Shown: positions 1-64,000 of the stretch, one piece after another
How positions within the stretch are numbered: the stretch's first letter is position 1
How the letters are laid out: every line of letters begins with the position of its first letter
Origin: Acidobacteriota bacterium
GTDB lineage: Bacteria > Acidobacteriota > UBA6911 > RPQK01 > JAJDTT01
Reading direction: 5' to 3'
DNA length: 64,000 nucleotides
Assembly (NCBI GenBank): GCA_965209055.1
Contig: OZ242374.1
Location: 2,368,001 to 2,432,000, forward strand
The notes under the pieces: generated by a model
Told to the model about the DNA's origin: nothing
What the model saw: the letters and a program-made list of their open reading frames with translations, nothing else
The model's database searches: none
Translations under genes and position numbers: made by a program

Positions 1-414
1 GGTAGAACAGCCGAAGCTCCCAACTAGAAATCGAACTCGAACGCTTACGTCCGTTAACTTAAGCCTGTATTACGGACTCCACCGCTTGGGACAGTACGAC
101 CACGATGGGCAGTTGCTTCACAAGGAGGTCGCATGAGAGCGACGGGAATGAGGTTCGCATATGTCCTGGGAAGCGTGGGGTCACGCCAACGGCTCCTCTG
201 CTTCGCTGCGGCACTCCGCGTGACCCGACGAGGCCTTCAAATCTTCACCTGACCGACAGATCACATGTCAGTCAGATTGGTCAACTACATGTGCAAATGA
301 CACAGGAAGCACCTACTGATACGTTGAACACTTCTGCGCCGAATCGACGCCACTTCCGCATGCAAATCGACCGCTGTGCTCGACCCAAGAGGGAAAGAAG
401 CCGGGAACTTCGGA

Positions 415-1725
415 TTAGATTTTCTCCGGCAGCGTCCAAGGCTCCCGGTACGGTTTGGTGAGCATGGCATTCGCTTCCGAGTCGTGCGGGAAGGTCTCGG
501 TCTCGGGGTCGAACTCCAGGACCCGACCGACCCGGTACGCGATCTCGGCCAGGTGAATGACGCCGCAACTGAGATGGGCGACGTCGGCCGGAGCATTGGG
601 CGGCTTCCGGGTCTTGACGGATTCCAGGAAGTTGGCCAAGTGGGCCTTCGAATTCTGGGCGTACTCCCGTCCCGTGATGCCTGGTCCCTTCTCCTCCTTG
701 CGGCCCATGTAGACCTGGAAGTGGCCGCGGCGGGAGAAGATCATGTATCCCTCCGTCCCGTAAAAGGCGTTGCCGTTGTCGTATCCATGGAGCCCATAGG
801 GGGTCCACAACCGATCCTCGTAGAGCAGCACCTTCCCTTCCGCGTACTGGAGGGCCACTGTCATGTTGTCCGGGTACTCCCGTTCCCCTTCCAGATCGAT
901 GGTGCTGCCGTGGGCCGTGATCCGCACCGGATGGGTCGTCACCCCCAGGGCCCAGCGCGCCATGTCGATGTCGTGGGCGCCGTCGTCCCCCATGTCTCCG
1001 TTCCCATAGTCCCGGTAGACGCGCCAACTCCGGTGGAAGCGATTGGGGTTGAAGGGACGCTTGGGCGCCGGTCCCAACCACCGGTCGTAGTCCACCCCGT
1101 CGGGGACGGGACCGTCGGGCTTGGGCTCCAGGGCGTTGCCGCGCTGAACGTTCCAGGCCTTGGTCATCTTGATCTCCCCCAGCAGTCCCGACTTCAGGAC
1201 CTCCGCGGCCCGCAGCGTCACGCTGGTGGAGCGCATCTGGGTCCCATGCTGGACGATCCGGTCGTACTTCCGGGCGGCCTCGACCAGAAGCCGGCCTTCC
1301 CGGAAGACGTGAGATGCGGGTTTCTCCACGTAGAGGTCCTTGCCCGATTGCAGGACCGGGATGGCGATGGGTATGTGCCAATGATGGGGCGTGGCCACCA
1401 CCACGGCGTGGATGGAGGTGTCGTCCAGGAGCCGCCGGTAGTCCTTCACCAGCCGCGGTTTCTTGCGATTTGTCTCCTGGACCCTTCCGGACACCTGTTC
1501 CAGAACCGCGTCGTCCACGTCGCAGACAGCGGCGATATGGACGTCATCCCTGAGGAGAAGGTTTCTCAGGTGGCCGCGTCCCATGCCGCCGGTCCCGATG
1601 AGGCCCACGGATATCTGATCGTTCAACGATGCCCGGGAGGCCTTCAGGGCCGGCGCCGCAAACGCGCCGGCAGCCGTGGTTCCGGCCAAGGCGGTGAGGA
1701 ATTCTCTTCGAGCTACGGATTTCAT
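415..1725 (-). CDS. Gfo/Idh/MocA family oxidoreductase with twin-arginine (Tat) signal
   Basis: Start taken at ATG 1725 (MKSVARREFLTALAG). Rossmann motif VGLIGTGGMG, ATPHHWH, DLYVEKP and DDGAHDID are typical of the family. Confidence 0.88.
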   Translation of the reverse strand: MKSVARREFLTALAGTTAAGAFAAPALKASRASLNDQISVGLIGTGGMGRGHLRNLLLRDDVHIAAVCDVDDAVLEQVSGRVQETNRKKPRLVKDYRRLLDDTSIHAVVVATPHHWHIPIAIPVLQSGKDLYVEKPASHVFREGRLLVEAARKYDRIVQHGTQMRSTSVTLRAAEVLKSGLLGEIKMTKAWNVQRGNALEPKPDGPVPDGVDYDRWLGPAPKRPFNPNRFHRSWRVYRDYGNGDMGDDGAHDIDMARWALGVTTHPVRITAHGSTIDLEGEREYPDNMTVALQYAEGKVLLYEDRLWTPYGLHGYDNGNAFYGTEGYMIFSRRGHFQVYMGRKEEKGPGITGREYAQNSKAHLANFLESVKTRKPPNAPADVAHLSCGVIHLAEIAYRVGRVLEFDPETETFPHDSEANAMLTKPYREPWTLPEKI

Positions 1726-1828
1726 GCCGAGTTCCTTTCCGATTGCGAAATTCAACGGACCACAGGGACGAACGGACGAAAGCATCCACGCCGGGATGCC
1801 ACACCGGCTCCTGCCTATGCGGCCGAGA

Positions 1829-2893
1829 TCAGACGTCGACGCCGGACGCCTGCAGCAGGGCCCGTTGCACCGCAAGATCGTGCTCCGGCGTGAAGAATTC
1901 GACCCCTCTGCCTTCGCGGATGGCGCCGGCCAGATCGTCCACGTCGGGCAGATAACGCGCCGAAGGCCCCACCGGTATGTCGTGGACCCCGACGCCGAAC
2001 TCGCCGTGGGGACGGCTCAGGGCCAGTTTCACCCTGGGCCGGTCGGGAGAGTCGATCTGGATGGAGCCTTCCTCTCCGAAGACGTAGAAATAACGGTTCC
2101 CGTTGAGGCTGTGGCTCTTGACCACGGCCACAGCGAGGTCGAACTCAAAGGTGGCCAGCACGTCGTCCTCCAACTGGTCCGGGACCGGGTCGCTGTGGCG
2201 CAGCACCGGACTCACGCGGTTGGGGGCGCCGAGGAGCCAGATCAGGGCGTCGATCATGTGTCCGCAGATCTCGAACATCTGGCCGCCGGGGTAGGTGTCC
2301 AGGCGCCGCCGGCCGGCCGGGCTCAGGGTGTCGTTCATCTGACAGACCGCGGATCGAATCCGGCCCAGCCACCCCTCCCGGATGGCCCGATGAGCCAGGC
2401 GGAAAGCAGGATTGTAGCGATACACGTACCCCATCTGAATCAGCAGGTTCCGGCGTCCGGCTTCCTGGAAGAGGCGCTCCAGGGCCGTCAGGTCGGCCCC
2501 CGGCGGCTTGTCGATCTTCAGGTGCTTGTTGGCCACGATCACCCGGTGGGAGTAGCGCAAGGCCTCCAACGGATCGGTTTCGATGCAGACCATCCGAACC
2601 CGGTCGTCTCTCAGGATCTGCTCGACGTTGGTCCAGGGAACGCCTTCCCATCGGGGACTCTTCCCGGCCCGGGCGCGGAGCTCCGGATCGGGCTCCGCCA
2701 CGCCCAGAACTTCGTAGTTGGAGGACTGGCGAAGCGTCCGCAGGTGGCCCACGGCGTGGGGATGGCTGGTTCCGATAATGGCGGCGCCGATGGGGTGGGA
2801 CGCCGCCGGCGCCGCGGCCCGCGCCTCCATGGCCGCTACACCGGCCACCGCGGCCGTGTGAGAGAGGAACTGACGTCTTGCGATCGTGGCCAT
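1829..2893 (-). CDS. Gfo/Idh/MocA family oxidoreductase with Tat signal
   Basis: Start at ATG 2893 (MATIARRQFLS). Motifs AAIIGTSHPHA, HLKIDKP, QMGYVYRY, FEICGHMID. Confidence 0.85.
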   Translation of the reverse strand: MATIARRQFLSHTAAVAGVAAMEARAAAPAASHPIGAAIIGTSHPHAVGHLRTLRQSSNYEVLGVAEPDPELRARAGKSPRWEGVPWTNVEQILRDDRVRMVCIETDPLEALRYSHRVIVANKHLKIDKPPGADLTALERLFQEAGRRNLLIQMGYVYRYNPAFRLAHRAIREGWLGRIRSAVCQMNDTLSPAGRRRLDTYPGGQMFEICGHMIDALIWLLGAPNRVSPVLRHSDPVPDQLEDDVLATFEFDLAVAVVKSHSLNGNRYFYVFGEEGSIQIDSPDRPRVKLALSRPHGEFGVGVHDIPVGPSARYLPDVDDLAGAIREGRGVEFFTPEHDLAVQRALLQASGVDV

Positions 2894-3006
2894 TCGATTG
2901 TCTCCCGGAACCAGTATCCACAAGCATAGTCCAGCGCCAATCCCGCATCAATCCCGCCTTTCCCTGCTGTTGCGTCACCTCTACCAGTGTGGTTCTATTT
3001 GGGCCG

Positions 3007-4416
3007 ATGACTGACTCTCCAGAACGGCCAAACCGCCGACGCTTCCTCTCCAGAACTGCCCTGACGGCGGGTTCGGCAGCCGCCGTTTCGCTGCCCGCCT
3101 CCCTGGCCTGCAATCCGGCTTCCGGCCCGGCCGTCGCCGCCCCCTTGGACCTGACCGTGGCGCGGACCGAGACGACGACGGTCGACGTTCCGTTCCGGCC
3201 GGTTCCGGCCCGGAACATGATCCGGGAAATCCCCCACTGGACCGTGTTCGAAATCTGCAAGGTGGAGCTCAAGTGCGGGGTGACCGGATTCGGCGAGACC
3301 ATGGAGTACTACACCTGGGGCCGGGTCTCGGACGAGAGCCTCCAGCGGGTGCAGGGAAAAAACGCCGCCGAGCTCATGTGGGACGATTCTCTCGGCGCCG
3401 GCCTTCAGATGGCACTCTTCGACGCCGTGGGCAAGGCCTGGGACGTCCCCTACCACCGTCTGCTGGGACATCAGGTTCGGGAGCGGGCGCCGGTCAGTTG
3501 GTGGGACATCGACATGCCGGGTTCCGACTGGGTCCTGGAGTGCGCCGAGGCGATGCGGCAGGGATACAAGGCCTTCAAGACCAAGGGGCGCCCGTGGTTC
3601 GACCTGGACCAGCAGTTGGCGACCCTGATACCTACCTTGCCGGACGATTTCGAAGTGGACATGGACTTCAACGGATTTCTCCTGGATGCCGATCGGGGCG
3701 TCGAGCGGCTCAAGCGTTGGGAGGCGTATCCGCAGATCGCCATCTACGAGACCCCCATCCCCCAGGGCGACATCCCGGGGAACCAGCGGCTCAAGGCGGC
3801 CACCCGGGTCCCCATCGCCATGCACTACGGGAATCCGGATCCGGCGGTGGCGGTCCGGGAAGAGGTCTGCGACGGATTCGTCGTGGGGGGCGGGGCCTCC
3901 CGGGTGTTGAGAGCCGGCCACTTCTCCGCCGAGGTGGAGCTGCCGTTCTGGCTCCAGTTGGTGGGGACCACCATCACGGCCACCTTCTCCCTCCACCTGG
4001 GAGCCGTCCTCAAGCAGGCGGTCTGGCCGGCGGTGAACTGTCACCAGCTCTACACTCACGCCATGCTGAGCCAGCCCATGAAGGTGGCCGAAGGGACGGC
4101 CTCGATCCCGGAAGGTCCCGGCCTGGGCGTGGAATTGGATGAGGACGCCGTGGAACGGTTTCGCATCGAGCCCCTCAAGGAAAGGCCGTACCCGTATCCC
4201 GGGCTCCTGATCGGTATCCGGTGGCCTTCCGGCCGCACCAGCTACTACGCCCACGCGCGCCAATACTGGGAAGACTTCAGCGCCGACAAGCTGCCCGTCT
4301 TCGCGTCCGGCGTGGACCTCAAGCACATCCCCGACGACGGATCGCAGGCGTGGAGCAACCTGCAGGCTCAGGCGCAAAAGGGGGGAGTGCACCTGGAGGA
4401 GCCCCGGTTGTGGTAG
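3007..4416 (+). CDS. Enolase-superfamily (mandelate racemase/muconate lactonizing enzyme-like) protein with Tat signal
   Basis: ATG 3007 gives MTDSPERPNRRRFLS. Motifs GFGE, ALFDAVGK, FKTK, MDFN, YETP and PEGPGLGVELD, plus a C-terminal extension. Confidence 0.82.
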   Translation: MTDSPERPNRRRFLSRTALTAGSAAAVSLPASLACNPASGPAVAAPLDLTVARTETTTVDVPFRPVPARNMIREIPHWTVFEICKVELKCGVTGFGETMEYYTWGRVSDESLQRVQGKNAAELMWDDSLGAGLQMALFDAVGKAWDVPYHRLLGHQVRERAPVSWWDIDMPGSDWVLECAEAMRQGYKAFKTKGRPWFDLDQQLATLIPTLPDDFEVDMDFNGFLLDADRGVERLKRWEAYPQIAIYETPIPQGDIPGNQRLKAATRVPIAMHYGNPDPAVAVREEVCDGFVVGGGASRVLRAGHFSAEVELPFWLQLVGTTITATFSLHLGAVLKQAVWPAVNCHQLYTHAMLSQPMKVAEGTASIPEGPGLGVELDEDAVERFRIEPLKERPYPYPGLLIGIRWPSGRTSYYAHARQYWEDFSADKLPVFASGVDLKHIPDDGSQAWSNLQAQAQKGGVHLEEPRLW

Positions 4417-4444
4417 TGACGACGGACTGCAAGGAGGAGACCTC

Positions 4445-5920
4445 GTGTTGTTGCTGAGACTGGCCGCCGGCCTGTTGCTTTTGCTTTCGACGAACCTGCC
4501 GGCCAAGGACAAGGAGCCAACGGCGCCGCTGGACCTGGGCTCCCGGCTCGAACTCTTCGTGGACGGCTACCTGATCGAGTCCATGACGGGGTTGGAGCAG
4601 AGATTGCACCACCCCGTGTCCGCGGGGAAAGTCCTCACCCTGGACAAACCCTGGGAAGGGGTGACCTGCGACTACCAGGTCGTCTTCAAGGATGGGGAAC
4701 TCTACCGCATGTACTACCGCGGGAGCAGCCACCAGGGCTATACCATCCCTTCGTTTCTGGAGCCGGGGGAGGGGGTGGTTCCCGAGCATCCCCAATTCGC
4801 ACTCTACGCCGAGAGTCCCGACGGTCTGACCTGGACACGGCCGGAACTGGGGTTGTTCGAGTTCAATGGTTCCAAGCGGAACAACATCGTCCTGGTGGGA
4901 GGGGACAACGGAGCCCACAACCTGGCTCCTTTCCGGGATCAGAACCCGGCTGCTACCGAGGCTCAACGTTACAAGGCGGTGGCGTCCGGCATTCGCAACA
5001 GGAAGGCGTTCCTTTTGGGTTACGTTTCTCCCGACGGTCTGAGATGGACCAAGATCCGGGAGGAGCCCATCATCACCGACGGCAAGTTCGATTCCCTGAA
5101 CGTGGCCTTCTGGGACACGATCCGCAAAGAGTACGTGGCCATCTACCGCGATTTCCAGCACGGGGTCCGAACCATCAAGGCGGCCACATCTCCGGACTTC
5201 GTGAATTGGTCTCCGGGTGAATGGGGCCAGTTCGGAGACGTGGAGCGGGACCATCTCTACACCAACGGCACCACGCCCTATTTCCGCGCTCCCCAGATCT
5301 ACCTGGCTTTCCCGCGGAGGTACATTCCGTGGAAGACCCGTCTCAGCGAGTCCCCTTGGCCGGGGGCCTCGGACACGGTCTTCATGACCAGCCGCGACGG
5401 CGTCCACTGGGACCGGCGTTTCATGGAGTCGTTCATCCGACCCGGACGGCAGCGCCGGGCCTGGATGCATCGGACCAACCTGGCGTCATGGGGCGTCGTT
5501 CCCACGGCTTCCGATGAGATCTCCCTCTACGTGCTCCGGGAGCGGGATTTCCCCTCGGTTCATTTCGAGCGCATGGTCCTGCGGACCGACGGATTCGTCT
5601 CCATTCGGGCCGGGTACCCGGGAGGCGAGCTGGTGACCCGTCTGTTCACCTTCGACGGCGGCGCGCTGGTGCTGAATTTCTCCACCTCCGCCGCCGGAAG
5701 CATCCGGCTGGAGCTTCAGGACATCAACGGACATCCCGTCCCCGGCTTCTCTCTGGCGGACTCCCCACTCATCTTCGGAGACGAGATCGAACACCGTGTC
5801 GAATGGAAGCGCCCCACGGGCCAGACCGACCGGGAACCCTTGAAACACCTGGCGGGCAAGCCCCTGCGGTTGCGGTTCGTGATGAAGGACGCGGATCTCT
5901 ACTCCATCCGTTTCCAATGA
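4445..5920 (+). CDS. Secreted glycoside-hydrolase-like (five-bladed beta-propeller type) protein, paralog 1
   Basis: AAGGAGGA RBS before GTG 4445 and a Sec signal peptide. Asp-box-like repeats (ESPDGLTW, SPDGLRW, SPDFVNW, SRDGVHW). Close similarity to 33017..34471. Confidence 0.72.
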   Translation: MLLLRLAAGLLLLLSTNLPAKDKEPTAPLDLGSRLELFVDGYLIESMTGLEQRLHHPVSAGKVLTLDKPWEGVTCDYQVVFKDGELYRMYYRGSSHQGYTIPSFLEPGEGVVPEHPQFALYAESPDGLTWTRPELGLFEFNGSKRNNIVLVGGDNGAHNLAPFRDQNPAATEAQRYKAVASGIRNRKAFLLGYVSPDGLRWTKIREEPIITDGKFDSLNVAFWDTIRKEYVAIYRDFQHGVRTIKAATSPDFVNWSPGEWGQFGDVERDHLYTNGTTPYFRAPQIYLAFPRRYIPWKTRLSESPWPGASDTVFMTSRDGVHWDRRFMESFIRPGRQRRAWMHRTNLASWGVVPTASDEISLYVLRERDFPSVHFERMVLRTDGFVSIRAGYPGGELVTRLFTFDGGALVLNFSTSAAGSIRLELQDINGHPVPGFSLADSPLIFGDEIEHRVEWKRPTGQTDREPLKHLAGKPLRLRFVMKDADLYSIRFQ

Positions 5921-5936
5921 GGTTTCCTGGCATTTT

Positions 5937-6767
5937 ATGGAGAGGACGGACGGCAGCGCAGCCGAAAAAGCCGGGCGCGGATCCGGATTGAATTCGAATC
6001 GGAGAACTCCGGCGTTCATTGCAAGACGCGAGTTTCTCGGACGGAGTCTGATGGCGGGCGGGGCTGCCGCCGCCGGAGTTCGGGCGCGCCGGATGGTGGC
6101 CGCACCGGCTCCGGTCAGGGTCCTTTGCTGGTCGGAGCGGACGGAGCCCCAGGACGTCTACCCGGAGGGAATCAGCGGGGCCATCGCCCGGCACCTCCAT
6201 ACCCTTCCTGATGTGAAGGTCCGAACCGCCTCCATTCAAGATCCGGACCAGGGGCTCGCCTCGCCGGATCTGGACGGGACGGACGTTCTGATCTGGTGGG
6301 GACACAAGAAGCACAAGGAGGTCCTCTTCGACCGCGTCGCCGACGTGGTGGCCCGGGTGCGCGCCGGCCGGCTGGGGTTCATCGGGCTGCACTCGGCCCA
6401 CTGGTCCAAGATGTTCAAGAGCATCCTGGAATGCACCGGGAACCTCGGGGGCTGGAGGCACGAAGCCGGCCCCGAACGCCTGAAGGTGGTGGCTCCGTCG
6501 CATCCCGTCGCCAGGGGCATTTCGGACTTCACCATCCCCGAAACCGAGATGTACGACGAGCCCTTCGACGTGCCGCCGCCGGAGAAAACGGTTTTCTTCA
6601 GCTATTGGAGGACCGGGGAGCAATTTCGCAGCGGATGCGTCTGGACGGTGGGCAAGGGGAGGGTCTTCTATTTTCGTCCCGGGCATGAGACCGACCCGGT
6701 CTATTTCCATAAGGAGCCGCTTCAGGTGGTGGCCAACGCCGTCGGGTGGTGCGCCCGCCGGACCTGA
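5937..6767 (+). CDS. ThuA (trehalose utilization) domain protein with Tat signal
   Basis: ARREFL Tat motif. Motifs DVLIWWGH, GFIGLHSAHWS, EMYDEPF and FYFRPGHE are characteristic of ThuA. Confidence 0.85.
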   Translation: MERTDGSAAEKAGRGSGLNSNRRTPAFIARREFLGRSLMAGGAAAAGVRARRMVAAPAPVRVLCWSERTEPQDVYPEGISGAIARHLHTLPDVKVRTASIQDPDQGLASPDLDGTDVLIWWGHKKHKEVLFDRVADVVARVRAGRLGFIGLHSAHWSKMFKSILECTGNLGGWRHEAGPERLKVVAPSHPVARGISDFTIPETEMYDEPFDVPPPEKTVFFSYWRTGEQFRSGCVWTVGKGRVFYFRPGHETDPVYFHKEPLQVVANAVGWCARRT

Positions 6768-6847
6768 GGACAGGCTTTCGGTCCGGGCTTCGAAGCGTCG
6801 CTTGAGGCAAATGCCCGATTGAATTCGGCGGGCATTGGAGGAAGAAC

Positions 6848-8017
6848 ATGGAATCGTGGAAACGGAAGCTGAGGATGGGGATGGTCGGAGGGGGCCAAGG
6901 CGCCTTCATCGGGGGTGTTCACCGCATGGCCGCCGTTCTGGACCAGCAGGTGGAGCTGGTGGCGGGCTGCTTTTCTCGAGATCCCGAGAATACCCGGATC
7001 ACGGGAGAGCAGTTGTACGCGGACCCCGCCCGCTGCTACGGCACCTACCAGGAGATGGCGGCCCGGGAGTCGGAGTTGCCGGCGGACGAGCGGATCGACT
7101 TCGTCAGCATCGTGACCCCCAACGCCTCCCATTTCCACATCTCCAGGACCTTTCTGGAGGCGGGCATCCACGTCGTGTGCGACAAACCCATGACCTACTC
7201 GCTGGCGGAGGCGGAAGATCTGTGCCGGCTGGTGGAGCGGACGGGCCTGGTCTTCGCCCTGACCCACAACTACACGGGACACCCGCTGATCCGGCACGCC
7301 CGGCAACTGTTCCGGTCCGGCCGGATGGGCACGGTCCGCAAGGTCATCGTCGAGTACCTGCAGGATTTCCTCTCGGTCCCCCACGAGAAGCTGGGGCAAA
7401 AGCAGGCCTCGTGGCGGGTGGACCCGGCCCAGGCCGGCGCGGGCGGCACTCTGGGCGATTTGGGAGTCCACTGTCTGAACCTGCTGGAATACGTGACCGG
7501 GGATCCGGTGACCTCGATCTGCGCCGACACGAGCCATTTTCTTCCGGACCGGACTCTGGACGAGGACGCCAATATCCTTTTGAGGCTCAGGGGAGGCGGC
7601 AAGGGCGTCTTGACCATCAGTCAGATCGCCACCGGCGAGGAGAATGGGTTGCGTCTCAGAGTGTACGCGTCGGAGGGGGCCGTCCTCTGGGCCCAGGAGG
7701 ACCCGAACCAGATGCAGTTCTATCGATATGGCGAGCCCCGGCAGACTCTGACCCGCGGGCGCGGCGAGTACCTGGACGATGCGGCCGGAGCCGTGACCCG
7801 AATCCCGCCGGGCCATCCCGAGGGGTATCTGGAGGCCTTCGCCACCATCTACTGCGGCGCCGTCGATGCCATCCGGCGGCACCTGGACGGCGCGCCGCTG
7901 ACGCCTCGGGAGTACGGCTTTCCCAACGTCTATGACGGCCGCCGGGGGCTGGAGTTCATCGAGAAGGCGGTGGAGTCCAGCGGCCGCGGCGCGGTCTGGG
8001 TGGAGATGTCCTGGTGA
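6848..8017 (+). CDS. Cytoplasmic Gfo/Idh/MocA family oxidoreductase
   Basis: GGAGGA RBS. Motifs GMVGGGQGAFIGGVH, VTPNASH, VVCDKP, GDLGVH and PGHPEGY. No signal peptide. Confidence 0.9.
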   Translation: MESWKRKLRMGMVGGGQGAFIGGVHRMAAVLDQQVELVAGCFSRDPENTRITGEQLYADPARCYGTYQEMAARESELPADERIDFVSIVTPNASHFHISRTFLEAGIHVVCDKPMTYSLAEAEDLCRLVERTGLVFALTHNYTGHPLIRHARQLFRSGRMGTVRKVIVEYLQDFLSVPHEKLGQKQASWRVDPAQAGAGGTLGDLGVHCLNLLEYVTGDPVTSICADTSHFLPDRTLDEDANILLRLRGGGKGVLTISQIATGEENGLRLRVYASEGAVLWAQEDPNQMQFYRYGEPRQTLTRGRGEYLDDAAGAVTRIPPGHPEGYLEAFATIYCGAVDAIRRHLDGAPLTPREYGFPNVYDGRRGLEFIEKAVESSGRGAVWVEMSW

Positions 8018-9279
8018 GGAATACTCTGGTTTCCGGATTGCTGGGCCTGTTGCTTGGCCTTCCGTCCTCTCCGGCCTTGCGCGCCGGAGACCCCGAACCG
8101 GGCTTCGTCTCCCTTTTCAACGGCCGGGACCTGACCGGTTGGAGGACGATCAGGCAGCGGAATCAGGGCTGGCTGGTCCGGGACGGCCTCTTGATCTGCC
8201 CCGAGGGCGAGGGGGCCAAGCTCCTCACGGAGAAGGAATACTCCGACTTCATCCTCCGTTTCGAGTTCAAGCTGACGCCGGGAGGCAACAACGGAGTGGG
8301 TGTCCGGACTCCCCTGGACGGACACGCTTCCATCGACGGGATGGAAATCCAGATTCTGGACAACACGGCGCCGAAATACGCCGGGATCCAGCCCTATCAG
8401 GCGCATGGATCGGTCTATGGCCTGATACCGGCTCGCCGCGGCGCGTTGGCGCCGGTGGGGGAATGGAACCGGCAGGAGATCGCGCTCCTGGGCCGCCGGG
8501 TAAAGGTCACGCTCAATGGAACCGTGATCGTCAGCGCCGACCTGAATGACATCCGGGACGCCGAGGCGCTGCAAAGGCATCCGGGAGTGATGCGCTCCCG
8601 GGGGCACGTGGGTCTGCTGGGCCATTCCACTCACGTGGAGTTTCGCAACGTCCGCATCAAGGACCTGGGGGGAGAACAGCCGGACAATCTGGCTCCCGAA
8701 GGGTTCCAGGCCCTGTTCAACGGCATGGACCTGGAGGGCTGGAAGGGCCTGGTGGGCGATCCCAGGAAACGGGCCGCCATGGACCCGGCGGAGCTGGCGG
8801 CGGCCCAGCGCGAAGCCGATGTCAAAATGCGGAAGCATTGGAGGGTCCAAGACGGTGTCCTGCTCTTCGACGGGAAGGGCGACAGCCTCTGCAGCCGCCA
8901 GGACTTCAGGGACTTCGAGCTGTGGGTCGACTGGAAGATCGAGCCCGAGGGGGACAGCGGCATTTACCTGCGGGGAAGTCCCCAGATTCAGATCTGGGCG
9001 GACCCCGAGGGCTCAGGCGCCATCTGGAACAACAAGACCAACCCGTCCAAGCCCAAGTTGGCGGCCGACAATCCGGTGGGGGATTGGAACCAGTTCCGGA
9101 TCCTCATGACCGGCGAGAAGGTGACCGTCTGGCTCAACCATCGCCTGGTGGTTCACAAGACCGTCATGGAAAACTACTGGGAGCGGGACAAGCCCATCTA
9201 TCCCACGGGCGCCATCGAGCTCCAGGCCCACGGGAACCCCCTCTACTTCAAAAACGTCTACGTCCGCCGAATCGACTGA
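8014..9279 (+). CDS. Secreted tandem DUF1080 (3-keto-disaccharide hydrolase/eliminase-like) protein
   Basis: GTGA overlap with the upstream stop and a signal peptide. Two repeats of LFNGxDLxGW...(N/D)(N/S)G...GxWN...GxxxLxxH...F(R/K)NV. Confidence 0.88.
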   Translation: MRNTLVSGLLGLLLGLPSSPALRAGDPEPGFVSLFNGRDLTGWRTIRQRNQGWLVRDGLLICPEGEGAKLLTEKEYSDFILRFEFKLTPGGNNGVGVRTPLDGHASIDGMEIQILDNTAPKYAGIQPYQAHGSVYGLIPARRGALAPVGEWNRQEIALLGRRVKVTLNGTVIVSADLNDIRDAEALQRHPGVMRSRGHVGLLGHSTHVEFRNVRIKDLGGEQPDNLAPEGFQALFNGMDLEGWKGLVGDPRKRAAMDPAELAAAQREADVKMRKHWRVQDGVLLFDGKGDSLCSRQDFRDFELWVDWKIEPEGDSGIYLRGSPQIQIWADPEGSGAIWNNKTNPSKPKLAADNPVGDWNQFRILMTGEKVTVWLNHRLVVHKTVMENYWERDKPIYPTGAIELQAHGNPLYFKNVYVRRID

Positions 9280-9281
9280 AA

Positions 9282-9887
9282 TCAGGGTTCGGGCGCCACG
9301 GCGTCCCAAACCAGGGCGTGTAGGGATTCCGGCAGCGAACCGGCCACCGCCAGGGCGGCCTCACGCCCCTGCGGGGACATCTTCCGCCAGGTCTTTTGAA
9401 GGATGTCGGCCAGCTTGGCGTCGTCGTGCATCCGGGAGAATGCCTCGAACTCGTTCTCCAGGAAGACCAGGCAGACGGCGTCCTCCAGAAGCTGCGACTC
9501 GGGGTCCAGCTTGAGGCGCAGTTTCCTGAGCAGGGCCTGGACCCGTCCGATGGTGACCTCGTCGTATCCTGCCTCGCCGAGTATGCGTCCCGCCTCCTGG
9601 GCGTGGTACCGGGAGAGAGTCTTCCGCCAACGTTTGTATCCGGCTCGTCCCAGTGGATACCGGTCGCGGGGAATGGTCCAGCGGCGGAGGTGTTGGCAAT
9701 GGGCCGCCAACAACAGAGCTTCCGACGCCTCCGGCTGCAACCGGCGGACCCAAGTCACCAGCCGGCGGTGGTAGTGGACCGACCAGGCGACTTGTTCATC
9801 TTCCGTCTCCACCGTGACCGGATCTTCGCAATGGGCCTCCTGGAATCGGGCGACGGCCAATTGAAATCGGGAGTCCTGGGCAGGCAT
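9282..9887 (-). CDS. DUF4202 family protein
   Basis: Motifs LLLAAHCQHLRRWTIPR, GRAGY, LEDAVCLVFL and KTWRKMS match the family pattern. Convergent with the DUF1080 gene. Confidence 0.82.
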   Translation of the reverse strand: MPAQDSRFQLAVARFQEAHCEDPVTVETEDEQVAWSVHYHRRLVTWVRRLQPEASEALLLAAHCQHLRRWTIPRDRYPLGRAGYKRWRKTLSRYHAQEAGRILGEAGYDEVTIGRVQALLRKLRLKLDPESQLLEDAVCLVFLENEFEAFSRMHDDAKLADILQKTWRKMSPQGREAALAVAGSLPESLHALVWDAVAPEP

Positions 9888-9974
9888 TGCCCGATGACTA
9901 TATCAGGCTCGCCTTTTCCTTCATCGAGGGGTGCAAATCCGCGCCCGGGCAGGCACTTCTGTCCGGATGCCGCC

Positions 9975-11201
9975 TCAATATGACACCAGGTGAGGCCGGA
10001 GGGCATCCTCGTCGAACTCCACCCCCAGACCGGGACGGTCGGGCACCAGCAGGGCTCCGTCCTGAAGGACCATGGGGTCCTTGAGGACGCCGTTGCGCCA
10101 GGGAATTTGGCTGGGGGCGATCCACTCCAGGATGAGCGGATTGGGAATGGCGGCCAGGACATGGGCGGCGGCCATGGTCCCGACCGGTCCCTTGGTGTTA
10201 TGCGGCGCGATGGAGACCTGGTGGGTTTCGGCCAGCGCGCAGACTTTCTTCATCTCCGTGATGCCGCCGACGTAAACGGGGTCGGGCTGCGCCACGTCGA
10301 CGGCGCCGGCCCGGAAGAAGTCGTTGAAACGGTGCTTGCTGGTCAGGCGCTCGGAACCCGCGATCGGGGTCAGGGTTCCCTGCCGCACCTGTGCGTATCC
10401 GGCGGGATCTTCGGGGATGGTCGGTTCTTCCAGAAACAGCAGGCGATAGGGTTCCAGAAGACGGGCGACCTCCAGCGCGGCCCCGGGAGCGAAGGCGGCA
10501 TGGGGATCGTCCATCAGCAGCACCTCTTCGCCCAGGGTCCGGCGAAGGGCGGCGTAACGCCGGTCGATGTTCCTCAACTCCTGCCGGCTGATCCCGGGGC
10601 CGCGGGCCTCCTGGATGGTGATGCCCGACTTGAGCGCCTTGAAGCCTTCGTCCAGGACCCTCTGGGCGTTGGCCGCCAGCGTGTCCTCATTCCCCCCTCC
10701 GAAGTGGGAGTAGACGGGAATCCGGGCGGAGCGGGGACCGCCCAGAAGCGTGCAGACCGGGGCGCCCAGGGCCTTTCCCTTCAGGTCCCAGAGCGCCTGG
10801 TCGATGCCGCTGATGGCGCTGGTGAAGATGACTCCTCCGGTTCGATAGGCGGTGCCGCCGCCGGAATAGAGATCCCGGTAGATGCTCTCGATGTCGAGAG
10901 CGTCCCGGCCCAGGATGTACGGTTTCAGTTCTTCGACCATGCGGGCGACCACCGTCTCCTTCCGGCTGTAGGTCGCCTCGCCGATTCCGGTGAGGCCTTC
11001 CGCGGTATGGACCCGCACATGGGTCCACTTGCGGCCGCAGTCGGACTGAACCAGTTGAACGCTGACGTCCCGGATCGGCATGGAGACGCCGGCCTCGGCC
11101 GTTGAAGCCCGGCCGGGAGCCGCGCCGGAGGCCCGCGCGCCCAACCCCCACAGCCCGGACCCGAATCCGGCGGTCTGCATCAGAAACTGTCTTCGGTTCA
11201 T
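9975..11201 (-). CDS. Enolase-superfamily acid-sugar dehydratase (galactonate dehydratase-like) with Tat signal
   Basis: ATG 11201 gives MNRRQFLMQ. Motifs AISGIDQALWDLKGK, KALKS, DDPH, LEEP, GSE, QPD, APHN and PGLG. Confidence 0.85.
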   Translation of the reverse strand: MNRRQFLMQTAGFGSGLWGLGARASGAAPGRASTAEAGVSMPIRDVSVQLVQSDCGRKWTHVRVHTAEGLTGIGEATYSRKETVVARMVEELKPYILGRDALDIESIYRDLYSGGGTAYRTGGVIFTSAISGIDQALWDLKGKALGAPVCTLLGGPRSARIPVYSHFGGGNEDTLAANAQRVLDEGFKALKSGITIQEARGPGISRQELRNIDRRYAALRRTLGEEVLLMDDPHAAFAPGAALEVARLLEPYRLLFLEEPTIPEDPAGYAQVRQGTLTPIAGSERLTSKHRFNDFFRAGAVDVAQPDPVYVGGITEMKKVCALAETHQVSIAPHNTKGPVGTMAAAHVLAAIPNPLILEWIAPSQIPWRNGVLKDPMVLQDGALLVPDRPGLGVEFDEDALRPHLVSY

Positions 11202-11252
11202 GGTGGAAATCTCTCCGGCCAATCGGTCAAAATCCGAAGCCTCCAGCCGGCG

Positions 11253-12959
11253 TCACGACGGTTCGATACGGTCGGCCCCCTTGATCCCCTCGGGACGGGC
11301 GAAGCTCCGGTACCGGGTCCGGATCTCCACGCCGCTGACGAAGCGGGTCCAACCGGCCGTCGGAGTCAATCTCCGGGCCAGGATCTCGACCCTGTTCTCC
11401 CCCTGTCTCAGCAGTTTCGGATCCAGCTTGGTCCGAAGCCAGTGGGCGGCAAACCCGGACGGAGCCTCGATGGGCCGCCGCAGCCGGACCGGAATTCGAA
11501 GCGCGCGTTCATCCGTCACCTCGAAGCGCTCCCAGGGCAGAAGACGTCCGTTGAGGCGGATCCGGATCTCGTCCTCGACAGGGAAGTTCTGGAGCCGGAG
11601 CGTGAGCCGGGGGTTCCTCAACTCGCCGTCGTTCGCCGCTTCCTCCAGATCGTCGGCGACCTGAAGCGTCAATCCGGCCCACTCGCCTTCCTTCAGTGCG
11701 AGCGGAAGCCTCCGGCCAGGCGGAGGATCGGTAAAGGTTCCGGCCCCTTCCGCCGGCTGGAGAAAATACCGCTTGCTCTCTCGCCGGTAGGTTTCCGGAT
11801 AGGCCATCTCCCGGAGGATCTGATGCTCCTTTTGCGCCAGTGGCCAGCGCAGGTAGCCGAGATAGAGGCCGTTCGCACCCTGCGATCTGAGGGACTGTCC
11901 CAGGGCTCGATACATTTCGATGGTGGGGCGGGGCGTCCGTTCGTCGTAGACTCTCAAAGGAGGACGGACGTAGACTCCCGCCCGGCCGCCAGCCGCGTCA
12001 ACCATCCAGCCCACGTCCACGGCCGGCTCGAAAAGTTGGTCCGAGACCTGGCCCACCACCAGGTCCACGTCCCCTTGCCGGAGCCAGGTTTCGACATCCA
12101 GTCCGACCCTGAGGTTCTCTTCCTTCCTGTGGAACACCCGCGCGCTCACGGTGATGGCCCGATTCCGGCTGCGGCCCACCCCGTCGGCCAGCTCCCGGAC
12201 CTGGCGCACGAAGCGGTTCATGACGGGGAGGTTCTTTTCCACGTCCCGCTTCTTGAAGTAGGCGGCGAAGAACATGAAGTCCAACTCGATCCCGTCGGCG
12301 CGATAGTCCTTCAGAACCTCCCGGACCATGGCCAGCTTGTCTTCCCGGACGCTGTTCAACGAAAAGTCATAGCAGTACTCGAAACCGGGATGCTTCTGGT
12401 CCGGCTCGGCGATGCAGACCGACTTCCCCTGTTTCCACTTGAGCCACCCGCAGCGCTGGGAGCCGGGCCGGTTCCCGTCCTGAAGCTTCAAGCTGGGAAG
12501 AACCGGCAGACTTTCCTCGCGTCCCCGGCGGATCACCTCGCGCAACTGGTCCGTCCCCAGCATCCTGGCGTCCCGCACCATGCACATGATTCGCCAGTCG
12601 ATGATGTGTTCCCAGGTCTGCTTCTCCTGTCCCACGACGCGCCCGACCTTGCTGTCGTGGAAATACACGTCGCCGTAGCCCAACCCCAGGACCAGCATCC
12701 CCACCCCGGTCCCCAACACCTCGTCCACCGGACGCTGGAGCTGAAAGCGGCTCACCGGGGGATCGATTCGCTTGGCGTGGAAGTGGTGGGCGTCGTTGTA
12801 GTAGATGAGGCGGGGCAGCTTTCGTTTCCCGCCATCCACTCGGGGCGCGGCTTCACGTTCCGGCGGTCCCGCGGAGGGCCGTCGCGACGCCGCCAGCGAA
12901 GAGGCCGCGACGCCGGGTCCGACGCCCACGAATCGTCTCCGGGTCCAGTTCGGTTTCAT
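11253..12959 (-). CDS. Tat-exported glycosyl-hydrolase-like TIM-barrel protein (GHL10-like)
   Basis: MKPNWTRRRFV Tat motif, LIYYND and DGIELDF, followed by a probable C-terminal beta-sandwich. Confidence 0.65.
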   Translation of the reverse strand: MKPNWTRRRFVGVGPGVAASSLAASRRPSAGPPEREAAPRVDGGKRKLPRLIYYNDAHHFHAKRIDPPVSRFQLQRPVDEVLGTGVGMLVLGLGYGDVYFHDSKVGRVVGQEKQTWEHIIDWRIMCMVRDARMLGTDQLREVIRRGREESLPVLPSLKLQDGNRPGSQRCGWLKWKQGKSVCIAEPDQKHPGFEYCYDFSLNSVREDKLAMVREVLKDYRADGIELDFMFFAAYFKKRDVEKNLPVMNRFVRQVRELADGVGRSRNRAITVSARVFHRKEENLRVGLDVETWLRQGDVDLVVGQVSDQLFEPAVDVGWMVDAAGGRAGVYVRPPLRVYDERTPRPTIEMYRALGQSLRSQGANGLYLGYLRWPLAQKEHQILREMAYPETYRRESKRYFLQPAEGAGTFTDPPPGRRLPLALKEGEWAGLTLQVADDLEEAANDGELRNPRLTLRLQNFPVEDEIRIRLNGRLLPWERFEVTDERALRIPVRLRRPIEAPSGFAAHWLRTKLDPKLLRQGENRVEILARRLTPTAGWTRFVSGVEIRTRYRSFARPEGIKGADRIEPS

Positions 12960-12989
12960 GATCTCGGGGCTGCTGTCCGTAGGATCCCG

Positions 12990-14279
12990 CTATCCCTGAG
13001 GATCCCGTTTCCAGCCCTCCATCTGCTCCCGGTACCACTCTTCCCCGTGCACTTCCTTCTTGTTGAGATACCGGCTGATGTGAGGAAGGATCTTCAGTTC
13101 CCGGTCCCGAACCGGAAGCCGGACGGGAGCGTAGCCCTGACGGTGTGACTGGCGCAGGGCAATGCCCAATTCCAGGGCCAGCCGCAGGTCGTCACCGCTG
13201 GTTCGCGGCGGGATTCCCTGTTCCAGGGCGTCCACCAATGACTGGATTCCGGACATCTGACGTGTTCCGGGGTGCCGCCACCCCTCGTCGTCATAGACCC
13301 GGCGCCCGAGTCCCGAATCGGGGTACAGTCCCTGGATCTCCTCGAGGCTGTCCCGCCGCCGGGGATCCTTGGCGCTGGCCTTCATCCGGAAGAGGCGAAA
13401 CGTGTACCAGTCGCTCGCGAAGACCCCTTTGCTGCAGAGCACCTCGATCCCCATGCGCGCCACCCGCTGGTTGTGAATAAAGCACTCAATGCCGTTGCTG
13501 AAGCGGACTGTTCCGCCCATGCCCTGGTCCTGGTCGCTGAAGGGGTCGCCGCGGGTCCAGCCGCATACCCACTCCACGGGCGCATCCCGGGCGAACAGCC
13601 TCATGACGCTCAGCCCCTGGCACCCGCCCCCGGAGATCTCGTTGGTGGACTGATAGAGGTTCAGACCGCGGACTTCTCCCAATTCCCCGGATTCCAGGGC
13701 GTCTCGAGCTTGCCAGAACTGGGGAAAGTTTCGGTACATGTCGCCGCCGGCGAAGACGATTCCCTTTCTCTTGCAGGCTTCGACCATCTCGTCCGCCTGC
13801 CGGAGGCTCGCGGATATGGGCTTCTCGCAGTAAATCGCCTTGACCGGGAACCCGGTGCATCCCAGAACCACGCCGGGATTGGCTTTTACCGGAAGGATCG
13901 GGGAGACGATGTCCACCTTCTCCCGGGCCAGCATCTCCCGGTAGTCCTTGTAACCCGGAACGCCGAACCTTCTGGTGAACAGTTCCAGGTTCGCCGGGTC
14001 GATATCGGCGGCGGCCACCACCTCGGTCCGGGGGTGGAGCACATAGCCCCTGGCATAGCCGGTCCCCTTCCGGCCGCATCCCACGATGGCGGCCCGGTAC
14101 GGGGACCGCGCCGCAGGCGCAACAGCCTCGACGGAGGCCTCTCGAGAGGCGACCGCGAACAGGGAGACTCCTCCGGCCCGGAGAAATTCACGCCGGTTCT
14201 GACCCGAAACCTCCCGGAATGAGGTCTTGACGGGTTGAGAACCGGTTCCGCCAACGACTGAGAAATCTTTCGGCCTCAT
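12990..14279 (-). CDS. Gfo/Idh/MocA family oxidoreductase with Tat-like motif
   Basis: NRREFL, AAIVGCGRKG and IYCEKP. The exact start is uncertain. Confidence 0.82.
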   Translation of the reverse strand: MRPKDFSVVGGTGSQPVKTSFREVSGQNRREFLRAGGVSLFAVASREASVEAVAPAARSPYRAAIVGCGRKGTGYARGYVLHPRTEVVAAADIDPANLELFTRRFGVPGYKDYREMLAREKVDIVSPILPVKANPGVVLGCTGFPVKAIYCEKPISASLRQADEMVEACKRKGIVFAGGDMYRNFPQFWQARDALESGELGEVRGLNLYQSTNEISGGGCQGLSVMRLFARDAPVEWVCGWTRGDPFSDQDQGMGGTVRFSNGIECFIHNQRVARMGIEVLCSKGVFASDWYTFRLFRMKASAKDPRRRDSLEEIQGLYPDSGLGRRVYDDEGWRHPGTRQMSGIQSLVDALEQGIPPRTSGDDLRLALELGIALRQSHRQGYAPVRLPVRDRELKILPHISRYLNKKEVHGEEWYREQMEGWKRDPQG

Positions 14280-14461
14280 CGATGCACTCCGTGTTGGATC
14301 AATCCCTCGCCGTAACGTCTGGAAATCGATGCCGGGCTGGAAATCCCGGCTGGTTCAAGAGAGTACCCATGGGCTTGGCCTGTTGGCAAATCGCGGGGTG
14401 CGGGCTGTGGCGCGAATCTGGAGAACGGCCAGACTTTGCCTGCGGAAACGCCGGATGCGAT

Positions 14462-15262
14462 TCAGGGAGATTTCTTGAGCGCCTGAAGGGCGAGGGGCGT
14501 GATCAATCGAGCCGTCATGGCCGGCGACAGGCGGTTCAAGCCGATCATCAACCGGCCCAGCCCGGTCAGATGCACTTCCCGGCGCCGCCGGCGAACCGAA
14601 TCCACAATGGTTCGAGCTACGGATTTCGAGGTCGCCGGCCGGAACAGCGTCAGGGCGGGCGTGGCATTTACGGCGAGTCGAGCCACCTTGTGAAACTCTG
14701 TCTCCGTCAGGCCGGGACAGATGAGGCTGACCCCGACGCCGCTCCCTCTCAGCTCACCCCATAGTGACTCGGCCAGGGCCGCTTGCGCGAACTTGGTCAC
14801 GCAGTATGCCGAAAAATAGGGCATGGCCCTTCTGCCCACCACACTGCTCACCAGGACGATATGCCCGCTACCTTGCCGGAGCAGCCCGGGAAGGGCGGAA
14901 TGGATGGTCTCGTAACCGGACTGGAAATTGACCTGCCAGATGCGGGCCACCTCTTCAGGCGGAACCTCACCGACCGGACCCACGATGCCGTAGCCGGCGT
15001 TGGCCACGACGACGTCCAGACCCTGCAGGTCACGCCGGCATTCGCCAACGATCTCCGTCCCGCGGCCCGGCCGGCTCAGATCGTGGGAGGCCCAGACAGC
15101 CCTTCGCGCACCCCTGCGGAGGCACTCGTGGGCCACCTGCTCCAGTCGCCCGCTCCGGCGAGCCACCAGGAAGAGCTCACAGGATTGAGCGGCGAATGCG
15201 TAGGCGGTGGCTTCCCCGATACCGGACGACGCCCCGGTAATGAGGACTTTTCCGCCCTTCAT
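14462..15262 (-). CDS. Short-chain dehydrogenase/reductase (SDR)
   Basis: TGASSGIG, NAG, catalytic Ser in VSS, YCVTK (YxxxK) and CPG. Confidence 0.9.
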   Translation of the reverse strand: MKGGKVLITGASSGIGEATAYAFAAQSCELFLVARRSGRLEQVAHECLRRGARRAVWASHDLSRPGRGTEIVGECRRDLQGLDVVVANAGYGIVGPVGEVPPEEVARIWQVNFQSGYETIHSALPGLLRQGSGHIVLVSSVVGRRAMPYFSAYCVTKFAQAALAESLWGELRGSGVGVSLICPGLTETEFHKVARLAVNATPALTLFRPATSKSVARTIVDSVRRRRREVHLTGLGRLMIGLNRLSPAMTARLITPLALQALKKSP

Positions 15263-15309
15263 CAATCAGCCCAGTATTGGTCCTCGGGGTCGATGTGAAA
15301 TGCGGGCCG

Positions 15310-16701
15310 TTATTCCTCGTCCAGTTCTTCCGGCATGAGCACGAACTCGGGATAGGCTTCCATGCCCAACTCGCCCACGTCCTGTCCCAGCCGTTCCACT
15401 TGCTCCGACACCCGCACGCTCATCGTCATCGCCAGCACCTTCCACAGAATCAGGGACGTCGTGAACACGAACGCTCCCACCGCCACGATGCCCAACAACT
15501 GCACCCCGAGGTTGCCGCCCGCCGCGATACAGACCGCGATCGTGCCCCAGATCCCCGCAAACAGGTGCGCCGGCACCGCCCCCACCACGTCGTCGATCTT
15601 CGCCCGCTCCAGGAACTTGATCCCCGCCGTGCACAGGATCGCTCCGATCGCCCCGATGACGATCGACCAGTGGTGCGAGACGATGTCCGGTCCCGCAGTG
15701 ATCGCCACCAGTCCCGCGATCGCACCGTTCAACGTCGCGAACAGGTCGTTGCGCCCCAGGATCGGCCGCGACACGATCAGCGCCGTCACTACTCCGGCCG
15801 CCGCCGCCAGGTTCGTGTTCACCAACACGTGGCTCATGGCCAGCGCGTCCGCCGCGCTCCCCAGCGCCAACTGCGACCCGCCGTTGAATCCGAACCACCC
15901 GAACCACAGGATGAACACCCCCAGCGTCACCACGATCACGTTCGACGGCGGCGTCGGCTTCGCCGTCCCGTCCTTGCGGAACTTGCCCAGACGCGGCCCC
16001 ACGATCAGGATCCCCGCCAATGCCGCCCAGCCCCCCGTGCCGTGCACGATCGTCGATCCCGCGAAGTCCTGGAAGCCCATCTCACCCAGCCAGCCGCCGC
16101 CCCACGTCCAGGCGCCCACCACCGGGTAGATCACCGCCGTCAGCACCGCCACGAACACGAAAAACGACCACATCTTCACCCGCTCGGCCAGCGCCCCCGA
16201 GACGATCGACGCCGCCGTCGCCACGAACACCATCTGGAAAAACCAGTCCGACATGGTCGAGTACTTGCTGTCGGCCCCCGTCACCGCCGCCGCCGCTCCG
16301 TCCTCGCCCGCCACCAGCGCCAGATCCTGCGCCGACGGACCGTACAGCAGCTTGAACGACCCGATCACGCTCCCCACGTCCGCGTACATCAGGTTGTAGC
16401 CGATCACGTAGTAGGCCAACCCCGCAATCGAGTACAGGCCGATGTTCTTCATGCAGATCATGGAGGCGTTCTTGGTCCGCACCGATCCGGACTCCAGCAT
16501 CGTGAATCCGGCGCACATCCACATCACCATGGCGCCCCAGATCATGAACGAGAAGGTGTTGAACACGTACAGCACCTCGTCGTCCACCGCCGCCTGCGCC
16601 GCCGTCGTCCCGCACAACAGGCAGATCGCCACCAACAGCAATTTCCCCACCGCTCCCCGCACCAGCCGCTTGTGCAGCGGGATCTTCGTTCCCTCTCTCA
16701 T
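15310..16701 (-). CDS. amt: Ammonium transporter
   Basis: GGAGG RBS and a signal peptide. Motifs AGFTMLESG, FFQMVF, GALAER, DFAGSTIVH, WFGWFGFNGGS and DDVVGAVPAH (twin His intact). Confidence 0.95.
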   Translation of the reverse strand: MREGTKIPLHKRLVRGAVGKLLLVAICLLCGTTAAQAAVDDEVLYVFNTFSFMIWGAMVMWMCAGFTMLESGSVRTKNASMICMKNIGLYSIAGLAYYVIGYNLMYADVGSVIGSFKLLYGPSAQDLALVAGEDGAAAAVTGADSKYSTMSDWFFQMVFVATAASIVSGALAERVKMWSFFVFVAVLTAVIYPVVGAWTWGGGWLGEMGFQDFAGSTIVHGTGGWAALAGILIVGPRLGKFRKDGTAKPTPPSNVIVVTLGVFILWFGWFGFNGGSQLALGSAADALAMSHVLVNTNLAAAAGVVTALIVSRPILGRNDLFATLNGAIAGLVAITAGPDIVSHHWSIVIGAIGAILCTAGIKFLERAKIDDVVGAVPAHLFAGIWGTIAVCIAAGGNLGVQLLGIVAVGAFVFTTSLILWKVLAMTMSVRVSEQVERLGQDVGELGMEAYPEFVLMPEELDEE

Positions 16702-16834
16702 TGCTTCCTCCCCAGTCGTAGTTCCGGCGTATACAGGATCCGTTGGCCCTGTAATCGCGACAGTTTGATCTCAGCTATCAACTTCGAATCCGTCCGGTCG
16801 ACTTCGATCGCACTCGGAGGCGCCAAACAGGTGC

Positions 16835-17170
16835 TCAGCCCGCGTATGAGGCACAGGCTTCGGATCGCGATCCATGAGTCGGGATGACCCGGTCGAAGCC
16901 GCTGATGGTGAAGACCTTCTCGATGGAATCCGAGAGCGAGCAGACTGAAAATCGCCCGCTCCGTCTCTTGACTTGCTGCGCAATAAGCAGAAAAACACGC
17001 AGGCCCGCGCTGCTGATGTATGACAGTCCCTCCAAATCCAGGATGACGTCATCGTCGTCGCCGATGGCCGACTGCAACGCGTTCTGAAATTCCAGCGCAT
17101 TGGCGCCATCGACACGACCGACTGCCGTGGCAATCAAGATTCCATCTTCCCTCTCTGCATGTACTCTCAT
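16835..17170 (-). CDS. STAS domain anti-sigma-factor antagonist
   Basis: 111 aa with GRVD, VILDLEGLSYISSAGLRVFL (phosphorylatable Ser) and VFTISGF. GGAGG RBS. Confidence 0.9.
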   Translation of the reverse strand: MRVHAEREDGILIATAVGRVDGANALEFQNALQSAIGDDDDVILDLEGLSYISSAGLRVFLLIAQQVKRRSGRFSVCSLSDSIEKVFTISGFDRVIPTHGSRSEACASYAG

Positions 17171-17470
17171 TTACCGAACCTCCCACAATTCACCAGCCGA
17201 AGCCTGCCCAATACTGGTCCCGCGGATTTTCCCGGATGTCAAGGCCAGAAGCCAGTAAGTTTAACCTGTCGCTCGACCAGATAATAGAGCCTGTCCGGGA
17301 AAATTCAGGCAAGAAAGGGGCGGAATCGACCGAGGATCCGTGGGAGTCCGGTCGACTATCGAATTCTCGAATAATGGGGCCAGTGACCCTCCCCGGTTCT
17401 ATTGACTCCCCGTTGGAGATCGTGGTACGCCTCTGCTCGGCATGTCGCCGGCGAAGACAAGGAGTTCCTC

Positions 17471-18973
17471 ATGAAACCTAGACCTATTCCGGGATTCGTC
17501 CTGATCCTGCTCTGCTTGACCGTGACAGGCTTTCCGGCCAAACCGCTCACCTACGTGCACATCCCTACGGGACAGCATCAGTTGTTCCTCGATGACTTCC
17601 TGGTCAGCGGCCTGTACCGGGTCGAGCGCCGCGTCAATCCTCCCGTGAAATACGAAGGCAACCCGGTGGTCCGGGCGGACCGGCCCTGGGAGCATTCGCC
17701 GGGTCCATGGTGGAATCCGGGGGTCGCCAAGTCGATCCAGATTCGGAGCGCGCCCTGCTGGGACCCCGAAGAAAAGGTCTGGAAGATGTGGTACTCGGCT
17801 GGCAAGACGGCGTTCGCCCGCTCCCGCGACGGGATCCACTGGGAGAAGCCGTCTCTGGGGAAGCAGGAGTTTCAGGGATCCACGGACAACAACCTGGTGG
17901 TGGTTCGAGGCGAGCCCGAGACCCGCATCCAGCATGTGTTGCTGGACCCCGACGCCGGACCCGAGCGGCGGTACAAGGCACTGACCGGTCCCCACAACCG
18001 GCATCCCCTGATCTCCTCCGACGGGTACGAGTTCACCAAGCTGGACGTCCCCGTGATCCCCAGCCAGGACGAGTCCCATCTCAACTACGATGAGGTGAAG
18101 AAGCGGTTCATCGCCACGGTCAAGCACCGGGGCCCCTTCGGCCGATCGGTTTTTCTCTCGCTGAGCACCGATTTCGAGAACTGGACCGATCCCGAGCTCA
18201 TCTTTCACGCCGATGCCTATGACCAGTTGTTGGGTGAGCAACGGATCCGGGAGCATCTGGTCAATCCCAAGCTCCGCCTGATGACCATCAACCAGCCGGA
18301 GCATTACAATACCGAGATCTACAACATGCCCATCTTTCCCTACGAGGGGATCTACATCGGGTTGCCCAACCACTTCGAAGCCAGCGGCCTTGCACCCAAC
18401 CGGAACCAGGAAGGGATCAACTCGGTGAAGCTGTCCACCAGCCGCGATCTCCGGCGGTGGGTCAAGGTGGGCAACCGGGGATCCTTCATTCCGGTTTCGG
18501 AGTTGGGTGAAGGAGTGATCGATACGGGTCAGGTCCTGGCCGCGTCCCGGCCCCAGGTCCACGGAGACGAACTCTGGTTCTACTACACCGGCTTGAACCA
18601 TCGTTTCCAGACCGACGATCCCTACCGGGGCGGCATTCACCTGGCGAAGCTCAAACGGGACCGGTTCGCCTTTTTCGGCGCCGACCAGGAGGGTGGATTC
18701 GTGGAGACGCGGGCCATCCGTTTTGACGGGAGCCGGCTCTTCATCAATGCCGACGCCTCGGACGGAGAGGTCCGGGTGGAGGTGATCGACCAGCGGGGCC
18801 GCCGCGTGCTGGAGGGGTGGAGCCGGGACCGGTCCCAGCCGATCCAGGGCGACCATTTGCGAGCCGAGGTGAAATGGACCGGCAAACCGGACCTGGGCGC
18901 CTTTCATGGCGAGACGATCCGGTTCCGTTTCCGCCTCTACAACGCCCGGCTGTTCTCGTTCTGGCTGGAATAA
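17471..18973 (+). CDS. Secreted glycoside-hydrolase-like beta-propeller protein, paralog 2
   Basis: AAGGAG RBS before ATG 17471 and a signal peptide. Motifs QLFLDD, SRDGIHW, STDFENW, SRDLRRW, and a C-terminal RFRFRLYNARLFSF resembling the other paralogs. Confidence 0.72.
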   Translation: MKPRPIPGFVLILLCLTVTGFPAKPLTYVHIPTGQHQLFLDDFLVSGLYRVERRVNPPVKYEGNPVVRADRPWEHSPGPWWNPGVAKSIQIRSAPCWDPEEKVWKMWYSAGKTAFARSRDGIHWEKPSLGKQEFQGSTDNNLVVVRGEPETRIQHVLLDPDAGPERRYKALTGPHNRHPLISSDGYEFTKLDVPVIPSQDESHLNYDEVKKRFIATVKHRGPFGRSVFLSLSTDFENWTDPELIFHADAYDQLLGEQRIREHLVNPKLRLMTINQPEHYNTEIYNMPIFPYEGIYIGLPNHFEASGLAPNRNQEGINSVKLSTSRDLRRWVKVGNRGSFIPVSELGEGVIDTGQVLAASRPQVHGDELWFYYTGLNHRFQTDDPYRGGIHLAKLKRDRFAFFGADQEGGFVETRAIRFDGSRLFINADASDGEVRVEVIDQRGRRVLEGWSRDRSQPIQGDHLRAEVKWTGKPDLGAFHGETIRFRFRLYNARLFSFWLE

Positions 18974-19000
18974 CTCTCGCGCCGTGGAAGGAACGAATGC

Positions 19001-20173
19001 ATGAAGGACAGGCCCAGAATCACCAGCATCGAAGTGGTTCAGTACGAAAAGAACATCATCGATGTCGGGGTTGAGCCCTCCATCGGCATTCTCATCTATC
19101 AGCCGGGCGGGGTTCAGAAGTTCCGCGGCCGCGGCCTTCGGATCCATACCGATGTGGGAGTCACCGGGGAGTATTTCGGGGGATTCGAGGCGGACTACGC
19201 GGTCATCGGCGGGTTGGCCCACACCCTCATCGGGCGCAACGCCCTGGAGCGGGACGCCATCTATGACGACCTGAAGCAGGCCACCCGGCAGCAGTCCCGA
19301 ATGGGGATGGGGGTGGTGGACATCGCTCTCTGGGATCTTGCCGGCAAGTACTACGACGCGCCCATCTATGAGCTGCTCGGCGGATCGGCCGGCAAGAAGC
19401 TCCCCTGCTACGCCAGCACCTACGTCGGCGACTACGAGGAGGGAGGCCTCAACACACCCGAGGCCTACGCGGACTTCGCCGAGGCGTGCCTGGAACTGGG
19501 GTATCCCGGTTTCAAGATTCACGGCTGGCAGGACGCCCCGCTGAAGGACCAGATCGAGCTGGTCCGGGCCGTGGGCCGGAGGGTGGGGGACAGAATGGAC
19601 CTGATGCTGGACCCCTTCTGCGCCATCAAGACCTTCGCCGAGGCCCTGAAACTGGGCCGGGCCTGCGACGAGTTCGACTATTTCTGGTACGAGGACCCGT
19701 TCCGGGACGGCGGGGTCTCGGCGTTCGCCCACCGGAAACTGCGCCAGCTCATCAAGACGCCGCTCCTGCAGTTGGAGCACCTGAGGGGGCTGGAGCCGCA
19801 TGTGGACTTCATCGTGGCCGACGGAACCGACTTCGTGCGCATCGATACCGACTATGACGGCGGCATCACCGGGGTCATGAAGATCGCCCACGCCGCCGAA
19901 GGGTTCGGCCTGGACGTGGAGCTGCATGGACCGGGTCCGGACCGGCGGCACGTGATGGCCGCCGTCCGCAACACCAACTACTACGAAATGGGCCTGCTCC
20001 ATCCGCAATTGGGCCCCTTCCACATGGCGCCCTTCAAGTGCGGCTATCGCGACGCCATCGACGCCGTCGATGCCGACGGCTGCGTCGTCGCGCCCGACGG
20101 TCCGGGACTGGGCGTCGAGTATGACTGGGACACCATCATGGACCACTGTACGGACCGGGCGGAGTACAAGTAG
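19001..20173 (+). CDS. Enolase-superfamily (mandelate racemase-like) enzyme, cytoplasmic
   Basis: Motifs VDIALWDLAGK, GFKIH, MLDP, YEDP, LEH, ELHG and PDGPGLGV. Confidence 0.88.
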   Translation: MKDRPRITSIEVVQYEKNIIDVGVEPSIGILIYQPGGVQKFRGRGLRIHTDVGVTGEYFGGFEADYAVIGGLAHTLIGRNALERDAIYDDLKQATRQQSRMGMGVVDIALWDLAGKYYDAPIYELLGGSAGKKLPCYASTYVGDYEEGGLNTPEAYADFAEACLELGYPGFKIHGWQDAPLKDQIELVRAVGRRVGDRMDLMLDPFCAIKTFAEALKLGRACDEFDYFWYEDPFRDGGVSAFAHRKLRQLIKTPLLQLEHLRGLEPHVDFIVADGTDFVRIDTDYDGGITGVMKIAHAAEGFGLDVELHGPGPDRRHVMAAVRNTNYYEMGLLHPQLGPFHMAPFKCGYRDAIDAVDADGCVVAPDGPGLGVEYDWDTIMDHCTDRAEYK

Positions 20174-20214
20174 GGCGCGCTCGAGCCGATTCGAGACCGG
20201 AGGATCGCATTGAG

Positions 20215-21606
20215 ATGGGTACGCAGAATTGGCAGGAATATCTGAGGGATCGTCAGGGCCGTTGGATTCGGGAACTGAGCGAGTTTCTGACCATTCCCAG
20301 CATCTCGGCGCTGCCCGATCACGCTGCCGACGTCAAGCAGGCGGCCCGTTGGGTCGGCGACCGGCTGCAGGCGGCGGGCGTGGAGAACGTCGAGGTCCTC
20401 CCCACCGAAGGGCATCCCGTGGTCTACGGCGACTGGCTCCATGCTCCGGGGCGCCCCACGCTCCTGGTCTACGGGCATTTTGACGTGCAGCCGGTGGACC
20501 CGGTGGATCTCTGGAGCCACCCTCCCTTCGAGCCGGTGGTCCGGGACGGCCGAATCTACGCCCGAGGCTCGTCCGACGACAAGGGGAACATGCTGGCTCC
20601 GATCCTGGCCGTGCAGGCCCTGCTGGAGACCACGGGGACCCTTCCCCTGAACCTCAAATTCCTGCTGGAGGGGCAGGAGGAGATTGGAAGTCCCCATCTT
20701 CCCCCCTTCATGAAGGCCGAGGCGGGACGGTTCGCATCCGACGTGGCGGTGAGCGCCGACGGTTCCCAGTGGAGCGAGGAGGAGCCGGCCACGTGGGTGT
20801 CGCTGCGCGGTCTCTGCGGTCTTCAGATCAATGTCCACGGACCTTCCCGGGACCTTCATTCCGGCCTCTTCGGAGGTGCGGTGCAGAATCCTGTGCACGC
20901 CCTGGTGCGGCTGCTGGACTCCATGCGCTCGCCCGACGGCAGGGTTCTGGTCCAAGGATTCTACGATGAGGTCCGAGAGCCGGATGACCGGTTGAGGACC
21001 GAGTTGGCGAGAGTCCCTTACGAGGAGGAGGAGCTGCTCTCCTCCATCGGCGTGACCGAGACGTTCGGCGAGCCGGGCTTCAGCACCTACGAACGGGAGT
21101 GGATCCGGCCGACCCTGGAGATCAACGGCATCTGGGGCGGTTTCCAGGGAGATGGCATGAAGACGGTCCTGCCCCGCCAGGCTCACGCCAAGGTCACCTG
21201 CCGCCTGGTTGCCGATCAGCATCCGGACCAGGTCGTCAGGGCCGTTGTCCGGCACGTGGAGGAAAACACTCCTCCCGGCGTCGAGACGGAGGTCGTCGTG
21301 CTGGATTCTTCGTCCGTGCCCTACTCCATCCCCATCGATCACCCCGGAAACCGGGCGGCCGCCCGGGTGCTGGAAGAGCTCTACGGCAGAAGGCCCTACG
21401 TGGTGGGATCGGGAGGGAGCATCGCCACCTGCGGCCTCATCCTGGAACACCTGGGGATCCACACCGTGAATCTCTCCTTCGGGCTGGATGACGAATGCGC
21501 CCACAGCCCCGACGAGTTCTTCCGGCTGGCCAGCTTCGAGAGGGCCCAGATCGCTCACGGACGGTTCATCGAGGTCCTCGCCGCCGACTCCGGTCAGGGA
21601 TCTTGA
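20215..21606 (+). CDS. M20 family dipeptidase (Dug1/CNDP-like)
   Basis: Motifs YGHFDVQP, ARGSSDDKG, GQEE, DLHSG, GGSI and AHSPDE. Confidence 0.9.
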   Translation: MGTQNWQEYLRDRQGRWIRELSEFLTIPSISALPDHAADVKQAARWVGDRLQAAGVENVEVLPTEGHPVVYGDWLHAPGRPTLLVYGHFDVQPVDPVDLWSHPPFEPVVRDGRIYARGSSDDKGNMLAPILAVQALLETTGTLPLNLKFLLEGQEEIGSPHLPPFMKAEAGRFASDVAVSADGSQWSEEEPATWVSLRGLCGLQINVHGPSRDLHSGLFGGAVQNPVHALVRLLDSMRSPDGRVLVQGFYDEVREPDDRLRTELARVPYEEEELLSSIGVTETFGEPGFSTYEREWIRPTLEINGIWGGFQGDGMKTVLPRQAHAKVTCRLVADQHPDQVVRAVVRHVEENTPPGVETEVVVLDSSSVPYSIPIDHPGNRAAARVLEELYGRRPYVVGSGGSIATCGLILEHLGIHTVNLSFGLDDECAHSPDEFFRLASFERAQIAHGRFIEVLAADSGQGS

Positions 21607-21656
21607 CGAATTAAAGGCACTGCAGATCTACCCTCCACTTGGGGCAGTCGTTGGGG

Positions 21657-22892
21657 TCAGAGGCAGGCGGCTGGAATTCCCACCAGGCGCTGACCGTAGA
21701 GGCGGGGCCTCTCATCGTTGTTGATGACGACGCCGAGGCGACAGCCGTAATCGTCGACAAAGTCGTTTATGGGGCGGAGTTCACGGGTGCGGACGGTCTG
21801 AGGGTACTTGATCACGATGGGGACGACGCCAAAGGACCCCTCCAATACAAGATCGACCTCGGCGCCACCGTGGGTCCGGTAGTGAAAGGGGTCACAGGCG
21901 ATTCCGCTTGCCGCCAGCCCTCTGAGAATCTGTTCAACGATCGTTCCTTCCCACGACCGGCCCATTTGGGGATGTCCCCGTAAATCGTCCAGTTCGCCGA
22001 TTCGAAGCAGGTGGTGGAGCAGGCCCGAGTCGCGAAGATACCCGCGCGGGCTCTTGACCACGCGCCTGAGGACGTTGCGTGTGAAGGCCGGCAGGGTCCT
22101 CCAAAGGAAGGAACCGTGCGCGATCTCGAAATACTTGCGGGCGGTGGGCTGGGAGACGTTCAGGAAGCGAGCGACGTCCGAGTAGTTCAAAATGGTGCCT
22201 GAAAGACCTGCGAGCAACTGGACGAAGCGGCGAAAGCGGTTTCGGTTCAGACCGGGGAAGAGGGTCCCGATATCGCGGTGCAGGTAGGTTTGAACGTACT
22301 GTTCCATCCAGACTTGGCGAAAGCGATCTCCACCCTCGACCCAGGGTTGGGGATAGCCGCCCCGGAACCAGTATTCGTGGAGTTTCCGAATTCCCGCACG
22401 GGGTGTCAGCTCCTTGACGAAGCGTTCCGGCTTCCAGCCCTGCGACAGGCCGGAAAAAAAATGGCTCGGAGGCTTGCGGATCGCTTCCGCCAGGGAAAAG
22501 GGGCTCATCTCGATCAGTCCGATCCGGCCGGCCAGACTCTCCGATATCCGCCCGGTGAGGTCAGGCGAACTCGAACCGGTTATGACAAATCTGCCGGTTC
22601 GGGAGCGATCGGCATCGATGGCGACCCTCAAGGCCTGGAAGAGAGGAGGAAAGGCCTGTGCTTCGTCGATGGCCACTCGATCAGGATGAAGACGGAAAAA
22701 CAGGTCGGGGTCGCGCGCAATGGCTTCGAAGTCCGATTGCCGTTCCAGGTCGAAATGCAACCACCCTTTTCCCAGCTCTCCCAGCAGAGTGGTTTTTCCA
22801 CACTGTCGTGGTCCGATAAGACCGACACAGGGGAAGAACCCCAGATATTCGAGCAGAAGTTTGGTGGTATGGCGTGGAAACACACCTGACAT
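21657..22892 (-). CDS. AAA ATPase with DUF4143 (winged-helix/nuclease-like) domain
   Basis: Walker A GPRQCGKT, Walker B IDEAQ, ITGS, GGYP, LRDSGL and EVDL. Confidence 0.88.
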   Translation of the reverse strand: MSGVFPRHTTKLLLEYLGFFPCVGLIGPRQCGKTTLLGELGKGWLHFDLERQSDFEAIARDPDLFFRLHPDRVAIDEAQAFPPLFQALRVAIDADRSRTGRFVITGSSSPDLTGRISESLAGRIGLIEMSPFSLAEAIRKPPSHFFSGLSQGWKPERFVKELTPRAGIRKLHEYWFRGGYPQPWVEGGDRFRQVWMEQYVQTYLHRDIGTLFPGLNRNRFRRFVQLLAGLSGTILNYSDVARFLNVSQPTARKYFEIAHGSFLWRTLPAFTRNVLRRVVKSPRGYLRDSGLLHHLLRIGELDDLRGHPQMGRSWEGTIVEQILRGLAASGIACDPFHYRTHGGAEVDLVLEGSFGVVPIVIKYPQTVRTRELRPINDFVDDYGCRLGVVINNDERPRLYGQRLVGIPAACL

Positions 22893-22915
22893 ATTGAAAG
22901 TCTAAGTTTGAAAAT

Positions 22916-22944
22916 GCAAGGTTGGTTTTCACGATCGACCTTGC
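22916..22944. promoter_or_regulatory. Imperfect palindrome (candidate operator) upstream of the AAA-DUF4143 gene
   Basis: GCAAGGTTGGT-N7-ATCGACCTTGC, 9/11 arm match, about 24 bp upstream of the start at 22892. Confidence 0.4.
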
Positions 22945-23079
22945 TGCAGACGCATACGACTCCGGCCGATATGGGAAAAACTTGAAAAGAATGGTCGCCG
23001 TGAAGACCTTGCGGTTGCGGTGCCGCGCCGGCCCGTCAAAGCAGGCAGCGGGATTCTGACCGCTCGTTGCGCGGCCGCA

Positions 23080-24399
23080 TCAGGCGACTCCGCACCAGTC
23101 CATGGCCACCTGGGCATAGGCCTTGGTGGCGACCATCAACTCCGAGATGTCCAGGAACTCGTCCACGGCGTGGGCCTGGAGCAGGCTCCCGGGGCCGTAG
23201 ACCAGGCTGGGAATGCCCTTGGCGCTCAGGAACGCCGCGTCGCACACGGCGTAGAATCCCTGCATGGCGGCGGGTCCCTCGAAGGGCGTGCCCCGGGCGG
23301 CGGTTTCATGGGCCGCGGCCATGGCCTTGCAGATGGGATGCTCCCGGTCCACCGAGAAGGGTGGCCAATGCAGCTTCCACTCCACTTCCGGGGGGTTCTC
23401 GCGGAGCCACTCGTCCAACTGGGCGGCGTGATGGATCTGGTTTTCCACCTCCCGCTTCACCTCTTCCTCCGACTGTTCCGGGTGGTACCAGATGGCGTAT
23501 TCGATGGTGCAGTACTCGGAAATGAAGAAGGGGACTCCGACGCCGTGCGGCGCGCCCATGACCACTCCGGGATGGAGAGTGAAATGACCCGGCTTGAAGA
23601 GGTCGTGGATCTTGGTGAGACCCCACTCGTCCTCCAGCTTGCGGAGGCATTCGAAGATGAACATGCCCTTGTCGATGGCGTTGACGGCCACGCTGGAACC
23701 GAAGCCGCCGGCCCGGAAGGTCTCCGCCCGGGTGGAGGCGTGACTCGACTTGCCGCGGCAGGTGACCGCCATCCAGAGGAGTCCCGGACTGATGGGAACG
23801 ATCGCCAGGGGCCGCACCGGAGCCGAGGCCTCGGAGACCACGGCCGCATCCGCCCGGTAGCCTCTTCGAACCGTGGCCGTGACGCCCGCCTCGTGGTCCA
23901 TCACCTCTTCGCCCACCACGCTCTCCAGGAGCAGATCCCCCTTGAGCCGGATCCCGAGCCTTTGAAGGGCCAGGGCCGCCATGGCCTGGCTCACCACCGG
24001 TCCCTTCATGTCGCAGGAACCGCGGCCGTAGATTTTCCCGCCGTCCACCTTGCCGCTGAAGGGGTCCGACCATCTCCAGTCTTCCGGCCGTCCGGTGGGT
24101 ACGGTATCGATGTGGCCGTTGAAGATGAGGGACTTCCCTCCGCCGGCTCCCTGGAGGACTCCCACGGCGTTGGCCCGGCGGGCCTCCGCTTCCCAGACGT
24201 CCACTTCGCAGCCGATGGTCCGGTAGAGCTCGGCCACGACCTGGTTGGCATCGGTCTCCCCTCCCAGGACCTCTTCCGCGACCACTCCCGGATACTTGGG
24301 ATTGATGCTGGGAATCCGGACGACTTCGCTGATCTTCTCGACGATCTCGTCCCGCATGCCGTCGATGGTCTCGAACACCTTGGCCGTGAGTTCCGTCAT
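23080..24399 (-). CDS. ArgE/DapE-like M20 deacylase
   Basis: AAGGAG RBS. Motifs FNGHIDTV, GRGSCDMKG, VGEE, SHA and QAHAVDE. Confidence 0.9.
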   Translation of the reverse strand: MTELTAKVFETIDGMRDEIVEKISEVVRIPSINPKYPGVVAEEVLGGETDANQVVAELYRTIGCEVDVWEAEARRANAVGVLQGAGGGKSLIFNGHIDTVPTGRPEDWRWSDPFSGKVDGGKIYGRGSCDMKGPVVSQAMAALALQRLGIRLKGDLLLESVVGEEVMDHEAGVTATVRRGYRADAAVVSEASAPVRPLAIVPISPGLLWMAVTCRGKSSHASTRAETFRAGGFGSSVAVNAIDKGMFIFECLRKLEDEWGLTKIHDLFKPGHFTLHPGVVMGAPHGVGVPFFISEYCTIEYAIWYHPEQSEEEVKREVENQIHHAAQLDEWLRENPPEVEWKLHWPPFSVDREHPICKAMAAAHETAARGTPFEGPAAMQGFYAVCDAAFLSAKGIPSLVYGPGSLLQAHAVDEFLDISELMVATKAYAQVAMDWCGVA

Positions 24400-24524
24400 G
24401 AATGACTCCTTGATGGTCCTGTCTGCCTGAAACCTGGAAGTTGATTTGGCGGTCTGGATGCTATGGGCTCACCGAAGCCCGGTCAAGCCCCCGGGGACCG
24501 GATCGCCGGACCTGTGATCGCGCC

Positions 24525-27227
24525 TTACAGAGAAACCCCGAGGGGCCCCCGCGTGATCTGAAAGTCCACGTTTCCCTGGCTCTGAAGAACCGGGCTGTAT
24601 CTTCCCGAAGCCAGGTCCAGAACCAGCGCCGACAACCTGTCCTCCCACGAATCGGGGGGCCCGGTGAGCATCAGATCCAGGTCCTGTCCCCGGTTCCCGG
24701 CCATGCTGCCGGCATTGGAAACCTGCAGCGTCGGGACCATGACATGACCCGGCAGTGGTTCCCGGCCGACCCATGCCAGGAGGATCTCCGCTCCTGTGGC
24801 CCCAAGACCGGTCAGTAGCTCGACTCCGTGATCGGTAGCGGCTTCCATGATCTGCAGGCCCGACGCGCGCGCTTTCTCCCCGAAGAGGAGCGTGGGCGCC
24901 AACGGGTCCGGTTCCACGAGGATCTCCCGCCATGCCGGGCTCTCCATCAGGATGTCCCCCTCCGGGATCACGATCGTGGCCCCGGCGTGGACAAAGCGCT
25001 GCACGAGACCGCTCAGAGTCCGGCAGGCGGCCTCGGCCGGACGGCCCGACGTCAGGACCGCCATCCTCAACGATTCCACCCCCACGGCTTGCCGCCGGGG
25101 AGCGGACCGGCCCGAGAGCGCACTCTGAAACCAGGATTCCACCCGGTATCCGACCTTCTCGATCCCCCCGTCCAACTGGATGCTGGCCTTGCCGTAGTCC
25201 TCGACGTCGCCGCCCATTCGGGTCAGTTGGCCGGTCATGTAGTCGTTGTGGGTCGCCTCGCAACCGTGCTCCAGAAAGAGGCCGGCCGCGACCGTGGGAT
25301 GGGTCAGATGGCCCAGGAGGGTGCGCGAGTAGAGTTGACGCGTCTGACCTCCCGAGCAACCGCAGCCTTCGGTGTGAGGGAGCGCCACGAACCGGGAAAC
25401 CGCGCTGTTCCCTCCGGCCTGTCGGTGGGTGAGCCGCTGGGCGAGGAGACGGGCAATCTGGCTGGAGCAGAGACTGGTGGGAAGGATCAGTCCGATCTGA
25501 TGGGTGACCCATCCTCCGGGAGTCCGGATTCCGTCGAACCGGAGCCGAGAACCGGAATCGGGGGGCTTGAGCCGAATCGGGACGTCGACGCAAGGCCGCC
25601 GCGCATTCTGGAGACGGACCAGGTTGGAACCGTCAGTCTGCTGCCAGTTTCGCCAGAGCGAGACCTGGGAATGGCCCGCCTTCTCGCCGACGCTCCGGCG
25701 ACCCGAGGCCACCTGCAGAGTCAGGTCGAACAGTTCCCGTCCCAGATCCTCGAGGGGCGTCCCTTCCAAGTAGGCGCCGGCATTGAAATCCATGTCCCGG
25801 GAAAGGAGACGGAATCGTCCGCTCGTGGTGACGATCTTGATGGTGGGGACGAAGGGGAAGTTGGTGACCGATCCGTTGCCGGTGGTGAAGAAGATGAGAT
25901 TGGTTCCCGAGGCCACTTGACCGGCAAGGCTTTCCAGGTCGTTTCCGGGGCTGTCCATGAAGTAGAACCCGGGTTCCGTCATCCGCTGGGCGTACTCGAT
26001 GACGCGATCGAGCCGCACGCCGGGGTGGCGCTTGGTGGCGGCTCCCAGGGACTTGATCACGATGTTGTAGAGCCCTCGAAGGATGTTGCCGCCGGAGGGG
26101 TTGCCCTGAGCCGATTCACCGTGCCACGCGACCCTTTCCTTGAAATTGGCCACCTTGGACAGGAAAGCCCGCGCCGTCTCCAGGTCGCGGGCGTTCTGGA
26201 GGACGTAGGCTTCGGCTCCGATGAGCTCGTCGGTCTCGGCCAGATTGGCCGATCCGCCCTGACGCAGAAGCTCCCTGGCGACCCAGCCTGAGAGAGGGTT
26301 GGCGGATATGCCGGAGAAGGCGTCCGAACCGCCGCACTGGAGCGCCAACCGGAGGTTCGTCATCGGCTGAGGCGTCCGCCGGCAGGAGTCGACCCGGGGA
26401 AGCCAGTCCCGCACGATTCGCTCGCTCCGGCTCAATTCGTCGCGGAAGCTGTCTTTCAGGGTCAGGAAATGGTGCGGGACGTCTCCGAGGGGGAAGCCGT
26501 TTCGCAGCAGGTGCCGTCTCAGGCGGTCGTTGGTCACGGCTTCGGTGCCCCGGTCCACGCAGAGCACGGCTCCCACGTTGGGATGGACCACGAACCCCGA
26601 GAGGGTGGAAAGAACCAGTTCCAGGTTGTTGGGCTCCGTATCCTGTCCCCCCTCGGTGTGGGCCACGGCAACGATGCCGTCCACGTTTCCCAAGGGTTCG
26701 GCTTCCCCCTTGAGCCGTTCGGCCAGGACCCGGGCGAAGCTCCCGGTGCGGGAGGAAGTCCCCAGGATCACCACGTAGTTGCGGGTCCCGACGCCTCGGT
26801 CCGGAGACCTCTGGTAGCCCGGAAAGGTCCCGCCCGGAAGCTCGCGGGATGTCTGGAGACCCGGCTCGAATCCTGCCTCGTCCATAAGGTAGGGGTCGAT
26901 TCGATCGGTGAAATTGGGAGCCTCGGGCAGGGAGATATCCAGGTTCCGTCCGGAAAGAGCCTCCACGGCCCTTCGATTGCAAACGTAGTTTCCGGGCGCG
27001 ATGTTCCGGCAGGCGAATCCGAAGGGAAATCCCCACGACAGAAGCGCTTCCCCCTCGGCGATGGGAGAGACGGCGAATCGATGCCCCTCCATGACGGTGT
27101 GATCCAGAACCAGCTCGCCGCCCTGGTATTCGATCCGGGTCCCCGGAGGCAGGGTGCGGATTGCGATGGCGACGTTGTCCTCGGGGGCGGGGAGTCTTCC
27201 GATCTCCTGGAACCGGTAGTGAGGCAT
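24525..27227 (-). CDS. UxaA/GarD family (altronate/galactarate dehydratase-like) protein: SAF domain plus duplicated catalytic module, 900 aa
   Basis: N-terminal DNVAIA..GHRFA (SAF), GVGTRN, LQCGGSD, AETDE, NPSGGN and FTTGNG. A second module carries PTSLC, HTEGCG and HGCE. Confidence 0.85.
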   Translation of the reverse strand: MPHYRFQEIGRLPAPEDNVAIAIRTLPPGTRIEYQGGELVLDHTVMEGHRFAVSPIAEGEALLSWGFPFGFACRNIAPGNYVCNRRAVEALSGRNLDISLPEAPNFTDRIDPYLMDEAGFEPGLQTSRELPGGTFPGYQRSPDRGVGTRNYVVILGTSSRTGSFARVLAERLKGEAEPLGNVDGIVAVAHTEGGQDTEPNNLELVLSTLSGFVVHPNVGAVLCVDRGTEAVTNDRLRRHLLRNGFPLGDVPHHFLTLKDSFRDELSRSERIVRDWLPRVDSCRRTPQPMTNLRLALQCGGSDAFSGISANPLSGWVARELLRQGGSANLAETDELIGAEAYVLQNARDLETARAFLSKVANFKERVAWHGESAQGNPSGGNILRGLYNIVIKSLGAATKRHPGVRLDRVIEYAQRMTEPGFYFMDSPGNDLESLAGQVASGTNLIFFTTGNGSVTNFPFVPTIKIVTTSGRFRLLSRDMDFNAGAYLEGTPLEDLGRELFDLTLQVASGRRSVGEKAGHSQVSLWRNWQQTDGSNLVRLQNARRPCVDVPIRLKPPDSGSRLRFDGIRTPGGWVTHQIGLILPTSLCSSQIARLLAQRLTHRQAGGNSAVSRFVALPHTEGCGCSGGQTRQLYSRTLLGHLTHPTVAAGLFLEHGCEATHNDYMTGQLTRMGGDVEDYGKASIQLDGGIEKVGYRVESWFQSALSGRSAPRRQAVGVESLRMAVLTSGRPAEAACRTLSGLVQRFVHAGATIVIPEGDILMESPAWREILVEPDPLAPTLLFGEKARASGLQIMEAATDHGVELLTGLGATGAEILLAWVGREPLPGHVMVPTLQVSNAGSMAGNRGQDLDLMLTGPPDSWEDRLSALVLDLASGRYSPVLQSQGNVDFQITRGPLGVSL

Positions 27228-27291
27228 CGTCTCCAGTAAACGACGTTTAGGCGCTTCGTTCCCGGCGGTTACGCGCCGCCGGAACGCTTCC

Positions 27292-27849
27292 CTACTTGAT
27301 GAGGGAAGCCACCTGCTTGAATTCGGCGGTGCCCGAGACTTCCAGGAGTTCGAACAGAGCCGACTCGACGCTGGTCAGGATCACCCCCGACCGTGCCATG
27401 CGGTCCAGCGCCGTCCGGTAGTCCAGCTCCTTGCGTGAGGCGACGGCGTCCACGGCCAACTGGACCTGAAAATCCCGGGAAAGCAAATCCAGGGCCGTTT
27501 GCTGAACGCAGACGTGCGCCTCCGTCCCCGAGACCAGAATCTGCCGGATTCCCCGGCTCCGGATGCCGGAGACCAGGTCCGGGGCCCCACAGCAACTGAA
27601 GGTGGCCTTCACGACGGCGGAGTTGCCGCCGAGCACCTCCAGGATGCTGGGCTCGGTATGGCCCAGTCCCTTGGGGTATTGCTCGGTGACGAAGACGGGA
27701 AGGCCCAGGATCCGGAATCCGCGGACCAGCTTGACGATTTCGGCGACCATCGCCTGGCCGTTTCGGACCGCCTGGATCAGCCTGGTCTGGACGTCCACGA
27801 CCAGCAGGGCCGTGTGAGCCCGATTCAGAATTTGCGGGTGGCGCTTCAT
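27292..27849 (-). CDS. Isochorismatase-family cysteine hydrolase
   Basis: Motifs LLVVDVQ, TEQYPKGLG, KATFSC and EAHVCVQQT. Confidence 0.9.
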   Translation of the reverse strand: MKRHPQILNRAHTALLVVDVQTRLIQAVRNGQAMVAEIVKLVRGFRILGLPVFVTEQYPKGLGHTEPSILEVLGGNSAVVKATFSCCGAPDLVSGIRSRGIRQILVSGTEAHVCVQQTALDLLSRDFQVQLAVDAVASRKELDYRTALDRMARSGVILTSVESALFELLEVSGTAEFKQVASLIK

Positions 27850-27866
27850 GGCGATTTCGGCGCGCC

Positions 27867-28559
27867 TCAGTCGTCACGGCCTCCCAACAGCCCGGCTCGG
27901 AGCAGGAAGTAGAGCAGGGTCATCAAGGTGGAGACGGCGGCGGCCACATAGGTCAGAGCGGCCGCGTTGAGGACGCGGTCCACGCCGCGCCGCTCCTGAG
28001 CGGTGACGATGCCCTGTTCCACGGCGAGCCTCTTGGCCCGGGCCGACGCATCGAACTCCACGGGAAGGGTCACGATCTGGAAGGCCAGGACGGCGGAAAA
28101 GAGGATCGCTCCCACCAGGACCATATTCTGGCTGGCCATGAAAAGGCCCACCAGCATGACGATATACCCCACCGACGACCCGATGTTGGCCGTCGGAACC
28201 AGGATCGACCGGAGCCAGAGAGGTCCGTAGCCTTCGGCGTGCTGGATGGCATGTCCGGCTTCGTGGCAGGCGACGCCGATGGCGGCCACCGAAGAGGAGC
28301 GGTAGACGCTCTCGGACAGCGCCAGGGTCTTGTTCGTGGGATTGTAGTGATCCGACAACATTCCCGACGTCTGCACGATCTTTACGTCGCTGATGCCGGC
28401 GTAGTTGAGTAGATGCCGAGCCGCCTGGGCCCCGCTGAGTCCTCGCATGGACAGGACTTTTGAGTATTTGTTGAAAGCCGATTTGGTCTTGAAGCTGGCC
28501 CACAGGGAAAGGCCCAGGGCCGGCAGAATCATGAGCAGATAAAGCGGATCGAAGAACAT
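27867..28559 (-). CDS. Membrane zinc metallopeptidase (YugP-like)
   Basis: GGAGGT RBS before ATG 28559. Motifs LSDHY, HEAGHAIQH (HExxH), TLPVEFDAS and AAALTYVA. Confidence 0.92.
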   Translation of the reverse strand: MFFDPLYLLMILPALGLSLWASFKTKSAFNKYSKVLSMRGLSGAQAARHLLNYAGISDVKIVQTSGMLSDHYNPTNKTLALSESVYRSSSVAAIGVACHEAGHAIQHAEGYGPLWLRSILVPTANIGSSVGYIVMLVGLFMASQNMVLVGAILFSAVLAFQIVTLPVEFDASARAKRLAVEQGIVTAQERRGVDRVLNAAALTYVAAAVSTLMTLLYFLLRAGLLGGRDD

Positions 28560-28730
28560 GGATTCACCTCCATCGGGATGGATTGCCGACCGCGCCGGCA
28601 TCCGCTCCCGCTACTATCCCGTATTTCCCGCGTCCCGTCCACCCGGTCCGTAGCGGGTGGAAACCGGGTCCGGTGAACCCGGCTCGATTGCGGGAAGCCG
28701 ATCCGGCGTATGCAATCCGGCCGGTAGGAT

Positions 28731-28736
28731 ATTATA
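28731..28736 (-). promoter_or_regulatory. Sigma70-type -10 hexamer (TATAAT), candidate promoter of the YugP-like operon
   Basis: ATTATA on the + strand reads TATAAT on the - strand, in an AT-rich patch between divergent genes. No convincing -35. Confidence 0.4.
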
Positions 28737-28773
28737 CGTAAGTAGTTGAGAAACGGTTTCCTCAGAGAGGCTT

Positions 28774-31203
28774 ATGGACGATCATCCCGAGTCCGAGATC
28801 AAGTCGGAAGAATTCCAGCAGCCGCCCGGAGAGGGGGCCGGCACGGAGCACGGGGACGGCGAGGGACTGGTCCTGGTCTCGGAGCTCCTGCCCGAAGAGA
28901 TCCCCATCTTTCCCATGGCGGTCCGTCCCTTCTTCCCCGGCCTGCCGGTCCCCATGGAGTTGGGAGGCGACCAGTTGCGGCTGGTGGAGCATGCCATCGA
29001 AGCCTCGAACAAGACCTTGGGGCTGGTTCTGGTTCGCGATCCCGAAGGCAAGAGCTCTCCCGAGAATCTCCATCGAATGGGTGTGGCGGCCAAGATCGTC
29101 CAGGCGGGTCAGTCCGAGGACCACGAGGGGGCCCATCTGGTGATGAACTGCATCGAGCGTTTCGAGATCCGGGACGTCCGGTCGATCCCGGCCGGGATGG
29201 TGGCCCGGGTGGAATACCATCCGGCGCCGGGACTGTCGGTCAATCCGGAGCTCAAGGCCTACTCCATGGCCATCGTCGCCACGCTCAAGGAACTGATCAA
29301 GCTGAATCCCCTCCAGTCGGAAGCGATCCGCATGTTCCTGAGCCGCTCCACCCTGGACGACCCGGGCCGGCTGGCCGACTTCTCCGCCAGTCTGACCACG
29401 GCCAGCGGCCAGGAACTGCAGAAGATCCTGGAGACTCTGGACGTCCGCCGGCGCATTGACCGGACCCTGGTCCTGCTGCGGAAGGAACTGGACCTGACCC
29501 GCCTCCAGAACAAGATCACCAAGCAGATCGAGAAGAAGATCTCCAGCCAGCAGAGGGAGTTCTTCCTGCGGGAGGAATTGAAGGCCATCAAGAAGGAGCT
29601 GGGCCTGGAGAAGGAGGGGAAGGACACCGAGGTCGAGAAGTTCCAGCGCCGGTTGCGCCGGTTGCAGCTGAACGAGGAGGCGGAAGATGCCATCGAGGAC
29701 GAGATCCGGAAGTTTCAGGTGCTGGAGGCCGCCTCTCCCGAGTACGCGTTGACCCGAAACTACCTGGACTGGCTCACCATCCTCCCGTGGGGCCGGTTCA
29801 GCAAGGACTCGTTCAATCTGAAACGGGCCAGGCGGGTCCTGAACCGGGACCACTACGGCCTGGAGGACGTCAAGGAGAGGATCCTGGAGTTCGTGGCCGT
29901 GGGCCGGATGAAGGGCGGCATCACCGGCTCCATCATCTGCCTGGTGGGTCCGCCCGGTGTCGGGAAGACCTCCATCGGACGGAGCATCGCCGCGGCGCTC
30001 AACCGCAAGTTCTACCGTTTCTCCCTGGGGGGGATGCGGGACGAGGCGGAGATCAAGGGGCACCGCCGGACCTACATCGGGGCCCTTCCGGGGAAGTTCA
30101 TCCAGGCCATGAAGACGGCGGGCACCTCGAATCCGGTCATCATGCTGGACGAGATCGACAAGGTGGGCGCCTCCTTCCACGGCGACCCGGCGTCCGCGCT
30201 GCTGGAGGTCCTGGACCCGGAGCAGAACCAGTCCTTCCGGGACCACTACCTGGACGTGCCCTTCGATCTCTCCCACGTCCTTTTCGTGACCACCGCCAAC
30301 CAGATCGACACCATTCCCGGTCCTCTCCTGGATCGAATGGAGGTGATCCGCCTTTCAGGCTACATCCTGGAGGAGAAACTGGAGATCGCGCGGCGTTTTC
30401 TGATTCCCAAGAACCTGGAGCACCACGGTCTCAAGAAGGGGCAGCTCCGGATCCACAAGCTGGCTCTGGCCCGAATCATCGACCACTATGCCCGGGAAGC
30501 CGGAGTGCGCGGCCTCGAGAACCAGATCAAGAAGATCATGCGCCGGGCGGCCGTGACTCTCTCCGAGAATGGCGACGGACCCGTCGTGGTCCTGAAAAGG
30601 CACGTGGAGGCCTACCTGGGGCATCCCCTCTACGAGGGAGACGAGATCTTCGACTCGGCGCCCGGCGTCGTGACCGGACTGGCATGGACGAGCCGGGGCG
30701 GAGCAACGCTGCAGGTGGAGGCCAGCGCCGTCGCCGCCAAGTCCAAGGGGTTCAAGCAGACGGGTCAACTGGGCGACGTGATGGTGGAGAGCTCGGAATT
30801 GGCCTACTCCTACGTGAGGGCCAACGCGGCGGCGTACGGGAGCGAGGCCGGGTACTTCGACCGCCACTTCATCCATCTCCACGTCCCCGCGGGCGCCACT
30901 CCCAAGGACGGTCCCTCGGCCGGAATCACCATGGCCACGGCATTGATCTCCATGGCCACCGGCACGACGGTCCGCAAGGGCTTGGCCATGACGGGCGAGT
31001 TGACCTTGACCGGCCGGGTGCTGCCCATCGGCGGAGTCAAGGAGAAGGTCATCGCCGCTCGCCGGGCGGGTTGCAGGACGCTCGTCTTTCCCGAGGAGAA
31101 CGAGAAGGGCTTCCGGGACCTTCCCGACTATCTCAAGGAGGGCCTGGAGGTGCACTTCGCCCGGGAATACGAAGACGTGTTCCGGGTCGCGTTTCCGGTC
31201 TGA
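28774..31203 (+). CDS. lon: ATP-dependent Lon protease
   Basis: LON N-domain, DHYGL, GPPGVGKT, RRTYIGA, LDEIDK, PKDGPSAG (catalytic Ser) and IGGVKEK (catalytic Lys). Confidence 0.97.
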   Translation: MDDHPESEIKSEEFQQPPGEGAGTEHGDGEGLVLVSELLPEEIPIFPMAVRPFFPGLPVPMELGGDQLRLVEHAIEASNKTLGLVLVRDPEGKSSPENLHRMGVAAKIVQAGQSEDHEGAHLVMNCIERFEIRDVRSIPAGMVARVEYHPAPGLSVNPELKAYSMAIVATLKELIKLNPLQSEAIRMFLSRSTLDDPGRLADFSASLTTASGQELQKILETLDVRRRIDRTLVLLRKELDLTRLQNKITKQIEKKISSQQREFFLREELKAIKKELGLEKEGKDTEVEKFQRRLRRLQLNEEAEDAIEDEIRKFQVLEAASPEYALTRNYLDWLTILPWGRFSKDSFNLKRARRVLNRDHYGLEDVKERILEFVAVGRMKGGITGSIICLVGPPGVGKTSIGRSIAAALNRKFYRFSLGGMRDEAEIKGHRRTYIGALPGKFIQAMKTAGTSNPVIMLDEIDKVGASFHGDPASALLEVLDPEQNQSFRDHYLDVPFDLSHVLFVTTANQIDTIPGPLLDRMEVIRLSGYILEEKLEIARRFLIPKNLEHHGLKKGQLRIHKLALARIIDHYAREAGVRGLENQIKKIMRRAAVTLSENGDGPVVVLKRHVEAYLGHPLYEGDEIFDSAPGVVTGLAWTSRGGATLQVEASAVAAKSKGFKQTGQLGDVMVESSELAYSYVRANAAAYGSEAGYFDRHFIHLHVPAGATPKDGPSAGITMATALISMATGTTVRKGLAMTGELTLTGRVLPIGGVKEKVIAARRAGCRTLVFPEENEKGFRDLPDYLKEGLEVHFAREYEDVFRVAFPV

Positions 31204-31260
31204 TGTCGAAACCGTCGCGGCTGGCCTTTACGGTTCCCACGATCCTTGTTCTCGTAATTC

Positions 31261-32535
31261 TCATAGATCCCCTCTTGTCTCCAAGAACAGTCCATCGTAC
31301 AGAAACGCTCCACGGATCAGTTCGCAATCCCTTCCGGTGACACCGGCACGACGCATCGTCGCGTGCCATGCGGTGCGGATCACCGAGGAGACACGATCGA
31401 AAATGGCATTGGCTTCAGTGCGATCCAGCAGGAAGCTGCCGGCAACGCCAAGTAGATTTGTCCGGTTGGCCAGTCGGCCTGCAGGGCCGCAGACCATAGC
31501 CAGATCGCGGCGTTCGACCGAAACCACCGGCGACGGCGTCAGGTCGTAGGCGGGGCTGAGCCGCCAATCGCGGCCTCGGGCGAGCAATGCGTGATTGCGT
31601 GGGTGATCGTCGAGATTGGAGACTGCCGCATTGAAGCACATCCGCCCGAAGAGCTCCCGCAGATCTTCTCGGGGCCTTGCGCTCGTGCGCCGCAACTCAT
31701 CGGCAAGCAGGGGGTAAGACCAGCGACTGCGGTTGGTCAGGGCAGTGTCCGATTTCAAGAGAGTGAGGGCGCTGACCACGCGGTGGCGATGATACCCGTC
31801 GCCGGCCCATTCGCGGTCGAAGCGGCGTACGAGAAGCACGTCACGGTCGCCGATTCGCTCGACCCGGCTGTCGGCGGCGTTCAGACCGCATTTTCGCGCC
31901 AGTTGCAGCAACGCGTGCTCTACGAGGGGATGGTTCCATCGATCATCAGGTTGCCCGAACTTGGCTAGCCACAGCACGTGATCTGCTTCGACGACGACCT
32001 TGGGCCGCGCACCGCCCATGGAGGTTCCTCCGAGCAGGAGTTCATGCGCCTGGGATGCGAGGGAACCGCCGGGTCCGGGATTTCCGGACATCACCGCATC
32101 GGCGGCCGTTTGGAGCCGTCCCAGGTCGAGGGTGGCGTTGAACGTCCGGCGGGGCGAACGTGGCTCCAAGTCCTGGCCGAAACCGAGCGCACCGGCGCGG
32201 TCGTCCGGTCCTTCCGTCAGATAGTCGAATTCTTCGAGGCGGGCATGCCCGGAGTGTTTTTCCATGAGTAGGCGCCCCCAGTAATCCGGCATGGAATCGC
32301 GAATGGCGCCAAAGAAACCTTTCATGCGGCCGGTTTCGTACAGGCGGTCGGCAAGTCGAAGTTCGACGGGATCGAATTCCACGGCGTCAGGCCGCTCAAG
32401 GTAGCGGCGGCCGTAGACGAACTCACCGAGCGGGGAGCCTTGGCGCGTTTCGGAGACGCGGAAACGGCCGGCGGTCACGAACTCCGTCTCTCCCGGCAGG
32501 ACGATATAGACGTAACACTCGCGCTCAGAAGTCAT
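31261..32535 (-). CDS. hipA: HipA-family kinase toxin (N-terminal HipA domain plus kinase domain)
   Basis: Motifs PDYWGR, DRAGAL, TSMGGARPK, WLAKF, RRFDR, DDHPRNH and LSPAYD. Confidence 0.9.
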   Translation of the reverse strand: MTSERECYVYIVLPGETEFVTAGRFRVSETRQGSPLGEFVYGRRYLERPDAVEFDPVELRLADRLYETGRMKGFFGAIRDSMPDYWGRLLMEKHSGHARLEEFDYLTEGPDDRAGALGFGQDLEPRSPRRTFNATLDLGRLQTAADAVMSGNPGPGGSLASQAHELLLGGTSMGGARPKVVVEADHVLWLAKFGQPDDRWNHPLVEHALLQLARKCGLNAADSRVERIGDRDVLLVRRFDREWAGDGYHRHRVVSALTLLKSDTALTNRSRWSYPLLADELRRTSARPREDLRELFGRMCFNAAVSNLDDHPRNHALLARGRDWRLSPAYDLTPSPVVSVERRDLAMVCGPAGRLANRTNLLGVAGSFLLDRTEANAIFDRVSSVIRTAWHATMRRAGVTGRDCELIRGAFLYDGLFLETRGDL

Positions 32536-32866
32536 TATCAAGACGGCGGCGGCGGGAGGCTCGCCTTGGGCTCCTGGCGCTCTCCAGGACCTTGCCTTCC
32601 TCGTCGCGGTCAGGGTCGGCGAGGTTGTCTGCCTGGTTCAATAGACCCAACGCCCACAGCGCTCCGAAGTACGCGGCAGCCGAGGCGCCGGGCTTGCCTT
32701 TTTCGAGATCGGCAACCGTGAAGCGGGAGGCGCCGATGCGATCGGCCACGTCCTGGATGCGCAGTCTCCGTCGCAAACGGGCCGTGCGGAGATTGCGGCC
32801 GAGCTGCCTGAGCGCGTTTTCGACGGCGGCCGGTGGAGACTCAGTGATCCGGCTTCGGTTTCCCAT
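32525..32866 (-). CDS. XRE/HipB-like helix-turn-helix antitoxin
   Basis: LGRNLRTARLRRRL..DVADRIGASRFTVADLEKG helix-turn-helix. Overlaps the hipA start. Confidence 0.87.
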   Translation of the reverse strand: MGNRSRITESPPAAVENALRQLGRNLRTARLRRRLRIQDVADRIGASRFTVADLEKGKPGASAAAYFGALWALGLLNQADNLADPDRDEEGKVLESARSPRRASRRRRLDNDF

Positions 32867-32883
32867 GGTTCATTAAATAGACC

Positions 32884-32919
32884 TATGTCGACATATTGTG
32901 GAGTTAATTCAACATATTG
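32884..32919. promoter_or_regulatory. Candidate operator of the hipBA-like operon
   Basis: Palindrome TATGTCGACATA near 32884, plus ACATATTG repeated at 32891 and 32912 (21 bp apart), in AT-rich DNA just upstream of the antitoxin start. Confidence 0.45.
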
Positions 32920-33016
32920 GGTCGAGAGGGATGCGTCAAGCCGGGACTCAAAGGTCGCTGAAACGGAGGCTGAACGTACCGGGCGCGTCGCCAACTCCGG
33001 GCACGGTCGCGAGATT

Positions 33017-34471
33017 CTAGCGGAACCGAATGGAGTAGAGGTCCGCGTCCTTCATCACGAACCGCAGTTTCACGGGCTTTCCGGCGATCCGCCTCAGAGG
33101 GTTGTCCGAAGTCGTGGCGGCCAGGTCCCGTTCCCAGCGGACGGCGTACTCGATCTCGTCTCCCCAGATCAGGGGAGACTCCTCCAAGCCGAAGCTGGGA
33201 AGGGCCTGTCCCTGGGCGTCCTGGATCTCCACGTGAATGTTTCCGGCAGCCGAGGTGGCGAAGTTCAGCACCAGGTTGGAGCCTTCGAAGACCAGGGGCC
33301 TGGTCACGAACTCGCCGCCCCCATGACCCGCGTGCATGGAGACGAAACCGTCGGTGCGCAGCACCATCCGCTCCAGGTAGATGCTGGGGGCCTTGTAGTT
33401 GCGAAGCATGTAGAGGGAGAGTTCGTCGGGAGCGGTGGCCACCGTCCCCGCGGCCAGGAGGTTGTTCCGGTTGAGCCAGTCCCTGGGGTCCCGGCCAGGC
33501 CGGACGAATGCTTCCAGGAAACGGTGCCAGTGATAGCCGTCCCGGCTGGACATGAGCACCGCATCCGAAATACCCGGCCGGGGAGAGTCGGGGTAATGGT
33601 TGCGCCAGGGATGAAAACGCTTGGGGAACCCCAGGAAGATATGGGGAGCCCGGATGTACGGGGCCGTGCCGTTGGTGTAGAGATGCTCCAGCGGCGCGTT
33701 CCCGAAATCGCCCCATTCTCCGGGGGTCCAGTTCAGGAAATCGTCGGACTCGGCGATCTTGATGGTGCGGACGCCTTCGGTAAAGTCGCGGTAGATGGCC
33801 AGATAACGGCCCCGCACGTGATCCCAGACCGGGATGTTCAGGGAATCGAAGGCTCCGTCGCTGATGACCGGCTCTTCCTGCATCTTCTCCCAACGGAAAC
33901 CGTCCGCCGACTTGAGAGCCAGCAGGGGCCCGCCGCACAGGGCCTTGAAGCGTTCCGATTCCGGGACTCCCGGTTTGGGGTCGAGCATGGGGGCGAGGTT
34001 GTGAGTGCCCCTGCCGGTCCAGACGATGTTGTTGTCGCGGGAGCCGTTGAACTCGTGGATGCCGACGGAGGGGCGTTCCCAACGAATTCCGTCGGAACTC
34101 ACCAGGACACACCCGAACTCGGGATGTTTCGGGATCACTTCCTCACCCGCTTCCAGCATCGAAGGAGGCGTCGCCGTGGGGTCGCTGCTGCCCCGGTAAT
34201 ACATGAGATAGCGGTCGCCGTCCTGGAACACGGTCGTGTAGAAGCAGGTGTTGCCCTCCCAGGGCTTGTTGAGCTCCAGAAACTTGCCCGCCGAAACGGG
34301 AGCATGAAGGCGCTTCGTCAACCCCTTCGTCCGTTCGATCAGGAAGTCGTCGACGAACAGTTCCAGCCGGGACCCCAACTGCAATGGTTTGTGGCCCTCC
34401 GCCTCCAGCGGCGCTGTTGCGTTGCCGACGATCAGGCCGATCAGGGACAAGAGAGTGAAAACTCGCACCAC
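33017..34471 (-). CDS. Secreted glycoside-hydrolase-like beta-propeller protein, paralog 3
   Basis: GTG start with AAGGAGG RBS and a signal peptide. Shares LGSRLELFVD, KPWEG, MYYRGSS, FDSLN, HLYTNGT, ERMVLRTDGFVS and LRFVMKDADLYSIRF with 4445..5920. Confidence 0.72.
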   Translation of the reverse strand: MVRVFTLLSLIGLIVGNATAPLEAEGHKPLQLGSRLELFVDDFLIERTKGLTKRLHAPVSAGKFLELNKPWEGNTCFYTTVFQDGDRYLMYYRGSSDPTATPPSMLEAGEEVIPKHPEFGCVLVSSDGIRWERPSVGIHEFNGSRDNNIVWTGRGTHNLAPMLDPKPGVPESERFKALCGGPLLALKSADGFRWEKMQEEPVISDGAFDSLNIPVWDHVRGRYLAIYRDFTEGVRTIKIAESDDFLNWTPGEWGDFGNAPLEHLYTNGTAPYIRAPHIFLGFPKRFHPWRNHYPDSPRPGISDAVLMSSRDGYHWHRFLEAFVRPGRDPRDWLNRNNLLAAGTVATAPDELSLYMLRNYKAPSIYLERMVLRTDGFVSMHAGHGGGEFVTRPLVFEGSNLVLNFATSAAGNIHVEIQDAQGQALPSFGLEESPLIWGDEIEYAVRWERDLAATTSDNPLRRIAGKPVKLRFVMKDADLYSIRFR

Positions 34472-34541
34472 GTGGCACCTCCTTGGATCTTCCGGAGCAT
34501 AGCAAAGGGCCGGATTCCGGTAAATCGCGGTTGGAAAACCG

Positions 34542-35369
34542 TTAGCTGCGATTCGGAGAGTGCTGGTCCCGCCGCGTGGGAATTGGATTGGACTTCAGCT
34601 CCAGGGTCAGGTCGACCAGGCCCTGCACGGCCGCTTCCAGGAACTGCTCTCCCTTCTCCCGCGTCGCCAGCGTGGCGTCTCCCATGACCCCGCTGGCCGT
34701 GAGGGCGCTCCAATAAGGCATCAGATTGGCGGAGGCGCTGCCGGCGATGCCGCCCGACAGCAGGTCGAACCGAAAGCTCGACGACATGGGCGAGCGCTCG
34801 TCGACTGCCTTCTCCATCTGCACCAGCTCGGGCTTGAGCGCCAGATAGAGAGAGGTCTCGAACTCACCGGCGTGGGAAGTTCCGCCGAAGTCCGACTCCC
34901 TGATTTCCCGGCCCACTTCCTTGACCTTGCCCAGGCCCCAGTGATTCACCGAAGCGCAAAGGATGCGGCCTTCGTGCTCCAGGATGGTGAGCCGGGCCGC
35001 CAAGTCCAGGGGAGAGGTGTTGGATCCGTGGCCGTTGACGACGAGGATTCTCCGGAATCCGTGGTGAGCCAGGCTGCTGCAGACGTTCTTCACGTAGCGG
35101 ATGAAGACGTCCCAATCGATGGTCAGGGTCCCGTGAAAATCCATGTGGTGGGGGCTGTAGCCGTGGGTGACGGCGGGCGCCAAAACCGCCTCCTCGGGGA
35201 TTCTGGCCACGGCCCGCTCGCAGATCTCGGTGCAGAGTCGAACGTCCACGTCCACCGGGAGGTGGGGGCCATGGTCCTCATAGGTCGCCACCGGCAGGAC
35301 CGCAACCCGGTCGCAGTCGGCCGCTTCCTTGATCTCATACCAGATCATCTCGGCAAATCGATATTTCAT
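34542..35369 (-). CDS. Creatininase-family amidohydrolase
   Basis: AAGGAGG RBS before ATG 35369. Motifs YEDHGPHLPVDVD, NGHGSN and HAGEFETS. Confidence 0.9.
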   Translation of the reverse strand: MKYRFAEMIWYEIKEAADCDRVAVLPVATYEDHGPHLPVDVDVRLCTEICERAVARIPEEAVLAPAVTHGYSPHHMDFHGTLTIDWDVFIRYVKNVCSSLAHHGFRRILVVNGHGSNTSPLDLAARLTILEHEGRILCASVNHWGLGKVKEVGREIRESDFGGTSHAGEFETSLYLALKPELVQMEKAVDERSPMSSSFRFDLLSGGIAGSASANLMPYWSALTASGVMGDATLATREKGEQFLEAAVQGLVDLTLELKSNPIPTRRDQHSPNRS

Positions 35370-35491
35370 CTCGTCCTCCTTCCGATTCAGATGCCCAATA
35401 CCGGATTCCACCACCGGACAGGACTCGGTATCAAGAGTCGTTTCTTCACCGTCGTAGTAGACTGGGTGCGAACGAACAGTGGAGGATCCCC

Positions 35492-36541
35492 ATGACCAAC
35501 TCGAGCGCCCGGCTTCCGTTCTTCTCCTTGTTTCCCCTGGCCATGTTCGGATGCGCCTCGGAGGAGCGGGCCCCCCGGACCGAGCCTGGAATCGTCCAGG
35601 CCAGCGCACCCGCGCCGGCTGCGGCCGCGGATGTGAAACCTCTTCCCAACAAGACCCGGTCCGGACCCATCGTCTACACCAAGATCGGCATCGTCACCAT
35701 GGACGCCAAGCCCTGGGAATTGGAATACAACTACGGGCGCCTCGAGTCGTACGTCCGGGAGGCCGCCCGCAGGGGAGCGGAAGTGGTGGTGGCGCCCGAG
35801 GCGGTCCTGGACGGCTACGTCTGCTACGCCGCTCCCGACGTGACGCGGGAGCGGATGATGGAGGTGGCCCAGAGCGTGCCCGACGGGCCGTACATCGTGC
35901 GGGCGCGGCGGCTCTCCCGGGAGCTGGGAATCTACCTGGTCTTCGGGTTCCTGGAACGGTCGGGGCAGGAGATGTTCAACAGCCTGGTCATGACCGATCC
36001 CCAAGGGGAAATCCTGGCCAAATACAGCAAGGTCCACGTGGGGGGCGAGTCCTACATCACGCCGGGACGTGAGTTGAAGCCGTTCGATACGCCGCTGGGA
36101 CGAATCGGCTTCCTCATCTGCATGGACCGCACGGTTCCCGAGAACATCCGGACCCTGGGAGTCCAGGGAGTCGAAACGGTCTTTCTCCCCATGGACGGAG
36201 GGGGAGGACCCGAAAACACCAAGAGAATGGCCCGGTACGCCCGTGAGAACGGTTGCTGGATCATCATCGCCAACACCTGGAGCGCGGCCATCATCAGTCC
36301 CCGCGGCGACGTGCGCCTGGAGAAGTACGAGAACGAGATGGTGAGCATCGGCCGGGTGACCCCATGGGAGGTCCCCCGGGGACTGGACCGGGGCTCCATG
36401 ATCAAACGCCGGCCCGATCTGTACGGGCCCCTCCTGAAGTCGTGCGAACCGGTGCGCTGGTATGACGACGAGGGTTATCCCACGGCCTGGGCCGAGGCGC
36501 AGAGGGCCAAGCACCGCCAGGACATCAGCACCTCCAAGTAA
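35492..36541 (+). CDS. Carbon-nitrogen hydrolase (nitrilase superfamily), possible lipoprotein
   Basis: GGAGG RBS. Catalytic triad in APE, YSKVH and LICMD. The N-terminal hydrophobic stretch ends in a lipobox-like MFGC. Confidence 0.85.
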   Translation: MTNSSARLPFFSLFPLAMFGCASEERAPRTEPGIVQASAPAPAAAADVKPLPNKTRSGPIVYTKIGIVTMDAKPWELEYNYGRLESYVREAARRGAEVVVAPEAVLDGYVCYAAPDVTRERMMEVAQSVPDGPYIVRARRLSRELGIYLVFGFLERSGQEMFNSLVMTDPQGEILAKYSKVHVGGESYITPGRELKPFDTPLGRIGFLICMDRTVPENIRTLGVQGVETVFLPMDGGGGPENTKRMARYARENGCWIIIANTWSAAIISPRGDVRLEKYENEMVSIGRVTPWEVPRGLDRGSMIKRRPDLYGPLLKSCEPVRWYDDEGYPTAWAEAQRAKHRQDISTSK

Positions 36542-36545
36542 GCCG

Positions 36546-37952
36546 GTGCCGACTCCGTCCGCGAAAGATCACGAACCTTCCGCGCCGAGCCTGCGCCGGG
36601 CCCTGGGACCGGGCATGGCCCTGGCCATCGTGGTGGGAAACGTCATCGGTTCGGGAATCTTCCTGAAACCGGGAAGCATCGCCGCCGAAGCCGGTGACTT
36701 CCGCCTGATCCTGTCGGCCTGGCTTGTGGGCGGGGCCGTCTGTGTCCTGGGCGCCCTCTGCTTTTCGGAGCTGGCCGCCATGCTGCCCCGCGCCGGGGGC
36801 CTGTACGCCTTTCTCAAGGAGGCCTACGGAAAACCCGCCGGCTTCCTCTTCAGTTGGAACGAGTTTCTCTTCAACCGCCCCGCCAGCATCGGCGCCCTGT
36901 CGGTGGCCTTCGCGGGCGCTCTCGGCCTCACCATGGGCAGGACCCTGACTCAACTGGAGACCATCGTCCTTGCCCTGGGCCTCATCCTGCTTCTGACCTG
37001 GGTCAACATCCGGGGCGTCCTCTGGGGAGGATGGGTGCAGGGGGGCACGACTCTGGTCAAGGCCTCGTTCCTGGGCCTGGTGGCGCTGCTGCCGTTCCTC
37101 ATGACCCCGATCACCGAGACCGGGATCGACTGGGCCAACTACAGCTCCAGAGTGGAGCCCTCAGGCGACATGGCGGGTGGGACCCGCTTCGGCCTGGTGC
37201 TGCTCTCGGTCATGTGGGCCTACAACGGCTGGCACGGAATCACGCCGGTGGCCGAGGAGGTCCGGGACCCGGAACGCAACATTCCCAGGGCCATGATCGG
37301 CGGCGTCGGTGTGCTGATCGTGCTTTACGTCTCGGCCAATATCGCCTATCACGGGGTGCTCTCGATGGACGAGATGGCCGCGGCGGGACCCCACGCGGCC
37401 GAGACCATGGTGGCGGCCCTGCTGGGGCCGTTCGGTGCCGCGGCCATGGCGGCTGTCGTCATGTGCAGCACCTTCGGCGGGATCAACAGCAACCTGCTTC
37501 TGTCCACGCGGGTCCCGTTCGCCCTGGGCCGGGATCGCCTCCTGGCCCCCGTCTTGGGAACGGTCCACGCCGCCTACCGGACTCCCTTCGTCGCCATCAT
37601 CGTGCAGGCTGGTATGGCGTCGCTCCTGGTGATCGTCTCCGGCCTGCTCATCGAATTCCTGGGCTGGACGGGAGAGAAGACCATCTTCCAGATCCTCACC
37701 GACTTCATCATCTTCGCCAACAGTATCTTCTACGTCCTGGCTGCGGCCGCGCTCTTCGTCCTGCGCCGAAAGCGGCCCAACTGGAACCGGCCCTACCGAA
37801 CCTGGGGATATCCCGTCGTTCCGGTGCTCTATCTTTGCTTCTACTTCTGGTTCCTGACCCAGGTGTATCTGGGAAAGCCTTTCGAGGCCAGCGCGGGCGT
37901 CGTCCTCATCAGCACCGGGATTCCTGTCTACTGGATCTTGCGCCGCCGCTGA
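36546..37952 (+). CDS. APC-family amino acid permease
   Basis: Motifs VGNVIGSGIF, SELAAMLPRAGG, WAYNGW, AEEVRDP and RPYR, with about 12 hydrophobic segments. Start inferred at GTG 36546. Confidence 0.9.
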   Translation: MPTPSAKDHEPSAPSLRRALGPGMALAIVVGNVIGSGIFLKPGSIAAEAGDFRLILSAWLVGGAVCVLGALCFSELAAMLPRAGGLYAFLKEAYGKPAGFLFSWNEFLFNRPASIGALSVAFAGALGLTMGRTLTQLETIVLALGLILLLTWVNIRGVLWGGWVQGGTTLVKASFLGLVALLPFLMTPITETGIDWANYSSRVEPSGDMAGGTRFGLVLLSVMWAYNGWHGITPVAEEVRDPERNIPRAMIGGVGVLIVLYVSANIAYHGVLSMDEMAAAGPHAAETMVAALLGPFGAAAMAAVVMCSTFGGINSNLLLSTRVPFALGRDRLLAPVLGTVHAAYRTPFVAIIVQAGMASLLVIVSGLLIEFLGWTGEKTIFQILTDFIIFANSIFYVLAAAALFVLRRKRPNWNRPYRTWGYPVVPVLYLCFYFWFLTQVYLGKPFEASAGVVLISTGIPVYWILRRR

Positions 37953-37985
37953 TTTGAGCGGAATTCCCGTCAGCGTGGTGGCATG

Positions 37986-38801
37986 TCACGATTCGACCCA
38001 GTGACGAAAGAGGGGCTTCACGTTCTCCGGCAAGCTGTCGTAGACGTGCTGGGGCACGGGAACGACGACGTTGTCCATGATCCCGGTCTCGTCCACCATC
38101 CGGGTTCGTTCCACGGAGCCCGGCATCAGGATGTCGAGGTTCAACCACCAGGGAGCGAACCGCACGGCCATGCCCACTCGCGCCCTGTCGCTCACGTTGT
38201 GGGAGATGGCGTGCCAGAGCCGGCTGTCGAAAAGCAGGACGCTGCCCGCGTCGCCGGTGGCCCGGATCTCGCTGGGGAAGGTCGCCATGGGGTCGACCCC
38301 GATGTCGCCGGTGGGGTTGTTGGGGTGGCGGTGGCTGCCCGGCACGATGATGGTGGCTCCCGTCTCCTCGGTGAAGGGAGAGAGCATCCAGAGCGTGGTC
38401 AGGTGCTGCACCGCGTCGGGGTAGGGCGCTGGGATGTGCCCCGCGTTGAGTTGATTGAAGGGCCAGTCGGCGTGGAGCTTCCCCCTTTGGTTTCCCGGAT
38501 AGCTGATGTGGGCGGTGGTGAAGGAGATCCGGTAGTGGGGTCCGAAGAGGGACTCGGCCACCCCCAGGAGGCGCGGGTCGGCCAGGTAGGGCGCGAACGA
38601 CTGGTCGAAGGCCAGAAGTCCTTTTCGGCTGCCCAGTCCCTGGATGTCCTCTCCGGTCCCGTGATTGGCCACCGTCTGCTCCACGTGTCGGCAGATCCCT
38701 CCGACCCGGTCCGCGGGAATGACGTCCTCCAAGACGTAAAAGCCCTGCAGATCCAGGTGCATGAGCGCCTGCCGGACGATTTGTTCCGTCTCTTGTGTCA
38801 T
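37986..38801 (-). CDS. Phytanoyl-CoA dioxygenase (PhyH) family Fe(II)/2-oxoglutarate oxygenase
   Basis: LHADW (HxD), IVPGSH, FDSRLWH and a conserved Arg downstream. Start overlaps the upstream stop (ATGA). Confidence 0.88.
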   Translation of the reverse strand: MTQETEQIVRQALMHLDLQGFYVLEDVIPADRVGGICRHVEQTVANHGTGEDIQGLGSRKGLLAFDQSFAPYLADPRLLGVAESLFGPHYRISFTTAHISYPGNQRGKLHADWPFNQLNAGHIPAPYPDAVQHLTTLWMLSPFTEETGATIIVPGSHRHPNNPTGDIGVDPMATFPSEIRATGDAGSVLLFDSRLWHAISHNVSDRARVGMAVRFAPWWLNLDILMPGSVERTRMVDETGIMDNVVVPVPQHVYDSLPENVKPLFRHWVES

Positions 38802-39862
38802 AGCGATTCGTCCTCATGGTTTTCCAGGTCCAGGCCCAGATCGTCGGCCACGGCCAGAACCTCGCGCCAGGTGGCCTGTGGAAGGACAATGCCTTCCCGT
38901 CTCCGCCTTCGCCGCTCCCTGGCTTCCCGCTCGCCCGGAATCCGGATCTCGTCGAATCCGGGAGCCCTGGGGGACGCCTTGATTCGTTCCAGGAACCCCT
39001 GCATTTGGGCGTGAAATTTCTCCGGGCGGGCGAAGCTGGCCACGTTGATGACGTTGAGAAAGACGGCGTTCCCTCCCCGGATCCGGTCCCAGTCGGTGCA
39101 GCCGGCGCCGCTCAGGGCTCCGGCCAGCGCCTCCACCGCGAGCCCGAGGCCGAAGCCCTTGTATCCCGCCGGCCCCCCCAGGGGAAGCAGGGAACCGGGA
39201 GGGTCTTCCAGGATCACGCCCGGATCGTTGGTGGGGCGCCCGCGGCTGTCGATGAGCCAGCCGTCGGGAACCGGTTCCCCCAGATTATGCGCCAGAGCCA
39301 CCTTTCCGCCGGCGGCGACGGTGGTGGTCATGTCCAGGATCAGCGGTGTCCCGCCGGTGGGCACGCCGACCCCCATGGGATTGGTGGAGAGGCGGGGATC
39401 GATCCCGCCGAAGGCTGCGGCCAATCCGCGCTGACCGTGGGCGTTGGCCATCATGATGGCCGCCATGCCCTCGCCGGTGACCATTCTCAGGTAGTCGCTG
39501 AGGCGGCCCAGGTGGTTGCAGTGGCGCACGCTGACCACGCAGGTGCCGGCTTTCCGAGCCTTCCGGATGCCTCGGAGCGTGGCCTCCCGGACCACCACGT
39601 GTCCGAAGCCCCAGTTTCCGTCCAATACGAGAGTGGAACCGGTCTCCCGAATCACCTCCACCTGCGCCCCGGGGACGATCTCTCCATTGGAGATCTTGTT
39701 CACGTAGCCCAATAGCGAAAGTGTGCCGTGAGAATCGTGGCCCGACAGGTGGGCGTCGATCCCCAGCGAGGCAACGGTCTCGGCCTCAGCCGGTGTCGCC
39801 CCCGCCGCCACCAGGATGCGTTGCAGGATTCGGCTCAGAGCTTCAGGTTGAAATCCAGGCAC
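38798..39862 (-). CDS. Ldh_2 family (malate/L-lactate/sulfolactate-type) oxidoreductase
   Basis: GGAGG RBS before GTG 39862. Motifs GHDSHG, LDGNWGFG, NHLGRL, STNP, LDMTT, YKGFGL and IPGE. Confidence 0.9.
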   Translation of the reverse strand: MPGFQPEALSRILQRILVAAGATPAEAETVASLGIDAHLSGHDSHGTLSLLGYVNKISNGEIVPGAQVEVIRETGSTLVLDGNWGFGHVVVREATLRGIRKARKAGTCVVSVRHCNHLGRLSDYLRMVTGEGMAAIMMANAHGQRGLAAAFGGIDPRLSTNPMGVGVPTGGTPLILDMTTTVAAGGKVALAHNLGEPVPDGWLIDSRGRPTNDPGVILEDPPGSLLPLGGPAGYKGFGLGLAVEALAGALSGAGCTDWDRIRGGNAVFLNVINVASFARPEKFHAQMQGFLERIKASPRAPGFDEIRIPGEREARERRRRRREGIVLPQATWREVLAVADDLGLDLENHEDESL

Positions 39863-39905
39863 CTGATCCCCCTCCGACAGGGTCCACCGGCGGGCCGAAA
39901 TCTAA

Positions 39906-41095
39906 GGAAGGTCTGATTAAGTCCTCATATGGGGCGAAACAGACCTTGTATCCCTCCCTTTTTCGGATCCAGACGCTCTAACCTGGGATTTGCAACCCTG
40001 AATTGGTCTTGACCAAGCGATTGCGAGACGGTTTCCCCAGCCTCAAACACAGCCGTGCCGCATTCCGATCAGGCGGTCACACCGGAGCGCTCGGCGATCA
40101 TCAGATTGGCGAATCCCACCAGCAGATAGATCCGTTGGGTGTTTTTCGCCAGCCCGCGGTAGCGCACCTTGGCGTAGCCGAAATGCCGTTTCAGGTACCC
40201 GAACACATGTTCTGCCTTCGCCCGTACCGATGCCTTACGCCGCTCGGCCAACGCCGCCTCACTCTCCGGCGACAGCTGCCAACGCTTCCCGGGCTTCATC
40301 ATCACCTGCCAATCCACCGGCCGATCTCGATTCTCCGACCGCTTCTGCACTCCCTGGTATCCGGAATCCCCCCAAACTTGCGACTCCGAGCCGTGCAGCA
40401 ATTCGGAGGCCCGCGTCACGTCATGCTCGTTGGCCGGAGCCGTCACCACCGTGTGCGCCACCCCCGTCTGGGCGTCCACCCCCAGGTGGGCCTTCATTCC
40501 GAAATACCACTGTTTTCCCTTTTTCGTCTGGTGCATCTCCGGATCCCGCGCCCGATCCTTGTTTTTCGTCGAGGAAGGCGCCGCCAGGATACTCGCGTCC
40601 ACGATCGTCCCCCGGCTCAGCCGCAGGCCTTGACGCTGCAGGTGAGAACCGATCTCCTCGAACAGCGCCTCCCCCAGACCATGCTCCTCCAGCCGATGAC
40701 GGAACTTCAGAATCGTCGTCTCGTCCGGCAGCGGCCCTGTGAGCTTCAGACCCACGAACCGCCGCACCGACTCCACCTCGTAAAGCAGATCCTCCATCCC
40801 CGGATCGCTCAGGTTGTAAAACAACTGCACGCAGTGGATCCGCAGCATCGCCGAGAGCGGGTAGGGACGCCGGCCCCGTCCCGCTTTCGGGTAAAACGGC
40901 TCAATCCGGGCTTCCAACTGCTCCCACGGAATCAACCCGTCCATGCGGACCAGAAACTTCTCCCGACGGGTCACCCGCTTCTTGGCGTCGTATTCCAGAT
41001 CTGCGAACGTCCGTTGCGACATCGTCTTTCCCCCCACGCAGTGATGATGAAGGGATTATCGTGCAGAACGCTGACTCGACTTAATCAGACCTTCC
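39906..41095 (-). mobile_element. IS5-family insertion sequence (IS5 subgroup), 1190 bp, complete
   Basis: Perfect 18-bp terminal inverted repeats GGAAGGTCTGATTAAGTC (39906-39923 and 41078-41095), flanked by a 4-bp CTAA duplication (39902-39905 and 41096-41099) that fits the YTAR target of IS5. Confidence 0.97.
40069..41022 (-). CDS. IS5 family DDE transposase
   Basis: Motifs GRRPYPL, LPDETTILKFR, IVDAS (D), WYFGMKAH, GDSGY (D) and RAKAEHVF (E). Alternative GTG start at 41037. Confidence 0.96.
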   Translation of the reverse strand: MSQRTFADLEYDAKKRVTRREKFLVRMDGLIPWEQLEARIEPFYPKAGRGRRPYPLSAMLRIHCVQLFYNLSDPGMEDLLYEVESVRRFVGLKLTGPLPDETTILKFRHRLEEHGLGEALFEEIGSHLQRQGLRLSRGTIVDASILAAPSSTKNKDRARDPEMHQTKKGKQWYFGMKAHLGVDAQTGVAHTVVTAPANEHDVTRASELLHGSESQVWGDSGYQGVQKRSENRDRPVDWQVMMKPGKRWQLSPESEAALAERRKASVRAKAEHVFGYLKRHFGYAKVRYRGLAKNTQRIYLLVGFANLMIAERSGVTA

Positions 41096-42172
41096 CTAAC
41101 CTGGGACCGAGTAATGGGCCAGGGCATCCCGGTCGAGTTTCAGACCGTGGCCCGGCCGGTCGGGCGCGATGGCATGGCCGTCTTCGAAGCGGATCGGCTC
41201 CTGGGCCAGGACGTTCCACATCAGATCGGAGAACTCCATGTAGAGGCACTCGGGAAAACTCACCGCCGCGTGGACCCCGGTCTCCAGAGGAGTGTTTCCC
41301 AGGGCGACGGGAATCCCGTAGTCGCCCGCCAGCCGGGCGGCCGTCCGCGATTCGGAGATGGACGTGTGCACGTTCAGCACGTCCACGGCGGCGGCCTCCA
41401 GCAGGCGCCGCTTCCCGGAGAAGCCCAGGTATTCCCCGGTGTTGATGCGGGTGAAGGGAATCTCGGCACAGAGCATCCGGTAGCCGTCCAGATCGTTGCG
41501 GTCGATGGGGTCCTCCATCCAGTAGATCTCGAACCCCTCGTCGCGGTAGCGGTGAAGCCGCAACAGGGCCTCCTTGGGTGACCAGGCCTCGTTGGAATCG
41601 ATCATGAGGTCCGGTTCGGGCCCCATCACCTGGCGGGCGATGGCCATCCGGGCCAGATCCCACTCCACGTCGGGGTGGCCCACCTTGATCTTCATGGCCT
41701 TGAATCCCTGCTCCCGGAACCGGATCAGCTTGGCCCGGAACTCGTCGTCCGTCAGATGGAAGTCGAGGGTGCTCCCGTAGGCCCGAACCCGGGTCCGGGT
41801 CCCTCCCAGCAGCCGGTAGAGGGGGAGATCCAGGTGCTTGGCCATCAGGTCCCAGAGCGCCGTCTCCACAACGAGGGCGAAGGGAGAGGCGCCGACGTTT
41901 CCGCCCCGGGGCCGCTCGATGCGATTGGCAAGGGTGAAGGGGTTCGCTCCCAGGAGGCCAGGCCAGGTCTGGAACTCGAATTGTTCCTTCAGTTCCTTCA
42001 GGGCGGCCGTAGGCATCCCCTGCTGGACCTGAAAACCGACTCCCCGCAGGCCGGTGTCGGTCTCCAATTCCAGAATCGTTCCCCGGTGATCCACGAAGCG
42101 GACCTGGGAATCGCCGATGGGGTGGGGCAGAGGGAGATGGACTCTGTGGATTTCGTACTGTTTCAGCTTCAT
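41096..42172 (-). CDS. Enolase-superfamily (mandelate racemase-like) enzyme
   Basis: Motifs ETALWD, MKIKVG, IDSN, MEDP, GEY and PGHG. Its stop codon lies inside the IS target duplication. Confidence 0.88.
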   Translation of the reverse strand: MKLKQYEIHRVHLPLPHPIGDSQVRFVDHRGTILELETDTGLRGVGFQVQQGMPTAALKELKEQFEFQTWPGLLGANPFTLANRIERPRGGNVGASPFALVVETALWDLMAKHLDLPLYRLLGGTRTRVRAYGSTLDFHLTDDEFRAKLIRFREQGFKAMKIKVGHPDVEWDLARMAIARQVMGPEPDLMIDSNEAWSPKEALLRLHRYRDEGFEIYWMEDPIDRNDLDGYRMLCAEIPFTRINTGEYLGFSGKRRLLEAAAVDVLNVHTSISESRTAARLAGDYGIPVALGNTPLETGVHAAVSFPECLYMEFSDLMWNVLAQEPIRFEDGHAIAPDRPGHGLKLDRDALAHYSVPG

Positions 42173-43654
42173 TCAATTTCCTTGAAAGTAGGAGACGATG
42201 ACACGGACTCCCAGGGAGAACATGACGGCGCCGGCAACGGCGGTGGCCAGCCGGAGCTTCCAGCTCATGCGCAGCGGGGGCGGCAGCCGGTAGCGGTCGG
42301 CCCAGATCATGGCGAAGCACCAGAGTCCGCAGGCGGCAATTCCGCCGCTGATCACTCCCGTGAAGGTGACGCGCCCGAGCACGTCGCCGGCGATCTCCTT
42401 GGGGAGCCAGACCAGCAGCAATCCGCCCAGAAAGCAGTAGATGATGGTCACCGTTCTCAGGGACTTGAAAAAGGGGCGCTCCACGAAACGGGGAAAGATG
42501 CTGCGCACTCCTTCGGAGATGACGCGGGAGTAGACCTCGAAAGCCCCGTAGAGGGTCCCGATGAAGGCCAGGAAGACGCCCACCCGGTAGAGCCACTTGA
42601 GTTGAGGATGCAGGGTGGTCAGGAAGGACTCCTGGACGGTGAGGAACTCGCTGCCGTCGGGAATCGCCCGGTTCGGGTTCAGCACCATGGATCCCAGGAT
42701 GGCGAAGAGCAAGGTCACCAGGATGACGAAGGTGAAGGAGAGGGTGGTGTCCAGCAGAGGAGCCCGGGTCCAGATGCGGGCCCGCTCGACCGCCTCCGAG
42801 GCGGAGTTCCGAGCCGCCTCGGCCAGTTCCCGGCTGCCGGCGACACGAATCCCCGCCAGTCCCCATTTCTTCTCCCGAAGGAAGCCGATGTACCCCACGT
42901 AGTCCTGGCTGCCTCCTCCCACCGCACCGATGTAGAGCAAGACCTCCAGCCAGGGACTGCGCCCGGAGAATGTCTGGGAATATTTCTCCAGGACCCAGGG
43001 CTGGTAGTCGCTGACCCGAGGGAGAAAGAGCCCTTGGAACAGGTCAGGAATGTTGGGCCCCAGGATCACCACGGCCGAAGCAATGCACAGCACCATGATC
43101 CCCAGGATCACGGTGGAGAGGCGCTCCACAATGTCGTAGGTGGAGATCAGCGCCAGGATCAGGCAGGCGGTCAGGACCACCGTGGCCCAGACATTGAGCC
43201 AGAATTCCAGGTGTTGCCAGGGGCCGACGCCTGCCCCCTCCACGGTTCCTCCCATGAGCCGATGAATGAAGGTCGCCAGGATCTCGGGAAGGGCCGAGAA
43301 CCCCACCAGCATGAGCATGACCGCGGGGAGGACGATGAGCAGCGGAAACGCCATTCCCACCACCGGCATGGAGCACCAGGTGGTCATGGGATGCTCTCCG
43401 GTCAGGACGATGTGCCGGGAGGCGGTGTAGACCTGGATCCCCTTGAAGATGCCGGCGTAGAGAAAGCACCAGAGCATTCCATAGCCGAAGATGGCGCCGC
43501 TCCGGGAGGCGAAGACCAGCTCGCCGCTGGCGATGGTCACCGAGGCGATGATGACGCCGGGGCCCACGAAGACCCAGAGCGAGGAGAGGGTCGGACGCCG
43601 CAGCAGCGACGGCGGGGAGGGATAGACGTGCGGGTCCGACTCGGGCCGAATCAC
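42173..43654 (-). CDS. Nramp-like (YcsG-type) membrane transporter of unknown substrate
   Basis: GPGVIIASVTIASGEL and GAVGG motifs with about 11 hydrophobic segments. No DPGN motif. Confidence 0.72.
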   Translation of the reverse strand: MIRPESDPHVYPSPPSLLRRPTLSSLWVFVGPGVIIASVTIASGELVFASRSGAIFGYGMLWCFLYAGIFKGIQVYTASRHIVLTGEHPMTTWCSMPVVGMAFPLLIVLPAVMLMLVGFSALPEILATFIHRLMGGTVEGAGVGPWQHLEFWLNVWATVVLTACLILALISTYDIVERLSTVILGIMVLCIASAVVILGPNIPDLFQGLFLPRVSDYQPWVLEKYSQTFSGRSPWLEVLLYIGAVGGGSQDYVGYIGFLREKKWGLAGIRVAGSRELAEAARNSASEAVERARIWTRAPLLDTTLSFTFVILVTLLFAILGSMVLNPNRAIPDGSEFLTVQESFLTTLHPQLKWLYRVGVFLAFIGTLYGAFEVYSRVISEGVRSIFPRFVERPFFKSLRTVTIIYCFLGGLLLVWLPKEIAGDVLGRVTFTGVISGGIAACGLWCFAMIWADRYRLPPPLRMSWKLRLATAVAGAVMFSLGVRVIVSYFQGN

Positions 43655-43655
43655 G

Positions 43656-44894
43656 TCAGCGCCGCTTCCTCAGGTCCAGGCAGGCGATGTGGTGATGGTC
43701 GCGGGCGTAGAGCCGTCCTCCGGCCAACGCCGGCGGAGTCCAAGCCCGGTGCTGGAGAATCTTTTTCACGCCCGTCTGCCGGTACCCTTCCGGTGTGGCC
43801 TGAACCATGGCGATGTGGCCCTGTTCCCCCAGGACGATGAGGTGGCCCTGCGCCGCGATCAGGGAACCCTTGCCCACGCTGCGATGGGCCCAGAGGACCT
43901 CCCCGTCCGTCAGCCGCATGCACTTGAGGACCGAGTTGTCGAACCCGTAAAGGTATTCTCCCACCAGCACGCACCCGTTGTAGTGGTTCTGCATGATCTC
44001 CGTGGTCCAGACGAACTTGGACTCCACGCTGTCGCCTTTCGGGGTCAGACGCAGGAGGCCGCTTCCGGTTCCGCGTCCCGAGGAGATGAACAGGTACGGA
44101 TTGGCGAAAATCGGCGTGGCGATGTTCATGTCCGACGTGGTCCGCCACTCATGCTTCCAATGGAGCTTCCCGTCTCCCGGCGACAGGCCCATGATGGCGC
44201 GTCCTCCGAAGAAGACGACTTCCCGGATCCCGCCGACCGTGATGGCGATGGGGGAGGAATAGCTGGCCACCTCGTCCAGCGCCTTCCAGATCACCTTCCC
44301 CGACTCTTTGTCGAAGGCAACGACGGAAGCTCCCGGCGCACCCACGTTCACCAGGAGCATGTTCTCTTCCACCAGGGGAGAGGTGGAAACGCCCCAGATC
44401 AGGTTCTCCGCACCCATCTCCTCCAGGATCTCCCGTTTCCAGATCACCCTTCCCGAGCGCTTGTCCAGGCAGAGCAAGGTTCCCGTCGCCCCCAGGGCAT
44501 AGACTCGCGGGCCGTCGACGGTGGGTGTCGAGCGGGCGCCGTTGCCCCCTTGGTATTCCTTGTACGAAGCCGCCGAGAGCGCCTTCCAGAGTTCCAGTCC
44601 CGTGCCCGTGTCCAGGCACACGACCCACTCCTCGTCGTCCCGGTCGACCATGGTGTAGAGGCGTCCCTGGGAGACGGAGAGGGAGGAAAAGCCCTCGCCC
44701 CCTTCCACCTTCCAGACCAGGGGAGGACCGGGCTGGGACCACGCGGTGATGATCCCCTGCTCCCTGGAGATTCCGTCGCGGGCCGGACCGCGCCATTGGG
44801 GCCAGTCGGCGGCCGCCAGTTCCGCCGCCGACATGGGAAGGGCCAGCGGCGCCCAGAACGTCAGTGCCAGAAGGACTCTGCTCCTGCTCATCAT
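43656..44894 (-). CDS. Secreted PQQ-like (BamB-type) beta-propeller repeat protein
   Basis: Signal peptide, DWPQWRGP and repeated (C/A)(L/F)Dxx(T/S)GxxxW units. Start uncertain (44894-44939). Confidence 0.85.
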   Translation of the reverse strand: MMSRSRVLLALTFWAPLALPMSAAELAAADWPQWRGPARDGISREQGIITAWSQPGPPLVWKVEGGEGFSSLSVSQGRLYTMVDRDDEEWVVCLDTGTGLELWKALSAASYKEYQGGNGARSTPTVDGPRVYALGATGTLLCLDKRSGRVIWKREILEEMGAENLIWGVSTSPLVEENMLLVNVGAPGASVVAFDKESGKVIWKALDEVASYSSPIAITVGGIREVVFFGGRAIMGLSPGDGKLHWKHEWRTTSDMNIATPIFANPYLFISSGRGTGSGLLRLTPKGDSVESKFVWTTEIMQNHYNGCVLVGEYLYGFDNSVLKCMRLTDGEVLWAHRSVGKGSLIAAQGHLIVLGEQGHIAMVQATPEGYRQTGVKKILQHRAWTPPALAGGRLYARDHHHIACLDLRKRR

Positions 44895-44935
44895 TTCTTC
44901 TCTCCAATTCATTTCTCTCGACCGCGGCCGAGCGT

Positions 44936-45358
44936 TCAAGATCCACCTCCGGGAGAATCATGTCGGATCCTGGATCGGCCTCGATGGGACGCCGGCGGGT
45001 CGCCTTCCAGATAGGTGGTCCCCAGGAAGGGGTCCTTGACCGGGAAGAAGGCGAGGATCCGGGCCGTGCCGGGACCGGGATTGATGAATCCGTGGGGGGT
45101 GCGTGCGGGTACCACCACCGTATGTTCGGGACCGACGCGATGCGTCTCCGAACCCAGGCGAAACTCCAGGGTCCCCTCCTGAACCACAATGAACTCCTCG
45201 GCCTCGTGAAAGTGCAGCGGCGCCCCCGCACCCGTTCCCACCAGAGCCCAGGATACGCTGCTGGTGGTGGTTCCATCACCGTCGCGGGTGATGTCATAGC
45301 TCCGGTAGTTGGGTCTCCACGGCTTCTCGGGCAGGCTGCGGTGTTCTACTATGGGCAT
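44936..45358 (-). CDS. Cupin domain protein
   Basis: PLHFHEAEE and VPARTPHGF metal-binding cupin motifs. Confidence 0.85.
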   Translation of the reverse strand: MPIVEHRSLPEKPWRPNYRSYDITRDGDGTTTSSVSWALVGTGAGAPLHFHEAEEFIVVQEGTLEFRLGSETHRVGPEHTVVVPARTPHGFINPGPGTARILAFFPVKDPFLGTTYLEGDPPASHRGRSRIRHDSPGGGS

Positions 45359-45423
45359 GGGTTTCGGCTCCTGTTCGAATGCTGGGATTGTAGCCGACCC
45401 GCCGCTGGAAAAGAATCCACGAC

Positions 45424-47013
45424 ATGTCTCAAACCGCTGCCGGGAACCTGGTCGACTGCCTGTTGGAATGTGGGGTGCGCCATCTCTTCACCCTGTCAGG
45501 GAACCAGATCCTCTCCCTCTACGACGCCACCATCGGCCGGGATCTGAAACTGATCCACACCCGCCACGAGGCCGCCGCCGTGCACATGGCCGATGCCTGG
45601 GGCCGGTTGCAGGAAACTGCCGGGGTCGCTGTGGTGACAGCGGGACCAGGGCACTGCAACTCTATCGGCGCCCTCTACGTGGCGCTCCAGGTCGAGTCGC
45701 CTCTGGTCCTCATCAGTGGACACTCGCCCTTAAGCCAATTGGGGAATGGAGCCTTCCAGGAGATGGACCAGGTGGCCATCGCGGCTCCCGTGACCAAGGC
45801 CTCTTGGCGGGTCGATGCCCCGGAACGGGCGGCGGCCGCCCTCGACGAGGCTTTGGCTCTGGCCGGTTCAGGGAGGCCGGGACCGGTTCATCTCAGCATT
45901 CCCAGCGACGTCCTGGCCGCAACAGCGGAAATCTCTGACAGGCCTCCCCGGAAGCAGAACCCGCCGGAATCCATTGCGCAGGAAGACGCTGAGCAGGTCC
46001 TGCGCCTTCTGGCCGGAGCTCGGCGGCCTCTCCTGCTGGCCGGCGCGGCCATGTCGCGGCCGCTTCGGTGGCAAACGGTGAGGGAACTCGCCCGCGCCTG
46101 CGGCGCGCCGGCTCTCAAGATGGAGAGTCCCCGGGGCGTCAACGATCCTCGACTCTACGGGGCGTCCCGGTTGTTCGGCCGCGCCGACCTGGTGGTGCTG
46201 CTGGGGAAGGACCTGGATTTCGCCCTCCGCTTCGGAGGGCCTCCCTTCGCAGCCGATTGCAGGTTCGTCCAAATCGCCGCGCCGGGGCACCCGGCTCCGG
46301 ATCACCCGAAAACCGTGCTGAGCCTGGGGGCCGATCCGGCCACGGCAGCGCTGCAACTGGCTCGCCGGTGTCGCGGAAACGGCTCCGCTTTCGATTCGTG
46401 GCGCCGCGCCGTCGAGTCGGCCCGTTCGGAAACGCCTGCCGAGTGGGAAGATTGGCGGGGTGGCGCGCAGAGTCCGATCCATCCTCTCCGCGTCTGCGAA
46501 GGCCTCCGTCCGTTCCTGACCGACACCGCCGTGGTGGTGAGCGATGGAGGGGAGTTCGGTCAGTGGGCACAGGCCGGACTGGACTCCCGAGTGAACCTGA
46601 TCAACGGGCCGTCGGGCGCCATCGGAAGCGCGATCCCCATGGCGCTCGCCTGCCGGTTGGCCCGGCCCGGACAACCGGTCTTCGCCTTCCTGGGAGACGG
46701 GACCTTCGGATATCACGCCCTGGAATTCGATACGGCCCTGCGTTACCGGCTTCCCGTCGTGGCCATCGTCGGCAACGATGCTCGCTGGAATGCGGAATAC
46801 CAGTTGCAACTGGACCATTACGGGCCCGAGCGGACGGTGGCCTGCGAGCTTCTCCCGACTCGATACGACCAGGCGGTAGAAGCCCTGGGCGGCCACGGGG
46901 AGTGGGTGCCGGAGCCGGACCAGTTGGAACCGGCGTTGGAACGAGCTCTCGATTCCGGCCTCCCTGCCTGTGTGAACGTCGCCGTCGAGGGCGTGAAAGC
47001 CCCCGCGTTCTAA
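45424..47013 (+). CDS. Thiamine-diphosphate-dependent enzyme (acetolactate synthase / 2-hydroxyacyl-CoA lyase-like)
   Basis: Motifs RHEAAAVHMADAW, TAGPG, FQEMDQ, GRPGPVHL, DGGEF and the ThDP motif GDGTFG...N. Confidence 0.88.
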   Translation: MSQTAAGNLVDCLLECGVRHLFTLSGNQILSLYDATIGRDLKLIHTRHEAAAVHMADAWGRLQETAGVAVVTAGPGHCNSIGALYVALQVESPLVLISGHSPLSQLGNGAFQEMDQVAIAAPVTKASWRVDAPERAAAALDEALALAGSGRPGPVHLSIPSDVLAATAEISDRPPRKQNPPESIAQEDAEQVLRLLAGARRPLLLAGAAMSRPLRWQTVRELARACGAPALKMESPRGVNDPRLYGASRLFGRADLVVLLGKDLDFALRFGGPPFAADCRFVQIAAPGHPAPDHPKTVLSLGADPATAALQLARRCRGNGSAFDSWRRAVESARSETPAEWEDWRGGAQSPIHPLRVCEGLRPFLTDTAVVVSDGGEFGQWAQAGLDSRVNLINGPSGAIGSAIPMALACRLARPGQPVFAFLGDGTFGYHALEFDTALRYRLPVVAIVGNDARWNAEYQLQLDHYGPERTVACELLPTRYDQAVEALGGHGEWVPEPDQLEPALERALDSGLPACVNVAVEGVKAPAF

Positions 47014-47078
47014 GGCGTTTATCGAGCCTCGACGGGTTTCTTGACCCCCTCTTCGAGGCCGGGATAGACTGCGCCCTC

Positions 47079-48176
47079 ATGAGTTCCGAGCCCCTGCAGG
47101 ATCAGGCCAGGTCCCGGCGTGACGAATTGGACGCTCACGTCCGGGCCATGGTCCAGTGGCATTTCGACCCCGAGACGGGGTGCCCCTTCTGGCTCGACTG
47201 GGCCGGCAAGGCGGACTGGGATCCTCGCCAGGAGGTCAAGGGCCTGGACGACCTCTCCCGTTTCGGCCTGTTCGACGACGATTGGCTGAGGGGCGGGCCG
47301 GTACGCCGCTGGGTCCCCCGGGCCTATGCCCAGGATCCCGTCTTCGTCTTCGAGACCGGGGGGACCACCGGAACCCCCAAGAGCCGGGTCAACGTGCGGG
47401 ACTTTCGGGTGGACTACGAACTTTTCTCGGAGACGCTGGCGCCGGAGCATTTCCCCCTGAATTCCAACTGGCTCATGTTGGGCCCGTCAGGCCCGCGCCG
47501 CCTGCGTCTGGCCGTGGAGCACCTGGCCCATCATCGCGGCGGAATCTGCTTTTGCGTGGACCTGGACCCCCGCTGGGTCATCAAGCTCATCAAGAAGGGG
47601 TGGACGGATCACCTGAAGGCCTACCAGGAGCATGTGATCGACCAGGCCATGACCCTTCTTTCCGCCGGCCACGAGATCCGCTGCCTGTTCACCACCCCCA
47701 AGCTGCTGGAAGCGCTGTGCGACAGGCTGGAGGATCAGGGAACCAGTCTGCGCGAAACCGGAATCACCGGAATCTTTTCCGGCGGGACGGAGTTTACGCC
47801 CCAGTGGTACCGATTCGCCGTGGAGGAGCTCCTGGACGGCGTCTACATGACGCCGACGTACGGAAACTCCCTCATGGGACTGGCCGCCTCCAAGGCCTTC
47901 GACCCGGCGGAGAACTACAAGATCACCTACTATGCGCCGCAGCCCAGGGCGGTGTTGCGGGTCGTGGACTTCGACGACACGGAGAAGGTCGTCGGTTACG
48001 GCGAGACGGGCCGGGTCCTGTTGACCACCCTGACTCCCGAGCTGTTCATTCCCCAATTCCTGGAGCGGGACGAAGGGGAGCGGGAGCCCCCCTGTGCGCA
48101 ATACCCCTGGGACGGCGTGAGCGGCGTTCGCCCGTTTCACCGCTTTGCCGCCACCACGACGGTGGGAGTCTACTAG
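47079..48176 (+). CDS. EhpF-like truncated ANL-superfamily adenylating enzyme
   Basis: ATG 47079. Motifs WHFDPETGCPFW, FETGGTTGTPK (P-loop), DLDPRWV, TTP, GGTE, YG, GETGRV, ERD and a C-terminal GVY match my recollection of the EhpF pattern. 365 aa. Confidence 0.75.
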   Translation: MSSEPLQDQARSRRDELDAHVRAMVQWHFDPETGCPFWLDWAGKADWDPRQEVKGLDDLSRFGLFDDDWLRGGPVRRWVPRAYAQDPVFVFETGGTTGTPKSRVNVRDFRVDYELFSETLAPEHFPLNSNWLMLGPSGPRRLRLAVEHLAHHRGGICFCVDLDPRWVIKLIKKGWTDHLKAYQEHVIDQAMTLLSAGHEIRCLFTTPKLLEALCDRLEDQGTSLRETGITGIFSGGTEFTPQWYRFAVEELLDGVYMTPTYGNSLMGLAASKAFDPAENYKITYYAPQPRAVLRVVDFDDTEKVVGYGETGRVLLTTLTPELFIPQFLERDEGEREPPCAQYPWDGVSGVRPFHRFAATTTVGVY

Positions 48177-48255
48177 GCATTTGCGCTCTCTATCATCGGC
48201 GCCAAATCAAATCGGACCGTAGTAGACTGGGAAATCAAAATCCGGGAGGGATTCG

Positions 48256-49680
48256 GTGATTCATTTTCCCGTTCTTCGCTGGGGCAAGCCCTATAAGAGC
48301 CTGGACGTGGACCAGGTGGTGCATTTCATCAGCGGTGAGCCGCTGGCGGAAGTCAGCCAGGCCATCGGCGGGATGATCGCCCGGGACATGCGAAGAGGGC
48401 AGCGGGCTCGGGACGCGCTCCGGGAGATCCCGATCCGGGAACTGATCCGCCGGGTATCTGAGGCGGCGGACCTGTTCATGTCCGCCGAGCTCCCGGCCGG
48501 CGACGGAAGCCAGACCCCCGGCGAGTTCGTGCGGTACCAGTCGGCAACCACGGGATTGCCCGAGCACATGTGCCGCCAGAACATGGAGAAGCTTCACTAC
48601 GTCCTGACCTCGATGGAGCAGATCCTGGACGCGCTGACCCGGGGCCTCGATCTGTCCATATTGACCGCGGGTTACGGCGAGGAAAACGGTGTCGTCCGGA
48701 GCTTTCAGGCCACGACCCCGGTGCTGGGCATGGTGCTCCCTTCCAACTCACCCGGAGTTCACGGCCTCTGGCTCCCCGTCATTCCGCTCCAGATCGGACT
48801 GGTCCTCAAGCCGGGACCCCAGGAGCCGTGGACCCCATATCGGATGAGCGAGGCCTTCTTCCAGGCGGGCATCCCCCGAAACGCCGTCTCCCTCTATCCG
48901 GGGTTGGGGGATGTGGGTGCGGCCGTGCTCCAGCACTGCACGCGGAATCTCATCTTCGGCGGAACCCCGACCATCGAGCAATACGGCAACAATCCCCGCG
49001 TCCAGGTGCACGGCCCCGGATTCAGCAAGATTCTGCTGGGGGACGACGAGGTCGACGATTGGGAAAGCCATCTGGACCTCATGGTGGACAGCGTCCTGAT
49101 CAACAGCGGCCGCAGTTGCATCAGTTGTTCCGGCATCTGGGTCTCGCGCCACGGGCGGGAAATCGCCGACGCGCTGGCTCAGCGTCTGGGACCCATTGCG
49201 CCCAAGGATCCCCGGGACCCCGATTCCCAACTGGCTGCTTTCACGGTGAAGGGTCAGGGAGAAGCCATCGACTCGGGGATCGAACAGGGGCTTCAAGAGC
49301 CCGGGATCGAGGATGTGACGGCCCGGTACCGCGACGGCGACCGCCTGATTTCCCGTGAGCGATGCTCCTACTTGCGGCCCACGGTGATCCATTCCCCGTC
49401 TCCCGAAGCCACGCTGGCCAATACGGAGTACATGTTCCCCTTCGCCAGCGTGGTGGAATGCCCCCAGAGCCAGATGCTGGACCGTATCGGAGACAGCCTG
49501 GTGGTGACCGGTATCACGGAAGATCCCGCCTTTCGCCAGAAGCTCATGGACTGTCCCCACATCGACCGCCTCAACCTGGGCCCCATCCCCACCATCCGCC
49601 TCAACTGGCTCCAACCCCACGAGGGGAACCTGGTGGACTTCCTCTACCGCGCCCGGGCCTTCCAGACCACGGCCGGGTGA
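48256..49680 (+). CDS. ALDH-fold acyl reductase (EhpG/LuxC-like)
   Basis: GTG start with GGAGG RBS. Motifs LPSNSPGVH, LKPG, FGG, HGPGFSK, NSGRSC (catalytic Cys), EYMFPF and PHEGNL. Confidence 0.78.
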   Translation: MIHFPVLRWGKPYKSLDVDQVVHFISGEPLAEVSQAIGGMIARDMRRGQRARDALREIPIRELIRRVSEAADLFMSAELPAGDGSQTPGEFVRYQSATTGLPEHMCRQNMEKLHYVLTSMEQILDALTRGLDLSILTAGYGEENGVVRSFQATTPVLGMVLPSNSPGVHGLWLPVIPLQIGLVLKPGPQEPWTPYRMSEAFFQAGIPRNAVSLYPGLGDVGAAVLQHCTRNLIFGGTPTIEQYGNNPRVQVHGPGFSKILLGDDEVDDWESHLDLMVDSVLINSGRSCISCSGIWVSRHGREIADALAQRLGPIAPKDPRDPDSQLAAFTVKGQGEAIDSGIEQGLQEPGIEDVTARYRDGDRLISRERCSYLRPTVIHSPSPEATLANTEYMFPFASVVECPQSQMLDRIGDSLVVTGITEDPAFRQKLMDCPHIDRLNLGPIPTIRLNWLQPHEGNLVDFLYRARAFQTTAG

Positions 49681-49753
49681 CGCCGCATCGATTCCCTGGC
49701 CGAATATGTCTGTGCACACGTATCTGACGACTGACGCTTGGATGGTGACACTC

Positions 49754-50479
49754 TCACTCCGGACCGGTTGAGGTTCGCGGTGCCCTCCAGCGGGCCACCA
49801 GGAACGGAGAGAGAACGACGAAGAACATGGCCAGCGCGACCAGGTCGATGATGGGGATGTACCAGGGCCATCCGGCGAAGAAGAAGGGGGATTCGGTGCC
49901 GGCCGGTGGCCGGCAGAGAAACATGTAGTTGGATCCCAACAGGAAGTTCAGGACGCCGAGCACGACTGCAAGAATGTTGAGGGCGACGAAGGCTCGGAAC
50001 AGCCCGCCCAGCGTCGGCCGCATCTTCAGGCCCAGGGTGGCGTACAGGACTCCCGCCACGATGCCGGAGTGGGCGATGAAGTACTGGAAGAAGCGGTAGT
50101 CGGGGAATCCCGCATCCAGGTCCCCTGGGGTGATGACGGCGTTCGTGGATCCCGCCAGGCCCCAGAAATAGACGATTTCGAAAATTCTCCGGCGGCGGAA
50201 GATCAGAACCGCGGCCGTCAGGATAATCGTTAATCCGCAGACGTGAAGCGGCAGATGGTCCTGCACGAAGTGGCTCCAGCCGACGGCATTCAGCCGGTAG
50301 CCCCAGTGGATCGTTTCGTTGACCAGCAGGGTGCCGGCCAGGAGCCAGGCGCCGGCGTCGGCCACCGTTTTCGAGGCCGTCTTTCGTACCGCCGCGATCA
50401 TCAGAATCGGCACGGCCAGGGTCAGCGCCATCACGATGAGGTGAGGCGTCCCGAAGATCTGGAATTCCGGCGTTGGCAT
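49754..50479 (-). CDS. YwaF/TIGR02206-like integral membrane protein
   Basis: Motifs LPLHVC, YFWG, ITP, FFQYFIAH, NYMFL and WPWY, with several TM segments. Confidence 0.82.
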   Translation of the reverse strand: MPTPEFQIFGTPHLIVMALTLAVPILMIAAVRKTASKTVADAGAWLLAGTLLVNETIHWGYRLNAVGWSHFVQDHLPLHVCGLTIILTAAVLIFRRRRIFEIVYFWGLAGSTNAVITPGDLDAGFPDYRFFQYFIAHSGIVAGVLYATLGLKMRPTLGGLFRAFVALNILAVVLGVLNFLLGSNYMFLCRPPAGTESPFFFAGWPWYIPIIDLVALAMFFVVLSPFLVARWRAPRTSTGPE

Positions 50480-50515
50480 CAGGCTCCAGTATCGGCTCTG
50501 CGGACGGCGCCGAGG

Positions 50516-51622
50516 TCAGGGGTGCTGACGTCCGCAAATCTGCGGGGCCACGAAATTCAGGCCCAGCAGCCGGAAGTAGTTCTGACCCAGGGCGATGTTT
50601 CGAAAGGCCTCGTCATTCAAGTAGCGGAAAATCCGGCTGGTGATCTCCAACTCCGTCCGGTAGACATCGAAATCCTTGTCCGCTGAAGCCAGGAAGTCGG
50701 TTCCCGGCAGCATCCGCTCCGAATACCGGTTCAAGAACGAGACATAGGCGGCCCTCTTCTCAGGTTTGGAGAAGTAGTGGTCGTCGACCACGCGCCAGGA
50801 GAGGTCCACAATCAAGTTGGGGTAGCGGTCCAACAGCGTCTCCATGATCCTGATGTGCTGTCCCGAGTCCATGTTCACGAGTTCCTTGGACAATCCCATG
50901 TGCAACCAGATGATCTTGTTGTCGGGGTAGAGGCGCAGCATCCTCTGGATCAACGCCAGGTATCGAGTGGGATCCTCGTCGTTCCCCAGATCCGCGTGAA
51001 TCGCCAGAGGGATGCCCCGTTCCCGCAGAATCGCCATGAAGGCGGCCCACTCCGGGATCTTGGCCGGCGGAACCGGTCGGTGACCGTTGTTGAACAATGC
51101 CTGTTTCACCAGGTTCACTTCCCCCATCCAGTTGAAGGCGCCGGGGTGCTCCCGATCCAGGAGCTGCATGCCGGGAAGGATCGATTCGGGCCGGGACAGG
51201 TCCGGGAAGGTCATGGACAGTGTGATGTGGACGCCGTCGGGCGCCTGCCGGACGAAGTCGGCTGCATTGTCAAAATCGTTCGTCAAACTGGGCCGGACCG
51301 GCGTGCCCGGACAATCCAGGTAGTAGGTGCATGGTGAACCCACCGGAAGCCTCTGGCCGATCCCGTACATGGTGACGAAGAGGACTCCCGTCCGTTCAAG
51401 GTAGGAGATCACCTCCCGGAAAGGAATCGCCGGACCGCCGAAGGGCCGGAAATGCACGTGGGTATCCACGACCGAGGTCTGGGGTTGTACCGAACGGTCG
51501 TAGCAGGTTGCGTCTTCAGACTGGAACATCTCCAACGTCGGCTTGGGAGGTTCGCCGGCGAATCCAGGGGCTCCCGACAGGAGAAGCAGGCCCAGCCATG
51601 TTGTCGACAGCGAGTTCTTCAT
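50516..51622 (-). CDS. Secreted amidohydrolase-family (TIM barrel) protein
   Basis: Signal peptide. Metal ligands in VVDTHVHF (HxH), IHAD, WLHMG and GTDF. Confidence 0.8.
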   Translation of the reverse strand: MKNSLSTTWLGLLLLSGAPGFAGEPPKPTLEMFQSEDATCYDRSVQPQTSVVDTHVHFRPFGGPAIPFREVISYLERTGVLFVTMYGIGQRLPVGSPCTYYLDCPGTPVRPSLTNDFDNAADFVRQAPDGVHITLSMTFPDLSRPESILPGMQLLDREHPGAFNWMGEVNLVKQALFNNGHRPVPPAKIPEWAAFMAILRERGIPLAIHADLGNDEDPTRYLALIQRMLRLYPDNKIIWLHMGLSKELVNMDSGQHIRIMETLLDRYPNLIVDLSWRVVDDHYFSKPEKRAAYVSFLNRYSERMLPGTDFLASADKDFDVYRTELEITSRIFRYLNDEAFRNIALGQNYFRLLGLNFVAPQICGRQHP

Positions 51623-51795
51623 AGGGAAGGTGCCGGAGGCTGACATCGGCACCGATTTCAGCAGATTTGGACAATTTTGAGAACCCTTGGGTTTACCAGC
51701 GGGAACCCCGTTTCATTCCGTTCGCCCGGCTGCCGGACGAAGGGCAAGTCCACGCGCGCGAAGCGCAGATGAGACGAAGGAGAGCCATTCAATAG

Positions 51796-51830
51796 CGGAC
51801 AAAATGAATTTACTAATTTCATATTGTCCG
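51796..51830. promoter_or_regulatory. 35-bp palindrome (candidate operator) upstream of the AAA-DUF4143 gene
   Basis: CGGACAAAATGAATTTA-C-TAATTTCATATTGTCCG, 15/17 arm match, ending 22 bp before ATG 51853. Confidence 0.6.
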
Positions 51831-51852
51831 AATTTCTGATACATTCGCCATC

Positions 51853-53034
51853 ATGATCCGGCGCGAAATAACGCCCGTTCTGATCAGGCTCTTCCAGCAG
51901 TATCCCTTTGTCACCCTGACCGGGCCACGTCAATCCGGCAAGACGACACTTTGCCGGATGGCGTTTCCCGAGTTGAAATATGTGAATCTGGAAGCCCCGG
52001 ACCAGCGAGAGTTTGCCGAATCCGATCCTCGAGGTTTCCTCTCCCGGCTCGGGACCGGAGCCATCCTGGATGAGATCCAACGCGTCCCCGATCTCTCGTC
52101 TTATCTTCAGGTGCTGGCCGATGAGGAGGGCCGGAACAGTCTCTTCGTACTGACCGGAAGCGAACAGCTCAGGATTTCCGAATCCATTAGCCAGTCGCTG
52201 GCGGGACGGACGGCTCTGCTCCGTCTGCTCCCTTTTTCCCTCGCCGAGCGGGAGGAAACCGGCGCCAGCAATGTGATCGACGAGATTCTGTACTCCGGCT
52301 TCTATCCCAGGATTCACGACCGGAAACTGGAACCTCGGCAAGCGCTCGGCGACTACTTCGAAACCTATGTCGAGCGCGACGTGCGGCGGATCGGGGAGAT
52401 CCGCAACCTGCCGGGTTTTCGGCGATTCGTTCGTCTGTGCGCCGGGCGCGTCGGGCAGCTCGTCAACCTGGCCGCGCTGGGTGCCGACACAGGCGTATCT
52501 CATACCACGGCGCGACACTGGCTCGCGCTTCTGGAAGCCAGCTATATCGTGTTTCGGCTGCCGCCGTTCCATGCAAACATTCGCAAGCGTCTGGTCAAGT
52601 CGCCCAAGCTCTACTTCTACGACGTAGGGCTGGCGAGCTATCTCATCGGCATCGAGCACGCCGGACAGGTCGCCACCCACCCCCTGCGGGGAGCGCTCTT
52701 CGAGAACGCCGTGGTAGCGGAAACTCTCAAGTATCGCTTCAACCGGGGTCGCCGTTCCAACCTGTCCTTCTTCCGCGACAAGAGTGGTCTGGAATGCGAT
52801 CTCCTCTACGAGACTGGAGAAGGCATCGGCGCCATCGAGGTCAAAGCCGGCGCCACGATCGCATCCGACTATTTCCGGGCGCTCAAGAGGGTCGCCAAGG
52901 TGCTGCCGCGGATTTCCAACAAGGCGGTGGTCTATGGAGGCGTTGAAGGTCAGTTCCGGCGAGACGCCGAGGTGGCGCCGCTGGCAGATCTGCCGAAGAT
53001 GCTGGAGCGTTACGACGGTCGCGAGGGAACCTGA
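51853..53034 (+). CDS. AAA ATPase with DUF4143 domain
   Basis: GPRQSGKT, LDEIQ, LTGS, SLAGR, YVERD, KLYFYDVG and ECD...AIEVK (PD-(D/E)xK-like). Confidence 0.92.
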   Translation: MIRREITPVLIRLFQQYPFVTLTGPRQSGKTTLCRMAFPELKYVNLEAPDQREFAESDPRGFLSRLGTGAILDEIQRVPDLSSYLQVLADEEGRNSLFVLTGSEQLRISESISQSLAGRTALLRLLPFSLAEREETGASNVIDEILYSGFYPRIHDRKLEPRQALGDYFETYVERDVRRIGEIRNLPGFRRFVRLCAGRVGQLVNLAALGADTGVSHTTARHWLALLEASYIVFRLPPFHANIRKRLVKSPKLYFYDVGLASYLIGIEHAGQVATHPLRGALFENAVVAETLKYRFNRGRRSNLSFFRDKSGLECDLLYETGEGIGAIEVKAGATIASDYFRALKRVAKVLPRISNKAVVYGGVEGQFRRDAEVAPLADLPKMLERYDGREGT

Positions 53035-53263
53035 TCCGCGTCCGGTTCACCGGTGCCTCGGCACTTCGAAAAGAATCGTCGATCAGCCGAGTGCCGCTCG
53101 GCCTTCAGATCTCGCTCCCAACGTCTGAAAACGGCGTTGCGCTCGCGCAGCGAGGTCTGCAATCGGTCGAGTGGACGGAGTGCCCCGACGTTTTTCGAGT
53201 TTCCTTCCATCCGTGGAACTGTCACCAGGACTACCCGTTTGGGTTCAATATCGTGAATAAGGG

Positions 53264-53479
53264 TTAACAGGCCTTGTAAGCGCGGATAGGGAGAGCTTCC
53301 GTCTCCAACGTCGACAGGTCAAGGCGCGTGGAAGCATGGTCAATGTCGAAACCGACAACATCGCCATTCGCATCGAGATCGACGTTGAGTCCGCCGGCAA
53401 CTTCCCGGGTCTCGGTACCCGGTACAGGTTTGAACTCTACGTAAAGGCTGTCGGTTTCGGGATAGTAGTGCAGTTTCAT
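53264..53479 (-). CDS. DUF2283 family small protein (putative antitoxin)
   Basis: MKLHYYPETDSLY...LNVDLDANGDVVGFDI, 71 aa. ATGA overlap with the upstream gene and GAGGAAG RBS. Confidence 0.85.
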   Translation of the reverse strand: MKLHYYPETDSLYVEFKPVPGTETREVAGGLNVDLDANGDVVGFDIDHASTRLDLSTLETEALPIRAYKAC

Positions 53480-53727
53480 GGCTCTTCCTCTCGAAAACCG
53501 CGATCGAAAAACGGGATGTGAATCGCCTCTCCGTCTTCCAGGGTGACAACTCGAAGTATACGCGAAGGCCCTCCGTCTGAACGGATGACTTTTCCCCAGA
53601 AGCGGATACGGCCGTCTGGTTGCCCCTGGCGTCGAATTGGTGCGGCGACGATACCGACACACCATAGAGGATCGATGTAAGGACGCTTGCGTAGCACCTG
53701 TTCCCGGAAGTAACGAGTCGTCTTCAT
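53476..53727 (-). CDS. Small basic protein, putative toxin partner of DUF2283
   Basis: 83 aa, MKTTRYF...QPDGRIRFW...LRVVTLEDG...FFDRGF. Translationally coupled to the DUF2283 gene. Confidence 0.65.
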   Translation of the reverse strand: MKTTRYFREQVLRKRPYIDPLWCVGIVAAPIRRQGQPDGRIRFWGKVIRSDGGPSRILRVVTLEDGEAIHIPFFDRGFREEEP

Positions 53728-53959
53728 TCTGGTGAGCCAGCGCGGCCGATGAATCTTGTAATCGGTTTACCGGGCTCTTCCGCCGACAACGTCCGGCACA
53801 CGTCGAGACCGAACCGACCATCCTGTCGGCCGAGGCGCACGCCCGTGAACCTCCGTTTGCCAGTTTGCGTAAACGCCGTCGATGTACTCTAACGTCGCTG
53901 TTTCTCTTTGGATGGAAATGCCAGCCTTTCCACACAGATTGCGTCTCCGAAGTTCCCCG

Positions 53960-55096
53960 CTACAGCTTCTCGACGAGACGGGCCAGCAGCGCCACTCGGA
54001 CGGGCAGGGCATCCAGCTCGATGTGCTCGTGAAGGGCGTGGGCTCCGTCTCCGTTCACACCCAGGCCGTCCAGGGTGGGGACTCCCAGGGCGGCGCTGAA
54101 GCTGCCGTCGCTTCCCCCTCCGGTCTCTCCCTCCTGCAGGTCCAGGCCCAACTCGGCCCCGATCTCTCGCGCCCGGTCGAAGAGTTGCTGCCCGCCGTCG
54201 CCCTTGATCATTGGAGGCCGGTTGATCCCTCCCGTCACCTCCAGCCGGATTTCCGGATGCCTCGGTTTCAGGGCGTGCAACCCGTCCTCCACCCGGTGGC
54301 CCTCCTCCACGGTCCGGAACCGAAAATCGATGGTGGCTTTGGCGAACTCGGGTATCACGTTGTCCCGGGTGCCCCCTTCCGCCATGGTCACGTGGACCGA
54401 GGTCTCCAAAGAGCTGGAGGCGAGTCCGTGAATCGCTTCGATCTGGTGGCCCAACTCCCGGACGGCGTTCACCCCCCGCTCCGGCTCCACGCCCGCGTGG
54501 GCAGAGCGGCCATGGATCTTCATGGCGGCCATCCCGGCTCCCTTTCGAAACGTCTTCAGGACTCCTCCGGGCAGGGGCGGCTCGGTCACCAGCGCCAGGC
54601 CGCTCTCGCGGCTGAACTCCTCGATCAGTTCCACGCTGGCGTCGCTGCCCGTCTCTTCGTCGGTGGTGTAGAGGAACCGCACCTTCCGTCGGGGCCGGAT
54701 CCATCCTCGTGCAATGAATTCCTGGATCTTCAATGTGGCCGTCACTCCGGCCTTCATGTCGAAGATCCCGGGACCATGAATGCGTCCGTCCTCGATCCGG
54801 AAGGGCATTCGCTCCAGGCTCCCCTGAGGCCAGACCGTGTCCAGGTGGCAGAGCACCAGGATCCGGCCTTCGTCCCCCTGGTCCCATTCGGTCCAGACGA
54901 TATCGCCCACGTCTTCTCTGGGAACGATCCGCGGCTCCAGGCCGCAGTCCCGCGCATGGTCGGCGAGAAAAAACGCCAGCTCGTCCACCAGCGGCTTGTC
55001 GGTGGTGGGACTTTCCATCTCCACCAGCTTCCGGAGCAGCTCTACCGTGGAGTCCCGCTCCTCTTCGAAGGCCCTCAACAGCTCATTCCCCGTCAT
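53960..55096 (-). CDS. M20 family metallopeptidase (glutamate carboxypeptidase-like)
   Basis: Motifs CHLDTVW, GPGIFDMK, DEETGS, GRSAHAG, GGSDG and AHALHE. Confidence 0.9.
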   Translation of the reverse strand: MTGNELLRAFEEERDSTVELLRKLVEMESPTTDKPLVDELAFFLADHARDCGLEPRIVPREDVGDIVWTEWDQGDEGRILVLCHLDTVWPQGSLERMPFRIEDGRIHGPGIFDMKAGVTATLKIQEFIARGWIRPRRKVRFLYTTDEETGSDASVELIEEFSRESGLALVTEPPLPGGVLKTFRKGAGMAAMKIHGRSAHAGVEPERGVNAVRELGHQIEAIHGLASSSLETSVHVTMAEGGTRDNVIPEFAKATIDFRFRTVEEGHRVEDGLHALKPRHPEIRLEVTGGINRPPMIKGDGGQQLFDRAREIGAELGLDLQEGETGGGSDGSFSAALGVPTLDGLGVNGDGAHALHEHIELDALPVRVALLARLVEKL

Positions 55097-55943
55097 GTTC
55101 CCTCCAGTGGTAGCGGACGTCTCCGACGAATTCGACCCCTCCCGTCAAGTGCACTTCTCCTCCCGGCCGCCACTCCACCTCCTGCTCCCCGGTCTCGGTT
55201 CCAACCCGTGCGGGAGATCCGACCCTTCCGGTGTGAATGGCGGCCACGGCGGCTCCGCTGCAACCCGTTCCGGAGGAATGGGTCGGTCCGACGCCCCTCT
55301 CCCAGATCCGCGCCTGGAGGCGCCGGGGACCCGTGACCTGTACGAAGCTCACGTTGGTCCGCTCGGGAAAGGTGGCATGCGCCTCGAGTGCCGGCCCCAG
55401 GCGCCGGAATTCGGCATCCTCAGGCAGATTGGAGACAAAGACCACGCACTGGGGATTTCCCACCGACAGGGCCGTTATGGTCACGGTTGCGTTTTCCACC
55501 GGCAGCGAGTGGTCCACGACCTGGGACAACTCCCCTTCCAGCCGAATCGGAATCTCCTCCGGAACGAAGGAGGGCCGTCCCAGCGAGGAACGGTAGCGCC
55601 AGGAAGACTCGCCGCGGTCCAGCAGGTGATGGATCTTTTGCCCGGAAAGGGTTTCGAGAACCAGGTCCGCCTTCCGGGACAAACCCCGGTGGTGGACGTA
55701 GGCGCCGGCGCAGCGGCATCCGTTTCCCGACATGGCCGCCTCGCTGCCGTCCGGGTTGAAGATCCGGATCCGGAAGCGGTCGTCCTTCACCGGCTCGACG
55801 AAGACGCACCCGTCGCCGCCGATCCCGAAGTGGCGCCGGCAGATGGCCCGGGTCAATGCGGCCGCTCTCCGGCGGGTCAAATCGCTTTCCGGGATCACCA
55901 GGTAGTCGTTGCCGTAGGACTGGAACTTGGAGGCCGCGATCAT
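55083..55943 (-). CDS. dapF: Diaminopimelate epimerase, Ser/Ser variant
   Basis: Motifs FQSYGNDY, RHFGIGGDG, FNPDGSEAAMSGNG, VGNPQCV, FPERTNV and WERGVGPTHSSGTG. Confidence 0.88.
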   Translation of the reverse strand: MIAASKFQSYGNDYLVIPESDLTRRRAAALTRAICRRHFGIGGDGCVFVEPVKDDRFRIRIFNPDGSEAAMSGNGCRCAGAYVHHRGLSRKADLVLETLSGQKIHHLLDRGESSWRYRSSLGRPSFVPEEIPIRLEGELSQVVDHSLPVENATVTITALSVGNPQCVVFVSNLPEDAEFRRLGPALEAHATFPERTNVSFVQVTGPRRLQARIWERGVGPTHSSGTGCSGAAVAAIHTGRVGSPARVGTETGEQEVEWRPGGEVHLTGGVEFVGDVRYHWREHDGE

Positions 55944-55959
55944 GACGGCCCCCGCCGTC

Positions 55960-57324
55960 TCAGCTCGCGTGGATCCCACCGCTGAGTTCCTCCAGCTTTC
56001 CCCGGACCAGACTCTGGATCTCCTCCAGTCTTTGGGGCGAGTCCGCCTCGAAACGAAGCACCAGAACGGGCTGGGTATTGGAGGCCCGCACCAGGCCCCA
56101 ACCGTCCGGAAAGACGATTCGCACACCGTCAACGTCCACCGTCTCGTAGTTGTTGGAGAAGTACGACTGGGCGAGGCTGACGATTCGGAACTTGAGGTCC
56201 TCGGGACAGTCCATCCGGATCTCGGGCGTGCTGAAGGTCGGAGGGACGTCCTCCAGCAGTTGCGACAGCCGGCGCCCGCTGTCGGCGAGGATCTCCAGGA
56301 GCCTGGCTCCCGCGTAGATGGCGTCGTCGTAGCCGAAGTAGCGGTCGGCGAAGAACATGTGTCCGCTCATCTCACCGCCCAGAACGGCCCCTTCCTCCTT
56401 CATCTTGGCCTTGATGAGGGAGTGGCCCGCCTTCCACATGACGGCCCGTCCGCCGCGGGCCTCGATATCCTGGTACAAGCTCTTGGAGCACTTCACTTCG
56501 GCCACGAACGTGGTGCCGGGCCGCCGCTCCAGGATCTCGCGGGCATAGATCATCATCAACTGGTCTCCCCAGAGAATCCCGCCCGCGTCATCCACGACGC
56601 CGATCCGGTCCGTGTCGCCGTCGAAGGAGATCCCCAGATCGGCCTCACTCGAGCGGACAGCCTGCATCAGGTCTTCAAGGTTCTCCACGAGGGTGGGATC
56701 GGGGTGGTGGTTGGGGAATCGGCCGTCCGGCTCCGAATAGAGCTCGTGGACCTCGCACCCCAGGTCGGAATAGACGGCGGGCGCCACCAGGCCCGCGGTC
56801 CCGTTGCCCGAGTCGACGACGACCTTCAATCTCTTCCCCAAGGGCGGGATCCGCTCCCCGATGTGCCGGCGGTAATCCTCCATCAGGGAGGCCGATTCCA
56901 ATCTTCCGCCGCCGGAAGCGAAGTCGGCCGCTTCGATGATCTTCCGGACCTTCTGGATCTCGGCGCCGTAGATGGTGCCGGTTCCCAGGGCGACCTTGAA
57001 TCCGTTGTACTCGGGTGGGTTGTGACTCCCCGTGATCATCACGCCCGCCTCCGGCTTCAGACGGTGCAGGGAGTAGTAGAGCAGGGGAGTCGGGCAGACC
57101 CCGATGTCGATCACGGTCAGGCCGGTTCGTGTCAGCCCGCGGGCCAGGGCGTCCCGAAGCCGTGTGGAGCTCAGGCGGACGTCTCTTCCCAACGTGACTC
57201 GAGCGGCGCCGTGCCGGACAAAATAGGTTCCCAGGCCGCGGCCCAGCGTTTCCACCGAATCGTCCGCCAGATCGGTGTCGGCGATTCCCCGTATGTCGTA
57301 TTCTCGAAACAGCTCTGGGTTCAT
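55960..57324 (-). CDS. Phosphomannomutase/phosphoglucomutase
   Basis: Motifs FREYDIRG, TGSHNP, FDGDTDR, GEMSGH and VRASNT. Confidence 0.95.
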   Translation of the reverse strand: MNPELFREYDIRGIADTDLADDSVETLGRGLGTYFVRHGAARVTLGRDVRLSSTRLRDALARGLTRTGLTVIDIGVCPTPLLYYSLHRLKPEAGVMITGSHNPPEYNGFKVALGTGTIYGAEIQKVRKIIEAADFASGGGRLESASLMEDYRRHIGERIPPLGKRLKVVVDSGNGTAGLVAPAVYSDLGCEVHELYSEPDGRFPNHHPDPTLVENLEDLMQAVRSSEADLGISFDGDTDRIGVVDDAGGILWGDQLMMIYAREILERRPGTTFVAEVKCSKSLYQDIEARGGRAVMWKAGHSLIKAKMKEEGAVLGGEMSGHMFFADRYFGYDDAIYAGARLLEILADSGRRLSQLLEDVPPTFSTPEIRMDCPEDLKFRIVSLAQSYFSNNYETVDVDGVRIVFPDGWGLVRASNTQPVLVLRFEADSPQRLEEIQSLVRGKLEELSGGIHAS

Positions 57325-57341
57325 CGAGTCTCCGGTATGCG

Positions 57342-58421
57342 CTAACTTGTTTCCGGGGTGCCCGACAGCTCGGTCTTGAGCTCGTCGATGGCCGTCACCG
57401 GACTGGGATCCTCACCGTTGAGGAGTCCCAGATAGACGCTGGCGTAGTCGCCCAACAGAATCAGCATCAGCAAACGGTCCAGCCAACTGCCGCCTTCGGT
57501 CCGGACCTCCAGAGTGGTCCCGGAACGCCGGGAGAGGAACCTCCGGGTCCAATCCAATCGGAGCCGGATCCGAGGGTGGTCCTCCGAGTCCCTGAGGAAA
57601 ACAGGAAGTATACGCTCTAACAGGCCTGCCGGGTGTCTCCATCCCACGACCTCGTTGTGATTCATTTCGGGAAGGGCCTTCCAGCAGGCGAGCTGCTTGC
57701 CGTTTTCCGCGAACTGCCCGCACCACCGGCGGGCCACCAGTTCCAAACGGTCCTGGCTGCCGTAAACGAAGGGGACTCTCCCGCGGAGGGCTTGAGCGGC
57801 CTGCTTGGCCGGGTTCTCGGAGGACGGCTGATCGGGTCCGTACGCCCGGACCCGGTCCCGGACCCAATCGAGGCACCGCTCCAGTTCCCGGTCGCGGCTC
57901 GGAATCAGCGACAGGCGGCTCAGGATGGCCAGACAGGGGAACGACAAGTACCCCAGAGCCGATCGGGGAGGCTGCCCGCCGGGAATCCGGGCCCACGGGT
58001 GTCCATGCTCCCGGGCCAGGCGCGCCAGGGCGCCGCCCGAAGAGATGCAGACGATGGAGGATCCAGCAGCATGGGCCGCCTGGAAGGCCGACGCTGTCTC
58101 CTCCGTGTTGCCCGAATAGCTGCAGAGCAACGAAAGAGTCCGGGGACCGGTAAATCCCGGAGCGCCGTAGCTCCGGTTCACCCACAACGGGACCTTCAGT
58201 TCCCGGCCCAGATAGGCCTGCAGAAAGTCGCCGGCCGCCGCCGACCCACCCATTCCGCTGACCGTAACCGATCGAACCCCGCCGGGACACGCCGGTAAAT
58301 CGACTTGGTCTCCGATCTTCAGCGCCTGCTCCAGTTGACGGTCGAACCGTCCCAGGTAGCCGAGCATGTCCCGGGTGTCGCGGCGCCGGATCTCGCGCGA
58401 GTCGTCTAGGATCGGGTTCAT
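57342..58421 (-). CDS. Bifunctional phosphoglucose/phosphomannose isomerase
   Basis: Motifs SGMGGSA, SYSGNTEET, QPPRSA, QFAENGK and PEMNHNE. Alternative TTG start at 58460. Confidence 0.92.
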   Translation of the reverse strand: MNPILDDSREIRRRDTRDMLGYLGRFDRQLEQALKIGDQVDLPACPGGVRSVTVSGMGGSAAAGDFLQAYLGRELKVPLWVNRSYGAPGFTGPRTLSLLCSYSGNTEETASAFQAAHAAGSSIVCISSGGALARLAREHGHPWARIPGGQPPRSALGYLSFPCLAILSRLSLIPSRDRELERCLDWVRDRVRAYGPDQPSSENPAKQAAQALRGRVPFVYGSQDRLELVARRWCGQFAENGKQLACWKALPEMNHNEVVGWRHPAGLLERILPVFLRDSEDHPRIRLRLDWTRRFLSRRSGTTLEVRTEGGSWLDRLLMLILLGDYASVYLGLLNGEDPSPVTAIDELKTELSGTPETS

Positions 58422-58456
58422 CCCGGCCGGTCTCCTTGCCAAAGAGGCGTCGTTTC

Positions 58457-61162
58457 TCAACTGCCTTTCTGAACCGTTTCGGGAAAGTACCGGTTGGCAA
58501 AGGATCGGATGTGGCTGGGCGTCACGTTTCGGATCAACGAAACGTAACCCCGCGGCGGCCGGGAGTCGGTCTTGGAAAAAGCTCTCAAGGCCAATTGAAG
58601 GAGCCGGTTCTGCCGATCCTGGCGGAGAGCGTGATGGTGAGTGATGGCGCCCACGATGGCGCTCAGGATGTCGTTCCTGGAGAACTGGACCCTGGCGAGG
58701 CTGGAGAGCAACGTCAACAACTCGCGTCGAGCCTCCTTCTCCTGACCCTCGACGGATGACACCGAGGCGAACAGGGCGCCCCGGCTCAATGTCGACTGCA
58801 GTTGGAGATCCGGGTCGGACAGCGTGGGGCTTCCGGCAGGCACCAGGTCCCGGATTTGAGGACTCAGGAGAAGGTGTTTCCAGACGTCGGCGACGTAGGA
58901 GTCGCGGGTCCCGTAGGCGGGTCCGGGCAATCCCACCATCACCTCGCCCTCATGCTCCACGACGGCCGGTTCAAGGTCGGGTTGGTCCGGTTCCTCCTCG
59001 AGCTCCTCTTCCTCGTCTTTGCGGACCGCCCAGCGGCGCTGATACCGGCTGTTGGCCAGTCGGGAAATGAAATCGTCCAGGAAGGAGGTTCCCTCGATAT
59101 CTCCCAGGATGAAGATCCAGGGATGGACGCCCTGCATCCGAATCCGGAGCCATTCGTCCACGTTTTGCAGTTCCAGCCGTGAGACCGATTCCCACGACCC
59201 CAGCCGGTCCAGGCCATACGGATGAGACCCGTACAGGAGCGTGCGGGTTCTGCGAAGGGGCCGGGATCGTTGGTCATCCTGCCAGGTCCGGATCTCGGCA
59301 AGCAATTGTTGACGCTCCAGGATCAGGGACTGCTTGTCCAGCCCCGACTCCCGGTACCAATCGATCAGGAACTCCAGAAGCTCGGGAAGATGGCGGGACA
59401 GCGCGGTGCAACGGAGGCCGAAGAAGTCCGGTTCGTTGACCACCTGGATGTCGGTGCCCATGAGCTCCAGGTCGTACCAGCGGAGCTCTCCCTTTTCTTC
59501 CACCGCCTGCCGGAGCGTGCTTCGGACCATGAGCTCAGTGATCCCGGCGTTTGCAGCCGACTCGTGAATCCGGCCTCCGGGAAAGAACACACCCAGGTGA
59601 ACCAGAGGCGCCGTATGTTCTTCCTGGAAGTAGACCGAAGGTCCTCTCAGGATCGACGTGGACTTGAACTCGGGCCGCGAGAACCGCGGCTGGAAATGCA
59701 CTGGCGCGAAATCATCGCCCCGCGCCGACCTCAGGGGGGAATCCTGCTGCCGGAGGGTTGCCGGCGGCACCAGCAGGTCCAGCATCTCCTGGAACGAAGA
59801 CGCCGAGAATGTTCGTTTCTCCGCGGTCGCGGGGTAATACTCCAAGACCGCCAACCGGTCGGTCTTCAGGTACTTGGAAACCGCTTCCCGCACCCGGGCC
59901 GGAGTCATGGACTGGACCCGGTCGACGGTTTCCGGTCCCTGCCAGAAGCGGCCGGCCGCCTCCATCCTGGCCTGCCGGACTGCCCGCTGCAGAAGACTGT
60001 TCTGGTCCCGGTAGAAGTCCTTGACATAGAGAGCCTTGGCCCGGTTGAGGAGGCCCGGGGTGATCCCCTGCCGTTTGATGTCCTCCACGACGGCCAGAGT
60101 TTCGACTTCGATCCGGTCGACCCGGCCGGGGGAACCGGCCAGTGAGATCCGGAAGAGGCCCGACCCGGAATCGGCCTCAACGCGGGCCTGCGACCAGATC
60201 GCCGTTCCCGGTTGCACCAGCTTCTGGTGGAGCAAGGAGCTTTTCCCCTGACCCAGGAGGTACGCCAGCAGCAGGAGGGCTTCGTGATCGGGATGTGCGA
60301 GACCCGGAATGCTGTAGCCCAGCATGACGTGAGCCTGCTGCAGCTTTCCGGTCAGGTGGCGGTAGGTCAGACGCGTCACCGAGGGGCGCCAAGGCTTCTG
60401 TTCAGGTTTCTTCGCCCGCCGCCGGATCCGCTTCTTCCCCGCGGGACGGTTCCCATAAATGCGGGCCACGTGCTCCAACACCTGGCTCCGCAGCACCGCG
60501 CCGGAGACGGACAGAATCAGCCGGGAGGGGTGGTAGCGCTCCTGGTGCAGCCGGACCAACGACTCGCGGAGTTCCTCAGATTGGTTCGCCGGCGCCGCGC
60601 CGGGCAGCAGGCTCTCCAGCAACTTGGCCCGGGTAAACTCCCGGGGAGAGTGCTGGAGCATGCGGTCCTGCTCCTCCACCGCTGCCATGGCCCGCTCCAA
60701 CTCGAGTTCCGACGGAGCCGGCGGATCCAGCAGGTGGGCATGAGCCTTCAGCGCGTCTTCCAGATGGTCGGCGGGCGCCGTGGAGACAAACGACGGCCCC
60801 CTGAGTCCCTCTTCAGGTTCAGGCCTCAGTTGCGAGGCCGCCTCGAAACTCAGGGTCTTGAGCTCTTCGTTGGCCAACAAGAGCCGGGAGAGCAACCTCT
60901 CCCGGCGCCGGTCGCGTGGAGTCCCGTCAGACCCACGCAGATAGGTGACCACTGACGCCAGGGGAGCTGCGGGATGTTCTTCGATGAGCAGGGTCAGTCC
61001 GTTCCTGAAAACAACCCGAATCAGGTTCTGGCGGTCTTCCCGGTGAGCCAGGCTCCGCTCATATTCGGGCCGGGCGAGATCCCGGCGGCCCGACTGGCGT
61101 CCGGCCCCGGAAACGGGCAGGCTCAGGACCAGAAACGAGAGTCCGAAAACCGCCGCTCTCAT
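58457..61162 (-). CDS. Secreted M16 (pitrilysin/insulinase-like) protein, apparently non-catalytic
   Basis: Signal peptide and two M16 halves (FRNGLTLLIEEH..PLASV, YHPSRLILSVSG, GKSSLL, PLVHLGVFFPGG, HPYG). No HxxEH anywhere. Confidence 0.75.
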   Translation of the reverse strand: MRAAVFGLSFLVLSLPVSGAGRQSGRRDLARPEYERSLAHREDRQNLIRVVFRNGLTLLIEEHPAAPLASVVTYLRGSDGTPRDRRRERLLSRLLLANEELKTLSFEAASQLRPEPEEGLRGPSFVSTAPADHLEDALKAHAHLLDPPAPSELELERAMAAVEEQDRMLQHSPREFTRAKLLESLLPGAAPANQSEELRESLVRLHQERYHPSRLILSVSGAVLRSQVLEHVARIYGNRPAGKKRIRRRAKKPEQKPWRPSVTRLTYRHLTGKLQQAHVMLGYSIPGLAHPDHEALLLLAYLLGQGKSSLLHQKLVQPGTAIWSQARVEADSGSGLFRISLAGSPGRVDRIEVETLAVVEDIKRQGITPGLLNRAKALYVKDFYRDQNSLLQRAVRQARMEAAGRFWQGPETVDRVQSMTPARVREAVSKYLKTDRLAVLEYYPATAEKRTFSASSFQEMLDLLVPPATLRQQDSPLRSARGDDFAPVHFQPRFSRPEFKSTSILRGPSVYFQEEHTAPLVHLGVFFPGGRIHESAANAGITELMVRSTLRQAVEEKGELRWYDLELMGTDIQVVNEPDFFGLRCTALSRHLPELLEFLIDWYRESGLDKQSLILERQQLLAEIRTWQDDQRSRPLRRTRTLLYGSHPYGLDRLGSWESVSRLELQNVDEWLRIRMQGVHPWIFILGDIEGTSFLDDFISRLANSRYQRRWAVRKDEEEELEEEPDQPDLEPAVVEHEGEVMVGLPGPAYGTRDSYVADVWKHLLLSPQIRDLVPAGSPTLSDPDLQLQSTLSRGALFASVSSVEGQEKEARRELLTLLSSLARVQFSRNDILSAIVGAITHHHALRQDRQNRLLQLALRAFSKTDSRPPRGYVSLIRNVTPSHIRSFANRYFPETVQKGS

Positions 61163-61236
61163 GTTGAAATCGTAGCAATCGGGGGGTCCGAACTCAATTT
61201 GGAATTGGGCCGGGAACCCGGTAAATTAGAATTGTC

Positions 61237-61833
61237 ATGAAGGGGAAACCGCTGGAACAAGGGGATCTCATAGAGGGTCTCAAGAGCCGGGACACCAAGG
61301 TCATCGACACCTTCGTGGATCAGTTTTCCCGCCCTCTCTTCGGCGTCATCCTCAATTACACCAAGAACCCGTCCGACGCCGAGGAGATCCTCCAGGACAC
61401 GCTGCTCAGGGTCATCCGCAAGATCGACACTTTTCGGCAGCAGAGCGATATCTGGCCCTGGATGAAGAGGATCGCCGTAAACAACAGCATCATGTGGTTG
61501 CGCAAGCACCGGCGCTACCAGGAGATCCAATGGGACGACTGGATGCCCCGTTTCCGGGAGGATGGCGAGTTGGCCTACCCGATCTTCGGCTGGTCCGGGG
61601 ACCCGGAAGAGGTGTTTCTGAATCGGGAGCTGTCGGCGCAACTTTACGAGGCCATTCAGTCCTTGCCCTTCCAATATCGGGCGCCGCTGGTGCTCCGCGA
61701 TATCGACGGCTACCCAATTCGGCAGATCGCGTCCCTGTTGGGCCTCAAGGAGGCCACCACCAAGACCAGGATTCATCGAGCCCGCCTCTTCTTGCGGGAG
61801 AAGTTGGCTCGCTACCATGACGGGAGGACATGA
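61237..61833 (+). CDS. ECF RNA polymerase sigma factor
   Basis: Region 2 DAEEILQDT..WMKRIAVN and region 4 LP..YR..LVLRD..IA..LG....TTKTRIHRAR. Confidence 0.92.
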   Translation: MKGKPLEQGDLIEGLKSRDTKVIDTFVDQFSRPLFGVILNYTKNPSDAEEILQDTLLRVIRKIDTFRQQSDIWPWMKRIAVNNSIMWLRKHRRYQEIQWDDWMPRFREDGELAYPIFGWSGDPEEVFLNRELSAQLYEAIQSLPFQYRAPLVLRDIDGYPIRQIASLLGLKEATTKTRIHRARLFLREKLARYHDGRT

Positions 61834-62144
61834 ACTTCAGAAATCGGCGCACTGACCTGCTCACCTGCAAGGAGTGCATTCACCTGCTCTTGGACTACGC
61901 CGACGGCTCAATGGCCCCCGCAGTCCGGCGCAAGCTGGACGAACATCTGTCCGCCTGTCCGCCCTGCCAGCACTATCTCCGCAGCTATACTTCCTGTACG
62001 GAAATGGTTCAACAACTGCGAGACCAAGAGGCTCAGGTCCCGGCGGAACTCCAGGATCGGCTCAAGTCGTTTCTGAGGGAGCAGGTGAAGCTCCCATGGC
62101 CCGAGCCACGCCGCCGCCGGGCGAAGTGGTCCAAGAGAGTGTGA
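61830..62144 (+). CDS. zf-HC2 (ZAS) anti-sigma factor, soluble
   Basis: LTCKEC...YADG...EHLSACPPC (HxxxCxxC). ATGA overlap with the sigma gene and no TM segment. Confidence 0.88.
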   Translation: MNFRNRRTDLLTCKECIHLLLDYADGSMAPAVRRKLDEHLSACPPCQHYLRSYTSCTEMVQQLRDQEAQVPAELQDRLKSFLREQVKLPWPEPRRRRAKWSKRV

Positions 62145-62294
62145 TCTGACAGCCCGTGGCGGAAGTCGTCGCGGCATTCGACCGCATCCATGACGTGAGC
62201 TTGCGGCCACGGATCTCCATTTCTCTACGGAATGGTGTAGCCCCTGCCTTGCCGCCCTTGTCAACCCGGTTGCATTGGGGTCCACGACCTCGAG

Positions 62295-62924
62295 TCAGAA
62301 CAGGTTTTTCCGGGTCAACTCGATCCTCAAGTCGCGTCGAATGTAGATTTCGACGAACTCACGCAACCACACGTCTTTCGCAGCTGTGAACCGTTCCATC
62401 AGTTCTCGTTCGGGTCTGTCCGTGAGGTAAACGATTCGCCACCGGTTTAGAGGTCGGAATTCACCACCATCAACCGAGTGCTCAACGTGAAAGACAGGCT
62501 GTCCTGCGCCGGCTCGAAGCAAGTTCCCGTCGCTATCGAGGAGTTCGGCCGCCCCTATGAAAGTGGCCCTTTGCCGTGCCGGGTTGAGGAGGACCTGTTC
62601 CAGGACCAACCCGCGCTCTGATGGCTTGAGCCAGAGGCGTTGCCGCGAGCAGCGCACGAAGGATTCTGTTCCATCGGCCGCCGCCTGCCGCCGCCAATTG
62701 TGTGAACTGCCCTCCGATACGACGGAAGGAATATAGAGATCGGGTCGGAACGCCTTTTTCACCTCCATGTCCCACAGCATGGTTCGGGTGAACCTGAGCG
62801 GTTCGTTCGTGCGGTAGTTCCGGGCGAGCACCAGGTTGATGTCAACCGGGGTCAGCTCGATTCTTGTGTTGAGCGGGCCGTTCCACGCCCGCTCAAACTC
62901 TGCCTCATGATCCAGCTGATTCAA
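62295..62924 (-). CDS. Hypothetical protein (possibly START/SRPBCC, DUF1857-like)
   Basis: 209-aa ORF with a TTG start and GGAGG upstream. TRTMLWDMEVKKAFRPDLYIP loosely resembles DUF1857 N-termini; the family call is weak. Confidence 0.55.
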   Translation of the reverse strand: MNQLDHEAEFERAWNGPLNTRIELTPVDINLVLARNYRTNEPLRFTRTMLWDMEVKKAFRPDLYIPSVVSEGSSHNWRRQAAADGTESFVRCSRQRLWLKPSERGLVLEQVLLNPARQRATFIGAAELLDSDGNLLRAGAGQPVFHVEHSVDGGEFRPLNRWRIVYLTDRPERELMERFTAAKDVWLREFVEIYIRRDLRIELTRKNLF

Positions 62925-63125
62925 CGGCCTGGTCGCCTCCTCCCGAGGGTCGGCGTCTTTCTATTCGTCGGCTTCTCCGAGTGGCATCCCTCGCATCCCA
63001 AGACATTCTCTCCCGGCTCTTGTCCGGACTGCGCAGTACTTCCAGGCACCTGTTGAAACGGATGCGGCGTCACCAGCTTCAGGGCTGCCCGGCCCGCGTG
63101 CGGCGCCCCAACCTGCCGCAGTTTG

Positions 63126-64000
63126 TTAACCCACTGCAAAGGCTTGCATCGCCGGTACCAGGATCATGCTCAGCACGATCACGACAATCGACGTCAGGAC
63201 GGTGGCGACGAGGCCGACTCGGAACATCGTCCCGAATCCAACGGCGCCGAACGCGAAGGTCGCGGCCGCGGCCGGGCTGGACCAGGGAAATGCCACCGCC
63301 TGGGCCGTGCCCGCGATAATCCGGGCCAAAATCGTGGGGTTGTAGCCGAGAGCGTCCGCAATCGGAAAAAGAATCGTGGAAACCATGATCGAAGTTGCCG
63401 CTCCGCTGGCCAACTGGGTCAACAGTGGCGTGGCCAGGCCTGCAATCCAGGGCAATGCCCCCGCGGTGACGTGGCCCGTCAACCTGCCGGCGAGCCAATC
63501 GATGGCGCCCAGAGTGGTCAATACGTCCGCCAGTGCCATCCCTCCGAGCACCAGGAACAATACGTTCCATCCGACGCCTTGCTGAAAGTCGCTGGTTTCC
63601 AGCGTCATTTCACCACGCTTCGCGTCCACCGGCAGCACGAAGAGAAGCACCATGGCCACCGGGGGCACGTACCAGATCTCGAGAAACCCGATATCGGCGA
63701 CCGTGGGCAGGGTCCATAGCGCCAGCATCAGAATCAGCACGAAAAGAACGTTTTTTTCGCTTCGGCTCATAGGGCCCAGTTGTTCACGTTCCTTGAGAAA
63801 GCGGGAGTGGGCATTGGGGATGGCCTGCACCTCGAGAGGCAACATGACCTTCAGGATCAGATAGCAGACCGGGAAGTGGGCCACCGTCAGGATGACGCCG
63901 GTCGACATCCACTGTGCGAAGCTGACGCTGTAGCCGGTCAACTGCTCCAGCAGCGAAAGGGTCAGCGCATTGAAAACGATGCCTGTCGGAGTTGCCAGCG
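63126..64000 (-). CDS. SLC13/DASS family permease, 5' end outside the window
   Basis: The frame stays open to the window edge (LATPTGIVFNAL...). ISF-like VSFAQWM, LGPMSRSEK and VGWNVLFLVLGG, with many TM segments. Confidence 0.8.
   Translation of the reverse strand, partial: LATPTGIVFNALTLSLLEQLTGYSVSFAQWMSTGVILTVAHFPVCYLILKVMLPLEVQAIPNAHSRFLKEREQLGPMSRSEKNVLFVLILMLALWTLPTVADIGFLEIWYVPPVAMVLLFVLPVDAKRGEMTLETSDFQQGVGWNVLFLVLGGMALADVLTTLGAIDWLAGRLTGHVTAGALPWIAGLATPLLTQLASGAATSIMVSTILFPIADALGYNPTILARIIAGTAQAVAFPWSSPAAAATFAFGAVGFGTMFRVGLVATVLTSIVVIVLSMILVPAMQAFAVG

Follow-up and report, generated by a model that had tools for sequence, protein, structure and literature searches.

To our knowledge, two-protein carboxylic acid reductases that dispense with a carrier domain have been described from just two pathways, which make an antibiotic or a pigment. 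One of the two closest characterised relatives of the pair described here is EhpF/EhpG, which Pantoea agglomerans encodes in its cluster for D-alanylgriseoluteic acid, a phenazine (EhpF structures 3L2K, 3HGU, 3HGV). In the grixazone pathway of Streptomyces griseus, GriC and GriD, an AMP-forming protein and a reductase, convert 3-amino-4-hydroxybenzoate to the aldehyde without a carrier domain, as PMC10179220 describes from Suzuki et al. 2007.

The pair lies in a 64,000-nt stretch of an Acidobacteriota genome (the window) and consists of an adenylating protein (P0002) and an aldehyde dehydrogenase (ALDH)-fold protein (P0003). As in EhpF/EhpG, a 365/366-residue ANL enzyme without the C-terminal subdomain is followed directly by a 473/474-residue ALDH-fold protein carrying GPGxSK in place of ELGGK, and both proteins are colinear over their full length. 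Unlike EhpF/EhpG, the pair resides in a genome without phz genes and belongs to a subfamily that is kept at about 60–80% identity across phyla, alongside exported β-propellers and outside any antibiotic cluster. The characterised proteins themselves are only distantly identical to it (32% for EhpF, 24% for EhpG). GriC/GriD shares the arrangement of an AMP-forming protein and a reductase with no carrier domain, but no GriH-type synthase was found in this genome. The net reaction of the A-T-R carboxylic acid reductases (Car with its phosphopantetheinyl transferase) is also alike, but Pfam detects neither a carrier nor a terminal reductase domain in the pair, whose reductase has the ALDH fold. 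LuxE/LuxC operates by adenylation, acyl transfer to the Cys of an ALDH-fold reductase and reduction with NADPH; the outline is alike, but the pair has no LuxE or LuxC Pfam match.

Results

The EhpF-like and EhpG-like proteins

The EhpF-like gene (47079..48176, + strand) is present in one copy in the genome and encodes P0002, 365 residues that comprise the ANL N-terminal domain alone. The size and the motif set that an earlier sequence-only reading had given for this gene are both correct: WHFDPETGCPFW, ETGGTTGTPK, DLDPRWV, SGGTEF and the C-terminal VGVY are all present, and the named residues do not vary among 27 aligned family members. The similarity to EhpF proposed in that reading is also borne out. 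EhpF entries were the only solved structures returned by a sequence search, and because residues 16–354 of P0002 align with residues 19–354 of the 366-residue EhpF (3L2K, E = 1e-45), P0002, like EhpF, lacks the ANL C-terminal subdomain. Identity is 32% to Pantoea EhpF (E = 8e-49), 33–35% to Streptomyces plasmid homologues named 'arylcarboxylate reductase' and 66–96% to 26 relatives from three phyla. AMP-binding is the only Pfam domain of P0002, and Aldedh the only one of P0003.

The EhpG-like gene (48256..49680, + strand) encodes P0003 (474 residues, Pfam Aldedh 72 bits). A ribosome-binding motif, GGGAGGG (48244..48250, + strand), can be read directly 5 nt upstream of its GTG start, which is consistent with the family consensus MIHFP. 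When aligned with the canonical ALDH 5gtk, P0003 retains the catalytic Cys (NSGRSC), the oxyanion Asn (PSNSP) and the later nucleotide-site Glu (TEYMFPF), and HGPGFSK stands where 5gtk has ELGGK, the general-base Glu motif, as had been noticed from the sequence. C288, N164 and H252–K258 are invariant in 27/27 sequences, all of which keep the nucleotide-site Glu and have lost the general base. The likeness to EhpG anticipated in the same reading is borne out: homology to the Pantoea protein extends over the full length (24% identity over 434 residues, E = 9e-29) and includes GPGxSK. An ALDH fold without this Glu would also suit a CoA-acylating aldehyde dehydrogenase that runs oxidatively. NCBIfam models gave weak matches to methylmalonate-semialdehyde and phenylacetaldehyde dehydrogenases, all far below their cut-offs.

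Structure prediction, which had been suggested as a check, supports binding of P0002 to P0003. The predicted complex scored 0.75 against 0.00 for the best of three controls, with a partner pLDDT of at least 90 and a contact agreement of at least 72%. Of 157 solved complexes 116 attain this mark, as do 2 of 215 mismatched pairs; it is a rough guide here, where our own alignments were used. The interface as predicted uses the invariant residues W175, H178, Q242, W243, R245 and F246.

Genome-wide search for phenazine and grixazone routes

The claim that phz core genes are missing, made for the window, holds for the whole genome (6.08 Mb searched, 98% complete). PhzA/B and PhzF of Pantoea gave no tblastn match at E ≤ 1e-5. 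The Pfam PhzC-PhzF profile found nothing in the genome (control positive in 10 of 14 genomes), nor did the PhzA/B profile, whose control was silent too, nor the DHQS profile for a GriH-type synthase (control positive in 3 of 14). By these searches the pair stands outside any phenazine or 3,4-AHBA biosynthetic cluster, and its acid is not phenazine-1,6-dicarboxylate or 3-amino-4-hydroxybenzoate supplied by a known route.

Distribution of the pair

The pair was found in 81 of 301 sampled Acidobacteriota genomes, mostly at 59–98% identity, and also in Planctomycetota and Chthonomonadales, which contradicts its earlier description as an orphan. Of 80 loci, 71 hold the reductase gene together with the EhpF-like gene. 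In the tallies for the pair, the PaaK-like ligase and the 742-residue propeller (see below), two unpublished genomes, G049 and G152, each count as a carrier; omitting both alters no conclusion.

The ThDP gene and the promoter-like element

A gene for a ThDP enzyme (P0001, 529 residues; 45424..47013, + strand) does lie 65 bp upstream of the pair, as had been reported: Pfam TPP_enzyme_N, _M and _C match with 113, 33 and 90 bits, and 65 nt separate its stop codon (47013) from the ATG at 47079. Its closest solved relative is an actinobacterial 2-hydroxyacyl-CoA lyase (7pt1, E = 3.6e-62), 8vzf (E = 1.3e-52) is another of the best solved relatives, and 2-hydroxyacyl-CoA lyases/synthases and oxalyl-CoA decarboxylase are the known enzymes that it most resembles. 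However, P0001 meets no NCBIfam cut-off (290 vs 600, 206 vs 557; top model PRK05858, 364 vs 587) and its C-terminus is shorter. At residue 529 it stops, and the solved lyase chain, whose 612 residues are partly tag, has some 48 further residues, a tail that we take to form the lid.

The coupling of this enzyme to the pair, a central part of the sequence-only reading, is not supported by comparison across genomes. The ThDP orthologue occurs in 8 of 301 Acidobacteriota genomes, all from the family of the window, and in 10 of 80 loci that hold the pair; conversely, none of 80 loci holding ThDP relatives contains the pair. Such relatives in other taxa lie behind D-serine-dehydratase-like or altronate-dehydratase-like genes. 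The adjacency is restricted to one family, close to the uniqueness to this genome that the sequence-only reading had named as a refutation. Within the genus, the ThDP enzyme is conserved at 78–93% identity versus 92–99% for the pair, a divergence about four times faster. The gene lies on the same strand, 65 nt 5′ of the pair, in 8/8 genomes of the family, and our scan shows no terminator-like site between them, so transcription may read through and the two may be functionally linked at this locus.

A promoter-like element, TTGACC-18 nt-TAGACT (47041..47070, + strand), ends 8 nt 5′ of the EhpF-like ATG; the gene has no Shine–Dalgarno motif. In a scan of positions 44800–49900 the element was the sole promoter-like site, which is weak on its own because 0.6 such sites are expected by chance. 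It is invariant in 8/8 genus-level sequences, and the first half of the spacer is variable. The homologous CTTGACCC...GATAGAAT precedes the EhpF-like gene at loci L009, L011, L012 and L013. At L012 an IDH gene separates the ThDP gene from the pair and the element sits behind it, so that the element follows the pair when IDH intervenes.

Exported propellers and other recurrent partners

Recurrent partners of the pair are exported PQQ_2 β-propellers, a PaaK-like ligase, an Fe-alcohol dehydrogenase (Fe-ADH) and a GT4/MacB exporter. A 742-residue exported propeller is encoded in 80 of the 301 genomes, 76 of them among the 81 with the pair, and 216 have neither, counts that come from related genomes and overstate independence. 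It lies at most 6 kb from the pair in 20 of 53 genomes tabulated; in most Vicinamibacterales loci, no propeller is found within 8 kb. The PaaK-like ligase is accompanied by the pair in 33 of its 36 carriers, but is present in only 33 of the 81 pair genomes.

A single operon of PaaK-like ligase, three propellers, the pair, Fe-ADH and a further propeller is found in Planctomycetota, Chthonomonadales and one 'Alcaligenaceae' MAG. Orthologues of every member of this operon are present in the genome of the window, not as one operon but with system members spread over four loci, as much as 2.8 Mb from one another; those besides the pair are scattered at about 3.465, 5.169–5.180 and 5.192 Mb. Exported PQQ_2 propellers of 740 and 485 residues are both encoded at 3.4643–3.4680 Mb. 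The window itself holds an exported PQQ_2 propeller, P0126 (43656..44939, − strand; 99 bits, signal peptide, DWPQWRG motif), divergent from the ThDP gene. It is distantly paralogous (about 25%) to the pair's regular propeller companions and is 24.5% identical to the planctomycete operon propeller. The last propeller of the system exceeds the Pfam Beta-prop_ACSF4 cut-off (265–280 bits versus 133). AASDH/ACSF4 of animals, an adenylating enzyme fused to a PQQ-like propeller, likewise links an ANL enzyme with a propeller; in contrast, the system propellers stand as proteins of their own, carry signal peptides and are exported.

Discussion

By homology, P0002 and P0003 very probably form a two-protein, carrier-free carboxylic acid reductase like EhpF/EhpG and GriC/GriD. 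The corresponding proposal of the sequence-only reading gains from the EhpF/EhpG homology and from a predicted fold that passes its controls; by analogy with GriC/GriD, the chemistry would be reductive. In the mechanism that we propose, the truncated ANL protein would adenylate a carboxylic acid with ATP and hand the acyl group to the conserved Cys of its ALDH-fold partner, to which it would bind tightly; there NAD(P)H would reduce the thioester to the aldehyde. The partner could not release the acid because the hydrolytic Glu is absent. The pair probably constitutes a separate transcription unit with its own promoter-like element, and the core, in the cytoplasm, of a system widespread across several phyla whose other members would be two or three exported PQQ_2 propellers, the PaaK-like ligase, the Fe-ADH, the ACSF4-type propeller, a radical SAM enzyme, a halogenase-like flavoprotein and the GT4/MacB-type exporter. 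The link between pair and propellers persists despite dispersal of the genes, and we therefore argue that the unit is a real functional one. Taken as a whole, this account, which leaves the ThDP gene separate, appears to us somewhat better than an even bet.

Two other readings concern the chemistry of the pair. It could be oxidative or CoA-directed, with P0003 a CoA-acylating aldehyde dehydrogenase and P0002 a degradative acid-CoA or acid-AMP ligase. CoA-acylating members of the ALDH superfamily also lack the general-base Glu, the weak NCBIfam matches are to methylmalonate-semialdehyde and phenylacetaldehyde dehydrogenases, and with Fe-ADH 3′ of the pair in planctomycete operons a route from alcohol through aldehyde to acyl is equally feasible. 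Yet the C-terminal subdomain that serves the thioester step in ANL ligases is missing from P0002, as it is from EhpF, every NCBIfam match falls far beneath its cut-off, and the predicted tight heterodimer suits direct acyl transfer. The two closest characterised pairs are, moreover, assigned to acid reduction, GriC/GriD by assay as described in PMC10179220, and we regard an oxidative role as unlikely. Less probable still, indeed very improbable, is a LuxE/LuxC-type fatty acid reductase that supplies fatty aldehydes for lipids or waxes. The logic of acyl-protein synthetase and ALDH-fold reductase without a carrier protein is shared, and the wider system includes a MacB-type exporter and a GT4 gene; against this, neither P0002 nor P0003 matches Pfam LuxE or LuxC at E ≤ 0.01, their best named relatives are EhpF and 'arylcarboxylate reductase', and no LuxD-type transferase lies beside the pair within the window.

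The ThDP enzyme might instead have been recruited to the pair in this one acidobacterial family, condensing its aldehyde (by carboligation, or by formyl-CoA addition as in 2-hydroxyacyl-CoA synthases) or supplying the acid or aldehyde by cleavage. The constant 65-nt, same-strand arrangement and the terminator-free spacer favour such recruitment, as do its best solved relatives, which are users of aldehydes. However, the other 73 of the 81 pair genomes lack the ThDP orthologue, none of the 80 loci with its relatives holds the pair, an IDH gene is inserted between the two at L012, a conserved promoter-like element stands immediately 5′ of the pair, the ThDP enzyme diverges faster, and it lacks the presumed lid. 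Recruitment therefore seems unlikely to us. We conclude that the ThDP enzyme is a family-specific neighbour outside the conserved system, whose own role is probably to decarboxylate a 2-oxo acid or 2-hydroxyacyl thioester or to split it at a C–C bond.

For the reductase pair and its propellers, one speculative and rather unlikely extension is that the pair, with the PaaK-like, radical SAM, halogenase-like, Fe-ADH, GT4 and MacB-type members, produces a small aromatic aldehyde or alcohol and exports it to the propellers, which would take it up as a ligand or prosthetic group. If true, this would be an undescribed pathway for a periplasmic cofactor or envelope molecule in Acidobacteriota, Planctomycetota and Armatimonadota, and a functional unit that dispersal of its genes along the chromosome, as in this genome, does not break up.

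The locus cautions against taking a ThDP neighbour as a pathway member, and the pair could yield a compact carboxylate reductase for biocatalysis. The enzyme logic of EhpF/EhpG and GriC/GriD now appears in a subfamily carried by about a quarter of the sampled Acidobacteriota and by other phyla, conserved as strongly as is usual in core metabolism and tied to exported propellers. Identification of its acid would point to a very common physiology of soil, marine and sponge-associated bacteria.

The gene pair and its likeness to EhpF/EhpG

Three plus-strand genes lie in a row at the locus: a ThDP enzyme of 529 aa (P0001, 45424–47013; Pfam TPP_enzyme_N/M/C), an EhpF-like adenylating protein of 365 aa (P0002, 47079–48176), whose AMP-binding match of 29.7 bits is just below the Pfam cut-off of 29.9, and an EhpG-like ALDH-fold reductase of 474 aa (P0003, 48256–49680; Pfam Aldedh, 72 bits). 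None of the three proteins has a Pfam match to a carrier domain, LuxE or LuxC, so LuxE/LuxC membership of P0002 and P0003 was rejected, and all three stay below the cut-off of every NCBIfam model. P0002 matches the PDB entries of EhpF (E 1e-45, residues 16–354 against 19–354 of 366); these are the only solved structures returned by its sequence search beyond P-loop-only matches, the next being 4-chlorobenzoate-CoA ligases over the P-loop stretch at E > 0.03. Colinear with EhpF in this way, P0002 lacks the ANL C-terminal subdomain, as does EhpF according to the title of Bera et al. (2010), as cited in PMC3175449. Aligned with canonical aldehyde dehydrogenases, P0003 keeps the nucleophilic Cys of NSGRSC, the oxyanion Asn of PSNSP and the later Glu of the nucleotide site, but has HGPGFSK at the ELGGK position. 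The sequence-only reading of a truncated, EhpF-like ANL protein with an ALDH-fold partner that lacks the Glu motif is borne out by these alignments.

The ehp genes on the Pantoea agglomerans plasmid run in the order PhzA/B, isochorismatase, anthranilate-synthase-like, PhzF, PNP-oxidase-like, followed by the AMP-binding and ALDH genes. Pantoea EhpF is 32% identical to P0002 (E 8e-49) and EhpG 24% identical to P0003 over 434 residues (E 9e-29); P0003 and EhpG share a GPGxSK motif, the aligned Cys and a C-terminal PH(D/E)G motif. Protein atlas matches are 'putative AMP-binding enzyme' clusters only. A Streptomyces plasmid among the loci fetched for comparison (L083:7001-8086) carries a lone EhpF-like 'arylcarboxylate reductase'; the next annotated gene there encodes a type I polyketide synthase rather than an ALDH-fold partner.

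In the window annotation the genes flanking the three-gene stretch are on the opposite strand or unrelated. Upstream of the ThDP gene and divergent from it is an exported PQQ_2 propeller (43656–44939, minus strand), next to a minus-strand group conserved in the genus (PhyH dioxygenase, Ldh_2, MR_MLE and a weak Nramp-like permease; 37986–43654) that looks like a hydroxy-amino-acid or sugar-acid catabolic set. An IS-type DDE transposase (DDE_Tnp_1 + DUF772; 40069–41037, minus strand) is inserted between Ldh_2 and MR_MLE, which are adjacent in the related loci L002 and L004–L008, where no transposase match was found; in another related genome an IS1595 transposase lies between the MR_MLE and PQQ_2 genes (L012:1729-2649). 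Downstream, and convergent with the reductase gene, is a bacterial TMEM164-family gene (49754–50479, minus strand; 153 bits) that close relatives keep beside an Amidohydro_2 gene; the amidohydrolase of the window is also downstream and convergent. Two sequencing runs with 60% of the sampled words of 45300–49750 bear the label sponge metagenome, and the name of one ThDP relative points to Candidatus Poribacteria, which together are a hint of habitat only. None of the runs listed for the stretch is an RNA data set.

Predicted heterodimer

Structure prediction of the pair, envisaged in the sequence-only reading, gave a co-fold score for P0002/P0003 of 0.75 (runs 0.78, 0.73 and 0.75) versus 0.00 for the best of three controls, with a partner pLDDT of 90 or more and 72% or more of the contacts common to the runs. 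The mark used is reached by 116/157 solved complexes and 2/215 mismatched pairs, rates that apply only roughly here because our own alignments were supplied. The predicted interface comprises residues 171–180, 207–219 and 238–250 of P0002 and residues 15–17, 35–46 and 219–249 of P0003, and takes in residues that are invariant across the family. As a prediction, the model supports binding of P0002 to P0003.

Distribution and conservation of the pair

The pair had been regarded as an orphan, a description that does not survive wider searches. At least 8000 candidates in a 90%-identity protein collection match P0002 at E ≤ 0.001 (the best 120 are 72–95% identical), and 285 representatives, many of them fragments, match at E ≤ 1e-30 in a 50%-identity library. 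A scan of one genome per species found P0002 relatives encoded in 307 stretches. The best 80 of these loci are 66–98% identical and, judged by record titles, belong to Acidobacteriota (including Vicinamibacterales, Thermoanaerobaculia and Aminicenantes), Gemmataceae, other Planctomycetota, Chthonomonadales, one Chloroflexi MAG and one 'Alcaligenaceae' MAG. Among 301 evenly sampled Acidobacteriota genomes, 81 carry the EhpF-like gene (E ≤ 1e-30), nearly always as a single copy and in 79/81 at ≥ 59% identity. The ALDH-fold gene shares the locus in 71 of the best 80 of 307; in six of the other nine a contig end truncates the locus. In two Vicinamibacterales loci (L020, L021) a large FtsX gene directly follows the EhpF-like gene and the ALDH-fold gene was not found within the locus. 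Mean column identity in alignments of 27 sequences from three phyla is 78% for P0002 and 77% for P0003. The pair is one member of a subfamily that is widespread and uncharacterised.

Local adjacency of the ThDP gene

Coupling of the pair to the ThDP enzyme was the central proposal of the sequence-only reading. Within the window's own family the genes do stay together: the ThDP ortholog (E ≤ 1e-80) adjoins the pair in 8/8 genomes, and no terminator-like site was found in the spacer. The window's genus has a gap of 68 nt between them, the other genus one of 308 or 575 nt. Read-through into the pair and local recruitment of the ThDP enzyme may therefore occur in these bacteria. However, the eight genomes, all from this one family and its two genera, are the only carriers of the ortholog among the 301 Acidobacteriota; of the best 80 of 307 loci, only 10 (L002–L009, L012, L013), all close relatives of the window, have a ThDP homolog no further than 8 kb from the pair; and in L012 a monomeric isocitrate dehydrogenase (IDH) gene (L012:5583-7817) separates the two. 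ThDP relatives at 46–59% identity are common elsewhere, but in 80 metagenome loci of such relatives, covering up to 7 kb, EhpF-like, ALDH-like and PQQ_2 homologs were found in none. Within the genus the ThDP enzyme is 78–93% identical, the EhpF-like protein 94–98% and the reductase 92–99%.

The 65-nt spacer in the window contains a promoter-like site, TTGACC-18 nt-TAGACT (47041–47070, plus strand), the only one in 44800–49900. It ends 8 nt before the ATG of the EhpF-like gene, where a Shine–Dalgarno motif is absent, and is invariant in 8/8 genus-level sequences, the first half of the spacer being variable. A homologous CTTGACCC...GATAGAAT element lies upstream of the EhpF-like gene in L009, L011, L012 and L013, and in L012 the IDH gene precedes it. 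It is thus the pair, not the ThDP gene, that the element accompanies. A ThDP-coupled pathway beyond one bacterial family is not supported.

Among solved structures, an actinobacterial 2-hydroxyacyl-CoA lyase matches the ThDP enzyme best (E 3.6e-62), followed by 2-hydroxyacyl-CoA synthases, oxalyl-CoA decarboxylases, catabolic acetolactate synthases and benzaldehyde lyase. Two sets of neighbours recur at loci of its relatives. In one, a D-serine-dehydratase-like PLP gene lies directly upstream (15 loci) and an FMN-dependent hydroxy-acid dehydrogenase is present (12 loci); the other has an altronate/galactarate-dehydratase-like gene (7 loci) accompanied by an SdhB-like iron–sulfur protein, sulfatase, TctC and fumarase. 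The dehydratase genes next to these relatives, like the window's own MR_MLE gene at two genes' distance, are a hint that the ThDP enzyme acts on a 2-oxo acid. An alternative grouping of the ThDP gene with the divergent PQQ_2/MR_MLE genes is confined to the family too, with a homolog in 0/80 of the ThDP-relative loci, and stays a weak idea that draws on the dehydratase genes beside these relatives.

Genes that recur with the pair

In Planctomycetota, Chthonomonadales and the 'Alcaligenaceae' MAG one operon holds the pair and its companions, in the order PaaK-like ligase (AMP-binding + AMP-binding_C_2), three PQQ_2 propellers, the pair, an Fe-alcohol dehydrogenase (Fe-ADH) and an ACSF4-type propeller, which passes the Pfam Beta-prop_ACSF4 cut-off. 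When the best 80 of 307 loci were searched by tblastn with this genome's own orthologs, homologs within 8 kb of the pair were found for the 485-aa propeller in 30 loci, the 742-aa propeller in 29 (six of them, L002 and L004–L008, being weak 27–28% matches to the window-type paralog), Fe-ADH in 16, the PaaK-like ligase in 15 and the ACSF4-type propeller in 10. In one planctomycete (L047:11754-14111) Fe-ADH is fused to the ACSF4-type beta-propeller. If this propeller is exported, as the stand-alone ones seem to be, the fusion is odd.

The same genes are dispersed in this genome. The 485-aa and 742-aa propellers are at 3.4643–3.4680 Mb; a GT4::ABC-ATPase fusion, a MacB/FtsX permease, a radical SAM enzyme, a halogenase-like flavoprotein and the PaaK-like ligase are at 5.169–5.180 Mb, together with the ACSF4-type propeller, which is convergent to the PaaK-like/radical SAM/GT4 group; and Fe-ADH is at 5.192 Mb. 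In the fusion (L167:11329-13341, at 5.169–5.171 Mb) a single frame encodes a GT4 glycosyltransferase and an ABC-transporter ATPase domain, and the MacB/FtsX permease follows directly. This FtsX is 44–48% identical to the large FtsX gene after the pair in six Vicinamibacterales-type loci. In L064 and L072, genes downstream of the operon are 54–57% identical to the radical SAM enzyme. All four propellers examined begin with a signal peptide followed by a DWPxWRG-type motif, and neither P0002 nor P0003 has a signal peptide; the system therefore joins cytoplasmic enzymes to exported proteins.

Four proteins were profiled across the 301 genomes of this one phylum. The 742-aa propeller (E ≤ 1e-80) is present in 80, of which 76 are among the 81 pair carriers, and 216 genomes have neither. 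The five with the pair alone comprise two distant homologs (34% and 37%) and three assemblies that are 92%, 71% and 55% complete. For 53 of the 76 genomes the propeller and pair starts were tabulated: 20 genomes have them ≤ 6 kb apart, 13 ≤ 35 kb, 18 at a greater distance and two on separate contigs. The PaaK-like ligase (E ≤ 1e-60) occurs in 36 genomes, 33 of which also have the pair; in the window's order its pattern matches that of the pair exactly (16 genomes carry both and four neither). The counts include two unpublished carriers (G049, G152), on neither of which our conclusions depend, and overstate the evidence because related genomes are not independent. Repeated adjacency of pair and companions in distant families is the stronger argument. 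One related genome has a 742-aa propeller ortholog with one in-frame TGA (G230:C4:1140954-1143173).

Substrate and proposed reaction

The genome, a single 6.08-Mb contig that is 98.4% complete, has the EhpF-like gene once. Searched by tblastn with PhzA/B and PhzF from Pantoea, it gave no homolog of either, and it has no Pfam match for PhzC–PhzF (control positive in 10/14 genomes). Pfam PhzA/B was also without a match, a result of little weight alone because its control was silent. The lack of phz core genes noted earlier for the window thus extends to the whole genome, and a phenazine origin of the substrate was rejected. Pfam DHQS, which we take to be the family of the 3-amino-4-hydroxybenzoate (3,4-AHBA) synthase GriH, gave no match either (control positive in 3/14 genomes), and 3,4-AHBA made by a GriH-type route was likewise rejected. 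The pqqC model for PQQ biosynthesis had no match and an equally silent control, and is uninformative.

We infer the chemistry of the pair from the grixazone enzymes: GriC forms the acyl-AMP of 3-amino-4-hydroxybenzoate, which GriD reduces to the aldehyde (as described in PMC10179220). By analogy, P0002 would adenylate an acid and the acyl group would move to Cys288 of P0003; as P0003 lacks a general base for hydrolysis, NAD(P)H would release the product as an aldehyde. The Fe-ADH of the wider system could convert this to an alcohol, and the GT4 and MacB-type machine could glycosylate and export the product. The analysis itself establishes homology, conserved catalytic residues, conserved pairing and a supported heterodimer model; the pair is very probably a two-protein carboxylate reductase.

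Among the EhpF titles listed, none concerns this EhpF-like subfamily (PMC3175449 and PMC11278526 cover phenazine biology), and the few literature searches made, on EhpF and on aryl or two-component carboxylate reductases, showed no description of the whole system. That system is intriguing, and the window is not its clearest instance. What the window contributes is a phylogenetic-profile count for a single phylum, clear evidence against coupling to the ThDP enzyme, and a case in which the system is complete though scattered over four loci.
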